Source: Lytechinus pictus
Lineage: Eukaryota
Direction: 5' to 3'
Length of the DNA stretch: 64,000 bases
NCBI RefSeq assembly: GCF_037042905.1
Contig: NC_087250.1
Span: 13,456,001-13,520,000 of the forward strand
Below the pieces are notes generated by a model. That model was given only the letters and a program-made list of their open reading frames with translations, did no database searches and was not told where the DNA came from. Numbering within the stretch: position 1 is the first letter of the stretch; every line of letters begins with the position of its first letter. Of this stretch, positions 1-64,000 are shown piece after piece. The position numbers and the translations under genes are program-made.

Positions 1-787
1 GCGGTTTTCAAAGTGGGGGGGGGCTGACCATGCAAAAAATCACAATCATATGGTCATTTGTCCGGTAAAGGGTTTTTTCGCGGGACAAGTCCGGCCCGCG
101 AATTGTAAAAAAAAAGGGGGGGTGTACTAGTTGACTTTCACCCGGAAATTTCTTTTAAAAAGGGGTGTTTTTTTTTTCTCTCTGTCTCTCAATCATCTCT
201 TTGGACTCCTGAGATATTTAAAAATCTTTCCTAGTATATATAGCTAAAATTAAGCAGCCATATTGGATTGAGGACAAACAATAAAAACTCGTACATTAGA
301 CTATGAAAATTCATTGTTTTTATGGTTTTGCTATTGTTTTGCATGTCCTCCAACATGACATCATGCAGGGAACCTCTATTGTAATGACAGCTTACCGTGA
401 GATGAAGGGGGGGGGGGTGTCTGTCCTAGCTGAGATAGAGGGTTTGAATGAGAGCTCACCTGAAATATATTGGGGTACGTGTTCCGGATTTAGGGGGTAC
501 GTACGTCTCTCAGGCAGGAAAAGCCCGCGAAATTAAGGCCGGGGTTAAGAAATTTTGGCAGAAATGAGACACGGGGTGCTTTCAAAGCTGCATGGGGCCG
601 CGGCCGGAACGGTTTTCAAAAGTGTGTGTGGGGGGTGACCATAATGCAAACAATCACAATCCTATGGTCATTTTCACGTTTTTCACAGTTTTGGAAAATA
701 GTGGGGGCCGAAGCCCCCCCCCCCCACTTCCGCGGCCCCTGCAAAGGGAGTGAACGATCATAGACGTACCCTAAATAACAGGGGGGG

Positions 788-3700
788 CAGGGGCGGATCC
801 AGATTTCGCCAAAAGGGGGGGGGGCGAAAAATATTTTCATCAACATTTTTCTCGATTGGCCGCTATAATCTGATTTTTTTTTGGTTTTTCAGGGGTTATT
901 CCTAACTAAAGACTGAAGTTTTAGTTTTTATTGTTATAAACAAGATAAGGTATCTCACGTGGTCTTAATATAATAACGATAAACGCCAACTCAAGGCTAC
1001 TGACAAATCATACACTATAATGCGAAGGAAAGAAACCCATCGTAATATTGAGTCATTGAAGGCAGATTTGGCTGAAGAATCTTGGCAAGATATTTATCTT
1101 GAACATAATGTTAATGACTCTTATGAAAGATTTTTGGACAAACTTCTTTATTATTACGAAAAAAATATGCCATTAATAAAAATTAAATCGAATAAAAAGA
1201 AGAGCAAACAACCTTGGATTACCCAAACTATAATCAAATCCATATTTACTAGAAATAGATTATATAAAATATCAATTAAATCGCCTACAACTGAAAATAT
1301 AAATAAATACAAAAAATACCGCAATAAATTAACATCAGTTATACGCCAAGCTCGAAAATCCTACTTTTCTGATAAAATTGAAAATAATAAAGATAATAAT
1401 TATACATTATGGAAATCTATAAAAGAAATTTTAGGTAAGAAAAAGGAAACATGTGATAACGTTAATTTCGTAGACAATGGTCAACAAATGCAAGACTCCT
1501 TTGATGTTGCTAATGCATTTAATAATTTCTTCAATAATATTGGCCCAAAACTAGCTTCAAAAATAACATCTAATGATGATGACTTTTCTGTATATTTAAA
1601 CGATGTTCCAGAACATTCTTTATTTTTCAATCCAACAAATACTAACGAGATTTTAGAGATTGTTAGGTCCATGAAACCGACTAAATCCTGTGGGCATGAT
1701 GGTATAAGTGTCTATCTTTTGAAAAAAATAATTTATTTTATAGCCTCCCCGCTTTCGCATATTTTCAATCGTTCTCTTTCTTGTGGTATTTTCCCCGATC
1801 TACTGAAAATTGCAAAAATAATTCCAATATACAAAAAAGATGATCCATGTCTTATCTCAAACTATCGTCCAATTTCTTTATTACCGGGTATCTCTAAAAT
1901 ACTTGAGAGAATAGTTTACAAGCGTTTATATTCTTTTTTGAACAGCAATAATTTACTGATTCCTAATCAATATGGTTTCAGAGATAATCATTCAACGGAC
2001 CTTGCACTTTTGCAATTATGTGACAAAATTTCTGATTCTTTATCTAAAAAGGAACACACTGTTGGTGTTTTTATGGATTTGTCGAAAGCATTCGATACCA
2101 TGGATCATCGCATTTTACTTTGTAAATTAATGAAATATGGAGTTATAGGGGGGTGGTTCTCGCTTGGTTTAAAGATTACTTAAGCAATCGACGCCATTAT
2201 GTTTGTTTTAAATCTAAATCATCTAATATTTGTACTTTAAAATGTGGAGTACCACAAGGATCTATTTTGGGTCCCTTGTTATTTTTGATTTATATGAATG
2301 ACATTGTGAATGCATCTAGAATATTAACGTTTGTTTTATTTGCAGATGATACAAATGTATTCTATTCACACAAAGACTTAGATATACTTGTTCCAACACT
2401 TAATTTAGAATTGAAGAAATTATCAATGTGGTTTAGAGCTAATAAGCTCTCTTTAAATATAAACAAAACAAATTTTATGTATTTTCAACACATTCAAAGT
2501 AAACACAAGTTTCTCAACAACATTTTTATAGATGATATTCCCATCACGGAAAAACAAGAAACCACATTTTTAGGTGTTTTGATTGATTCAAATTTGACTT
2601 GGAACAGTCACACTCGCAATATTTGTATGTTGACATCCAGAGGGATAGGAATCTTATATAGATTGAAATATTATATCTAAAAAAAGTCATTATTTATGCT
2701 TTACAATTCATTCATCTTATCCCACTTATCTTACTGCAACATTGTTTGGGGGTATAGTAGTAAGTCAAGAATAGAAACTATATTCCGTCTTCAAAAAAAG
2801 GCACTTCGCATCTGTACACTTTCACATTACATTGCACACACTAATCCAATATTTCACAACTTAAAGACATTGAAAATTGAGGATATTAACACATACCAAA
2901 TAGCCATATTTATGTTTAAATTTTCCACAAATACCATTCCAATTCCATTTCGCAATTTTTTTATCTATAACAAAGACATACATACTTATCCAACGCGTCA
3001 TTCAACAGATATCCACTTAACCAACCCCAGAATCTTACTCACTCATAAAACAATTCGCCACCATGGTCCAGATATTTGGAATGCCTTGCCACATAACATC
3101 AAACAGTCCGCGTCTCTTTTTTCTTTTAAAGCTTCATTGAAAAAGTTTCTTATTTCTAAGTATTCATAAATGTATCACCTGCACTCACCCACTAGCACTC
3201 ACTCGCACTTTAAAAAAAAACTTTATCTTGTCTCTCCCCATTTAAAATCTAAACTTTTATACTTTCTCTTTTGTGACATCATTTTATCGAATTCTATTCA
3301 TAACCTATTATTACGGTTCCCATGTAGCCCTCCCTCATGGCTGCTATTGTTTCAAGCAGTTACCTGCTTATTATAGCTGGCCCCTGCATTTTTACCCACT
3401 TTACTATTTTACGTGCTTCATTTATGTATTATTCAGCCTTATTCATTATTTATATTTTCGATTGTCACACAAAAATGTACTCATTTATGTCATTGTTATT
3501 GTATCATTCTATTTTCACTTGTTGATTTATGAATAAAATGCAGAAATTCCTGCAAAAAAAAAAAAAAATAATAATAATATGCGAGCGCGAAGTGTGAGCT
3601 CAAATTCTTTGATATTTTATGTCTTCAGACCTGAAGATTGTGAGCAGATTTTATAATCATGAACAAAGATAAGTGTCCAACTAAACAATGCGAGCGCGAA

Positions 3701-4469
3701 GCGCGAGCCGAAATTTTAATATAGTAACGTAAAAAGAGAATTAGGTCTGTTTTAGTGATTAATATATATTATAATGAAGAGGATACAAGTATCACCAATT
3801 AAATAATGAAAGTGTGAAGCGCGAGCTAAAAATTTTTGATATTCCGACCTGAAAACTGAGTCTAATTAAGCGCGTTTTTATTTAAATAAAGAACAAACTG
3901 TGTGTCTCAAACAATTATGCGAGCGCGAAGCACGAGCTTAAATTTTACTGACATGATAAGGGCCATTTTAAGAAATTTTGGTAAGAATTTCCAAAGAGGA
4001 TAGGTATCTCACAAATCAAACGATGCGAGCGCGCAGCGTGGGCTGAAAATTTGTACGTATGGCAATTTGTGTAAATCAAACAAAATAATGAAAGCTAATT
4101 GATGTGCGAGCTAAAATTATATTGTGTGCAAATTGATTTCAGAACTGGATATATTAATTGCCTTTTAATCCTCTTGATTGAGATTCATTACACAGGCATT
4201 GCAAGCGCGAAGCGCGAGCGAATTTTTTAATATAAATTCTATTTTCCAATTCTTCCCCTCACCTTTTTCTTGTTTCCTTTCGGGTCGGGCCGGCCGTTAC
4301 GAGGTTGTAAATTACACATCATGGGTATAATACCTCTTTCTTACTTTTCTTTCTGTTTTTCATCGTTTCTATCAAGTTAAAGAGTACACTTTTTTCTGCT
4401 GGTTGCCAAAAAAATAGGGGGGGCGGAGGCCGTGGAGCCGGCTCGGCCCCCTCCTGGATCCGCGCCTTG
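788..4469 (+). mobile_element. Non-autonomous element with ~110-bp periodic GCGAGCGCGAAGCGCGAGC motif, split by the LINE
   Basis: Ends GGGCGGATCCAG / CTGGATCCGCGCC; 788-976 and 3571-4220 align to the related copy starting at 19562. Confidence 0.6.
977..3570 (+). mobile_element. 5'-truncated CR1/L2-group (Crack-like) LINE; RT ORF with one frameshift (~2150) and one stop (2678)
   Basis: NYRPISLL, NQYGFR, FMDLSKAFD, GVPQGSILGPLLF, FADD, FLG, WNALP motifs; 3'UTR with AATAAA at ~3532 and A-tail 3554-3568; TAATAA at both junctions. Confidence 0.92.
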
Positions 4470-5025
4470 GGGCTGCATGCATTTTTATTTCTGGAGTATG
4501 GGTGAATTTGGATGGAAAAGAAGCCAAGACTGAAGAAGGGTAATTTGCAATATTTTTTCTGTTTATATGAAAAGAAGAAATGAAAAACGACAAGTGTGTC
4601 CATGCACATAGATTTGTATGGAGGTGGTGTGTATTTTTGTTCTGGATCGTTTGGGGAGCGTGCGTGGGAGTGGCAATTTTACACGTGTCGATCGAATGGG
4701 AATGGGAAATCAGTCAACGAAAGCCCGTTTCCACAAACCTCTCGAATGCATGCTGCTCGTATTTGGCCGTGCACTATCCCAAGTGCAGTTCATATTGTGC
4801 GAGAATTTCCATCAATGAGAACGTTGATTTTGCATAAACAATCAGACCAACAAGTTGAATTGACATTGATCACCGGCCCGTGAATCTATTCACATTTTCC
4901 TGTACTTATTTTTTCAGCCTGAGAAGTAGCTGGCAACAACACCAATGCTTGTACAGCAACTAGCACTATTTACGCCATTTTCATACGTAATTCTTGGCGA
5001 AATTATACCATCTCGTTCGGGGAAA

Positions 5026-5395
5026 ATGAGGTTAAAATTCAAGACGCTGGTTATGCTCTCGTTAAGCGTGGGCTTGGTAGCGCTTGGTGGATATTTTTAC
5101 CGGGGGAGTGGCGGGGAAGGAGATTACAACGGCCGCTTATCTGCTCAAGGACCGCTTGTTGGCGATGACTTTGTTCGCGTGCCCGGCCACGTACGGCAGA
5201 AACAAGACGCAAAGAAGCATCGAGTTATTGAAGATGAAATCGTGAAAAATGTTATGAGCGATGAAGGAAAAGGAAAGAAACACAGGATAGAAGACAAAAT
5301 GGAGGAAAAAGTCCCGCCGCCAGCACCAAGGAAAGTGAGAAAGGTTTTCCCGGACCCGATTAGTTTGAAACCACAGGGACCGAAGCCAGAACTAG
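5026..5395 (+). CDS. GXYLT1: GXYLT coding exon 1 (cytoplasmic tail, signal-anchor TM, charged stem)
   Basis: AAAATGAGG start; [25 protein letters not shown] type II anchor; donor AG|GTATG, phase 1. Confidence 0.85.
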
Positions 5396-8300
5396 GTATG
5401 TTCACGGTCTTTGATTTCATTAATATGACTGAGAGTATGCTGATAGAGGGTTGTGATTGACAAGTATGAATCATAGATTGTTGAAAAATGAAAATACATC
5501 CTCATTAAGTCAGAGGGGGGAAAAAGGCAGGTGATGATTAATATATTGTAGAGACTAATATTATGTGACACAAAAGTAACATTGAAAGATTTTATTTTCT
5601 ATATTTATTTTATTGACTCAAGTGCAGAAATTACCATCTATTCTGCGGAGTTATTAAAAACCATCTCTTACGTTTGTGTACCATATCCTTCAGACCTTCA
5701 CACTAGGTTTATATGCTAGAAGGCAAGACCCAATTTGGAATACATTGAATGAACTAACCAAGACATAAAATTGCATGTATTCATATTTTTTCTTTTATTT
5801 ATTTTAATTTACTACAGGTGAAAGGCAAAACCTCCCCCATGGAGCTCCCGTCAAAGAAAAAGTCCCCCAACCCCCTGTGCAACCGCCACAGCCCCCAGGA
5901 AATGGCCAACTCCACCGCCAACAAGCACCTCAACCCCCTGCAGCTCAACCCCCTGCTCAACAAGCCCAACCAGCTCAACCACCTGCACAAAAACAAGCCC
6001 AACCAGCCCAACCCCCTGCACAAAAACAAGCCCAACCAGCCCAACCCCCTGGGATAAATGACAAGCCCCACCCCCAGGACATCAATAATCCCCACCCAGG
6101 CCAAGAAACCGCGAACATCAATCAAGCTCGACTAGAGGCAGCAAAACAAAAACAGGTACAATAATCAAATTAAAGGGTGATCCCATATATATGATAGCAC
6201 TAGATGGGGGATTCAAAACTTCTACACAGAATTTTGAAACTCATTAAATATGCTAATTTATGTGCATTTTTCAAAATTCACAAAAAATGCTTCTTCTTTA
6301 TTCGTTGACCGTTTTTGATTTTTTTTGCTTCCATCTGGTAGAGCTTCATGAGGTTCACCAAACTTCTACACAGAATTTTGACTAGAACAATTTTTATGCT
6401 AGTTTTTGCCAAATTAATTTATGCATTTAAAAAAAAATTCACATAAAATGCTTCTTTATTTGTTGACCGATTTTGATTTTTTTTTCTTCCATCTGGTAGA
6501 GCTTCATGAGGTTCACCAAACTTCTACACAGAATTTTTTAATTTGGAGTAGAAAATTATTTATGCTAATTTATGCAAAATTCATAAATCACAGTGACTGA
6601 ATTTCAAAATGCTTCTTCGTCATTTCAAGTCTGATTTCAATTCTGTTTGCTCTATATGATAGCGTTAGGTGGGGGATTCAAAACTTCTACACGGAATTTT
6701 GACATTCATTAAATATGCTAATTTATGCGTATTTTTAAAAATTCACATTAAATGCTTCTTCTTCAATTGTTTTTTTTTCTTCCATCTGGTAGAACTTCAT
6801 GACGTTCACCAAACTTCTACACAGAATTTTGAAATTTTCAGCAGAAAATTATTTATGCTAATTTATTCAAAATTAATTCATAAATCACAGAAAATGCCTC
6901 ATCTTTATTTGTTGACCGATTTTGATTTTTTTTCTTCCATCTGGTAGAGCTGCATGAGGTTCATCAAACTTGTCCACAAAATTTTTGTCTAGAAAATTAT
7001 TTATGCTAATTTATGCAAAATTTATTCATAAATCACAAAATATGTTTTTTCGTCTTCATTTGTTGATCAATTTAAATTTTGTTTGCGTCATATGATAGCT
7101 CGACGTAGTGATACAAAATTTCAACAGAGAATTAAAAAATTCATTAAACATGCTAATTTCAAAACTCACAACAAATATTTATTTGTTGATTGATTTTGAT
7201 TATTTTTGTTCCATCTGAGAGCTACATGAGGTTTACCAAGGTTCTACACAGAGTTTAGAAATTTTGACTCGAAAATTATTTATTCTTCATAAATATAAAA
7301 TTAATTCATAGATCACAAAAAATGCTTCTACATCATACATGTATGTCATTTCTTCACCAATTTCGATTCTATATCAATTAATGTCACCAATCTAATTCAC
7401 TACAGTGTCAACTGTCCTAAAATTAAAGTTGTTTTAAATTTCGTTGCGAGAGGATGAGCTCCACATCATTGATGTGCTAGTTATATTATGAAGACCCCAT
7501 GAAGCAGACAATAAGATAAACTTTTATTAACAGGGTCCTGTAACATAAAGGTTAGCGATTTTTACGATTGATTGTACATTGTGGTCAATGCAAATAATAA
7601 ATCATAGAAACATGCTGCATGATCATTGTTAAAGGTCAAGTCCACCCCAGAAAAATGTTGATTTGAATAAATAGAGAAAATCAAAATAGCATAATTAACG
7701 CTGAAAATTTCATCAAAATCAGATGTAAAATAAGAAAGTTATGACATTTTAAAGTTTCGCTTATTTTTCATAAAACAGTGATAGGCACAACTCAGTGTCA
7801 TGCAAATGAGACAGACGATGATGTCCCTCACTCACTATTTTTTGTTGTTGTATTGTTTGAATTATACAATATTATAATTTTTACAGATTTGACAATAAGG
7901 ACCAATTTGACTGAACTATATCATAAACAATGCTAAATCCACATGTTCATCGAGGAATTAATCGTTGTTCCACTTGGCAGGACCAGGATGTGCATATAAC
8001 TATTTTTTTTTATTAAGTGAAACTTTAAAATGTCATAACTGTCACAGATAATGTAGATGAGAGTATTTTATAAGGCTATACACAAATAAAAAAGAATCTT
8101 TCAGAAATTGAATAGTTACAAGTTAGATCGAGTTTTATTTCAAGAAGACAAATCGTCTAAACTTGTAAATTCAAATCAATATAAATCACATAATATAAAA
8201 CAAATGTAATAGTATATAGGTTGAAAACAAATGATTCTGTAAATATGAAATAATTAGAACGCTTAATTGATTATGTGCTTCTGAGGGTCTTCACTCCACA

Positions 8301-11300
8301 GCAGAGTAATAAATTCATAAAAAAGATCTGTATGATCTTAAGACTTAACTTTATTAAAGTAAAAGATAATGGACCAGTTCATATGTATGTATGTTGTTGA
8401 AAACCGCGAACAAGATTTGTCAATCTAAGACGTAGCTGGTCCTCGTAGACGGCAGGTAGACTTTGTGTCCGATGATCAAGCCCTTTTATCCAGTGCCTTT
8501 CGATCACGGCCAATGTCTCATCAATTCGATGATGGCTTTGAAAGCCGGCCTATGCATATATACGGCTGTAAAAATAATTACAGGGCAATAATAAGCAAGG
8601 GTATCAATGATTAAAATTCCCTACGCAAATCATGTTATATAATTGTTTCAATTTCTAAAGCCTGGTCACGTATAGTATTTATACAAGCACATATGATGAA
8701 ATTCAACTATATGAGTTTGAATAATTCCTTCCTTATACAGTTCAAATAAAATAGCAAATGGTCATTTTCAAATGTGTGTGACACGACAATCGGAGAGGGT
8801 TAAGGGCTCATATCTTTAAACTTAAAGGTTATGAATCAATCATGACAACTATATTATATACAATGTAGGACTGGCATGGGCCACTACCAGTTTGATTTTA
8901 ATTCTACAATTTGTTTAGTAGATATGATTGAAAAATGATGCGTGAGTGACACGACAAATTTTGGACATGGGTTTCTGACCATTATCACTTATGATTGGAT
9001 TCGTGCCCAAGTGGCTGTCCAGGAGTACTGTGAGTACCCATACATGTACGTAAATAGTGTACCTATCTAGCACATATAGTCAGAATCAATCAAACCTTCT
9101 CTATGGAAAATGGTGCCCTCCTATATACCGTGAGTGACACAACATCCAAAACGTGAGTGACACAACAAGTGCAAAAATACAACATTTATCTCAACAACGA
9201 AAGTATTTTTGGCATGATGTACAAGAGTGAAATCCCATCAACCAAAAAACAAGCTTAATTACATAACAACTGCCTTCTTCAAAGTTGATAATGTGTCATC
9301 CTAATGATTTATTCTTGTTTATGGTCATATTTGCCCATCAACTCACATTCCCTATACCATTCCACATTATTGTCACACTCGGGCTTCTACCACTCTCTTT
9401 GGAGGAGAAGGCACTTGAAGGAGGTGTTATGTGGTCTTGGCATTGACATCAACTCAAACATTCTTTTTGTGGCCTGATTTCATTCAAAACTTTTACTCTT
9501 TCTCCCTATCTGTATATGAAAGTTTACGGGTTTACAATTCAGCATCCACAACTGATGGAATAATTTTTCCTTGTAAGAAAGGTATTCGCAATTTAGTCAC
9601 TCGCATCATCTGGCATGGTCTGGTAGCCAATGATGTCATGTATGACTCCTTTTTCTTGAAATATTGGATTACAATATTATCCTCCTTAAATATTTTAGGC
9701 ATCAATGTCCAAATAGGACTTGGCAGCTTCAATGTCTTTTTTGTACACTGTACCAAACCACAGTTACTTGGCTGCACACTTCAGATGGACTATTAGCAAA
9801 TGCTTGAGAAACTTTTATAGGGATCAAGTTCAACTCATCAAGCATTGGTTTTCTCCTGAACACTGCTTGTATGTGGACCCCTCCAAAGGCACTGTACCAA
9901 AATTCAGAGCTATGATTTTCAGCAGGAATCTTGCTGCTTTCCATTGCTAATTATCATATTTGATAATAAACCAAACCACGGGTAATACATGGAAAGCCAC
10001 GAGGTAAAAGACCATAGTCAGTACCTGATTCTTGCAAAAAGCCACAGCACAGTCTGTTGGTATTACCTACCACTACAAGTCATTAACCTTTCCTTTGATG
10101 AGCCCTTGGATGTTACACTGAAATTCAATTCAGCATCCCCAACCATCAAATACTCCCCCTATACCTCCATATGGCATAGCTTTTTGCCGACGAGGTCCAG
10201 CTCAGTTCTAACCAGGGTACCCCCCAAGAAAAATTGATCTACATGAAAACACGGTAACTCACCAAAGTTGCTCAAATGCAAATTCGGTCTTGGTTGGGAC
10301 TTGTTGGGACCTACATAATTTACGCTATCAATTTGTTGTGTGTAATGCAAATCTGCTCTGAACCCACATTGGCCCGCTCACGGTAGTTTGCTGTGCAGAT
10401 CCTAGTTCATCACTAGTGGTATGAATGGTGGCTGAACAAAGAATGATTTTTTAACCAGGCATGTAGTTACTTCAAGCAATATCCAAAATGCTCTTTTAAA
10501 TCTCAGTATATTCTCACCTGAGATGTTCTTGCGAAAAAATTGTTTATTTCATGTCCTCGAATACATGCTTTGTGGCAAAAAAGGTTAATTTTAATTAATC
10601 AGAAGGGAAAGAGTTTTATCTGATTTTGAAAGAATGTTTGTTGTTAACGGAGATCTCTTCATACACTTTTCTACCATTAGAATATTTTATCTATTTCTGC
10701 AAATTTCAGAATAAGATCCCTGACCTTGCTAGCTTTAAACCTTTCTTAATTAGTAAGACAAAGAAATAACATTCCTAAAAAATGGAGACAGAGAATGTTC
10801 AAGTCATACCTGACTAACTTGAACCATCACCAAATCTTTATGCACTGTAAATATGTTCATTACTATGTATAGTGGTGTTTCTCTTGATATATTCATAATT
10901 TTGTGTTGATCGATTATGTTATTATATTCTTTTATCTCAGAACATCATCAAAATATGAATAAGGATCTGAGTCTTCACACAAATGGAAAGTTGTCAGGAC
11001 TTTTGAAACTGAAGAAACCATGGAGAGGAAAGAAAAAAGATGAACTCAACGTCAAATTCAATATTTCCATTGATAGGGGTGAAGTTGGGAAAACAGAAAA
11101 AAATATTAGCCTTACATAGGCCTAAATGATGTCAGGAACAACATATTGACCCTATCCCTGAATTTATCTCGTAAAATGCTTTAAAAATTATTTGATGTCC
11201 TTTTTTATACACAATATGAGACCGTGAGTGACACAACATTTCGTGAGTGACACGACATTGTGAGTGACACGACACGACTTTAACAGTTAATTTTAGCTTA

Positions 11301-14300
11301 GCCTTTACACATTGGACCAAGTTACTTTATATACAATAAGGTATGGGAAAACTGTATATGCTCCTGTACTGGGATAAATTAATTTTCAGAATACACAGCT
11401 CTAGAAAACTTTTTGTTTTTAAAACGTGAGGGACACGACAACCAGTTTTGAAAACTTTAAAGATCTACTTTTTTCAGAAAACACTTCAGATAATTTTTTT
11501 TTTGTTATTTAGGAGTTAGATACAATACAGAGCTTGTATCTTGCCAACAAATATGCTTCTAATACAAATTTTATATTGTGATAGGCAATATGTGAATTTT
11601 AATGCAAAAATCAGCATTTTGTAACATTAAATTTCCCTTACACTAAATTCACTGTAATTCAAGACATAATGAATAATTTTATGTAACTGAAATGGAAAAA
11701 CATACTTTGAGATGTCTAGTTTCAAGAACCATTGAAGCCTACTGATTTCTAGCAAGTTTTAATTTTCATCCCCATGTCCACTTATGTTTGAAAATGACCA
11801 AATATAACTTTAAATCCTATGTCACCAAAAGTCGCTTTGATATCATGCTCATAATCAAAGCTGTTTTGAAAATAACTAATCTTCAGACTTACACAATTTC
11901 GATAACAATCTAATTGGTTTACAAAATAATGTGAAGAAAATGAAATTACATACTTTGTTCCAAAATACAGACTGTCAGCTATTAAAAGTTTAATCTAAAA
12001 TGGCCGATTTATTTACGAAAAGTAAATAACCATCCCTCTAAATTTGTCTAAACGTATTTCCCTAAAATCCTGTAAAGCAAGAAAAATACAGTGTACATGT
12101 ATGTCCTTTTCAAAATACAATAATATACACATGAATTCCTTCAGTCCAAAAGGGAATAAATAATACAAAGTCATGATATTCCAGGGTTGATTTAAAACAT
12201 AGATACATTCGGCTACAAACCTACAGTTATTTCTGGTTATTGGAGATCCTGTTGCCTGCCGCCTCCTAAAAGGATTACGTCAACCGCCGACAATCTGCCC
12301 AATCGAGCTCCAAAACAGCAAGAAGGTTGGGTAGAAATAATGGGGGAAAATATACGCTAACACTTTCCCTCTCATAAGCAGTCAGACCCCTTTTCCTTCG
12401 GTTGGCAAAACAGGACTTTCTCCAAAACCGGCGAGAATTGCTTCTGCCTACATTCGCTTTCTCTCCTTTCCACCACACATAAAATTGCGCCACCAATAAC
12501 AAATCCGACAAATCACGTTCCCGTCATAAAACCACATGACCACTTCTCGTTTGTTCACACTCAATTACCCCCTACATAGCAATGAAGAAAAGGAAAAATT
12601 CGATTGAATGGAATTAAAAGAAATTCATGCGAAAGCAGTAACAAATGCTTGCCTATTAACGGCGGGGCTCTTATAAAAGAACAGATATTTGATGCATTCG
12701 AAAACTTGCCTGGTAATTAAGGAGAAATCAAAAAGCTCTGGGTAAAGCAGTAAATACTTTAGTAAGGGGAGAAAAAAAAACTTCAGTGCATTTTATTTTG
12801 ACAATAACTTTCTTATTTTACATCCAATCTTGATGAAATTTTCAGTGTTGTGCTTGTTGGATTTTTCTCTATTTATTAAAATCAACTTTTTGTTGGGGTG
12901 GACTTGTCCTTTAAGCTCTAGTGTTACGAACCTCAGTTGGTGTTAACCGATAGTTTCGTGTGCAAGCTCCATCATTGATCTAGTCCAATCGTTGAATTGT
13001 TCTCAAATTTCATTTATTTTATTTTTGTTCAGTTTTCAAACAAGCTAACTTCTTCCAAAGGTCTCACTCTTTTCTATTCATTCCCTCTTCTTGCCCCCCT
13101 CCCTTCTTTAGATGGTATTGATGGAAAATATGAAACAACAATCCCAGCATGCATCACAGCATAAACAGGAAGTCAACCAGGCAGTGGATTCTGGGAAGCA
13201 GCCAGGACCCAACTCTGTGTAGGATATTTTCCGAGACTTTCAAGGGCATTAATTAGCGTGCATTTGTTCATGAGGGGAAAGAATTGGTGAAAACATTCAT
13301 GATAGACGTTCAACATGCTTGAGACTGACATTATACTGGCTTTCATAGAAGCCAAGGGATACAATACTTAGAATACAAAGAGCCTTATTTATTTTTTCTA
13401 TATATTTTGTTTCAACAAGACATTAATGATTAATGGGTTTGCATAATTTGTTAATCAAAAAGAGAAGTGAGAGTACTACTACTGCTAATAATCATAATAC
13501 CAACATGCTTACATAGCGCATATCATTGCCAAATGCGTCCCTATGCGCTATGAGTTAAGTAGAAAAAAATAATACTTTAATGTGATCTTAGACAAGTTTA
13601 GAATGCATGCCAATCTGCGTGCCTTTTTCAAGTTTCAAATTTCATAAAGGATTAATAGAAACAGCAGGGCCAGCTGAGACCAATTTTTCTGTTCCTCACG
13701 TGGCTACTCTGGGTAAATATACCATTATTATAATTATTGTTAATATTATCATCATCATCGTTAATATTATTCTGTGGAGCGGTGTGGCCCGGTGGATTAG
13801 TCTTCTGACTTTGAAACAGAGGGCCGTGGGTTCGAATGCCAGCCATGGCGTCATTTCCTTCAGCAAGAAATTTATCCACTTTGTGCTGCACTCAACCCAG
13901 GTGAGGTGAATGGGTACCAGGTAGGAAGAAATTCCTTGAATGCTTGAGCACCTAGGCAGCCCAGCTAAAGCCAGGGTAATAATAATAGCAGGGCCCGCTG
14001 GGAGAACAGTTTTCAGAACTGAAGTGGCTTCCCTTGGTAAATATACCTATATTATTATTATTATTATATATTCTCTTTCTTTTTATTATTATTATTATTA
14101 TCATCGTCGCCATGGTTTATTATTATTCCCATCCATTATTTTCAGGATCAATCTGTCCGTGGTGTGCTGTGGGGACAGGACAGATGAGACGGTCGTCATG
14201 TTGAAGACGGCTACCATTCTCACTCAACAAAACTTGCATTTTCATATCTTTGCTGAGGACGATCTACAGGCCGGTATTGCGCAGAGGGTAAGCTACCAGG

Positions 14301-17300
14301 GACAACCAAATGCACAGGGGCTTGGTTAGATTTTATCGCCGAGATGTTCAAAAGAGCGAAGGAAGATTAAAGGAAAAATGTGAAAACCCCCAGTTCTAAA
14401 CTCTTCACACAGTTCTCATGATTGTTAAGCCCAGCGCGCACTATGCGACGCGATTCCACCAAGTTCCGATTGCATCAAAATCGAAGAGTGTCCACCAACC
14501 TACAAGGCGCTGCAACTCTGACCCGCTTTGTTTTAGTACTGTAGTATCACAGACCAAATCTCAGACATTTGACGTGTCAAATCTCTCTGCGATTCTGCGA
14601 TTCGGATTTATCCTAGACGATGACGTCAAGGCCAATCTGCTGCCCTTCTGCTGCATAGACAACATACGTGCAAAAGGAGAGGCGCCATGAGATGCAACGC
14701 GCCGCATAGCTGTTGCAATGTGTGCGCTGGCCTGCAATCTGATTGCACTGAGATGGGATTGGCAACTTGTTGGAATCGGATCTTAGTGCAATAATAATAA
14801 TAAGACATTTATAATGCGCAAAACATATCCACCCTATTAGGGGTGCTCAAGGCGCTTACAATAAACTTCACTCACTACTGGTACAACTTATAATTTGGCC
14901 ATTAGATAAGTTTTCAAACTGGCCTTGAAATGCTCTACTGATCTACAGTCTTTTAGTTTACTTGGAAGCTTGTTCCATAGACGATGATCAGCTGATACAA
15001 ATGCGCGATCTCCCCATGACCGTCTGGTTTTTGGAATAGAAAGATTGAGAGTAGAAGTCTTAGAAGAGCGAAGACCAGAGCGACCAGGTTTGCGAAAATC
15101 AAGAAGAGATGAGATGTATTCTGGTTAAGAAAAGGTCAGCGCACGATCGCATCGCATAGTGTGCGCTGGGCTTTAAACTCAAACGAACATCCTGTATCTT
15201 GCTTATATCTATGTTGAAAGTGAAAATTTAGCTTAGTTGACCCAGCTGGTTGGTGTTGCTGTCATCTGATCCTTCTAACAGACCAATTCAATTCATTTAT
15301 TGTCATGTAATTTGCAAAAAAAACAAAAACATGAAAAGTGGCGTAAGACTTTTAAAAACTTGAACAGAAAAAGTGCATGGGAAAAGTATATCACAAGTCA
15401 CAAATAAATAAGTACATCAGAAACAGGAAAGAATACATTTGAATATTATACAAATATACCAGGCTTTGAGTAAGTATAGTGGGAATCATTTTCTAAGGTT
15501 GGACTGGCATTACTATTTTTCCGATCACACCGAGGGAAAAATAGTAATTTGGCCAGTACAACCATTATAAATAATTCCCTCTATACTTTCGAAATAAAGG
15601 CCATGTATACTTGTTTTACATCCTACATTTAATAAGGTAGAACAATAGTCTATCTACTCTTGTACACGTAGTTCATCTTTTCTAAATCTGAACTTAAATA
15701 TAGATAACGCGCTGCGCAGACTGATCTACTTTTCCCGAAACCACACGCTCAGCGGAACGCGGATCTGTGCCTGTAGAGTCAACTCGCTGACCGGTGTGCC
15801 AAAGAGATTGCATGATCTGTGTCAAAGATCTGTGACGTCATTGATGTCACGGGATATATGTTTGGTCACATGATGCAATTTAACCCTGTGTGCCTCCTTG
15901 AGCAGCCACAGCATGGCACTATTAACACACAGATCCACTGCATGGAACACAATTGCCACACACGGTGGAACCACGCAACCTTTACTCAAGCATGCAAACA
16001 GACACTAGATTTTATTTCATGGATATTCATGTGAGGGTGAACCAAGCCCCACCCCCTTATACTCCATCCCCTAGTCCAGATTGGATGCAGATGCATGGAA
16101 GCCTTCCCTCCCAAAGCCGACAATCCATACATACATGAAACCGTTGATTACATAGAACCAGTTTTAGGCTTTGGGAGTGATAAATTACATTATCATCTAT
16201 ATACTAGAGTGTTCTAGCGATGCATTAAAAACACATATTTTGGTCTGCATCAATTGCCTGTGCAATGTCAGAGCGTATCCCTAAAAAGGACCGAAATCCG
16301 ATTAATATTCTATAGGCTCCTGCACAAAATTTGCTATTGAATATGAGAGCTTATTCAACTATGAGAGCTTATTCAACAGTTCAGTGCGAATGCATGAAAT
16401 ATACAACGCGTGCAACAATGAAAGCAATGCGATGTGCAGCATAGAGCACAACTACGTACATCTGTACGCTCCATGACGTCATAATGAACTACAAGTCGCA
16501 TGTCTACGACCAGAAATGATCCTATGAAGTGATAATGGCATAAAGTGATAAGTTATATGACGTAATAAATCAAATTTCTCCCTTTTTTTTTGTTTGGGGG
16601 GGGGGGTGGGATAGATGATAATAATTATATCTGCGATTCGTGGAATATATTCCCGAACTCTTGGAATATTTCTTGTATTCCATTCTGAGCCATCCAATAT
16701 AATATAAATATTCAACTCTTATTACCTTCTAGTTGGACGCATGGCCTGCTGTTTACCGTCGCAAGATTCAATTTGACCTCCGCCCGATATCATTTCCACC
16801 CGGAGAAGACCCCGAGAAATGGAAAAAGGTCTTTAAGATGTGCGCCACCCAACGACTCTTTCTACCCGTAAGTGCACTTAAAGATAAATACCAGTCGTGA
16901 TAATGATCTCAAAACGAGTTTGAATAGAATCCAATAAAATGACCATCAAAGTGTTTGTATAGTATAAATTTGAAAAATATGTGCCAAATGGCTCTGGAAA
17001 AAGATAAATGTGTAATTGCTGAGAAATGGGCAAAATAAGCACGGAATTCCATAAAATGTCTGGTATTTTTCCAAACAGTATTAATACTCTGTCCCACATA
17101 TGCCTTTTTGTGTACAGTTAGTGATCATCAGAATTATTGGTTTTCAGCAAATATTTCATGATTTCACAACGCCAAGTTTATTTCCATGTACCAGAACTTG
17201 ATGTGATAATATCAGAGCTGCCAAGTAGTACGATTTTTCCGTATTTAGTACGTTTTTGCAACCAAAATACGGCAGTACGTTTTTTCTTTAAAAAATACGT

Positions 17301-20300
17301 TTTTTGTATTAAAAAAAAAAAAAAAAAATTATTATTTTTTTTTATTTTTTTTTTACAAAATCGAAATTTATTGAGAAAAATCATCTCTATATGTCTCTAT
17401 TTCATGAAACGTACACAAATATGGTTATTAGATCAATGTAATTTCAGGTAACTTGTTTTTTTTTCAATCATTTTGTAAAAATCAGGGTGAGATATACACA
17501 AGTTTCAATGTTTTTTTTTTTTTCATCTGCAAGAGCAGTGCACATTTTAGCTTGCATGCAGCTTGAGCGCCGTGATGGGCAAGTGCGCCAAGCATTTTAT
17601 TATGAAGTACACTTTTTTGGGGAAAAATACAAAATATTTATCTCACACGGTAAAAATACTGATTTTTTTGTCAAAATACTGATTTTGGGAGATAAGAATA
17701 CTGAAAATGCAAAATACAACTTGGCAGCTCTGTAATATGGTGGCATCAAACCTTGATTTTAAATACTTTATCATGAAATAGTTGTTTGCTGCAACTATCT
17801 TTTACATTTAAGGCCACAGCACACCTTGGTCCGCGACTCATTTTTGAATTAAAGTGTAGTAAAATTTTATGCTAATATTGAAACTTGGAATATCTTACCA
17901 TGTACATGTAATGTTGCAAATCATTGTACGAATATCTTTGTTCAAATCTGAGACTGCTCCTATAAAAGTTAATTTAATAGCTAGTCGTAATGACGCCATA
18001 GCAATCGTACGACTGGCTATGATTTGCAACTAATTTGGGCCTTACTCAAAATAAAGGTTTGCAATCATCTAAAATTGTTATGGTGGCATTTAACCTTGAT
18101 TTTAAAGACTTTATCATGAAATAATTGTTTGCTGCAACTACTTTCTTTTACCTTTAAAGCCACAGCACAGCACACCTTAATCTGCGACTCAATTATTAAA
18201 TAAAGCGCAGTAGAATTTGATGCTAATTTGAGACTTGGAATATCTTACCATTTAGTGTTGTTGTAAATCATTGTTCGAACACCTATGATAAAATTTGTGA
18301 CTTGCTCTCATCCTTATTATGATAAAAGTGATTTTAATATCTAGTCGTATTGATGTCATAGCAATCGTACGACTGGCTACGATTTGCAACTAACTTGGGC
18401 TTTACTCTGAAATAAAGGTTTGCAATTATCTAAAATTGTTGGTATTTTTCAGTTAATTTGAACCTCAAATAAAATGATACTTTTCACTCACTTTTTCAGA
18501 AAATGAGCGAAATATGATTTCTTCCAAAATTGGATCGTAGACCAGTCATAAGGTGTGCAGTGGCCTTTACAATTTTTATTTAATTTCCAATAACATTAAA
18601 CAAATCCACAAACGACGTCTTTTTCTTTTGTATTTATGTTTTTTTTTTTATACATATCGATTTATGATAACTACACTTTATTCAAGGAGATAAAAAAAAA
18701 ATCACAGGTGGTCAGAAGATTTTTAAAAATTAGGACTGTAATAGCACCGTTTGATTATTTGAAAGTGGTGATGTTTTCATAATGTTGAAATATCCACCCA
18801 GCACTACTATACTACATGCCCAGGGGGGCCAGTCAAATATATTGCTGTACACAAGCGTGACCAAAAAAAACGCGTATAAAGGGGCGGGTTTTTTTTTTTC
18901 AGTTTTGGACGCGGTCCGCGTGTGGACTCATTAAGGGTTTCAAAAACACTGATTTTTAAGAAAACGGGTGGCTTTGAAAAACTGGTCAGTAGTCAATCGC
19001 GGGGTCAAACGTATTTAGGGTATGTTTTTTCCCCAAAGCTTTTTTCTTTAAGACTAGCCAAACATGTTTTTAGGGTATGTTTTTTTTCCCAAGCCTTTTC
19101 CCAGAGGTCATATTTTGGCGACAACTTGTTTAGGGGCCAAAATCTGTAAATAAAGCCCGCAAAAAACTTGTTTAGGGGATTATTTTGCACACAGAGAAAA
19201 ACTCGTTTAGGGGGTGTTTGGAAATTCCTTGGTCACGCGTGTGGACAGCAATATATTTGACTGCCCCCCCCCCCCGGGACTACATGTACCTTGACCTTTG
19301 TATCATCTATAGGATCTCCTACCCCATGTCGATTCCTTGCTCTACGTGGATACAGATATCCTGTTTATTCGTCCGATAGAGGAGATTTATAGTTTCTTCA
19401 AGCAATTCAATTCTACACAGATGGCAGCCATGACCCCGGAGCACGAGGTCAAGAATATTGGATGGTATGTAGTAATAGAAAATTGCTGTTCATAGCAGTA
19501 GTAGTTGTGGTGGTAGTAGTAGTAATAGCAGCAGTAGCCATTGTCGTAGTAGTAAGTGGTGCAGGGGCAGATCGAACTTTCTCAAATAGGGGGGCCCGAA
19601 AAAAATTTCACCCATCAATATTTTCCCTGATCGGCCGCTGGAAGTTGATTTTTGTTTGTTTCTTTGAATGGGTATTCTGAATAGTCACTTCTTAGCTTTA
19701 TTTCGATAAAACAACAAATATATAATAATCTCATAAGCCTTATTTAAATAGTGCAAGCTCGAAGCACGAGCTAAATTTTTTTCGAAATTTTGTGTTTTTG
19801 TCCTAAAATTTGAACATTTTGGGCGATGTTTGTGATCCTGAACCAGATGTGTATGCAACTTAATGATTACTGCAAGCGCGAAGCGCAAGCAGAAATTGTT
19901 AATACACGTTTTGGTCTGATCGAAAAGCGACCTGTTGAGGACTGTTTGCAGTTAGCCATGGAGACGATACATATTTCAACAATCATATGCGAGCGCGAAT
20001 CACAAGCTGAAAATTTTTTACATAACCATTAAGAATGGTCATTCTAAGCACTTTTTGTATCATGAATAGAATAGGTATTGATGCGAGGGCAAAAATTGGA
20101 CTTTCTATTCATGTTTTGTAAATCATGAAAAGGATGAGTAATTTGGATTTATTACGTTGATAATGTGGGCGCAAAACGCAAGCATACAATTTTTGATCTT
20201 CTCATCTGAATCTGGATAATAATTCAAAGACCCAGACAGGACCCAAAAATGAAAATGACAAATCAAATACCAATCGAAAGTTTATAGACTACTAAATACA

Positions 20301-22893
20301 GCAATGTAAGCTTTATGCATTTTCACCGCTTAACAGCTGAGTATTTTGCTTAAGAACAGCTCCAATTATCAGGCTTAGAAAACAGGCTTTATTGTGCTTT
20401 TCACTGGCCTCGAGACCGTGACGTCACGTTGTGTGAGAAGTGTCGTGATTCCATAGTTTGTACACAGAAAAACTGGGTGATTTTTTTGCTTTCCAGATTA
20501 CGCATTTCATTTTCTTCACTTCTATCACAGAGTGATATCACATATATTTTTTCCTGTACGTCTGAATCGATGAAATGTACAGTTTTGGACTAGCTTTTGC
20601 CATATTTTATTTCCTGCTTATATGGCGCAGATTTCAATTCTATCTGCATTCAGATTATGTGTAACAACTTTTCCTGACATAGCAATTTAGGCCCAATACG
20701 AGCCAAACAAAAAAATCACAAAAAAGTAGTGAATAGTTGTAAGTTTCCCTCCATTTGAACTCTGAATAATTGGGACTGCCATTTTCATCTGAAAATGAAA
20801 AAAATATTGAATTCATAATCTGGAAATCAGAAAAATCACCCAGTTTTTTTGTACACAAACCTATGGAATCACGACCCTCCATACACAACATGACGTCATA
20901 ATTTTAATGCAACGTGGGGGTGCTCAATCGAAACAAGTTCAGGAGGAGCGATTTCTTTGATTTCTATTTAATTCTTTAACTAATGGAAGGAGATATATGT
21001 AATATTTTTGGTATATTTCTATTCTATGAATCATTACCTTTCTGTTGATGTGTGGTTGTTTTTACCCCGGTCAGGGTCTTTATAAGCTGTGAATTATCAT
21101 AAGTGCGTGTGTTTCAGATATAGACCTAGAAAATATTTGATATTCCGATCTGAAAAGGGTAAATTTAAGCCCAATTTCAAGCACTGTGTAGGAAAATTGT
21201 GAGATGGATATGGATAGCACTTAATAAAGAGCTGATGTTTTTTTAAATCATTATTTGATCTAGGTACGGGACATTCTAAGGACATTTTGTAATCATATGA
21301 AAATGATGGCTATCTTCCTATTTCTCTTCCTAAGCGTGAGATGAAACTTGTTGATACTCCATTATGAAAAAGGAATAATTTGATTATTAGGAATTCATGA
21401 AAATGTTATTAGCTTATTTATTAATCTAATAAGGATAATGAGAGTGCAAAATTTCTTCATAACATGGCCCGAAAACTGGACATTTTAAGCACTTTTTTAA
21501 TAATATGAATAGGATGCATGAGTTAGTATATTTTTAACAATAATTGAGAGTGTAACTCCTGAGCCAAATTTTTTGATAAAATGTCATGAAATGGGGATTT
21601 TAAGTAGTTTGTTATAGAATATTGAGATATACTCTTAACTCACCAAACAAAATGCGAACGTGCAGTGCTAGCTATTTCGTTTTGACAATCACACCTGAAA
21701 AGGGATATTTTGAGAACCTTATGGAATACACGAAAATAATTTTTTCTTTTTTGTTGTTTTGTTTGGAAGTCATAATGATAATATGATAGTTATAGCAAGG
21801 CTCCACATTAACTTTTTTTGGTGGTGGCCCGTTCGGGCCACCAAAACCTTCAAATAATTTTTTTTGGTGGCCCGATATTAAAGTTTGGTGGCCCGAAAAA
21901 TATAAAGAAAAACATTAAAAATGAATAAACGGGTATAAATGGTTTAACCACTGTCAAAAAAATGAAAGAAAATAATAAGACGGCAAAAAAAGTGTGAGAA
22001 AATTCCTTCCCTAAATTTGCCAAAATGTTGGAAAAATTCACATTTCATATTAATGAAATGCCTTCCCAAAGTATTTACTTTCTCAAGAGTTGTTTAAGAA
22101 GTCATTTATAAACAAGAAAGAAAGTAACTGTCTGTTTATTTTTGGCTAGAAAAGACCGGAAAAGACACAGCTACGAAAGAAACCAAGTAACAACATACAT
22201 ACAAATGCACATATGGGACTGTGATGTACTCACCTATGTGTTTTTATGTGTATTATTTTCATTTGGAAATCGGTCTTTTTGAGTCAAAAGAGAGTTTATG
22301 ATTCCTCTTTTTAATGCTTGCAAATAATCAGGATACACCAGATTTTAGCAAAAAGGTCTGTAGAAGGGCATTTCATTGGTGTAAAATGTGACTTTGACTT
22401 GGATTTTCACAGTTCTGTGGAAGATTTCTTAGCAGCAACATTTCGTATTGCAGCTCTCCGAGTCTGAATAGGCTGCTAACGCACAGCTGCCTCAAGCATG
22501 CAAAGCTCACGCCAGCCGGCCGCGCCGGCCGGATAAAAGCTACTTAATGCTATATAGCGGTAGGCCAACTTTGTGTGTGTGTTTGTGTGTAGATCAACAA
22601 AAAGGGCGCATGACGAACTGGCTTGCAATTTGAACTGTAGAAAGTTGATAAATGCGTGCAAAATGGGGAGAAAAATTGCGCTATTCTGAAAATTATTGGT
22701 TGCCCGATTCGGGCCACCAAAACTTAATATTTTTTCAATAATGGTTGCCCGAGGTGAATTTCTGGTGGCCAGGGCCACCGGGCCACCGCTAATGTCGAGC
22801 CTTGGTTATAGTGCAGTAAAGAGTAGTAATATTAGCTGTAAATGGTATTTACTCATAGTCATAGTGATAATATGATAGCTATATTAGTATACT

Positions 22894-22954
<61 letters not shown>

Positions 22955-25900
22955 CGAAGTAGTAGTGGTAATAGTAGCAGCAGTAAGTCACAGTTGTAGT
23001 GGTGGAATAAGTATTAATAGTAGTAAAAGTAGTAGTAGTAGTAGTAGTAGTTGAAGGGGTAGCAGTAAGTGGTATTTGTAGTCACAGTAAAATTGAAGTC
23101 ATAGTAATATTATGATAGTGATAGCAGCAGTAGTAGTAGTAGTAGTAGTAGTACATATAAGTGGTATTTTTAGTAGTACTAGTAGTCGGTAATAGTATGA
23201 TTAGTGGTAGTAGTTGTAGTAGTATGTTACTGGTTGTATATTAAAGTATTAAGGTAGTGGTTTAATACTGCTAATACAGTGGTAGCTGTAGTAGTTGGAG
23301 TAATAGTAGTATGCAGTAGCAGTAGGTCATAGTAGCAGTAGGTAGTAGTAGTAGTAGTAGTAGCAGAAGTATAGTAGTAGTAGTCTTAGCCTTAGTAGTA
23401 GTAGAATTAGTAGCAGTAGTAGTAGCAGTAGCAGTAGTAGTAGTAGCAGTATTAGTAGGAATCATAGTTATAGTATGACAGTTACATGTATAGAAGAGGT
23501 AGTAGTTTAGTAGTCGTAGTAGTAGTAGAAGTAGTAGAAATTGTATGGTAGTAGTAGCAGTTGTAAATATTCGTTCTTCATAGACTGGTAGTCCTTCCAA
23601 ACAAATGGTCACTATCGCTGTTTTGAATCTTTCACAGGTACAACCGTTTTGCAAGGCATCCGTACTACGGAGAAACGGGAATGAATTCTGGTGTGATGCT
23701 GATGAACCTAACCAGAATGAGACAATTTGGTTGGACTAAGAAGATTGTTCCTATCTATCATGAATATAAACTCAAAATCACGTGGGGAGACCAAGATCTT
23801 ATCAACATTGTCTTCCATGACTATCCACGTGAGTAAAAGGGCGATATTCAAACTATTCCATGTCTAGTCGGGATATAGTAAATATATATTCAATGCTAGG
23901 GGGGGGGACATTGTAAAATCATTCTAAAAAACGTCCCTGATATAAACTGAAAATCACGTGGGGAGACCAAGATCTTATCAACATTGTCTTCCATGACTAT
24001 CCACGTGAGTAAGAGGGCGATATTTAAACTATATCATGTCTAGTCAGGATATAGTAAATATATATTCAATGCTAGGGGGGGCATAGTAAAATCATTCTAT
24101 AAAACTTTCCTAATATAAACTGAAAATGACACGGGTAGACCAATATCTAATAAACATTTTGTTCCATGGACAATCAAATGAGTAGAAGGCGTAGGGATAG
24201 TGATTTTTCGTTTTAATGGTAAATAAAATGGAAATTCTGTTTGGTTCTTATACTTTTCATGCAAAAATTCATGGAATTCACCTTTGCAAAATGGAATTCA
24301 GGTTTTTGCTGTGTACATTGACAAAAACTTAATTTCCATTTTTAGATCAAGTTGAAACACAAGTACAGATTTTCAGAAACGGAAAAGACCATTTTTTGAA
24401 ACAGAAAATACTGTCTCTCAAGGACGGATTAATACTTCATGTATTTCCTGCCTAGTCAGGATGAAGTACAATATTTTTACTGTTAATAATAATTAGCAAT
24501 CGGTCAAACCACTGTTTGTAGGTTGACCCTGTTAGTTTGTGTTGCTGGTCAATCATATATATATGCCGACCAACGAACATGTAATGGTAACCCACAACCT
24601 CTGACCTTTGACCTTTCTACAGAGGGGCTGTTCCCGTACACATGTGAATGGAACTATCGACCGGACCACTGTATGTACTCTAACAACTGCCGTCGGACAG
24701 ACGAGCACGGGATAGCCGTTATACACGGCAATCGAGGCGTCTATCATAACGAAAAGCAGCTCGCATTCAGAGCTATCTATGAGTCTTTTAGAGATGTAAG
24801 TTGAGTTCTCTCACCCTATTCATAATATGATTATTTTTACTTTCATCAGCTGAAATTAATTTATTTTAGCATAATTATGCTTCAAAAAGGTACTGCTATA
24901 ATTTTGGGGAAGAAAAACAAAAGGTCAAAAGACAAAAATTTAACTTTTGTTAAATTTTGGTATGAAAAAGAATAAATGCAATCAATCAATCTAAGAAGTA
25001 TATAAGAAATTCATAAAATAATAAAATACAGATTACAACCTACACTATTATCATGCCAATTTTCATGGTTGAATCAACTCCCCCTCCCCTTGTAATCTCA
25101 GCTGCCACTCACGCAAACGCCGTGAACACCGCTCATGATGGCAGTCTCCTGCATTCGTTTAAACTGATATTTTCTTTCTTTCAATTGAATAATGCTTCTT
25201 GTTATTTATTTTTCATTGCTTTATTATGACTATTGTTGAATTGTTTTGTAAAGCTTAAATGTATCACCTTTGTAGATGTTATGTTGCATATTTATCTTGA
25301 ATGCAGATATGAAATAAAATCAATCAATCAATCAAAATTGGCATGATAATAATATGGGATTTAATATGTATTTTATTGTTTTATGAATTTCTTATGTATT
25401 TCTTTGTTATTTTTTGCCAAATTTATAGCAGAACCTTTTTGAAGCATAATTATGCTAAAATCAATTAATTTCAGCTTATAGTAGGATTTAGCTGTACCTA
25501 AGCAAGTTTAATCATATCTATATTATAATCATTGGTGTAGCTAGGACAAAGTTAATATTGGGTATGTTGTGTAGAGGCGAACCTGTGAAGTGTGGCTATT
25601 CAGTGAAATAAGAAAGTACAAGTCCTATTCTATTCATATCTAAATTTCTAGGCAGGAATTTATTTCTGAGATTTGTGGGGATTTTCACTGCGATGCCATG
25701 CAAATTGTTGATAAAATGCGCATGTACTGTAGCAAAGCAAACGACAGCTGCGCGCATTTAATATGCAAATGCGCGGTCAGTCAAACCGTAGTATCGGCAC
25801 TTCATTGACTTTGCAAGTGACAAAGCGATACGTTTTGACTGACCAGGTTTCATGACATTTGCTTCGGCGACAATTACTCCGATGGAAAATCTACACATTA

Positions 25901-26726
25901 AGCAAAACATAAAACCTAACCGCCAAAACTAAATAAACCCTAATCGTAATCATTACAATATTCTGAACCAAAAACTCTATCACAATCCTAACTCTAATCC
26001 TATGCCTTCTGAGATGTTAAGACCGGAGCAATTGTCGCAGGAGCAGATGTCGTGTCACCGACTGACCATGCACATTTAATAAATCGCGGTCAGGGTTGTT
26101 GTATGGCCTATGGCATATTTGTACAGGGGAAATCTAAACAGCTCAAACCAAAATTACAAGCATGTACCTGTTAAGCGATATTTTCTCTGATTCTTTGTTT
26201 TGTGTAAAAATAAAGATACCAATGTCAAGCAATTTTTTGGGGGTCTTTCCACTCATGTATTTTTCTCGCAATGAATATGTTGTAAGGCAGGGAAACAGTA
26301 TGAAAATTACAGTAATCTTTGAAGTCGATTTTTCTCTGAAATATATCACATATATACGACGGTTCTGATGACCGCTGACTAAGTATTCAACAAATTTTAG
26401 TCCTATTTTTCAGAAAATTTTTGCCGGGCGGCGCATCCAATTTTAACCCAAGAGCTGGATGGTAATTTGCCTTGCTGGGTGGCTCTGCCCAGCATAGCAT
26501 GAACTCTGATTATTATCATTTCTGTCTATTTATTATGAAACTTTGTTTTATTCCTCAGTATACCTTTGGAGCTGACCTGGAAATGGGTTTAATCCAGCCT
26601 CTCACTCAGCAGCTGAACCAGCCCAGCCTGTCTAAAAACTATTGTGCACAAGCAGTCTTATTACCAGTCACTTCAACGCTAAAAAAATATGTAAACAAGG
26701 TTATTCCTATCAAAACACCTGTTTGA
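5026..26726 (+). CDS. GXYLT1: Glucoside xylosyltransferase (GXYLT1/2-like, GT8), whole spliced gene: join(5026-5395,5818-6155,13112-13218,14146-14287,16733-16867,19313-19464,23638-23828,24623-24795,26559-26726), 591 aa
   Basis: Nine GT-AG-bounded exons with consistent phases sum to 1776 nt. The protein has an N-terminal TM anchor, then [41 protein letters not shown] (DxD), [38 protein letters not shown] and HGNRGVYH, all matching remembered vertebrate GXYLT1/2. Invertebrates have one orthologue, so GXYLT1 versus GXYLT2 cannot be resolved. Confidence 0.95.
5818..6155 (+). CDS. GXYLT1: GXYLT coding exon 2 (Pro/Gln-rich stem with 33-nt repeats)
   Basis: Long T-rich tract + CAG acceptor; [25 protein letters not shown]...EAAKQKQ; donor CAG|GTACA, phase 0. 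Confidence 0.85.
6180..7480 (+). repeat. Tandem ~160-bp repeat array ending in hairpin+CTAG (Helitron/Helentron-like non-autonomous element)
   Basis: Recurring TTCCATCTGGTAGAGCTTCATGAGGTTCACCAAACTTCTACACAGAATTTT (6329, 6488, 6780, 6935, 7209); CACATC-ATT-GATGTG hairpin then CTAG-T at 7462-7481. Confidence 0.6.
8040..12803. mobile_element. Probable solo LTR (~1.7 kb after removing the nested insert)
   Basis: TGTCA...TGACA termini, exact 5-bp TSD ATAAC (8035-8039, 12804-12808); empty site GTCATAACTTTCT visible in the 41262 MITE copy. Confidence 0.7.
8760..11799. mobile_element. 3.0-kb TIR DNA transposon, Sola1-like (4-bp AWWT TSD)
   Basis: Perfect 13-bp TIR GGTCATTTTCAAA / TTTGAAAATGACC; TSD AAAT; repeated subterminal GTGAGTGACACGACA. 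Confidence 0.75.
13112..13218 (+). CDS. GXYLT1: GXYLT coding exon 3 (end of stem)
   Basis: Strong pyrimidine tract + [38 protein letters not shown]; 107 nt gives the phase 0-to-2 bridge needed between exons 2 and 4; donor GTAGGA is weak. Confidence 0.75.
13776..14060 (+). mobile_element. tRNA-derived SINE
   Basis: A box TGGCCCGGTGG, B box GGTTCGAATGCC, central CACTCAACCCAGGTGAGGTGAATGGGTACC block, (TTA)n tail; tail-only relative at ~13655-13735. Confidence 0.85.
14146..14287 (+). CDS. GXYLT1: GXYLT coding exon 4
   Basis: TTTCAG acceptor; [53 protein letters not shown] donor. Confidence 0.95.
14428..15172. mobile_element. PIF/Harbinger-like MITE carrying an L2 fragment
   Basis: 21-bp TIR AGCCCAGCGCGCACTATGCGA (1 mismatch), TTA TSD. 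Confidence 0.8.
14790..15124 (-). mobile_element. L2 LINE 3' fragment
   Basis: Minus strand reads [39 protein letters not shown], followed by a (TTA)n tail. Confidence 0.85.
16733..16867 (+). CDS. GXYLT1: GXYLT coding exon 5
   Basis: CTTCTAG acceptor; [51 protein letters not shown] donor. Confidence 0.95.
17213..17732. mobile_element. hAT-like MITE with 6-bp TSD
   Basis: Perfect 14-bp TIR CAGAGCTGCCAAGT; TSD TAATAT on both sides. Confidence 0.8.
18819..19278. mobile_element. Unclassified TIR MITE (CCCRGGGG termini), 8-bp TSD
   Basis: ~45-bp TIR containing CAGTCAAATATATTGCTGT; TSD ACTACATG. Confidence 0.85.
19313..19464 (+). CDS. GXYLT1: GXYLT coding exon 6 (DxD motif)
   Basis: TAG acceptor; [57 protein letters not shown] donor, phase 2. 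Confidence 0.95.
19562..21750 (+). mobile_element. Second, more decayed copy of the GCGAGCGCGAAGC-motif element, with a nested IR element at ~20227-21080
   Basis: 5' end aligns to 788-900; periodic motif. The insert has AAGACCC/GGGTCTT ends and inner inverted arms at 20418-20510 and 20808-20900. Confidence 0.6.
21796..22804. mobile_element. P/hAT-like non-autonomous transposon, 7-bp TSD
   Basis: TIR CAAGGCTCCACATTA / TAATGTCGAGCCTTG; TSD GTTATAG; subterminal GGTGGCCCG/CGGGCCACC repeats at both ends. Confidence 0.8.
22820..23565. repeat. Degenerate (GTA)n/(GCA) microsatellite tract
   Basis: Perfect (AGT)n at ~22895-22954 with decayed flanks. Confidence 0.95.
23638..23828 (+). CDS. GXYLT1: GXYLT coding exon 7
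   Basis: TTTCACAG acceptor; [32 protein letters not shown]...[23 protein letters not shown] donor, phase 1. Confidence 0.95.
23764..24190 (+). repeat. ~176-bp tandem duplication (2 copies + a decayed partial third) of the exon 7 3' end and donor
   Basis: TATAAACTSAAAATCACGTGGGGAGACCAAGATCTT...CCAC|GTGAGT with donors at 23829 and 24005; decayed copy 24113-24190. Confidence 0.95.
24623..24795 (+). CDS. GXYLT1: GXYLT coding exon 8
   Basis: CTTTCTACAG acceptor; [22 protein letters not shown]...[30 protein letters not shown] donor. Confidence 0.95.
24848..25477. mobile_element. Fold-back element with LINE 3' tails inserted
   Basis: Arms AGCTGAAATTAAT..GCATAATTATGCTTCAAAAAGG..ATCATGCCAATTTT and their reverse complement; inserts end in AATAAA+(ATCA)n at ~24975-24992 and 25313-25333. 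Confidence 0.7.
25846..26059. mobile_element. MULE/Mutator-like MITE
   Basis: GG...CC imperfect ~30-bp TIR; 9-bp TSD GACTGACCA. Confidence 0.8.
26559..26726 (+). CDS. GXYLT1: GXYLT terminal coding exon 9
   Basis: TTCCTCAG acceptor, phase 0; [15 protein letters not shown]...NYCAQ...TPV-TGA, with the YC seen in the GXYLT C-terminus. Confidence 0.85.
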   Translation, partial: YTFGADLEMGLIQPLTQQLNQPSLSKNYCAQAVLLPVTSTLKKYVNKVIPIKTPV

Positions 26727-27289
26727 TAAAGCCTATAGATGCATGCAGGTGAAAGACTGCAGTGTTGTGTTGGTAGTCTTTATAACAGTCACTTCTACGG
26801 TGAGTAGGCGATCGGATTGGGTTGTTCCAATCTAAACTTCTGTATTAATGAGCCTAATATTTGAACATGTGAGTCACCAGTGAGTGCAGGAAGTCACCTC
26901 ATGGACAAAGTGGCCTTTGACCTGAGGTTTTTAGGTGGAGATCCCGGATTTTCTGAAGGGGATGCATATTGCCCCCAAAATTTGATAAGCGTAAAAAAGG
27001 GTCATCACTTCCAATTGAAGGTCTTTGGGGATCTTCTCTTTTCTCTTATTTTTGGTCACAATTTTATGTGGAGCACCCATCCCCCCATCCGCATCTAGCA
27101 TGTATGTACAGTAGAAACCATCTGGATAACAAACCCAACATGAACAGTGCAGGAAGAGCGATGGTCCTGTGCAACAATATGAGGCGAATGTCTTTGCGAG
27201 AGAAGTTAAAGCATTGTTCAACGTAAAACAGAGAGGCCGAGATTATTGAAAGTGAAGTGATGTTATGATTTCGGATTAGGACGATAATT

Positions 27290-28070
27290 GTAATCTGCAT
27301 GAATATTAATGAACACAAATTGTCTGGTGAAATCAATGAAACATGGTCTGCATGAATATTCATGAACAAAGATTGTTGAAATTGCATAAATATTCATGAA
27401 CAAAGATTGTTGAAATTGCATGAATATTCATGAACACAAATTATGTGGTGAAATCAATGAAACACGGACTGCATGAATATTCATAAACACATTGTGAAAC
27501 CAATGAAGCATATGGTCTTCATTGATATTTGTAAACACAAATTGTAAGGGGATATCCATGAAACATGGTCTACATGAATATTCATGAACACAGATTGTTG
27601 AAATTGCATGAATATTAATGAACACAAATTGTGTGGTGAAATCATTGAAGCACATGCTGCAGGCATATTCATAAAACTTTGTGAAATCAATGAAGTATAT
27701 GGTCTTCATTAATATTCATGAACACAAATTGTAAGGGGATATCCATGAAATATGGTTTTCATGAATATTCATGAACACAAATTGTATGGTTAACATCAAT
27801 GAAACAGCCTACATGTACATGATTGTTTGAATATTCATGAACACAAATTTTGTGCTGAATAGCAATGAGACATGGACTGCATGAATATTCATTAATACAA
27901 GTAGTAAGGTAAAGTTAAATGAAACATGGTCTGTCTGTATATTTGTTGATATTTGTGTTGAAATTTGCATGAATATTCATGAACACGAGTTGTTTGGTGA
28001 AAGCATTGAAACATGGGCTATGTAAATATTCATGAACACAAATTTTATGCTGAAATCGATGAAACATGAT
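27290..28070. repeat. Minisatellite built on the 14-bp palindrome CATGAATATTCATG
   Basis: About 13 exact or variant copies, mostly spaced ~35-55 bp apart by related ACACAAATTGT..GGTGAAATCAATGAAA spacers. Confidence 0.9.
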
Positions 28071-28240
28071 TGTTGAGGAGCTCCTTTTACGATGCAATAC
28101 ATGTTTCCGTTATGGGAAGATATGCAACTCAATGGATAAGTCTGTAGAATTTTGAAAAGTCATCTCAATCGAAACTGGGCCTAAAAGGCACCAGAAGTCT
28201 GTGTAGCATGCAACATGACTGTACGACCAAAGGGTTCTGA

Positions 28241-28503
28241 ACCCCGTCTTACAATGAGTTACGATTGATCCGATCAATCACAATTACGGACGGCCTACAA
28301 CGTCATCATCTAGTATGCATGTTCAAAAATATTTTCTAGCTATGATGTATATTCATGCATTCATTGTTTTATTGAAAATTTACTGCGCTTCTCTTTGTAT
28401 ACAAAGGACATTGTGCAAATTTTTCGTAGAAAATTATGACAAATGGATTTCCATAGAGTTACGATTGATCAGATCAATCGTAACTCTTTGTAAGACGGGG
28501 CCC
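28241..28503. mobile_element. Harbinger-like MITE family E (other copies 32268-32541, 32727-33003, partial to 33251, 38051-38319)
   Basis: TIR GGCCCCGTCTTACAAAGAGTTACGATTGATC; CAG TSD clear at the 38051 copy. Confidence 0.85.
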
Positions 28504-28611
28504 AGATCCTTAAACCTATAGATTTGCATCTGTGTTATAAACTGATTATAAAAAGTTTCCCAAATTAAGTTATTATCCCCCCAAAATAACAAAAATAAGC
28601 TTATACATCTG

Positions 28612-31032
28612 GGGGGGGTATTCTGAAAAGTCTCGTAAGTTTCCACTTAAGTTTCCTCATAAGTTACCCATTTAATGGAGCGCTAATGTACCTCCAAATT
28701 CGTATTCTGAAAACTCTATTAGCGCTCAATTAACTCCCTTTAGGCCACGCCCCTACTGAGCCAAATTAGCCAATCAAATGCGCTCTTACAACGTAAAATT
28801 TTCTCCCAGCGCGTAGTGTCTCTTCACTTTGCTGGCTTGCAGCGCAGCGCCCGGCTGCTGCAGGTGGACTGCACCACGATATTGATACAAAAAATTTTTG
28901 CTGAAAAATAATGCTAAAAGCATTTGCATCGGAGATTAACAGGAGGGTCATTATGTTGTTGAAGCTAACTGTTGTCTTTTCCCTTTCTCTCATTTATTGT
29001 ACCTTTGTGATTTTCTCTTTTTTTTCGAACGCGTTCTGATTTCACATCCACCTATTGTAGCTTTCTTTGTTTTGTTTTTTTTACAATATTTTATTTGCCT
29101 CTGTCTCGGGGTCATGATGGGGGGGGGGGTTCTTCTTTAACTTAATTCCTACTTATTTTAAAAATAACATACTTTTCATTTTTATGAGAAATCTTCTTCA
29201 ACAAAATGCTGATTTGAATAAAATGATTTTAAAAATCAAACTAGCATAATCGTTAAAAAAGCCGAAATTTTATTGAAATTGGATGTACAAATGTTATGAT
29301 ATTTAAGATTTTATAGGTGGGGAAAACGATGGCATCCCTCACTATTTTTTTTCTTTTGTACCAAAGGGGTCAATGCTTATTTTTTCATTGTCGGAAACAA
29401 GGTTTGATTCCCCCCTGAACATTGCTGCATCTATTGTTACTTGGCAATCTCATTATTGTCAAAATAATGTGCAAAAATACTTTATGATGCTTATAATAAA
29501 AGAAAATATAGAAAAATAATAGTCATATTTCCCCTATAAGTACACAATTTCTGTTTTCTTTTTCCTTCTTTTCTAATTTCTTTATTACCAAATATAGCCC
29601 CCATTCCTTATTTTACTTGTATAAATTGTGAATATTTTTTGAACAAATTTAAGCCTGAAACATATTGTTTCAAAGTCCGCCAAGTTTGGACACCCATACC
29701 ACCTTCTTTCCCTTTATTCCCTTTTTATACCTTTCTCCTTTATTCTCTTGCTTCCTCCTAAATTTGGTCGCAGTATTAAACCGATTTGATGATATTTATA
29801 CGAAATGAAAGCCACATTTAGCAAGAGAAAATGAGACTTAATGGACCTCTTATCACCATTATCTTTCCCCACTGGAAAGTCCGCTAATTGAGCGCTAAGA
29901 GACTTTTCAGAATACCAAAAGTCTCGTAACTACTCAATTAAGTCTTCGCGCGGTCATAACGCGTACTGTTGCAAGTGCGCGCAACGCAACCCTGCCAAAT
30001 AAGGAAAGGGGCGCTTAAGGACGTTCCACAGTTAAAGTGAAATCCATGTCATTTTCACCAAACTTTGCACATAGATACTTTAGAACCTTAATATTCGAAA
30101 TATGCCAAAATTAACATAGGTCCATGTGCTCGATTTTTTGCTATAGAGCTTCAAAGTTCACCCAAATTGATGTTGTTAAGAATTGCGCATTCAAAAGAAT
30201 TTGGCATTTTTAGACCTCGCAAGATTACTACAATGAGTTTAAACCTCTATTACTCAGTCAAAATACATGAAAAAGTCATCAAATTTCGCAAGAGAGTTAA
30301 TAATTGTATCGTTAGAATGGAGAATCTATTTATAGTGCTATTTGTTAGCAGTTTTAAGTCTAACAGCACTGTCAGTTCTTAAAATGGCGTAAAAGATAAC
30401 AAGAACCCAATCTAAAAAAATGTGAAATTTCAATAACATACTACAAAAGTACAATAAATGCTGCACTTTATTCAAAATCCATGTCATTTTCACCAAAATT
30501 TGCAAAGTTGTAGAGGAAGGTATACCTAAGAGGTATAAACATTAAAAAATGGGGGTTCATGTGCTTGTTTTTAAACTATCAGCATTTTTTTTGGAGCAAA
30601 TGTGCTTTTTAAAACACAAAAAATGTGCCGAATGCTTTGTATCTATGTGAAGAAAAAATCAAAACCACTCTACCATTTATTCAAACTCGGGGACTTATTC
30701 GTGATTCTTGGCAGCACTGCAGAGTAAAGTATTTTGAAATTGTAGAGATGTTTTTTTTTAAATGGTCCATGGAATAATTCCATTTTTTTAGCTTCATAAG
30801 ATAATGCATCGGATCTGCAGTTAGAGTGCAGATGTTGAGAAAAATCAGCTCATACCCAGAGCTAATTAATCACCTGTTCATCCATTGTGACGTCAGCGCG
30901 CAGAGTGTAAAGTATGCGCAGATCATAATGCGCACAAACATAACTGTGGAACGTCCTTAAGTGACTTTTCAGAATACCAAAATGCTAATTGAGTGCTAAT
31001 TGACCGCTAATTGAGCTTTCAGAATACCGCCC
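28612..31032. mobile_element. Harbinger-like non-autonomous element with nested Kolobok-like MITE
   Basis: TIR GGGGGGTATTCTGAAA / TTTCAGAATACCGCCC; CTG TSD; subterminal repeats of TATTCTGAAAA. Confidence 0.75.
30019..30956. mobile_element. Kolobok-like MITE
   Basis: Perfect 16-bp TIR GGACGTTCCACAGTTA, TTAA TSD. Confidence 0.85.
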
Positions 31033-31671
31033 CTGTATAATCATGAAGAATGCAATTTTTGAGAAAATTCAATGCAATATTTTATTTTAATAAATACAAT
31101 GTTATAGTAAAGTAGTCATTGAATTAACAGAAAAAATATACGTGAATTCTTAGGAAATGTAACGCCTACGGTGTCAGTGGCACTTTTGCCAAATTTAAGA
31201 GGTGATCATTTTCTTGAGCGTCAGAACGGCTTTGGTATTATCTTCTTGCTGAAACGATATATGTGTGCTTTATGTTTTTTTTAATCTGTATCCATTATTC
31301 CATTTTGCTGTAGAATACCTTTTTTAAAGCTTATAATCACCCCAAATACCTAATGATACATTATTTACCAATGAAAATATTATAAGGTAGGACATCTACA
31401 TGTACTTATAAAGTAAGAATATGCAAGTTTGATTGAAAAATGATATATGATGAACTTGTAAGAATTGTGATATGCATGACCTTATGCTCTGGTTGTATAC
31501 ATATCCCTTAAATGGTACAGCAAGTTACACAAGATTTGAACACATAACTTACAGATAAATACCAGTTGTGCATTGGATACCCACTATTAACAGCCATATG
31601 AGAGATGTATGACATTTGTGATTGATCACATGTCTGGGTATAAAACTGGTCATTGTTTAAGTTGTTTGTAT

Positions 31672-33304
31672 GGCCCGTATTCTAAACTCGAGTTTTAAAT
31701 TAAACCGTGGTTTTCAGCTGTGGTTTAACTATGGAGAGCCAATTGGAACAAAAATCCCTGTACACAGTACACATACAAGTTGTAAACTCATATGACACCC
31801 AGATTGTTCATAATTGTCTTGGAATGATAACTGAAGTATTTTTCTTTATAATGAAAGCAAAAAGAAACAAAAGAGTAGATATAAGAAATATACAGTATAA
31901 ACAGAATTTTTGATTTTTTGGCTCCCTATAATTGAAGCACAAAGTTAGACCGTGGTCTAAGTTAAACCTGACCTTAGGGGCCCGTTTCATAAAGGACTTG
32001 CAACTGTTGTAACTGTGCCTTTACGTCAACTACCATGGTAACCTTGATTATGATTGGCTGCTGAGCCTTGTTACCATGGTAGTTGCCATAATGGCAAAGT
32101 TACAACAGTTGCAAGTCCTTTATGAAACAGGGCCCCAGAATACGGGCCTAAGGGGGCTGTTGGGCATTTCATAAAGCTGTTTGTAAGTTGCGATCAACTT
32201 TACAAATGACTGGTGACCCTTTGTTTGGAGCTAAATCAATACCAATGAAATTTGGTTGCGAATGATCAGGGCTCTGTCTTACAAAGAGTTACAATTGATC
32301 CAATCAATCGTAACTCTATGGAAATCCATCAGTGTCATAATTTTTTCTACAGGAAATTTGCAAAATGTCATTTGTAAACAAAGGAGATCACACCAAATTG
32401 TCAAGAAATCAATGAATTTATGGATATACATTCATATCTCGAATTTCTTTTAAATAAACATGCATTTTATATGTTGACTTTGCTGGCTTTCCATAGTTGC
32501 GATTGATCCAATCAATCGCGACTCTTTGAAAGATGGGGCCCAGCAACGTCAACATCTAAAATGCATGTATGTTCAAAATATTTTCTAGCTATGATGTTTA
32601 TTCATGCATTCATTGTTTTCTTGAAAATTCACTGTGACTCTTCTCTGTTTACAAACTGACATCATGCAAATTTTTTGTAGAAATAATCATGACATCGATA
32701 GATTCCTATATAGTTGACATTGATCAGGGGCCCGTCATACCAAGAGTTGCGATTGATCCGATCAATCACAACTATGGACGGCCAACAATGTCAACATCTG
32801 TTATGCATGTTTGTTCAAACTATTTTCTTACTACGATGTATATTCATGCATTCATTGTTTTCTTGAAAATTCACTGTGCTTCTTTGTTTACAAAGGACAT
32901 TGTGCAAATTTCCTGGAGGGAAAAATTATGACACTGATGGATTTCCGTAGAGTTATGACTGATTGGATCAATCATACATGTAACTCCTTGTAAGCTGGGG
33001 CCCTGATCAACCACTCCTATGGAAAGCCAGCAAGGCCAACATCTAAAATGCATGATTCAAAATATTTTCTATATTTGATGTATACTCGTGCATTCATCTT
33101 CATCTTGACTATTTAATGGGTGTGCCCTTCTTTGTCTAGAAAGGACATTGCGCAAATTTCCTGTAAGAAAAATTAATGATGATGATGAATTCCCATTTCC
33201 ATATAGTTGAGGTTGATTGGATCGATCGCAACTCTTTGTAAGACGGGGCCTAGTTGTGCGATAAAGTCTTTTGTAACGTACAAACAGCTTTGTGAAACAG
33301 CTCC
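31672..33304. mobile_element. Cluster of nested GGCCC-terminal MITEs (at least 4 families)
   Basis: GGCCCGTATTCT..AGAATACGGGCC (31672-32148) contains a ~160-bp palindromic MITE (~31978-32135); the TTTCATAAAGCTGTTTG..CAAACAGCTTTGTGAAA element (~32162-33304) contains family E copies. Confidence 0.8.
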
Positions 33305-33991
33305 TATGTCAGCGAATTCCAAAAGGCTTTTATTGTAGGTATACTTTCTAACTAATTGTAATTATATACTGTGCCTTGATCACATGCATGTATAATGTTT
33401 TTATGTTTAAATATTCATAGGAACATAAGTTCTTTATCTTAATTTTCAATATTGTTATTATAAAGTCATGAAAAGATTATTTAATCAAGTACAGACAGCT
33501 GAAGGAATGATCTGAATTCAAACTTACACCGTAAAATGTATTGAAATTTTTTTTTGACCATCTATGTATCCACATGGGGAGGGGGGGATTTTAGGATTTA
33601 TCTTGTCAGTGATGTTCACTAATTTTTCCTGAGCCAATTAGCTACAAGGATTTCAGTAGCTTATAACAATATTCAGTGAAACTAGCTATTTCATTTCAAA
33701 CCCCCCCCCCCCCCCGTCATCAAGCGATTGATTGGGTCTGTACCAAAATGTGGAATATATTTCACTGGAAGTTCGAGTTTTAATTTATTATTTTATTCAG
33801 CTCTTTGTTAAAGTAAGTCATGTTTGTAAATATTTTTCTACCAGGTTCTTTCTCTAAAATGCAATTTATTTTGCAGATAAATGCAGATGAAATCACATTT
33901 TTAAAATAGTGCCAAATGGTTCTGGTGGGAAATGAGCAATCGTGGAGTAATAAGTGCAAGAAAATGTCTGTTCTATCATGGTTTGCAAAAC

Positions 33992-34237
33992 CAGAGGCGT
34001 ACAGATGAGTGGGCTTCAAGGCGATTGCCCCCCAAAAAAAAAAAAAAAATCACGACAAAAAAAAAAAGCGTAGAGGAAAGGGTGAAATATCATATTATTT
34101 TCTAAATAGTATGACAAAATCTATCACAAAATTGGACTTTTTAAAATAAAAATGTCGAAATTTATGCTCGTTCGCAACTTTTTATTAATTTTACGCAAAT
34201 GTGGCCCCCTCAAAATTTTGGGCTCATTACGACACTG
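33992..34237. mobile_element. hAT-like MITE
   Basis: CAG...CTG termini, 8-bp TSD TGCAAAAC. Confidence 0.75.
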
Positions 34238-34984
34238 TGCAAAACATTTCACATAGATTTCTCTGAATCACTCCCCAAATAAATGTATACATTCTATAAA
34301 GAGTTTTCCACTCTTAGTTAATATCCAAAAATCTTTATAACTGCAACTGGAATTGTTATTTGAGTAAATGTGAATTTACCTTGCCAAATTGACGTGTATG
34401 TAGTACATTTTGTTCATGTCGATTTGTGCGAGGTTTTGATATTGTACATTTTCTTGTGTCCAAAAATTTGACCTTTCTGATACTTTTATAAAGTGGAATT
34501 GTGCCTTATGACTATGTGTAATCATTCAAAAATGAAAGCCTTGAAGCTAAATTAATGAAATATCAGTTAAAATAGAGATGTATTTTTTAGACAGATAATG
34601 TTCATTGAGCATAAGGGATAAATAATTAGCACGCAATGTCTATGCGATTGTACTTATTACTTGCATGTATATCAATGATATAATCGTGATTATCATGTAT
34701 ATGTAGTTTTAGAACTAGATCAATTGATTCTGATTTAGTGTACACGTAGATAATTATTGTGTTCAAGCATGCAAACATAAGTGAGGAAGAGCTAATTTAC
34801 ATTTTACGTTGATATACATGATTGTATTTATTACTGATGCCAGTGGTCAAATAATTTACATTTTTAGAACTAAACCAATGAATTGTAATATATAGCAAAC
34901 AAAAACTCAAATTGTCAAATTCATTCAAATATTGAGGCAGAATTATTACGACCTGACCATATTCATATTTTTTTTAATCATTAA

Positions 34985-35618
34985 AGGAGAATGAAACTCT
35001 TGGAGCAAATTAGCTTTTGTGAAAGCAGAAAAATCAAAGAATAAGATCAACAAAAGTTTGAGTAAAATAGGACTAGCAATAGAAGAGTTATGAGCATTTG
35101 AATGTCGAGATCACTAATGCTATGGAGATCCTCCTATTGGCAATGCGACCAAGATCTATGATGTCACAGGTGAACAACTCTCCCCTTTTGGACACTGAAA
35201 ATATACCCCAAAACATCTCTTTTTGCTCATTCTAATCATATGACAAACGATTCATCAATGATATAATGTTGTGAAACATCTGTACTTGTCCTCTCATAAA
35301 GAGAACACCTCACCTTGTGATAGACTCTATAAAAGTGAGAATATAAGTGAAATAAGTACTAAAGTAATGAGGGAGTTGTACGTGTGTGATATCACAGATC
35401 TTGGTCGCACTGCCAATAGGAGGATCTACATGGCATTACGTTGATATACATGATTGTATTGATTGAACTCAGCCGGGCTGAGTGAGTAGTGATCTCAATA
35501 TTCAAATGCTCATAACTTTCTTATTATTCATTCATTCTTCCTCAAACTTCCAACAATATGTTTCTTTGATTTTTCTCTTTGATATGGATTCAGCTGGTTT
35601 CAAGGGTTTCATTCTCCT
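34985..35618. mobile_element. Kolobok-like MITE family K2 (opposite-orientation, near-identical copy at 46082-46660)
   Basis: TIR AGGAGAATGAAAC, TTAA TSD, long inner inverted repeats. Confidence 0.9.
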
Positions 35619-35842
35619 TTAAGTAGAGGAAATTTCCTTTAGTAATTCCACCTGTTACATATTCATGGTGACATGCATATATTTCTACCAAATATGGCTT
35701 TAAAAAATTTAACCCGATAACTTTATTTGTTATCAGATTTTGAAGCAATTGTTGATGTGTTGGTGGGTGAATTTTCATCTATTTTTTTTTAGATAGAACC
35801 ATTTTCAGCCTGGGGTACCCCTTTAAACAAGAGAAGGTTCTG

Positions 35843-36000
35843 GGCCCCGTTGCATACAAGTAACTATCATGGTAACTTTGCCATCCAATGGTAACTACCA
35901 TGGTAACGCCGATCAACAGCCAATCAAAATCAAGGATTCCATGCAAGATACCATTGGATTGCAAAGTTACTATAATGGTAACTTTTATGCAACAGGGCCC
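35843..36000. mobile_element. ~160-bp palindromic GGCCC MITE
   Basis: GGCCCCGTTGCATA..TATGCAACAGGGCC; body related to the ~31978-32135 element. Confidence 0.75.
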
Positions 36001-36487
36001 CAGGGAATAATTTTGCTTTACAAATTTGAATATCATTTTTGTTCATGAAAGAAGAGCTCTCAACTAAGTAATGTACAGTCCTATGTAAAAAAATGCTTTG
36101 CAAAAGAGTTTATGCATAGCAGTCTTTCAACAAATGTGGAGGAAATTGCAATGTGATACCAGGAAAATTATTCCATGGGCCGTTTTCTTTTATTTGTCAA
36201 ACTTAATTAAAATATCTGAATTAACTGTGGCCAACTTAAAATGTGTTTTGAAGTGGACAGTCACATATTTGACCATCCAACTGAATTTTAACATGTTATC
36301 TTGTTTAGAATACAGCATCTTTATTTATGTGAACTTTATTTATATATTTATTTCAACAACTAGACTCAGTACTCTGTGTGTCCTTTAACTTAATATCAGT
36401 AACCCTATCATGCATGCAAAATAAGTATGTGAATATTTGTTTATTTTTCCCATCTGTTTCTGTTTATGATGTTGAGAAATATACTAA

Positions 36488-36711
36488 AGGACGAGTCCAC
36501 CCCATAAAGGTTGATTTGAAAAGAAAGAGAAGAATCGAACAAGCATAACACTGAAAATGTCATCAACATCGGATGTAAAATAAGAAAGTTATGAAATTTT
36601 ATTAAATTTTCAATTAATTAAAAAAATATTTTGATGGAATTTTCAGGGTTACTCTTGTTTGATTTTTCTCTATTGATGCAAATAAACATTTTTTGGGGGG
36701 TGGACTTGGCT
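36488..36711. mobile_element. Internally deleted K1 Kolobok-like MITE
   Basis: AGGACGAGTCCACCCC...GGGGTGGACTTGGCT-TTAA; centre missing relative to 41262-41834. Confidence 0.8.
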
Positions 36712-38050
36712 TTAAAACAATTGCAATTTGGGATGTTATTACATCACCAAAAGTCACTGCCCGTTTTCTGAAGTGTACTTAAGTCTGTGTTGGTATTATG
36801 GAAAGACAAAAATGTCAAAATTTTAACTCTTCGAATTCATCATACTTAAATGGTGAACAAATTTTTCTTTTTAATTTTGCATTCCCTGATATTTATGAAA
36901 TAGATTTGTGTCAATTTATGTCATTAATTAAAACTGTACTGTTTAGATGTTTTGATTTTTATATGCTACACTGTATGTAACTACTTTGATTTTTATATGC
37001 TATGTAGCTACAAGAATATTTATTAGGAGGCTGCACTCTACAAGCTCCACTTTTTAGCAGCCTCCTTCATTTCCAACCTGATATGTAATAATCTTGAATA
37101 TAATTTTTGTACAGGGATACTTGAAATATATTTTGTTATTTGTATCTCAAAATGTACAAAACAAACTGAAATTGTTGAAAATGGAAATAAACAAAATGTA
37201 TGTGTTACAAATAGCTATACATATTTTAACATACAAGCCTAGGCCCGTATTCTGAAGTTGGGGTTTAACTTAGACCATATGGTCTAACTCTGCTAAAATT
37301 ATGGTAAGCCAAATGTGTCAGTATTTTGTTTACATTGTTGTATGCTACTTATTACTACTGTATTCTTTCCTACTACTTCAATGGTGAAGACAAATATTTC
37401 TATCACTATTCCCAGACAGTTGTGAATCAAAGTAGTGTCAAAATGTACTGACAAATTAAACAAATTATTTAGCAAAAAGGTTGTATCATCTTTTAGAAAG
37501 TACCTCTTACAAGCCTTCTTAACATTTTTCATAATGAAAATGTGGAAATCGTTCCTATATTCTGTAAACAAAGTCATGATATTAGGCTTGTGATTTTCGA
37601 AAAGTGAAAATTTTCCCCCTTCTGGCGGTGCTCACTGGAGCATGACATAAAATACGTCTGTAACATTCACTCAGATGGTAGCTTATAAAATTAACTACAC
37701 GCTCATGTAAAAAGATCTATAAAACTCCTGGTACAGAAATTATGGATGTTTAGGGGGGGTCTTACTTTATTTTGTTGTGTAAATTTATTGAAGCAGTGTT
37801 CATAAGGCAATATGCTCAGTTGGATCGTTTAAAGGCGCACATTCACAATTTGCCTTTTCTTTGTGTAGTGGAAGTGAAATACCAGCTATGTTGGCATTAT
37901 TTTTCCTTGGGAGGAAATATACTTTATTATCACAATAATCATCGTTCTACCCCTTCAAGATTCTAAATGCTTTTGATTCACTTGGTGAAGATTTGTTGTA
38001 GTAGAAATGAAACTATGAATAGTGACAATTAGTAGAGGTTATGAATTCAG

Positions 38051-38319
38051 GGCCCGTCTTACAAAGAGTTGCGATCGATCCGATCAATCACAACTATAGA
38101 CGGCCAGCAACTTCAACATCTATTATGAATGTTTGTTCAAAATATTTTCTTACTATGATGGATATTCATGCATTCATTGTTTTCTTGAAAATTCACTGTG
38201 CTTCTTTTTGTTTACAAAGGACATTGTGCAAATTTTCTGTAGAAAAAATTATGACACTGATGGATTTCCATAGAGTTACATTTGATTGGATCAATCGTAA
38301 CTCTTTGTAAGACGGGGCC
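38051..38319. mobile_element. Harbinger-like MITE family E, intact copy
   Basis: ~35-bp TIR, CAG TSD on both sides. Confidence 0.85.
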
Positions 38320-38616
38320 CAGAAGTAGTCTACTATATTTGTACATGACTTGTTCTACAGGGTATATGTGGCTGATTTTTGTTTAGCTATGTTTGTTCTA
38401 CTCAATGAATTAATAAAGAATGGAGAATATATCTTTTCTTTGTAAGGTATGTCCAAATTCCTTGTATCTTACTCTCATCGATTGAATAAACCAAAGTCCA
38501 ATTAGTGCAAAATCGAGTTGTCGTCAGTGACCCTATTTATAGAGTTGTGCACTGATTTTACTGAAATGGCACAATGTGACGTCGTTCGGAAGTTAGTAAT
38601 TTGGAAGAGTTAGAAG

Positions 38617-40865
38617 TTGTAACTTGTCCCCTCTATTTACTTTTTAACTCTACTTGTAACTCGTTCTCTCTTCTTGTTACTCATTCTCTCTTCTTGTAAC
38701 TCATTTCTCTCTTCTTTTTTAACTCGTTCACTCTTGTGACTCATTCCCTCTTCTAGTTACTCATTCTCTCTGCTTTTTTACTCGTTATCTATTCTTGTAA
38801 CTCGTTCTCTCGTATTTCATTTCTCTGTTGTAACTCGTGCTCTCTTCCCGTAACTCATTCTCTCTTCTTGTAACTCATTCTCTCATCTTGTAATTCATTC
38901 TCTCTTCTTGTAACTCATTTCACTCTTCTTTTTTTTACTCGTTCACTCTTGTAACTCATTCCCTCTTCTTGTTACTCATTTCTCTCTTCTTGTAGCTCAT
39001 TCCCTCTTCTTGTAACTCATTCTTTTTTCTTGTGATTCATTCTCTTCTTGTAACTCATTTCTCTCTTGTAACTCGTTCTCTCTTCTTGTAACTCATTCTC
39101 TCTTCCTTTTTAACTCGTTCACTCTTGTAACTCATTCCCTCTTCTTGTTACTCATTCTCTCTTCTCTTTTACTCGTTCTCTATTCTTGTAACTCGTTTTC
39201 TCGTATTTCATTTCTCTGTTGTAACTCGTGGTCTCTTCTCGTAACTCATTCTCTCTTGTAACCCATTCTCTCATCTTGTAATTCATTCTCTCTTCTTGTA
39301 ACTCATTTCTCTCTTCTTTTTTTTACTCGTTCACTCTTGTAACTCATTCCCTCTTCTTGTTACTCATTTCTCTCTTCTTGTAGCTCATTCCCTCTTCTTG
39401 TAACTCATTCTTTTTTCTTGTGATTCATTCTCTTCTTGTAACTCATTTCTCTCTTGTAAATCGTTCACTCTTCTTGTAACTCATTTATTCATTCTTGTAA
39501 CTCGTTCTCTCTTATAACTCGTTCTCTCTCCTCATAACTCGTTCTCTCTTATAACTCATTCCCTCTTCTTGTAACTCATTTCTCATTTGTAAATCGTTCT
39601 CTCCTTGTAACTAATTTCTCTCTTCTTTTAACTCCTCTCTCCTTGTAACTCATTCCCTCATTTTGTAACTCATTCACTCTTTTTATAACTCATTCTCTCT
39701 TTTTGTAACTCATTCGCTCTTTGTTGTAACTCATTCTCTCTATTTGTAACCCATTCTCTCTTTTTGTAACTCATTCTCTCTTCTTGTAACTCATTCTCTC
39801 TGTTTGTAAATCATTCCCTCTTTTTGTAACTCATTCTCTCTTGTAACTCCTCTCTTGTAACTATTTCTCTCTTCTTGTAAATCGTTCTCTCTTCTTGTAA
39901 ATCATTTCACTCTTGTAACACATTTCTCTCTTCTTGTAACTCATTCTCTCTTTTTGTAACTCATTCTCTCTTCTTGTAACTCATTCTCTCTGTTTGTAAA
40001 TCATTCCCTCTTTTTGTAACTCATTTCTCTCTTGTAACTCGTTCTCTCTTCTTGTAACTCATTCTCTCTTCCTTTTTAACTCGTTCACTCTTGTAACTCA
40101 TTCCCTCTTCTTGTATCTCGTTCTCTATTCATGTAACTCATTCATTCTTGTAACTCATTCTCTCTTGTAACTCATTCTCTCTTTTTGTAACTCATTCTCT
40201 CTTCTTGTAACTCCTCTCTTGTAACTATTTCTCTCTTCTTGTTAATCGTTCTCTCTTGTAACTCGTTATCTCTTCTTATAACTCGTTCTCTCTTCTTGAA
40301 ACTCGTTCACTCTTCTTGTAAATCATTTCACTCTTCTTGTAACCCATTTCTCTCTTCTTGTAACTCATTCTCTCTTTTTGTAACTCATTCCATCTTCTTG
40401 TAACTCATTCTCTCTTCTTGTATTAAACTCGTTCTCTCTTGTAACTCTTTCCCTCTTGTAACTCATTTCTCTCTTGTAAATCATTCACTCCTCTTGTAAC
40501 TCATTTCTCTCTTGATAATCTTTCTCTCTTGTAACTCTTTCCCTCTTGTAACTCATTCTTCTTTTTTACTCGTTCTCTCTTCTTGTAACTCATTTCTCTC
40601 TTCCTGTAATTCATTCTGTCTGTCTTGTAACTCATTTCCTCCTTTTGTAGCTCAATCTCTCTTATAACTTTCTCTCTTCGTTTAACTCGTTCCCTTTTCT
40701 TGTAACTCGTTCTCTCTTCTTGTATTAAACTCGTTCTCTCGTCTTGTAACTCGTTCTCTCTTGTAACTCGTTCTCTCTTCCTGTATCTCGTTCTCTTTTC
40801 ATGTAACCCATTCCCTCTTGTAACTCGTTCTCTCTTGTCGTAACTCGTCCTTTCTCGTTACTCAT
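38617..40865. repeat. ~2.2-kb minisatellite, 17-21-bp unit TTGTAACTCATTCTCTCTTC, with ~388-bp higher-order duplication
   Basis: Roughly 100 variant units; diagnostic variants recur at 38801/39191 and 38993/39381. Confidence 0.95.
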
Positions 40866-41261
40866 TCCTTGTTCCCCTATTTGACAAATTTCCACGTCTT
40901 CCTAAGACACTCCCACGACTTTAATATCGCTCGTTCCTTTTGACTCATTCCCATAATCATATGTTTAATAATGCCCAACATTAACATACGTCGAGAGAGA
41001 ACTCGTGACACTGATCAGTTGGGTTATTAAGAGGCTTCTGAGAGTGGGGTTTGAATTTGAATTTATTAATAAACTTCATTCATATGGCATGAATATTTTG
41101 TTTTAAAATATATACAATGATAACATAAACAAAATCATTCATAACTGTATGTCGTATAAATCAGTAATACATAGTTGGTAATTTGAGGGATCAAATCTTT
41201 TATTCTCAAATACAAAAACAAAGGAATATAAAGAAATGTTAGATTCATGAAAATGTCTTAA

Positions 41262-41834
41262 AGGTCAAGTCCACCCTATAATATAAAGAGAAATACAAAC
41301 TAGCATAACGCTGAAAATTTTATCAAAATCGGATGTAAAATAAGAAAGTTAAGACATCTTAAAATTTTGCTTATTTTTCACAAAACAGTGATATGTACGA
41401 TTCAGTGACATGCAAATGAGAGAGTCGATGATGTCCCTCACTATTTTTTTTTCATTGTTTGAATTATACAATATTTCATTTTTTTACAGATTCGAAAATA
41501 AGGAACAACTTGACTGAAAAATATAGTATTAAACAATGCTCATTCCAAATGTACAGGGAGGAATAAGTTGTTGTTTCACTTGACAATGAGGAGAAAATTA
41601 GAATATTTCATATAACAAAATACCAAAAAAATAGTGAGTGGATGACGTCATCAGTCTCCTCATTTGCATACCGACCAGAATGTGCAAATAACTGTTTTGT
41701 GAAATTAAGCAAAACTTAAAAATGTCATAACTTTCTCATTTTACATCGGATTTTGATGAAATTTTCAGTGTTGTTGCCTGTTGAATTTTTCTATTTTTAT
41801 TCAAATCAACATTTTGTTGGGGTGGACTTGTCCT
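41262..41834. mobile_element. Intact K1 Kolobok-like MITE
   Basis: TIR AGGTCAAGTCCACCC, TTAA TSD. Confidence 0.9.
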
Positions 41835-42048
41835 TTAAAGATGTCAAAATAATATTTGATAACGAAAACATTTATGTTTATCAATAGAGCTGAAAATCAT
41901 GTCAATCATGGGTAATCAATATTGTTGTTTGGGTGCCATATGCCGATTTAGGGTAATTGCATGTACCTTCACTGATGACACATTTCTGTAGAAATAAAGT
42001 GAAACGCGATTAGTATCTTCGATCATGGATGCAAAATGTCATTGAATA

Positions 42049-43647
42049 CTATACCATTGAATACCAATCTTTTCTTATGATCTGAATACTGTTGCCGTCA
42101 CAGACGATTATCTTCCCAGATGGAGTCATAATCACTTGCGACAACTCAAGATGTGTCAGTCTATCATTATCACTAACCAATCTCCTTGATAAGCACAGGG
42201 TTGCTACACGTCTCCTCTTCGACCCACTCTTCGTCGTCGCGTATTCGATCCCACACGTCTTGTGTTCCTTACCAGATGTAATAACGTAGAGGGCGTCTGT
42301 CAGTGGATCGATGCAGGCACTTCTTATATTATTGACGAAGGAGATTTCTTTGTAAGACCCTCCCCTCTCGAACTTCAAGACCGTGCAGTGGTTTGATGAC
42401 AACTCTGCCAAGATAATAAGACCTGATGAAACGACGCCACGTACAAGATCACTAAAAGTAATACGCCGTTTGGTACTGCCATCATCGGGGTTGATGAAGT
42501 ATACATTTCCCTGACCCCACTCGGCGGCAATGATAAGCCCTTCTGGATCCACAGCAACATACACCCAAGTATCATCCAGCGTGTTGTTTCGTGGTATGAC
42601 GAAGTCATTGACCAACTTCCAGTGTTTATCATACACGCTGATGCATCCTATCAACGATTGTCCCAAAGCAATGGCCTTGCATCCAGTCCGTCTCTTTCCG
42701 CACACGATCTTCCCATCGGGCAAAGACGCAGAGGAGACAACACAGGACTGTCCTCCGTCCTTAATGACTGGATCAATTCGCTTGGTGTTCGTATCAAGTA
42801 GATACGTGTGCATGCTCCCAACTTCCCAGTCGGTGACCAGCACCTTCGAAGAGCCGACGCAGCCTACAATGGTTGGATATTTCAATCTATCCATGACATT
42901 GATTTCCTCCACAAGCCTCCAATCCCCATTGTACCTGTCGACATCGATCCTTCCATCATAGCTGCTATATCCAACACTCCTGACAAATTTCACGCGCGAC
43001 ACTCTCTGTCTGATACGCTTCACCGCATCCATGTCAAAAGACATCTTCAACGCATCAGTAATCGCTCTCTCCAAATTAATTGCATCTTTCACTTTTGGTC
43101 CGCACTGCCTCCCAAAAGCATCAAGTTTTTGTTGAGCTTCTTGAAGAACTCTTCCAGCATCCTGAGCCGACCTTTCTAGTTCGGCTATCCGTGGTTTGAT
43201 CACGTCCATGATCGTTTCAAGTTCCTCACCACAATCTTGACGCATTTGTTCTACCGGAGCACGTCTCAATTCAGAATCTTGTCGTCTGATTTTCAACAAC
43301 ATTCTATGTCTCTTCTCATTGTTCTTGCTAATCTTGTCATCATTCTTCCGAAGTTCTTGATTCATCGCCCTAATCTCTTCAGTCTTTTCCCGTATGCCCT
43401 CCTCGATTTTTCGCTTCTCCTTGATAATCTTGCCATTCATCACGTCAAATTCGTGATTAATTCTCTCAACCTCTCTATTCTCCCCTTCCTTCTCCAGCCG
43501 AACCTTCTTGTTGACTGTTGAGTCTACTTCATCATGAAGAGCTTTAAAGTGTTCTTCGGTAGCAAATCTGAATTGGCGTATCATTTCTTCGAAGTGTGTG
43601 CATTCGTGTCTCTTGGCGAGTATTCTCTCTTGCATGATATCATCCAT
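42049..43647 (-). CDS. 532-aa coiled-coil + beta-rich (probable NHL/beta-propeller) protein, TRIM-like C-terminal architecture without visible RING/B-box
   Basis: Uninterrupted ~1.6-kb ORF, GC-richer than its flanks. Acceptor TTTATTTTGCAG at 43666, followed by ACAATGG (strong context). About 210 aa of E/K/R-rich heptads, then repeats such as VAVDPEGLIIAAEWGQGNVYFIN, ACIDPLTDALYV and MTPSGKIIVCDG. Confidence 0.75.
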   Translation of the reverse strand: MDDIMQERILAKRHECTHFEEMIRQFRFATEEHFKALHDEVDSTVNKKVRLEKEGENREVERINHEFDVMNGKIIKEKRKIEEGIREKTEEIRAMNQELRKNDDKISKNNEKRHRMLLKIRRQDSELRRAPVEQMRQDCGEELETIMDVIKPRIAELERSAQDAGRVLQEAQQKLDAFGRQCGPKVKDAINLERAITDALKMSFDMDAVKRIRQRVSRVKFVRSVGYSSYDGRIDVDRYNGDWRLVEEINVMDRLKYPTIVGCVGSSKVLVTDWEVGSMHTYLLDTNTKRIDPVIKDGGQSCVVSSASLPDGKIVCGKRRTGCKAIALGQSLIGCISVYDKHWKLVNDFVIPRNNTLDDTWVYVAVDPEGLIIAAEWGQGNVYFINPDDGSTKRRITFSDLVRGVVSSGLIILAELSSNHCTVLKFERGGSYKEISFVNNIRSACIDPLTDALYVITSGKEHKTCGIEYATTKSGSKRRRVATLCLSRRLVSDNDRLTHLELSQVIMTPSGKIIVCDGNSIQIIRKDWYSMV

Positions 43648-43909
43648 TGTTTCTTTGGGGATGAGCTGCAAAATAAAAACAGAATCGGAATATGATGTCT
43701 TAATTAAAGGGAGCGAACTAACCGAAAGTGTGTATTGTCTCTCATTGAATGATACGCATTCAATGAGAGACAATACGGTTTACTGACGGTTGGTCTATTA
43801 TCACTTGGTCTAATCATCAGATGGGTTAACAACATTCGGGCTAAACCCACTTAGTCCAATTCTCTTTTTGGTTTAATGACCACTTGGTCCAATATCCAAT
43901 TAGTCTGTA

Positions 43910-44988
43910 ATTCTAAGCACTTTTTGTAACTTAAACAGAATATATTATATAACTAAACAATTGATGCGAAGCGCGAGCGGAAAATTTCGAGATTTAGAAC
44001 TACAGGCACTTTATTAATTTCTACACAAAGAATGTAAAATTTTAATCAATTTTCGTAATCGTGAACAGGATATAGGTATATAACTAAACAATTGATGCGA
44101 GCGCGAGCGGAAAAAAATCGAGAGTTAGACCTAAAAACGGCACACTCTATTCATGTTTTGTAAGTCATGAAACGAATGAGTAATATAGGGGATCTTCCTA
44201 CATTAATAATGCGAGCACAAAATTTTTGATATTGTGATCTGAAACTGGATAATGATTTAAATAGAGAACAAGTTGACCCATCTGAATAAGCATACGCGCG
44301 CGTGTTTTATATTCTAAATACATCTTTTATCATGAAAATCAAAGCGAGCGCGAAGTGCGAGCTTAAACTATTTGATATTCCGATCTGAAAAAGAGTCAAT
44401 TTCAGCTCTATATTTCAAGCACTTTGAGACATACATCACTCGCCAATCAGAATGTCAGCCTGCAGCGCTATAGCTGATGCGTTTTCATAATCAGACATGA
44501 ACATGACGAAAAGGAATATTTTGAAACTTTATGAAACCACGAAAATAAAAGGTACCTGATAAATCAAAATTTGCGAGCGCGCAGCACGAGCAGAAATGTT
44601 AATATTCAGTTAATAAAACTGACATTTTTACAGAACACTTTTTAAAAACAATTTGTAAATCACACAAGATAATGAAAGTTCGATTTCCGCGGTGAAATAT
44701 GTTTTGTGGACTGACTTCCAAACTTGATATTTAAACTCCACATTGAACAAGATATAAAAATCAACTAGCAAGCAATGCGAGCGCGAAGCGCGAGCGAAAA
44801 TTTCATACAGCGCCATGAAAGTCTTCCCCTCATCTTATTTCATTCACTCGTCTTCCTCCTCTTTTTTTTTGCCTCTCTTTTCCCTCCCTTTTGCCCTTTT
44901 TTTTCTTTCTTTCCTTATTTCTTTTTTTGCTCCGCCAATGGGGGGGGGGGGGGGACGGGCCCCTCGCCCCGCCCTGGATCTGCCTATG
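43910..44988 (+). mobile_element. Third, 5'-truncated copy of the GCGAGCGCGAAGC-motif element
   Basis: Periodic motif; blocks shared with 20040-21750; ends CCCTGGATCTGCCTATG. Confidence 0.65.
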
Positions 44989-45148
44989 TATACTCTATCA
45001 TGTCTGAACAAATGAGCGCAATAGCATGTAACTTCGCGACACCGCGTTTGATAGAACCGAAAATGGCGAGAGAGAGGGGGGGGGGGCACACAAAGTCTAT
45101 GTGCACGATTTATGAATAACTTTAATACAAAGGGGGCTAGACAATTAA

Positions 45149-45655
45149 AGGGGAAGTTCACCTTGATAAAAATTTTGTTGTAAAAATAGCAGAAAAATAT
45201 CATGAAAATATTGGTGAAGGTTTGAGGAAAATCCGTTAAAGATTAAGAAAGTTATTAGAGTTCAAAGTTTTGTATTTGTGACGTACGTACGTCATAAACG
45301 AGCAGCTGCCCCATATGTTATGTAATATAAAATGCATGAATTTCGAATTTTTTATGGTTCCTGATGACTTAATTTTGCTTCCTATTCATGATCGGGTGTG
45401 AAATGATTTGTCTATTGATATACAAAAGGTACAGTGAAAACCATTTTCAATTTTCTGAGAAAATGACATTTCATTGATTTTTTACCATTCGCTATGTAGG
45501 AATGCGGCTCGCATATGACGTTACAAATCAAGTAATTGAAATTCTAATCCAACTTTTTAATTCTTTGATGAATTTTTCTCAAACCTTCAGCAGTATTTTT
45601 TATTATTTTTTCTACTATTTTTACAATAAACTTTTTGTCAGGGTGAACTTCCCCT
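45149..45655. mobile_element. Kolobok-like MITE
   Basis: TIR AGGGGAAGTTCACC, TTAA TSD. Confidence 0.85.
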
Positions 45656-46081
45656 TTAATTTTTGTCTCATTTTAAAGCTTGAGGTGATTAGTATGATAA
45701 TTTAACTCTCTTTACAATTTATTCCAATTAATTGATTTCAATTAGCAATAATTGATTTAAAAAAACTTCATAAAAACACCATAAAATCTCGCATAAGAAC
45801 AATTTATGACGTGATTTTTTTGGCTGAATTGAGACGTATCATTATGAAATTGGTGTCATTTGAAAGCTGGGTATGTATTAGCGGTGACAGTATAAGCTTT
45901 TATGCATATCAATTTGAGTCATTTTTAGATAAAATGAAAAAAAAATGATTGTTGAGAGGTGGTGGAAGCGGTACACATTACATGCAACTCTATGGGATCG
46001 TTGTATTGCTAGTATTAAACATGTGTAATTGTGGTTTCCTAGAGGCTGAAACTTTGATTTTGGTCTCATTTTATAGCTTAA

Positions 46082-46660
46082 AGGAGAATGAAACCCTTGA
46101 AACCAGCTGAATCCATATGAAAGAGAAAAATCAAAGAAACGTATTGTTGAAAGTTTGAGGAAGATTGAATGAATAATAAGAAAGTTATGAGCATTTTAAT
46201 ATTGAGATCACTAATGCCATGTAGATCCTCCCATTGGCAATGCGACCAAGATCTGTGATGTCACACTCGTACAACTCCCTCATTACTTTAGTACTTATTT
46301 CACTTATATTCTCACTTTTATAGAGTCTATCACAAGGTGAGGTGTTTATGAGAGGACAAGTACAGAGGTTTCACAACATTATATCATTGATGAATAGTTT
46401 GTCATATGATTAGCATGAGCAAAAAAAGATGTTTTGGGGTATAGTTTCAGTGTCCAAAAGGGGAGAGTTGTTCATCTGTGACATCATAGATCTTGGTCGC
46501 ATTGCCAATAGGAGGATCTCCATAGCATTAGTGATCTCGACATTCAAATGCTCATAACTCTTCTATTGCTAGTCCTATTTTACTCAAACTGTTGTTGATC
46601 TTATTCTTTGATTTTTCTGCTTTCACAAAATCTAACTTGCTCCAAGAGTTTCATTCTCCT
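46082..46660. mobile_element. Kolobok-like MITE family K2
   Basis: TIR AGGAGAATGAAAC, TTAA TSD. Confidence 0.9.
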
Positions 46661-46759
46661 TTAATATAACGTGTATGATGATACACCTCTATACACATCA
46701 TATAATTATTGATTAATAATGATTAGAAGATATAATAAATAATAATGAATAGAAGATAT

Positions 46760-48505
46760 AAGGCAATTTGGAGAAATTGCAGGCCCTAAACCTAATTTAA
46801 CAAAAACTCATGCAATGTCAATTTTCCCTCAAGATGAAACCTTTAGAGATATACAATGGACAAATGATCCAGTGAAATACCTTGGTATTTTTGTAGGTAC
46901 AGATAAACGTAAAAAAGAAAGAATGAATTGGGATACAAAATTAGTTAAGATTCAATCTATAATGAACATCTGGAAAATGAGAAATTTAACTATATTTGGC
47001 AAAATAGTAATACTTAAATCTTTGATAATATCACAAATTGTTTACCCTGCAACTGTAATACACGTGCCAAAAAACCTGGCACGGGAGTTAGAGAAAATGA
47101 TGTATACGTTTATTTGGGGCTCGAAAAAAAAAGATAAAACGAAATGTTTGTATTAATTAATTTCATAAAGGAGGATTAGATATGATAGACTTAAATTCAA
47201 AATTATCTTCATTAAAAAGTTCACGGATTTCAAAATATTTAAAATACGATGATCAACCATGGATGTACTTGTTTAAATTTTGGACAGCAAAGATACGACC
47301 TATGCCCTTGTGTCTCCGTTTCAATTGTTCGAAAAAAGATATGTTAATTGTATGTATGAAAAAGCAAATTCCATCCTTTTATACATATCTATTATGCTCT
47401 TTGTATGACACACGAGTTACTGAATATCACAATATTAATAGTAAAAAACACGAAATTTTATGGTATAACAGTCATATAAAATTTGAAAGAAACCTTTTAT
47501 ATTTCAATAGATGATCCGACCACAATATCTTTTATGTTCACCAATTATTACGTAATCATGCCTGGAAACCTTCCGAAGAAATTTTTGAAATAGTAGCTTG
47601 CAAATCAATTTTAGTCGAGTTTGAATATTCAAAGCTAAAAAGAGCTGTCCCAGCTGAATGGACTGCCAAATGTGACACCTTATCTTCAAAGCTTCCAGAA
47701 GTTCTTTTTTAAATTAGTGGAGGAGATATTGTAAATTTAAAGAACATGAAATCAAAAGATTTTTATGTTTTACTTGTTACCAAAAAAAAATCAGATCCAC
47801 ACATTATACAATACTGGCAATCTAAATTAGGATTACCAGTAAACTTTGAATAGCAAAATGTTTTTAATTTCAAACTAAAGTATTTAAAGTATAACAAGAT
47901 TCGACAATACAACTTGAAAATGCTTCACAATCTATTACCCTTTAAATTCAATTTATGTCGTTGGAAATTAGCTAATGACACATCTTGTATGTTCTGTGAA
48001 GCAGAGTTTTGTTCATATTATGTTAGAATTGTCAATTTAAACATAAATTTCAGAGAATTCGTTATCTTTATCCAAAAATTGGCAACAGGATTACGAAACG
48101 ACGTTGTTCATTGGATACAAAATTCACGATCGCAAGTTTACGTTGGTTAATTTCTTTATGATATTTGCAAAGTATGCAATGTACAAATACTATGTCATGT
48201 ATAAGATGCAAGGAAGAGCTTTTAATATATATTCAATTTGGTATGAGTTCAAGAAATAGATACTTTTTTATGTAAAATGGCGATTTAAATCCAATGTTCA
48301 TTTGATTCAAATGTTCAAAGAGCTTTAACCCTATAGAGAAATTTCATCTTTATTACATTTTAGATTAAATAGTTGATGTCTATTACATGTTTATATGTAA
48401 CTTGTTTTGTAACTCCACACGCACTGTGCCTCGAAGGAAATTGTTAAAATTAGAACGGAATATAAAGAATAAAGTAACTCTAAACGAGGAAAAGAAAAAA
48501 AAAAG
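46760..48505 (+). mobile_element. Decayed 5'-truncated L1/Tx1-clade LINE (RT C-terminus + Zn-finger region)
   Basis: VKYLGIF, NW..K..KI...W..RNLTIFGKIVILKSL, GGL.MIDL, LHNLLP..CMFC; several stops and frameshifts; AATAAA and A-rich tail. Confidence 0.85.
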
Positions 48506-48738
48506 ATTTATTATAAAGGGCTCAGCAGCCAATCATAATCAAGCTTTCCATGTTAGTTGCTATAATGGCAAACTTACAACAGTTGTAAGTCCTTTACGAA
48601 ACGGGGGCCTCGGAGGTCAAAGAAAATGACCTGAGAGTTGTGCGCTTCATTAAAATAAATACTGTCATTCTTTTACAATCAAAGATCCAACCATATTAGA
48701 TTATCGTTTTTTCCCAAAGTAATGTAATTCAGAACTTA

Positions 48739-49054
48739 TACCTCGGTCACATTTGCTCTACGGCGGCCGTACGGCAAGTCGGAAACAGCCGTACGTTTAA
48801 CAGTTTTGTACACATTTGCTCTACGGCGGCCGTACGGCAAGTCGGAAACAGCCGTACGTTTTAACAGTTCTGTACCAGCTACATGTAGGTGGTTTGAATA
48901 AAAATGAATAAAAATGAAAATGAATAAACGTCGACTGTTTTGTACCAGCTACATGTAGGTGGTTTGAATAAAAATGAATAAAAATGAAAATGAATAAACG
49001 TCGACTGTTTTCGACTCGCCGTACGGCCGCCGCAGAGCAAATGTGACCGAGGTA
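48739..49054. mobile_element. Harbinger-like MITE with two internal tandem duplications
   Basis: ~40-bp TIR TACCTCGGTCACATTTGCTCTACGGCGGCCGTACGGC; TTA TSD. Confidence 0.85.
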
Positions 49055-50012
49055 TTAATATGTAAATGTGTTTATTAATTTCTCTTTGTATATATGTTTA
49101 ATCGTTTTATGATTTCTGTGTACTGAATCATTTATTTTTATTATTATTTATTTATTTCTATTTGTTTATCTCTTTATTATATATCATTTTTTATTCATAA
49201 AAATGTACTTATAAAATGGGGCCGTCACCCTACAAGCTCTGCTTTTTAGTTGGTCTCCTTCCCTTTCGATGTCATGGTATTATTGAATTATAAAAAATGC
49301 TTTAAATGTTATATTTTGTAAATATGTATATTGAACTATCCGCATTGTAAATGTAAAAAGATTGAAAGAGGATATAAATGAATTGAATTGAACCATTATA
49401 ATCTCCCTCTCTCATTTCATTGTTTTGAGATGATATGATGGTATTTTTAATCAGGGTTATCATTAATGCAATGCCAACAACTTATCATTGTAATAATTGA
49501 TAATGATGGGGCATGATAAATAATCATCGATATAATATTAATAACAACAATTACCATGAAACTAAAGTATCACTATAATTATTATGATTATCAAGGTTGT
49601 TATTACAATCCGGGCCTGGAAACTTTAAAATTCTTGTTAGTGGTTTGGGCTTGGGATGGTAATAGGCCTATATTATCAATGGGGAACGGCTGGGCTTCAA
49701 AATTTAGAATTCAACAAACACCACCCCGTTACGTGAGTCGCAGACACACATGGCATTAAATTCAATACTTGTGACCTTCGGAACTTTAATTGCAATGAAT
49801 GTGTAATAACTAAAGCCTTATTATAATAGCGCGTAGTAGAGTCTAGATCTAGAGCGTGGTGTCATACCATAACCATAGTCATAAACGCACCGACACCTAT
49901 ATAAAATGAAATCCTGTAAGATTGCTATACGTTTAATAACATACGGGACAGGAAGTGTAATAATAAAAATAACATACCCACTAGTCTCAATTAAAACAAC
50001 TTTGAAACTTAC

Positions 50013-50080
50013 GTTAAGGTTCCGGGTGTTCCACGAGTGATCAACTGCGCCTGTTTCGATGATTTGCTGTGTGTGCTGAA
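50013..50080 (-). other. Putative non-coding first exon of the minus-strand TRIM-like gene
   Basis: Perfect donor AAC|GTAAGT (minus, intron starts at 50012); no ATG in the exon; non-repetitive island; TF sites immediately upstream. TSS position approximate. Confidence 0.45.
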
Positions 50081-50089
50081 GCTTGAAAG

Positions 50090-50119
50090 GGGGACTTCCC
50101 CATTTTTTGATGACGTAAT
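50090..50119 (-). promoter_or_regulatory. NF-kB site (GGGGACTTCCCC) plus adjacent CRE/bZIP-type site (TGACGTAA)
   Basis: Exact match to GGGRNWYYCC at 50091-50100 and TGACGTAA at 50111-50118, just upstream of the putative first exon. Confidence 0.45.
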
Positions 50120-50234
50120 GCTTCATGACGGATGGTGGGAGAGGGCGCCTCCCCATCCTCCGTACTCCGTTAGGATAGGGGGGGGGGGTGTTTAGGACCG
50201 GATCCAGGATATTGACCAGTGATCAGAGGGCGAT

Positions 50235-50830
50235 CAGAGAAACAAAAAAGAAAGAAGTAGAAGGGAAGAGGAAAGAGAGGGGAAAATGTGAAGGAATATT
50301 GAGAAAAAGAGAAGAAAAAATAAAGGAATGTGAAAGGGAGAGAGGCTAGAAAATAAGGAAAGAGAAAAATGAGAAGGGAGAGAAGGGAAAGGGAGAGGGG
50401 AAGAAAAGGGAAAGAAGGTGGGTGAACGAGAATAAGAGAGAAAAAGAAAGAAGGGAATGAAAAGGAGAAGGGAAGGAGGGGAATAAAGGAAGGGGAAAAA
50501 GAGAAAATAAGAAATGGAAGGTGAGCGGAGAAAGGAGAAAAAAAATAGAAGGAAGAGAAGAGGAGAAGCAAAAAGCGAAAAATGAAGGGAAAAGGAAAGA
50601 GGAAATACACATGAAACAAGAAAAGGAGAAGGGAGAAAATGGAAAAAGAGAAAGGAAAGAAAAGGGGGAAAGGAGACAAAGAGAAAGGAGAAGAGAGAAA
50701 GGAAGGAGAAAAAGAGAGAAGGAAAAAATGTTGAAGAGTGAAGGGAAAGAAAAGGAGAAGGGAAATGTAGCGCGGAGATAAACGAAAGGAGGGGGAGGGA
50801 TAGAGAGGAGAAATTAGCAATGGGAGAGGG
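50235..50830. repeat. Polypurine (GA-rich) low-complexity tract
   Basis: ~600 bp of almost only G/A on +. Confidence 0.9.
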
Positions 50831-50954
50831 GAGACCTTTTCCATTAGACCGCACCCCGATATCGATAGCGATTTGTCCGGGCGTTGGGGGTCTACCATGC
50901 TTCCACCCCAGTCGGAGCAGGCCGAAATTTGATGAAAAAAGAATCCTTCCCAAC

Positions 50955-51321
50955 CCGGGGGGGGGGGGCACTCGACCAAAAAAGTGGTAGGGGTGTGCCG
51001 CGGGCGAGACAAAAAAACGGAGGCCTTGGAGCGGGCTTATTGTAAAAAGGAGGGTCCTCGGAACGGGCTTCGGAACTACAAATGTTTGTGAAAACGGGGG
51101 TCCTTGCATTGGAACGGATCTCCAGCGTGTGAGTGCTATGCATCCCTATGGAACGGGCATGCGTGCATGATGCTTTGGAGCGGCTTTCTTTGTCCTTTTT
51201 CTCAATAAGACAAAGATGCTATGCCTTGGAACTGAATTAATTAAATTTGAGTGTAAAAATGGGGGTCCCCTCCGCGGCACATACCCACTATGCATTATAT
51301 ACTGAGTGCCCCCCCCCCCGG
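50955..51321. mobile_element. CCGGGGG-terminal MITE, 8-bp TSD
   Basis: TIR CCGGGGGGGGGGGCACTC; TSD TTCCCAAC. Confidence 0.8.
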
Positions 51322-54300
51322 TTCCCAACACATTACTGTTGTTATGGTTACCTCACTGGGAGCGGAAAACTGCAAACACGTCTATTGCCAACTCGTCCAC
51401 TCATCATATGGTCTACCCTCATTTAGTCAAATGCCATTCTTTACATCAACATTTCGAATAAATAACCCCTCGGAGCGTCTTCATAAGAGGGATGATATTC
51501 TCACCCTGCCTTTGTCGGGGCAGGGCAGACAGAAATTATGTATTTGGACTCAGATAGGGGTCTTTAAAGTGCTCAGGGAGTTGTAGGAGGTCCAGTGACT
51601 TGTGGTGTTTTTATAGAAGGAAAACTACTCTGTCGTGAAGTCATTGATTTGGGTTTTTTTCCGTTCAAGTGATTAGCTCCGAAATGACAAGGAATCTATA
51701 ATTGATTTGACAAAGACCCACATGATTGGGAGTTGGAACAATCGTGTGAACATTTTAATTCATGAAGAGTAAATCTACTTTATTGTTATGCAACATTAAC
51801 CGCCCTTTCACACGGTTAATAAAAGCGTAATTTGAATGATGATTCCAGTAAAAACTAAGGCTAATGGCGATTTTAGCACGTGTGAAGCCAAACTAGAACA
51901 TGATTATAGAATCACGATGCCAATCACAATCACGAAAAAAATGCTGAACGTTAAGCGAGTGGCATCATTCAAACTTGGAGTCGGCTCCATGGAATTGACA
52001 AGAAACTATAAAAAAAACCATTTCAACATGTGAAAGAAAATGTCATACCATCTCTAGCCTCAAGGGCGGAAATCTCTCCCCAAAGGTAGGGGAGATCGAC
52101 CAGGGGCTAGAAAATTTGACAGGCAAAAAAACAAGAATTCACCCCAAAATTAACGTCATCTCATCCAAAATAAATGTTTTATTTCGATTTTAAATGATGT
52201 ATTTCTTTCCATCAAAAGTAGTAGGAGGACATTTGGTATTGTGTACTCAGCTACTACTTTGGGTAGAGGGGACGCGTCCCCCTGGAATTTCCGCCCATGT
52301 CTAAGTCTGGACTCTGCTGGTCCTTTTGTCAGTTTCATTTCCGATGAAAATTATCAACTAACTTTCGGGTGACTAATGTTTTATAAAGTGCTACTCTATC
52401 ATGTCTACGTCATCAAAACTTGTATCTCTGTTGAGTGGCTCAAAATTGTTTTAAAACCTTTCTTTTTACTTCTTAATTTCTTTTTGCGCTTTGAGCACTC
52501 TACAGCTAGAGTGCACTTTATAAGACAGGTGTATTTGTTATTATCATTATTATTATTACAGTTACTGTTATCACTGTTATTATCATTATGTTGGGATACC
52601 ACCCATTCAAAACCATAGGCCCCCTATCTGCTTCCAAGCGGATATTCGTAGGTGGATAAAATGGATAAAGATTATGATCTCATGAAATATCATGAAGGGC
52701 CCTATCGATGAAAACGACCTGTTATTATTGACTTTAAAGTGAATACAATGGGTAAATAAGAGTTTATATAATTATTATATACCATGATAATACGAAATTC
52801 ATTGCCACGATCGAGTCACATTGAAAAAAAATCAGGCAAGCAGATAGGATTCGGATTTGTAAAATTGAACAGAATTCTACTGTACCTGGGAAGAGCAAAA
52901 GCAATAAATCAATAAAATTGAAGTATTTCGATGCAAAATAGTTTTCTTTCTTTTGTTTTTTCCGGAACATCTGCTTCATCGACTGAAAATTGCTGACAGT
53001 TTATAGAACCAAAACATTGGTCATTCTGCCCGTTTATCATGTTTATTTGTTTGGAAACAGACATATTTAGTTGTTTTCAAAACTGAAAACAGGAGACATA
53101 TGCAGGTTACACTCTAGCCTAGTCTAGGTCTGTACAATTTTTTTTAATAATTCTATGTAAAGTAATATTTCTCTTTAAGCCTACTTGAGGAGTTGGGAAA
53201 AAAGGCTGTAATTCTGCAATGCACGTTATAATCTGGTTCACTATGTTCATATTTTAGCTTTCGCCGGATTTTTTTTGGGAGAAATTAAAAACTATACATT
53301 TTTGGAAAGGTTTTTGTATGAGCTATCAGAAAAAACAATGATTTCATTTGCACCGACCCCTATATTAGTAGGCGGCAAGTAGTAAGAATTCCAAAAATTT
53401 TCTGTAGAATCTGATTTTTTGTGCTTATCCCCCTATTTTTAGGGTGCTGATTACGAATCTGCTTGTTGCCAAATTTATAAATGCCGTCTTAGACCGTTGC
53501 CATGGCAACGGATTAATTTTTCAAAAATTGCATGTATTCCCCTGTAAATGGTAGATAAACATGATATAAATTAGCCAATAGATTGATTTCAGGGTTCCAA
53601 TTAAATACAAATGAAATTCAAAAATATTTAAGATCATCAAATTCGTTCCAAATGGCCCGTTGCCATGGTAACGGCTCATTTTTCCTCCAGAAAAGTACAA
53701 ATTTTGATTTAAAGTTGTAGAATCTGTTTTTGTTTCATTTTCCCTGCGTTTAGGGTGTTCAACATAGGAGTGGTTTTTGCTTAATGTATAAATACACTCT
53801 CATTCCATTGCCATGGCGACCAAATAATACCTAATTTGGTTTAAAAAAAAGAAATACCATGGTAAAAAAAGACAATGGCGAGAAATACAATAAAAGCGAC
53901 CAACATGTAATCTACATGCGTTGGGTTTTTCCCACTCATTTAGAATAAAAACTACATAAGTGTTATGCATGAGTTTATTTAAATGATAGGAATTGATGTT
54001 GCCTTGAGAATGCTTGAATTTTAAAGATAAATATCAATATTGCAAATGGCCCGTTGCCATGGTAACATCTTATTTTTCTCAGAAAAGAACAAATTTTGAT
54101 AAAAACATATACATATAGTCACATTTTTTTCGTTCATTTCCGCTAAGTTTAGGTTGCTAAAAACAAATATGGTTGTTGGTAAATATGTAAGTACTATCTC
54201 AGACCATTGCCATGGCAACCAAATACCAACTTATTTGGTAAAAAATAACATGTTGAAAAAGGTAATGGTGGGATGTACAGTAAAAACGAACTAATCTACA

Positions 54301-54628
54301 TGACCAAAACAAAAAACAAAACCAAAATTACGTAATTATGCTGCATGAATTCATTAGAATGATAAAAATTGATGTTCCCTTGGGAACGCTTGATTTTATT
54401 AATAAATATAAATGTTGCAAATTGCCTGTTGTCATGGTAACGGCTCATTTTACACCAGAAAAGTTTTAATAAAAATAAGTAGAGTCCGATTTTTCTTTCA
54501 TTTCCGCCAAAGTATACACGTAGGTTGCTAAACATTGATATTCTTGTTGCTGCTGCTTTGGTAGTGGTTAAATAATTCAATTTTATATGATAAATATCAA
54601 TGTTGCAAATGGCATGATGCCGTGGTAA

Positions 54629-56505
54629 ACATCACTCCTCGCAAAGTTCCCTTCTGCAGACTTTCAACCTGAAGAAAGTAAACTGAGCAGTTTGCCATAG
54701 ATCTGGATACATATCTTCAGAACCTCCCTGCACTCCCTACTCATTGCGACACATTTTTAGAGCTGCTGAAGAAATCATCAAGGAAGAATATTCCACAAGA
54801 ATGCCGTACAAGCTATACTCAGGGCCGGCAGAAACACCATGCAGATTCGGATCCTTGGGAAAGACTCTACAAAGTCCCAATCTAGGTCCCAAGTTACCGC
54901 CGGCCAAGTGGCCAACCAGCTTCTAGTGAACAGCCAAGGTAACCCTCATAATCACCCGCGACGATCCAACCTAAAAGTGTGCGGACAGCCTGCCAAGAGT
55001 CATCTGAGTTCACAAGACCTTTCAGCATGAACGACTTGTGCAATGCTATCAAAGCAATGAAGATCAGCAAGGCAGCTGGAGCTGAATTGGATGATGTCCT
55101 CGATCTGTGAGCAGATAAAACATCTTGGACCTGTTGCACTCCAACGGCTGCTTGACATGCTAAACTACTGTCTGAGTGAAAGCACAATGCCAAACTTACG
55201 GAGGAAATCAAGGGTAGTTGCCTTACTCAAGCCAGGCAAAAAACCAGCCAATGCAAAGAGCTACCGGCCCATATCTCTGCTTTGTCACACATACAAGATC
55301 TTTGAAAGGCTCCTACTCAACCACATTGCTCCCTTGGTGAATGAGCTCCTCATTCCGGAACAGGCAGGATTTAGGCCAGGAAAGTCCTGTACTAGTCAAC
55401 TGCTGAATCTGGCACAGTACATTGAAGATGGTGGCTTCGAGAAAGGGTTGATAACTGGAGCAGCCTTTGTTGACCTCATTGCAGCTTATGACACAATCAT
55501 CTAATACTCACAAGGAAAGTCTTTGAGATGACAAAGGAAGGCTTAAGCTGACACAGATGATTCAGAGCATGCTCTCAAATCAGCAGTTTTTGTGCATCTC
55601 AGTGGTTTCAGTAGCAGATGGGTGACACACAAAAGGTCTCCCACAAGGAAGAATCATCGTCCCACTCTTTAGCATCTACACAAATGACCAACCAATCCAC
55701 CAAATAATGAGAGCTACCTGTACGCTGATGACATTTGCATTGCTTCAAAGAAACAGTCCTCTGAAGAGATGAAAAAGCACTCAGCAATGCTCTGGTAGGC
55801 CCGACTCCTTACTACGCTGCCAATCATCTCTGGGAAAATCCAGAAAAAACCCAACTCAGTGCTTTTCACCTAACAAAACAGAGATGCAGACCAGTAACTA
55901 AGGTTCAGATGGTATAGAAAATGGTTGGAACACACCAGTAAGCCAATCTACCTTGACGTCACCCTAGACAGTTCCCTTACCTACAAAGACCATGTTTCCA
56001 AGACAAAGGCTAAAGTTGGAGCAAGGAACAGCATCCTGAAGAAGCTTGCCAACATAAAATGGGAACAGATGCCAAAACCATCCATGCGACAGCTCTTGCT
56101 CTATGCTACTAGACTGCTGAGTATGCAGTCCCCATCCGTTTTAGGTCATCACAAAGATTGATACAGCCCTGAATGCTGCTTGCAGAGCAATTACTGGCTG
56201 CGACAAAACAAGAGCAGATGATCTCTACCTACTGTGTGGTATTGCCCATTCACACATCAGAAGATGTCAGCAAAGGTGGAAAAAACAAGCAAGAAGATCA
56301 CCCTCTTCATCCACCCTTTAACTATGAACCTACCAAAAAGAGATTCAAAACAAGATGTAGCTTCCTTCACTCGACTGAATCCCTTGATGGCTCTGCTCAC
56401 AATCAAAGGGTCACCCTATGGTCCAACCATCTACAGTCTGTGACGCACAAGCTCTCCTATGGACTTAGCGAATCACTTCCTAGGTTCAAGTGAGGAATGT
56501 GGAGT
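54629..56505 (+). mobile_element. Decayed Vingi/Ingi-clade LINE RT fragment
   Basis: SYRPISLLCHTYK, EQAGFRPGKSCTSQLLNL..IEDG, GAAFVDL.AAYDT, GLPQG, YADD, RNSILKKL..KW; many frameshifts. Confidence 0.85.
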
Positions 56506-57444
56506 GTAAAGATCTTTTTTTGACCATTTGTGATATAACAAATTTTATAAAAAAATAGCCAGTATGCCAATTATTCTTAGGGTTTGTGAAATTGGGGAGA
56601 ATTCAGCTAGAGACCATTTTGAGAATATTTTGGGGCATTTGCCCTAGTAATCTGACAGAAATATTGATTTAGGGGTAAAGTTTTCAAGAGATTGACATGT
56701 GACATCTATTTGCTGAATTGAATTACCCCAACTTTAAACTCCAAGGTGGCTGCCAATTTAAGGGTCACAAATGTCTATATTTTAAAGCTAAACGTTAATG
56801 GAATAAAATAAATTGCCAATCACATTCATGTATAATGTGTTTCTGGACAATTAATTGTATGAAGAAAAATTGACCATGAAATTCGTATAAAAGCTTTGAA
56901 ATGGCTGCCGGAAACCATTTTAAAAAGAAATTTTGGGTGGATTTTGCTATAAAGCTGATAAAGATATTATAAAGAATGAGTTTTATAAGGAAAAGGAAAT
57001 CAAAATCTTAAGTCTATTTGATGAGTTGAAGTGATCTTGACATCCTGAACAGAGATTGACTATGGTATAATTAAAATATCCAGAGTGGCTGCTGGTGGCC
57101 AGTTTGAAAAAAAAAAGGAATGTGGGTTGATTTGTGCTATAAATGAGCTTTTTAAAATAGCAACATGGGGATTTTTGGGTTAGGAAATTAAAATCTTAAG
57201 TCCACACAGTTAACTGACCTAAACTTGACCGCTTAATCAGAGATTACCGCCATGAAAAAATCAAACTGACAGCTGCCTGTCATTTTGAAAAATGACAACT
57301 TTAGGGGGAGATTCCATATTGATAGAGAGTTGTTCAAAATATTTATTTGGGGGTTTTAGAGTCAAGAAATCAAAATCTGAACTACCTTTGACATACTGAC
57401 CTTGCCTTTAAAACGAATCGCGGTCGGTAGCCATTAAGAAAAAA

Positions 57445-57830
57445 GGGTCATGGGTTGAAATATGGCGTTCCTCAGGGTTTTGTACTGGGACCTTTAATTT
57501 TTACTTCGTATTTATAACCACTTGGGGACACTTTGAACTGGTGTTCAGCCGCCTAGATAATAGTCACTACAGCACATTCAGAATCGAGCAGTCGGTACCA
57601 TTTCAACGGCCAGAAAGTATGATCATGTGTTTCCTTTGTTCAAAGAGATTCACTTGCTACTGGTCAAAAACAGAATTATAGAAAAAATTACTTTGTTTAC
57701 TTGTCCATTGATAACCTGACACCACAATACATTTCATGCTGGGTTTTTGTTTACACACCCTTTTCTATCCCCCAACTTAGGTCAACAGTACATAAGTTTC
57801 ACTGGTCCCAATATTCAAAATCTGTTCATG
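57445..57830 (+). mobile_element. Highly decayed L2-like fragment
   Basis: TATGGCGTTCCTCAGGGTTTTGTACTGGGACCTTTA (YGVPQG.VLGPL) plus downstream IQN/DH-like remnants. Confidence 0.5.
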
Positions 57831-57944
57831 TCCTTCTGTACAATTGTTTTTTAAAGCTTACAAACCTATGAATTTTATTTGTAACACCCACTTTATGTAT
57901 TGAAAGCACTTGAAAAGTAGAATTATTCATTTTTATAATAATAA

Positions 57945-58187
57945 ATAAAACAATATAGGATTTGTATAGTGCTCCTATATTACCCCGGCTAAGCTAGACT
58001 ACCGCATCCGGTGCTCACAGCTTTTTAAGGACTTACATCCTGCAGGTACCAATTTACCTCACCTAGCTTGAGTGCAGCACAATATGGATAAATTTCTTAC
58101 AGAAGGAAAACACACCCTGGCTGGGAATCGAACCAATATCCCTCAGATTGAAAGAAAGAGTCTTAACCACTAGACCACGACGCCCCC
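57945..58187 (-). mobile_element. tRNA-derived SINE (same head and core as 13776, different tail)
   Basis: Minus strand GGGGCGTCGTGGTCTAGTGGTT (A box), GGTTCGATTCCC (B box), shared AAGAAATTTATCCA..GTGCTGCACTCAA..AGGTGAGGT core. Confidence 0.85.
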
Positions 58188-59239
58188 ACAATTATATTGG
58201 AAAGTGCTTTGAGCATGTTTACATGAAGAAGTGCTCTAAATGTTAAAATGTATGTATTTATTTTAATAGAAAGCTGTTCAAGATAATTTAACTCCAAAGT
58301 TTATTTGGCAAATTGACATAATCCTGGCCTCCTCCTATTAGATATAACTGACCTTTTGAGGAAACAAAGTTAAAATTCTTCTATTCTTAATGTAGACTCA
58401 ATGTGGGACTTTCATGAAAAACCCATTCATTTAATAATAGAATCCTAAGGGGTTTTTTTAACCTCAAAAGACCCTTGACCTTCACCTAGTGACATGATAT
58501 CTAATTATCTTGAAAATTAATAAACCTAAGTAAAGTTTTTGATATTGATACCACAGTACAGTCAAAGTTCATTGTACATAACTTTAGCCTGAAAGTCATG
58601 CACAAGGATGTGATAGTTGAATACCTTCATGTCCAACTTTCTTGAAATAGAATTATATACGCACCCTCAAAGGTTTGTTTTTTCAGAAACTTTATGAGAT
58701 TCAATGATGATAATAATACAACATGGTCAAATTTTGGTGATCGTAAAATACCTCTGACCTTGATCATATGACAAGAAACTTGTGCAATATGATTAATTAT
58801 ATTTAATGATTACCAAATGTTTTGTTGAAATATCATAATATAGATCTATATATTTCCAAAATTATGAAAATATTTCTAAGTTTACTTTTTCAAAATGGAC
58901 ACCACCTGCCAATTTGGTTATGGCAATAATCTCAGATTAGGAGGTCAAGACCACATTGCCTCCTGACAGATTTAGAATTTTAATTCTTCAAATTATTATA
59001 TTTAACACTTTTAAGCACAAATCACCCAAAATCACTATACTCAAAATGACTATCTGCAGTCATTTTGGAGTTACAATACTGGATTTCATGTAGAATAAGT
59101 ACCATTTTTCTTCTAAAATTGTCCAGCATTAAAATGAGTGTAATTGGATAATTTATTTGAGTACATGTTACGTGGATTGGATTTAATTCTAAATTGAAAA
59201 TGGCCCGAGAGAGTATTTTTACATTAACAAGCATATGTA

Positions 59240-59874
59240 CAGTTGAGGTCAGAAGTTTACATACACCTCGGAATTTTTTAAAAAGTTGACAATTGCCAAA
59301 CATCATTAAACTTACTGTATCTTATAAAATACTTGTGCTATCATGACAAATTTGATATAAAACAAATGAGTATGTCATGCCCCTTCATCACATTGCTTTG
59401 TCATCAGGAGCTGAAAAATATTTAGGTGTCATTTTTCCAAAAAAAATCTTCATATTTTAGACGATTTGAAAATAAAAAACATCAACATTTCATATTTGTG
59501 CTAGTTACTTGTCAACACAAACATTTCAGATCACACTTTTTGTTCAGTGGTGACATATCATGATAGAAAAAGTAATATAAATCATAGATATAGATATATT
59601 TCTATGAGACGACGTTTGAAAATATATTAACAAACAATAGAATACATTTCATACGAATATTTCTATTTTTCTTTGAATAAAATTTCACCTGAAATTTACT
59701 TTAATCCCATCGGCACCCTAATCATGTGAAAGAGCTTAATATGCTCTTTCATTTGACACCGAATTCGTCATGGTAGTATTTATATTTCTGAAGATATAGT
59801 AAATTTTAGGATGTTGGCAAACGAACAAATTTCACTGAATTCCATGGGTGTATGTAAACTTTTGGCCTCAACTG
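59240..59874. mobile_element. Tc1-like MITE (635 bp)
   Basis: TIR CAGTTGAGGTCAGAAGTTTACATACACC / GGTGTATGTAAACTTTTGGCCTCAACTG; TA on the left, TG on the right. Confidence 0.85.
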
Positions 59875-61694
59875 TGTGTTGAGCGCCCTAAAATTAGGGG
59901 AAATAAAATGAAAATTTGAAGATTTTTTCAACTTTGTAATTTTCTGAGAAAAATAAGATGTTACCATGGCAATGGGAGGTTTGCAACATTCATATTTATA
60001 TTTATATTAAATGCAAGTGTTACCAAGGCAACAGCAATTCTTTTCTTTCTAATGAACTCATGCAGACCACTTACTGTATTTTTTGTTCAATATTTAATGG
60101 TTCAAACCTTACGCATGTAGATTGTGATTTTCATGGTATTTTCCACCATTATCTCCCCCATGTTATTTGGTTTCCATGGCAATGGCCTTAGATTGTATTT
60201 ATACATTTAGCAACAAGCACATATAGATCTAGCATCATTTAATTAGGGGAAATGAAAGAAAATTCAGATTCTACAATATATTTTATCAAATGTATACTTT
60301 TCTGAGAAAAAATAAGCTGTTACCATGGCAACCGCCAATTTGCAATATTGATATATTTTTTTTAATTCAAGCATTGTCAAGGCAACATCAATTCTTATCA
60401 TTCCAATAAACTCATGCATAACACTTATGTAGTTTTTATTCTAAATGAGTGGGAAAAACCCAACGCATGTAGATTACATGTAGGTCGCTTTTATTGCATT
60501 TCTCGCCATTGTCTTTTTTTACCATGTTATTTCTATTTTTACCAAATTAGGTATTATCTGGTTGCCATGGCAATGGAATGAGAGTGTATTTATACATTAA
60601 GCAAAAACCACTCCTATGTTTAACACCCTAAACGCAGGGAAAATGAAATAAAAAACAGATTCTACTACTTTAAATCAAAATTTGTACTTTTCTGGAGGAA
60701 AAATGAGCCGTTACCATGGCAATGGGCCAATTGGAACCATTTTGATTATCTTAAATATTTTGAATTTAATTTGTATTTAATTGGAACCTTGAATTCAATC
60801 TATTGGCTATTTTATATCATGTTTATCTACCATTTACAGGGAAAAACATGCTATTTTTGAGAAATTAATCCGTTGCCATGGCAACGGTCGAAGACGGCAT
60901 TTATAAATTTGGCAACAAGCAGATTCATGTTCAGCACCCTCAAAATAGGGGAAATAGCACAAAAAATCAGATTCTACAAAAAATTTTTGGTAACCTTAAA
61001 TATTATGACGAGGAGCTGTGTACTATATGGCCGCCATCTTGGATTCTTCAAAATGGCCAGGGATAGAAGGGATTTCAAAATAGAAGGGATTTTTTTTTTC
61101 AACATCTCGGCTTCTTAATAAACAAAAATGATATTTTTTTCACCTTGAACCACCATTTATTAGGACAAGGAATCTAGTGGTATAACAATAATCAACCTTT
61201 GTTTAGAAAAAATATGATTTTAATTGTATTTTTTTGTCTTTTTTAACAAATTACCAGACTCAAAACTTACATTAATTGTCAAATTATGTGTTGCAAATGA
61301 TGTCACTTTTCAGTGAGGTTAATGTTACACCAGGATGTTGTATATGCTTTCATTAACCATTTAAAGGAAATTGCGCAAAATTCATGAAGAAAAATCATGG
61401 TATATGGATGAATTTCCATAAGTTGAGATCGATTAGATCAATCAAAATTTTTTGTAAGACGGCAACCTGGTCGTCGGCTTCCCCTTTTAGGCCAAGAGCA
61501 TTAGGCCAAAATAGGTTTAAGAAAGAAAATGTCTAGTATTAACAAGCTGATCATGATCTTTTTTATTCAGAAATCCAAACTGAAGTCTTATCTTTACTAA
61601 CAGTAATAGTTATTGTGCGCCTCGGAATAGAATATTTCTAGATAGATGGCGCTATATAAATGCATATTATTATTATTATTAGGTCCAGAAAAAC

Positions 61695-61725
61695 CATAGA
61701 GACGTTATTAGTATATATCTCTATG
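61695..61725. mobile_element. 31-bp P-element-like remnant/footprint
   Basis: CATAGAGA...TCTCTATG flanked by exact 8-bp TSD AGAAAAAC. Confidence 0.7.
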
Positions 61726-61739
61726 AGAAAAACCCTCTT

Positions 61740-64000
61740 TGAGGGTTTCCCGTAATCCAAGATGGCGTTCAAAATAGACGCCGTTTCACAGAAAATGGAC
61801 ATAAGTCACTCATTCACACTAAACATAAAATTTCGGTGCATATCATGTATAAAGGGGTAAACAGATCTAGTACTACAGGTTAGAGTGAAAATAAGCAGAC
61901 TAGGGTACCTAAAAATCTAAGATGGCGTCCAAAATGGCTGCCAAAGCCTAAAAATCCACTTATCATCTATTACTTACTTTAATTTCTTCAATTTTGTTTC
62001 TATTCAATGGTTTTAATGGTCAAGTAATAAAATGGGACAAGTTACAAGGACAGTCAGTGCTCACGTATGTCCAAAAATCCAAGATGGCTTCCAAAAATGG
62101 AGTCTAAAAATTGCTGTTTTCACTGACAAATAGACATAGTTCATTTGATATCTGCCTGAGATATATGATTTGGTGTCTAAACCATGGTTTGAAAGGTCAA
62201 ACAATACATTTAGACAAGTTACAAAGGCATTCAGTGGTCAGGTATATGTCAAAAAAATCCAAGATGGCTTCCAAAAATAGAGTCTAATTTGATCGTTGTT
62301 ACTGAAAAATTGACATACTTCATTAAAAAACCCACGTGAGAGATATGATTTTGGTGTCTGAACAATGTTTTAAAGGGTCGAATAATACATTTGCACTAGT
62401 AAAAAAGGAAGGAGGTTCGGTATGTCCAAAAATCGAAGACAGCTTCTAAAAATGGAATCTAAAATGGCCGCTATTGCATATAAATTGACATTTAAGTTCA
62501 TTTAATATCTGCATGGGAGATAAGATTTCGGTGTTTACACCAGGGTTTGTTGGGTCAAATAATACATTTGGACTGGTTAAAAGGGCAGTCAGTGGTCAAT
62601 TATGTCCAAAACTGCAAGATGGCTTAAAAAATGGGGTCTAAATAATTGGTTACTGATATTTAAAAATCGAATTTGTTTAATAAACACCTAATAAATATTG
62701 TTTTGGTGTCTAAACCATGGTTTAAAGGGCCAAATGATAATTTGGGACAAGTTACAAGGACAGTCAGTGGTCCAGTATGTTCAGAAATCCAAGATGATTT
62801 CCAAAAATGGAGTATTAAACGACTGCTGAGACTTACAAATGGACATAGTTCATTTAATATCTGCCTGAGATATATGATTTATATTTTGAAACTGTCACCA
62901 ATAATAATGCAGTTGTCCATTTTGCCTAAAAATCCAGAATGGTTTACAAAATGGCGTGAAAATGACTCCAATCACTTAAAAAATGATCATAATTCATACA
63001 ATATCAACATATGAGGAATAATTGTGGTGGCTACGCTAAAATACATTTGGAAAAAGTAATCTTATTGATTTAAGAGTAGGTAACAGCAAGCATTTTTGCT
63101 CAATTTTAGAACCAAATTGCACATATAATGGAAAACTTAACATGCTTGCTACTTGTCCTTAATATATATGACATTTCAAACCATAGTGCAGAAACAAGAT
63201 TTATTTCTCACAGATGAATGTTGAGTATGACCATTTTTAAGTGTTGAGAGTTAAACACCATCCTGGAAGCCATCTTGGATTTTGAAGCAAAACGGACAAT
63301 TGTCAATCATCATAAGCTTTCCCAAAGTATTATTTGAAACTTGAATCCATAGTACAGTACAGCTTAATATTATCTTATAGAAACAGCAGCCACTTTAGAC
63401 TCCATTTTTTAAGTCATCTTGGATTTTTGGACATACCGGACCACTGACTGTCATTTAAGTTGTCCCACTGTATCATATGGCTCTTTAGATCATGGGTTTA
63501 AATCAGAAATCATACCTCACAGGCAGATATTAAATAAAGTATGTATTTTCTTAGTTCCAGCAATCAATTTTGATTCCATTTTTTGGAAGCCATTTTGGAC
63601 TTATGGACATACTACTAGTAGTCCACAGACTGTCCTTTTAACTCCAAATATTCTATTTGACCCTTCAACTCATGGTTCAGACACCGAAATCCTATTTCCC
63701 ATGCAGATATCAAATAGACTATGTCAATTAGTAGGTAAAACAGCCATGTTAGACTCAATTTTTAGAAGCCTTCTTGGATTTTTGGACATACTTGACCACT
63801 GAATATCATTGTATGGTTGTCCAAATTTATTACTCTGCCATTAAAACCATTAAACAGACAGTATCTAATAGATAAACAGTGGACTTTTGTAGACTTTGGC
63901 AGCCAAATTGGACGCCACCTTTTATTTCCAGGTACCCTGGTCTGCTTATTTTCACTCTAACATGTATCACTATATCTTGTTTCCCCTTTAAACCATGAAA
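61740..64000. repeat. Fold-back element with ~180-bp tandem subrepeats (CCAAGATGGC motif), running off the window end
   Basis: + oriented units 61755-62960 and reverse units 63250-63900; 61852-61960 is the reverse complement of ~63878-63990. Confidence 0.8.

Follow-up and report, generated by a model that had tools for sequence, protein, structure and literature searches.

The NHL domains of Brat and LIN-41 present an electropositive, RNA-binding top face, and solved structures exist for TRIM coiled-coil dimers. In LGP2, MyD88s, and the truncated TRIM5 isoforms a ligand or assembly module has been retained and the signalling head lost, and for these proteins both regulatory action and inducibility are established. 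Duplication followed by partial loss of the RBCC region is an established route to TRIM-like genes such as Malin/NHLRC1, BSPRY, and FSD1, according to PMC3503706; in Malin the RING is retained while both B-box and coiled coil have gone, whereas the gene described here, from the sea urchin Lytechinus pictus, keeps only a coiled coil and propeller. Its product is predicted to share with the TRIM-NHL proteins (TRIM2/3/32/71, Brat, Mei-P26, Thin, and NHL-2) a coiled coil followed by a six-bladed NHL-type propeller; however, it has no RING, B-box, or filamin domain, is 11–16% identical to them, is encoded by one coding exon, falls below the Pfam NHL cut-off, and has a top face that does not appear electropositive. 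Set against the TRIM (RBCC) definition, the long coiled coil after the B-box position is present and the RING and B-boxes are absent. Any likeness to LGP2, MyD88s, and truncated TRIM5 would be one of working only, these sequences being unrelated. The gene is a member of an echinoid B-box/coiled-coil/propeller family, nested in its tree and RING-less like the others, from which it differs in having no B-box, TIR, or Death head, in being isolated in the window (the whole 64,000-nt stretch of DNA that was analysed), and in a top face that is undiversified among orthologues. Its features, in window coordinates, are as follows.

42049–43647, minus strand: CDS of 532 aa, with the exact sequence in NCBI/UniRef and a TAG stop at 42049
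41814–43665, minus strand: exon 2, holding the entire CDS between 18 nt of 5' UTR and 235 nt or more of 3' UTR; X13 and X1 contigs span the region and break at the acceptor
43666–50012, minus strand: intron of 6.35 kb, rich in high-copy repeats (GT..AG ends; read depth profile)
50013–50071, minus strand: inferred non-coding leader exon (record 9 of X13 extends 59 letters further 5', and depth); its 5' end is contig-based, and contigs cannot mark a start
50090–50101, plus strand: kB-like motif GGGGACTTCCCC, found in the sequence 19–30 nt upstream of the outermost 5' base inferred to be transcribed
50111–50118, plus strand: CRE/bZIP-like motif TGACGTAA, found in the sequence 40–47 nt upstream of the same base
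43000–43644, minus strand: helical coiled-coil region, residues 2–216 (AF2 helices; alignment)
42070–42921, minus strand: predicted six-bladed NHL-type beta-propeller, residues 243–526 (fold prediction, Foldseek, VIA)
41796–41801, minus strand: candidate polyadenylation signal, the first AATAAA 3' of the stop, within a repeat

The intact coding exon of the original prediction is present, with all 532 codons open, and the ORF at 43647–42049 (minus strand) is identical, letter for letter, to an entry in NCBI and UniRef; the gene is already annotated as an uncharacterised protein. The acceptor likewise lies where it had been placed, its polypyrimidine tract ending in TTGCAG with 43666 as the last intron base, and the start codon follows at 43647, 18 nt into the exon, in strong context (A at –3, G at +4). 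Contigs from two studies, X13 (1911 nt, 0 mismatches) and X1 (850 nt), stop exactly at 43665, with 59 and 13 letters, respectively, beyond it on the 5' side, and show splicing at this acceptor. The ORF is a real, intact, spliced sea-urchin gene. A pseudogene or artefact ORF is ruled out because the gene is spliced and conserved in three species.

The ATG-free upstream exon was also confirmed, in that the region 50102–50013 contains no ATG and ends in a GTAAGT donor with its G at 50012. This donor is probably in use, based on the X13 depth of 1.27 in bin 49958–50240, which equals 58 letters times the contig depth of 6.2 divided by 283 and would place ~58 nt on the leader exon; bin 49656–49957 had zero coverage in 4/4 runs, and none of the 15 rows listed out of 200 joins 50013 to 43665. 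The donor is one of ten GTRAGT sites on the minus strand between 43700 and 64000. With a transcription start further upstream, two in-frame ATGs, at 50126 and 50156, would lengthen the protein by 44 or 54 residues, in which we identified no zinc-finger pattern. The exon had been described as lying in a repeat-free stretch, which holds for about 49650–50240 and not for the intron, filled as it is with high-copy repeats. The 64-kb window contained no paralogue of the gene, and the exon peptide of a neighbouring gene had neither a Pfam nor a PDB match.

At 50% identity the echinoid family comprises 68 clusters, "uncharacterized" LOC genes of Lytechinus, Strongylocentrotus, and Diadema; the family profile matches the B-box/coiled-coil regions of TRIM28, TRIM25, and TRIM5, and the 532-aa protein matches B-box paralogues with E-values down to 1e-91 (25–30% identity in the coiled coil). 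Main-text searches found no publications on the family or these gene ids, term searches of PMC11688612 and PMC8195603 gave nothing on the family, and 62 pattern matches in JGI metagenomes yielded 0 confirmed related loci. The gene had been called RING-less and devoid of a ligase domain; indeed, neither Pfam nor our own pattern search identified a RING in the protein, and none occurs in the upstream ORFs scanned. This does not set the gene apart, however, as Pfam found a RING in 0 of the 68 family proteins (the result for one covering 5/8 families), ruling out RING loss as its special feature; the distinctive loss is that of the B-box head. An HMM of this head matched 43 of 53 full-length relatives and did not match the 532-aa protein, nor did the six frames of the window give anything significant (best E 0.34). 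Of the 41 minus-strand ORFs of at least 55 aa upstream, the Pfam scan covered 37, all but four low-complexity or tandem-repeat sequences, and it identified no RING, B-box, TIR, or Death domain.

The headless start is shared by the database models in three named urchin species. The L. variegatus (529 aa, 89%) and Strongylocentrotus purpuratus (517 aa, 55%) orthologues, as well as a 518-aa ENA protein, all begin at the identical position. In a quick tree the headless orthologues formed one clade (7 rows, SH-aLRT 100) nested in a clade of 32 rows, the remainder of which, like the outgroups, was mostly B-box-bearing, and we infer that the B-box was lost from a B-box-bearing ancestor before the Lytechinus/Strongylocentrotus split. 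With 0.6 changes per column on the long Lytechinus branch, the protein cannot be called ultra-conserved. Signalling heads do occur in the family, since its member P0042 carries one that is TIR-like (Atlas TM 0.70–0.76).

Fold prediction and structure search agreed on the coiled coil and propeller originally proposed, the predicted fold being one of long helices plus a six-bladed NHL-type propeller. AF2 placed helices at residues 2–85, 92–180, 186–200, and 206–216; by alignment the coiled coil begins ~15 residues into that of the family and contains a 21-residue insert, and it likely mediates dimer formation. Foldseek matched the propeller to Brat/TRIM2 NHL (E about 6e-9), and VIA comparisons with NHL domains gave Z-scores of 20–21 and rmsd of 3.0–3.4 over about 250 aligned residues (for Mei-P26, Z 20.9, rmsd 3.0, 248 residues). 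The designed Pizza6 propellers reached an equal Z, identity to the solved NHL domains was 11–16%, and the Pfam NHL score was 16.3 vs a cut-off of 20 (E 0.0098).

We compared the propeller top face, assigned by strand order rather than coordinates, among relatives, excluding P0003 (the same gene in an older model), P0008 (whose propeller does not differ from that of P0007), and, from the 70-row set, fragments covering <240 profile positions. Between the Lytechinus and Strongylocentrotus headless orthologues the top face was 76/115 (0.66) identical and the rest 0.66, whereas among 22 B-box-clade paralogues the top face was less identical than the rest in 231/231 pairs, which are not independent (mean –0.22, maximum –0.07); 0/231 reached the level of the headless orthologues. 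In hypervariable columns, defined on held-out halves, identity was 0.54 in the headless orthologues vs 0.23. Across six headless rows 69 of 115 top-face positions were identical, including W274, R319, R320, W361, Y363, W377, and R403. What is new, as read from these alignments, is that a face that is variable among B-box paralogues has undergone no excess change in headless orthologues. The large parent family has the look of a repertoire for intracellular recognition that is diversifying rapidly. In two Diadema species, a pair that does bear the B-box was equally unvaried (top face 0.94, rest 0.94); orthology alone may therefore explain the unvaried face, which may mark any 1:1 orthologue rather than headlessness.

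Based on the absent B-box head and the undiversified face, the protein seems likely to be a fixed-partner regulator of its family rather than a variable sensor. Our main reading, to which we assign a probability of roughly 0.35, is that it is a headless dimeric modulator with a fixed partner, acting on its B-box-, TIR-, or Death-headed relatives. On this reading the two-exon gene encodes a protein of coiled coil plus predicted NHL-type propeller, with neither B-box nor RING, which would likely dimerise through the coiled coil, likely bind a single fixed partner through its unvarying face, and modulate, most likely dampen, the signalling of headed relatives. By analogy with LGP2 and MyD88s we would guess that, having no B-box, it forms no higher-order assemblies and does not signal; similar guesses are that it caps the assemblies of paralogues or competes for their downstream partner, and that the kB/CRE-like pair makes the gene feedback-induced.

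Of the decoy or dominant-negative action first proposed, the reasoning from a missing ligase was misplaced, since a RING is absent across the family and such logic does not single out this gene. Modelled in complex with a B-box2/coiled coil taken from an L. pictus paralogue, the protein scored 0.35 vs 0.00 for the best control (contact agreement between runs of 49% or more, partner pLDDT of 62 or more), lending weak computational support to a heterodimer with a B-box paralogue and to action of this kind. The mark for such scores was reached by 51/78 solved and 2/108 mismatched pairs, and among passing pairs a score of 0.60 or less was found for only 5/78 solved ones but for all 4 passing mismatches. 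As TRIM coiled-coil dimers are among solved structures, 0.35 may reflect likeness, and the 25–30% identity of the coiled coil to paralogues makes easy heterodimers less plausible.

Somewhat unlikely, though the first alternative to weigh, is that a dispersed copy left a tandem cluster, lost its head, and was recruited outside immunity as a scaffold or adaptor confined to some tissue or stage, its motifs inherited or incidental and its face conserved as that of a stable 1:1 orthologue outside a birth-and-death cluster. The absence of a paralogue from the window, the unvaried Diadema pair, and the diverged coiled coil all fit this, as does expression of the S. purpuratus orthologue, which also counts against the main reading. 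This orthologue is nearly silent in coelomocytes and not induced by UVB (24 raw reads in 15 control vs 22 in 14 UVB samples; Mann-Whitney p 0.86, unnormalised), although TRIM genes are reported in PMC13043383 to be strongly UVB-induced. In the single-cell rows of PMC13043383 it figures as a weak marker of cluster 8 (adjusted p 0.034) and as UVB-changed in red cells, but on the strength of 0.09% vs 0% of cells, too sparse for use. Likewise against the main reading, two raw RNA runs (about 6% read, 1.2–1.3 Gb each) had 0 reads on the coding exon. A sequencing-run search listed no RNA run containing the gene, and 5 of its 16 matching rows had half or more of the gene's words. The one row for the gene in PMC10250714 shows no significant thyroid-hormone response, and the supplements of PMC12616046 (5 files) and PMC13736523 (7 files) contain nothing on it. 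Word shares were uneven within study P1 (0.89 vs 0.10–0.16), which is not evidence of induction.

Against a non-immune scaffold, and for the main reading, the family includes TIR-headed members and its face varies in the way typical of immune receptors, and the kB-like and CRE-like motifs of the original prediction do adjoin the leader exon, a pair that, picked post hoc, occurred together in only 3/5000 shuffles of the local 164 nt. The CRE-like site was present in 13/5000 such shuffles and the kB consensus in 826/5000 (16.5%); as the latter also has 5 matches in the 64-kb window vs 3.5 expected, it is by itself compatible with chance. The kB consensus at 50090–50101 is near the transcription start, itself inferred; its position, where a core promoter would be, counts against the main reading, as does its compatibility with chance.

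Less probable, and in our view unlikely, is an invariant sensor, whose conserved face would bind a constant microbial or damage ligand and which, paired through its coiled coil with an adaptor or a headed paralogue, would signal positively, in the role of helper and not of decoy. Its anatomy would be that of the headless modulator, and the 69 identical face positions and the weak heterodimer score would suit it equally; however, no member of the family has a known ligand, and immune cells show very little expression.

Very improbable is an RNA-binding regulator of translation, of the Brat/LIN-41 kind, that would use the NHL top face: the nearest solved folds are the NHL domains of Brat, Mei-P26, TRIM2, and TRIM71, several of them RNA-bound, and the propeller is basic as a whole (pI 8.5–9.1 in 7/7 headless rows), but a top-face net charge of –1 (counted by strand order, without coordinates), equal to the family median of 62 rows, argues against the strongly basic face of RNA-binding NHLs, and the low identity and the tie with Pizza6 argue the same way. 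Slighter still is the chance that an alternative B-box, TIR, or Death exon, lying outside the window or diverged past recognition, is spliced in phase 0 onto 43665, leaving the headless form as one isoform: no stop interrupts the frame between acceptor and ATG, and the leader junction is absent among the 15 of 200 rows listed, but models in three species start headless, the 5' letters of X13 fit the leader exon by depth, the scans of the 20 kb upstream gave no head-like ORF or RING, B-box, TIR, or Death exon, and a search for longer forms gave one protein, seemingly chimeric in that it carries 7tm_2 and RVT domains (weak evidence).

The variable paralogues are numerous and hard to study singly, and a conserved, isolated, headless member is a clean knockout or tagging target in a genetically tractable urchin; with its constant face, it should serve to pull down a partner that is constant too. 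If the gene is not both kB-induced and inhibitory, it is an ordinary domain-loss paralogue; if it is, the family would be shown to signal in immunity with built-in feedback. Rather improbably, the family could be a diversified cytosolic NHL-propeller receptor system in which B-box, TIR, and Death heads are exchangeable, and this gene a regulator dedicated to it, induced by NF-kB and acting in feedback, with its head dropped and its face frozen on the system's constant partner. Were this so, the gene would be to an undescribed receptor family what LGP2 is to its own, and would offer the best way to that family's binding targets.

The original prediction of a two-exon, minus-strand gene held at the sequence level, with the acceptor, ATG, 532-codon frame, donor, and the upstream motifs GGGGACTTCCCC and TGACGTAA all present as it had described.

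Sequence features of the studied gene (window coordinates); motif distances are counted from the 5'-most inferred base, and contigs cannot show a transcription start
43666, minus strand: acceptor (last intron base)
43647, minus strand: start codon ATG in strong context
43647 to 42049, minus strand: open frame of 532 codons
50012, minus strand: donor GTAAGT
50090-50101: kB-like motif GGGGACTTCCCC, 19-30 nt upstream
50111-50118: CRE-like motif TGACGTAA, 40-47 nt upstream

The identical 532-aa protein (P0001) is present in NCBI and UniRef, and the gene is therefore an annotated, uncharacterised one; in its database model no coding exon lies upstream. P0001 shares 98% identity with an older model, LOC129263326, and 89% with L. 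variegatus LOC121417639, which places the source as a Lytechinus sea urchin, most likely L. pictus. Main-text literature searches for the gene identifiers and for the P0001 family returned no describing paper. Four sequencing runs were aligned over 41200-50240. Contigs of runs X13 and X1, from two studies, span the coding exon from 41814 and break precisely at 43665 with a further 59 and 13 letters 5' of it, respectively, from which it follows that the proposed acceptor is in use. No contig joining the leader to the coding exon was among the matches listed (15 of 200); however, X13 depth was 1.27 in the bin 49958-50240, with the preceding bin empty, which equals 58 letters of the depth-6.2 contig, and from this we infer with good confidence the leader exon and use of the 50012 donor. 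Two raw RNA runs, X17 and X19 (~6% of each sampled), showed no coverage of either the coding exon or the leader; expression is accordingly low or restricted. The gene itself is real, with an ordinary structure. The leader region 50013-50156 (minus strand) continues the open CDS frame and contains two ATGs, at 50126 and 50156, so a start site further upstream would extend the N-terminus by 44 or 54 residues.

Repeats in the window
969-3169, plus strand: LINE fragment, RVT_1 match
23763-24168, plus strand: 176-bp tandem repeat, 2.3 copies
38648-40846: 2.2-kb minisatellite (20-bp unit, ~114 copies) adjoining the 3' end of the studied gene, downstream
46749-48150, plus strand: intronic LINE fragment, judged by eye, without a Pfam RVT match
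55061-55504, plus strand: LINE fragment, RVT_1 match

In the neighbouring gene on the plus strand, the 176-bp repeat copies the 3' portion of one coding exon, including its GTGAGT donor, and leaves extra donor-like sites downstream. By its motifs we take this neighbour to resemble a glucoside xylosyltransferase; its short exon peptide had no Pfam or PDB match.

An AlphaFold2 model of P0001 from an 18-row alignment (pLDDT 82.7, pTM 0.72) predicts helices at residues 2-216 and a six-bladed propeller at 243-526, in agreement with the coiled coil and propeller first proposed. The best solved matches were the NHL domains of Brat, TRIM2, Mei-P26, Thin, and TRIM71 (E ~6e-9; structural alignment Z 20.9, rmsd 3.0, 248 aligned), at 11-16% identity and tied with designed Pizza6 propellers. 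The family profile matches B-box/coiled-coil structures of TRIM proteins, and TRIM-NHL ancestry would be consistent with an echinoderm RING/B-box cluster in the Atlas that has a similar propeller (TM 0.70). P0001 would work like a truncated TRIM-NHL scaffold, but it falls outside the TRIM class by definition, RING and B-box both being absent on testing. TRIM-like genes arisen by partial RBCC deletion are known, as PMC3503706 describes.

The protein had been singled out as RING-less and without ligase; P0001 indeed lacks a RING, but so does the whole family (0/68 proteins by Pfam), and because this absence is family-wide it fails to set the studied gene apart. B-boxes were detected by Pfam in 11/18 and 32/50 family proteins, and the distinguishing trait of P0001 is its absent B-box head: a B-box-head HMM matched 43 of 53 full-length relatives and not P0001. 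The ten unmatched relatives are four of the P0001 clade, the pair P0030/P0035, the TIR-headed P0042, and three others. Proteins from L. variegatus and S. purpuratus and an ENA protein begin at the same headless position, and they cluster with P0001 (SH-aLRT 100, quick tree), nested among B-box bearers; the head loss therefore predates the split of Lytechinus and Strongylocentrotus, tens of millions of years ago, and has since been kept. The second headless pair, P0030 (S. purpuratus LOC105436811) and P0035, occupies a basal position within this expansion, and the tree does not separate one B-box loss from two. In P0042 (699 aa) a TIR-like head missed by Pfam (Atlas TM 0.70-0.76 to TIR domains) replaces the B-box, while P0046 (955 aa) has a B-box, a propeller, and an additional ZU5 domain (Pfam E 4.4e-5).

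Among 22 B-box-clade paralogues the most variable columns lie mainly in the d-a and b-c loops. With the top face of the propeller defined solely from strand order, identity there was below the remainder in 231/231 pairs (mean -0.22, maximum -0.07), although these pairs are related by descent. The headless orthologues showed 0.66 on the top face versus 0.66 elsewhere between genera and 0.92 versus 0.94 between the two Lytechinus species, whereas for the six closest B-box pairs between L. pictus and L. variegatus the values were 0.60-0.75 versus 0.79-0.95; at held-out hypervariable columns identity was 0.54 for headless orthologues and 0.23 for B-box paralogues. Caution is called for in that a B-box-bearing Diadema pair was likewise unvaried (0.94 versus 0.94), P0030/P0035 were intermediate (-0.05), and the branch leading to Lytechinus is long. 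Judging from these sequences, it appears safe to say that the studied gene is no longer under the diversifying regime, and P0001 probably binds something constant.

The kB consensus occurs five times in the window (3.5 expected) and in 826/5000 shuffles of local sequence, and by itself is compatible with chance; the kB plus CRE-like pair, its motifs chosen post hoc, was rarer (3/5000). In coelomocytes, raw reads for the S. purpuratus orthologue LOC105446627 totalled 24 across 15 control samples and 22 across 14 samples treated with UVB (p 0.86; PMC13043383 supplement), although the same paper describes strong induction of TRIM-like genes. The NF-kB control originally proposed is hypothetical.

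Higher-order TRIM assembly is driven by B-boxes, and adaptors are recruited by TIR or Death domains; on these domain roles, a member lacking all three could act by capping assemblies or by competing for a partner. We favour, at a probability of roughly 35%, a headless P0001 dimer that would bind a fixed partner and modulate, probably dampen, signalling of its headed relatives; the decoy action first suggested is likewise hypothetical. The predicted heterodimer scored 0.35 against 0.00 for the best control (contact agreement at least 49%, partner pLDDT at least 62), a level at which passes are more often wrong than right, and this one may stem from resemblance to TRIM dimers of known structure; the P0001 coiled coil is only 25-30% identical to those of the paralogues. 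A dispersed copy with a non-immune adaptor role is an alternative only slightly less probable; no paralogue lies within the 64-kb window. That P0001 is an invariant helper sensor we consider unlikely. A Brat-like RNA-binding regulator is improbable, weakened by a top face of net charge -1 and hence not notably basic. An unseen upstream head is slightly less probable again, since the upstream part of the window yielded no exon for a B-box, RING, TIR, or Death domain (37/41 minus-strand ORFs scanned), as the original prediction would have it. Whichever partner the proposed dimer may bind, what is new here is the combination of conserved headlessness with an unvarying face within a hypervariable family.
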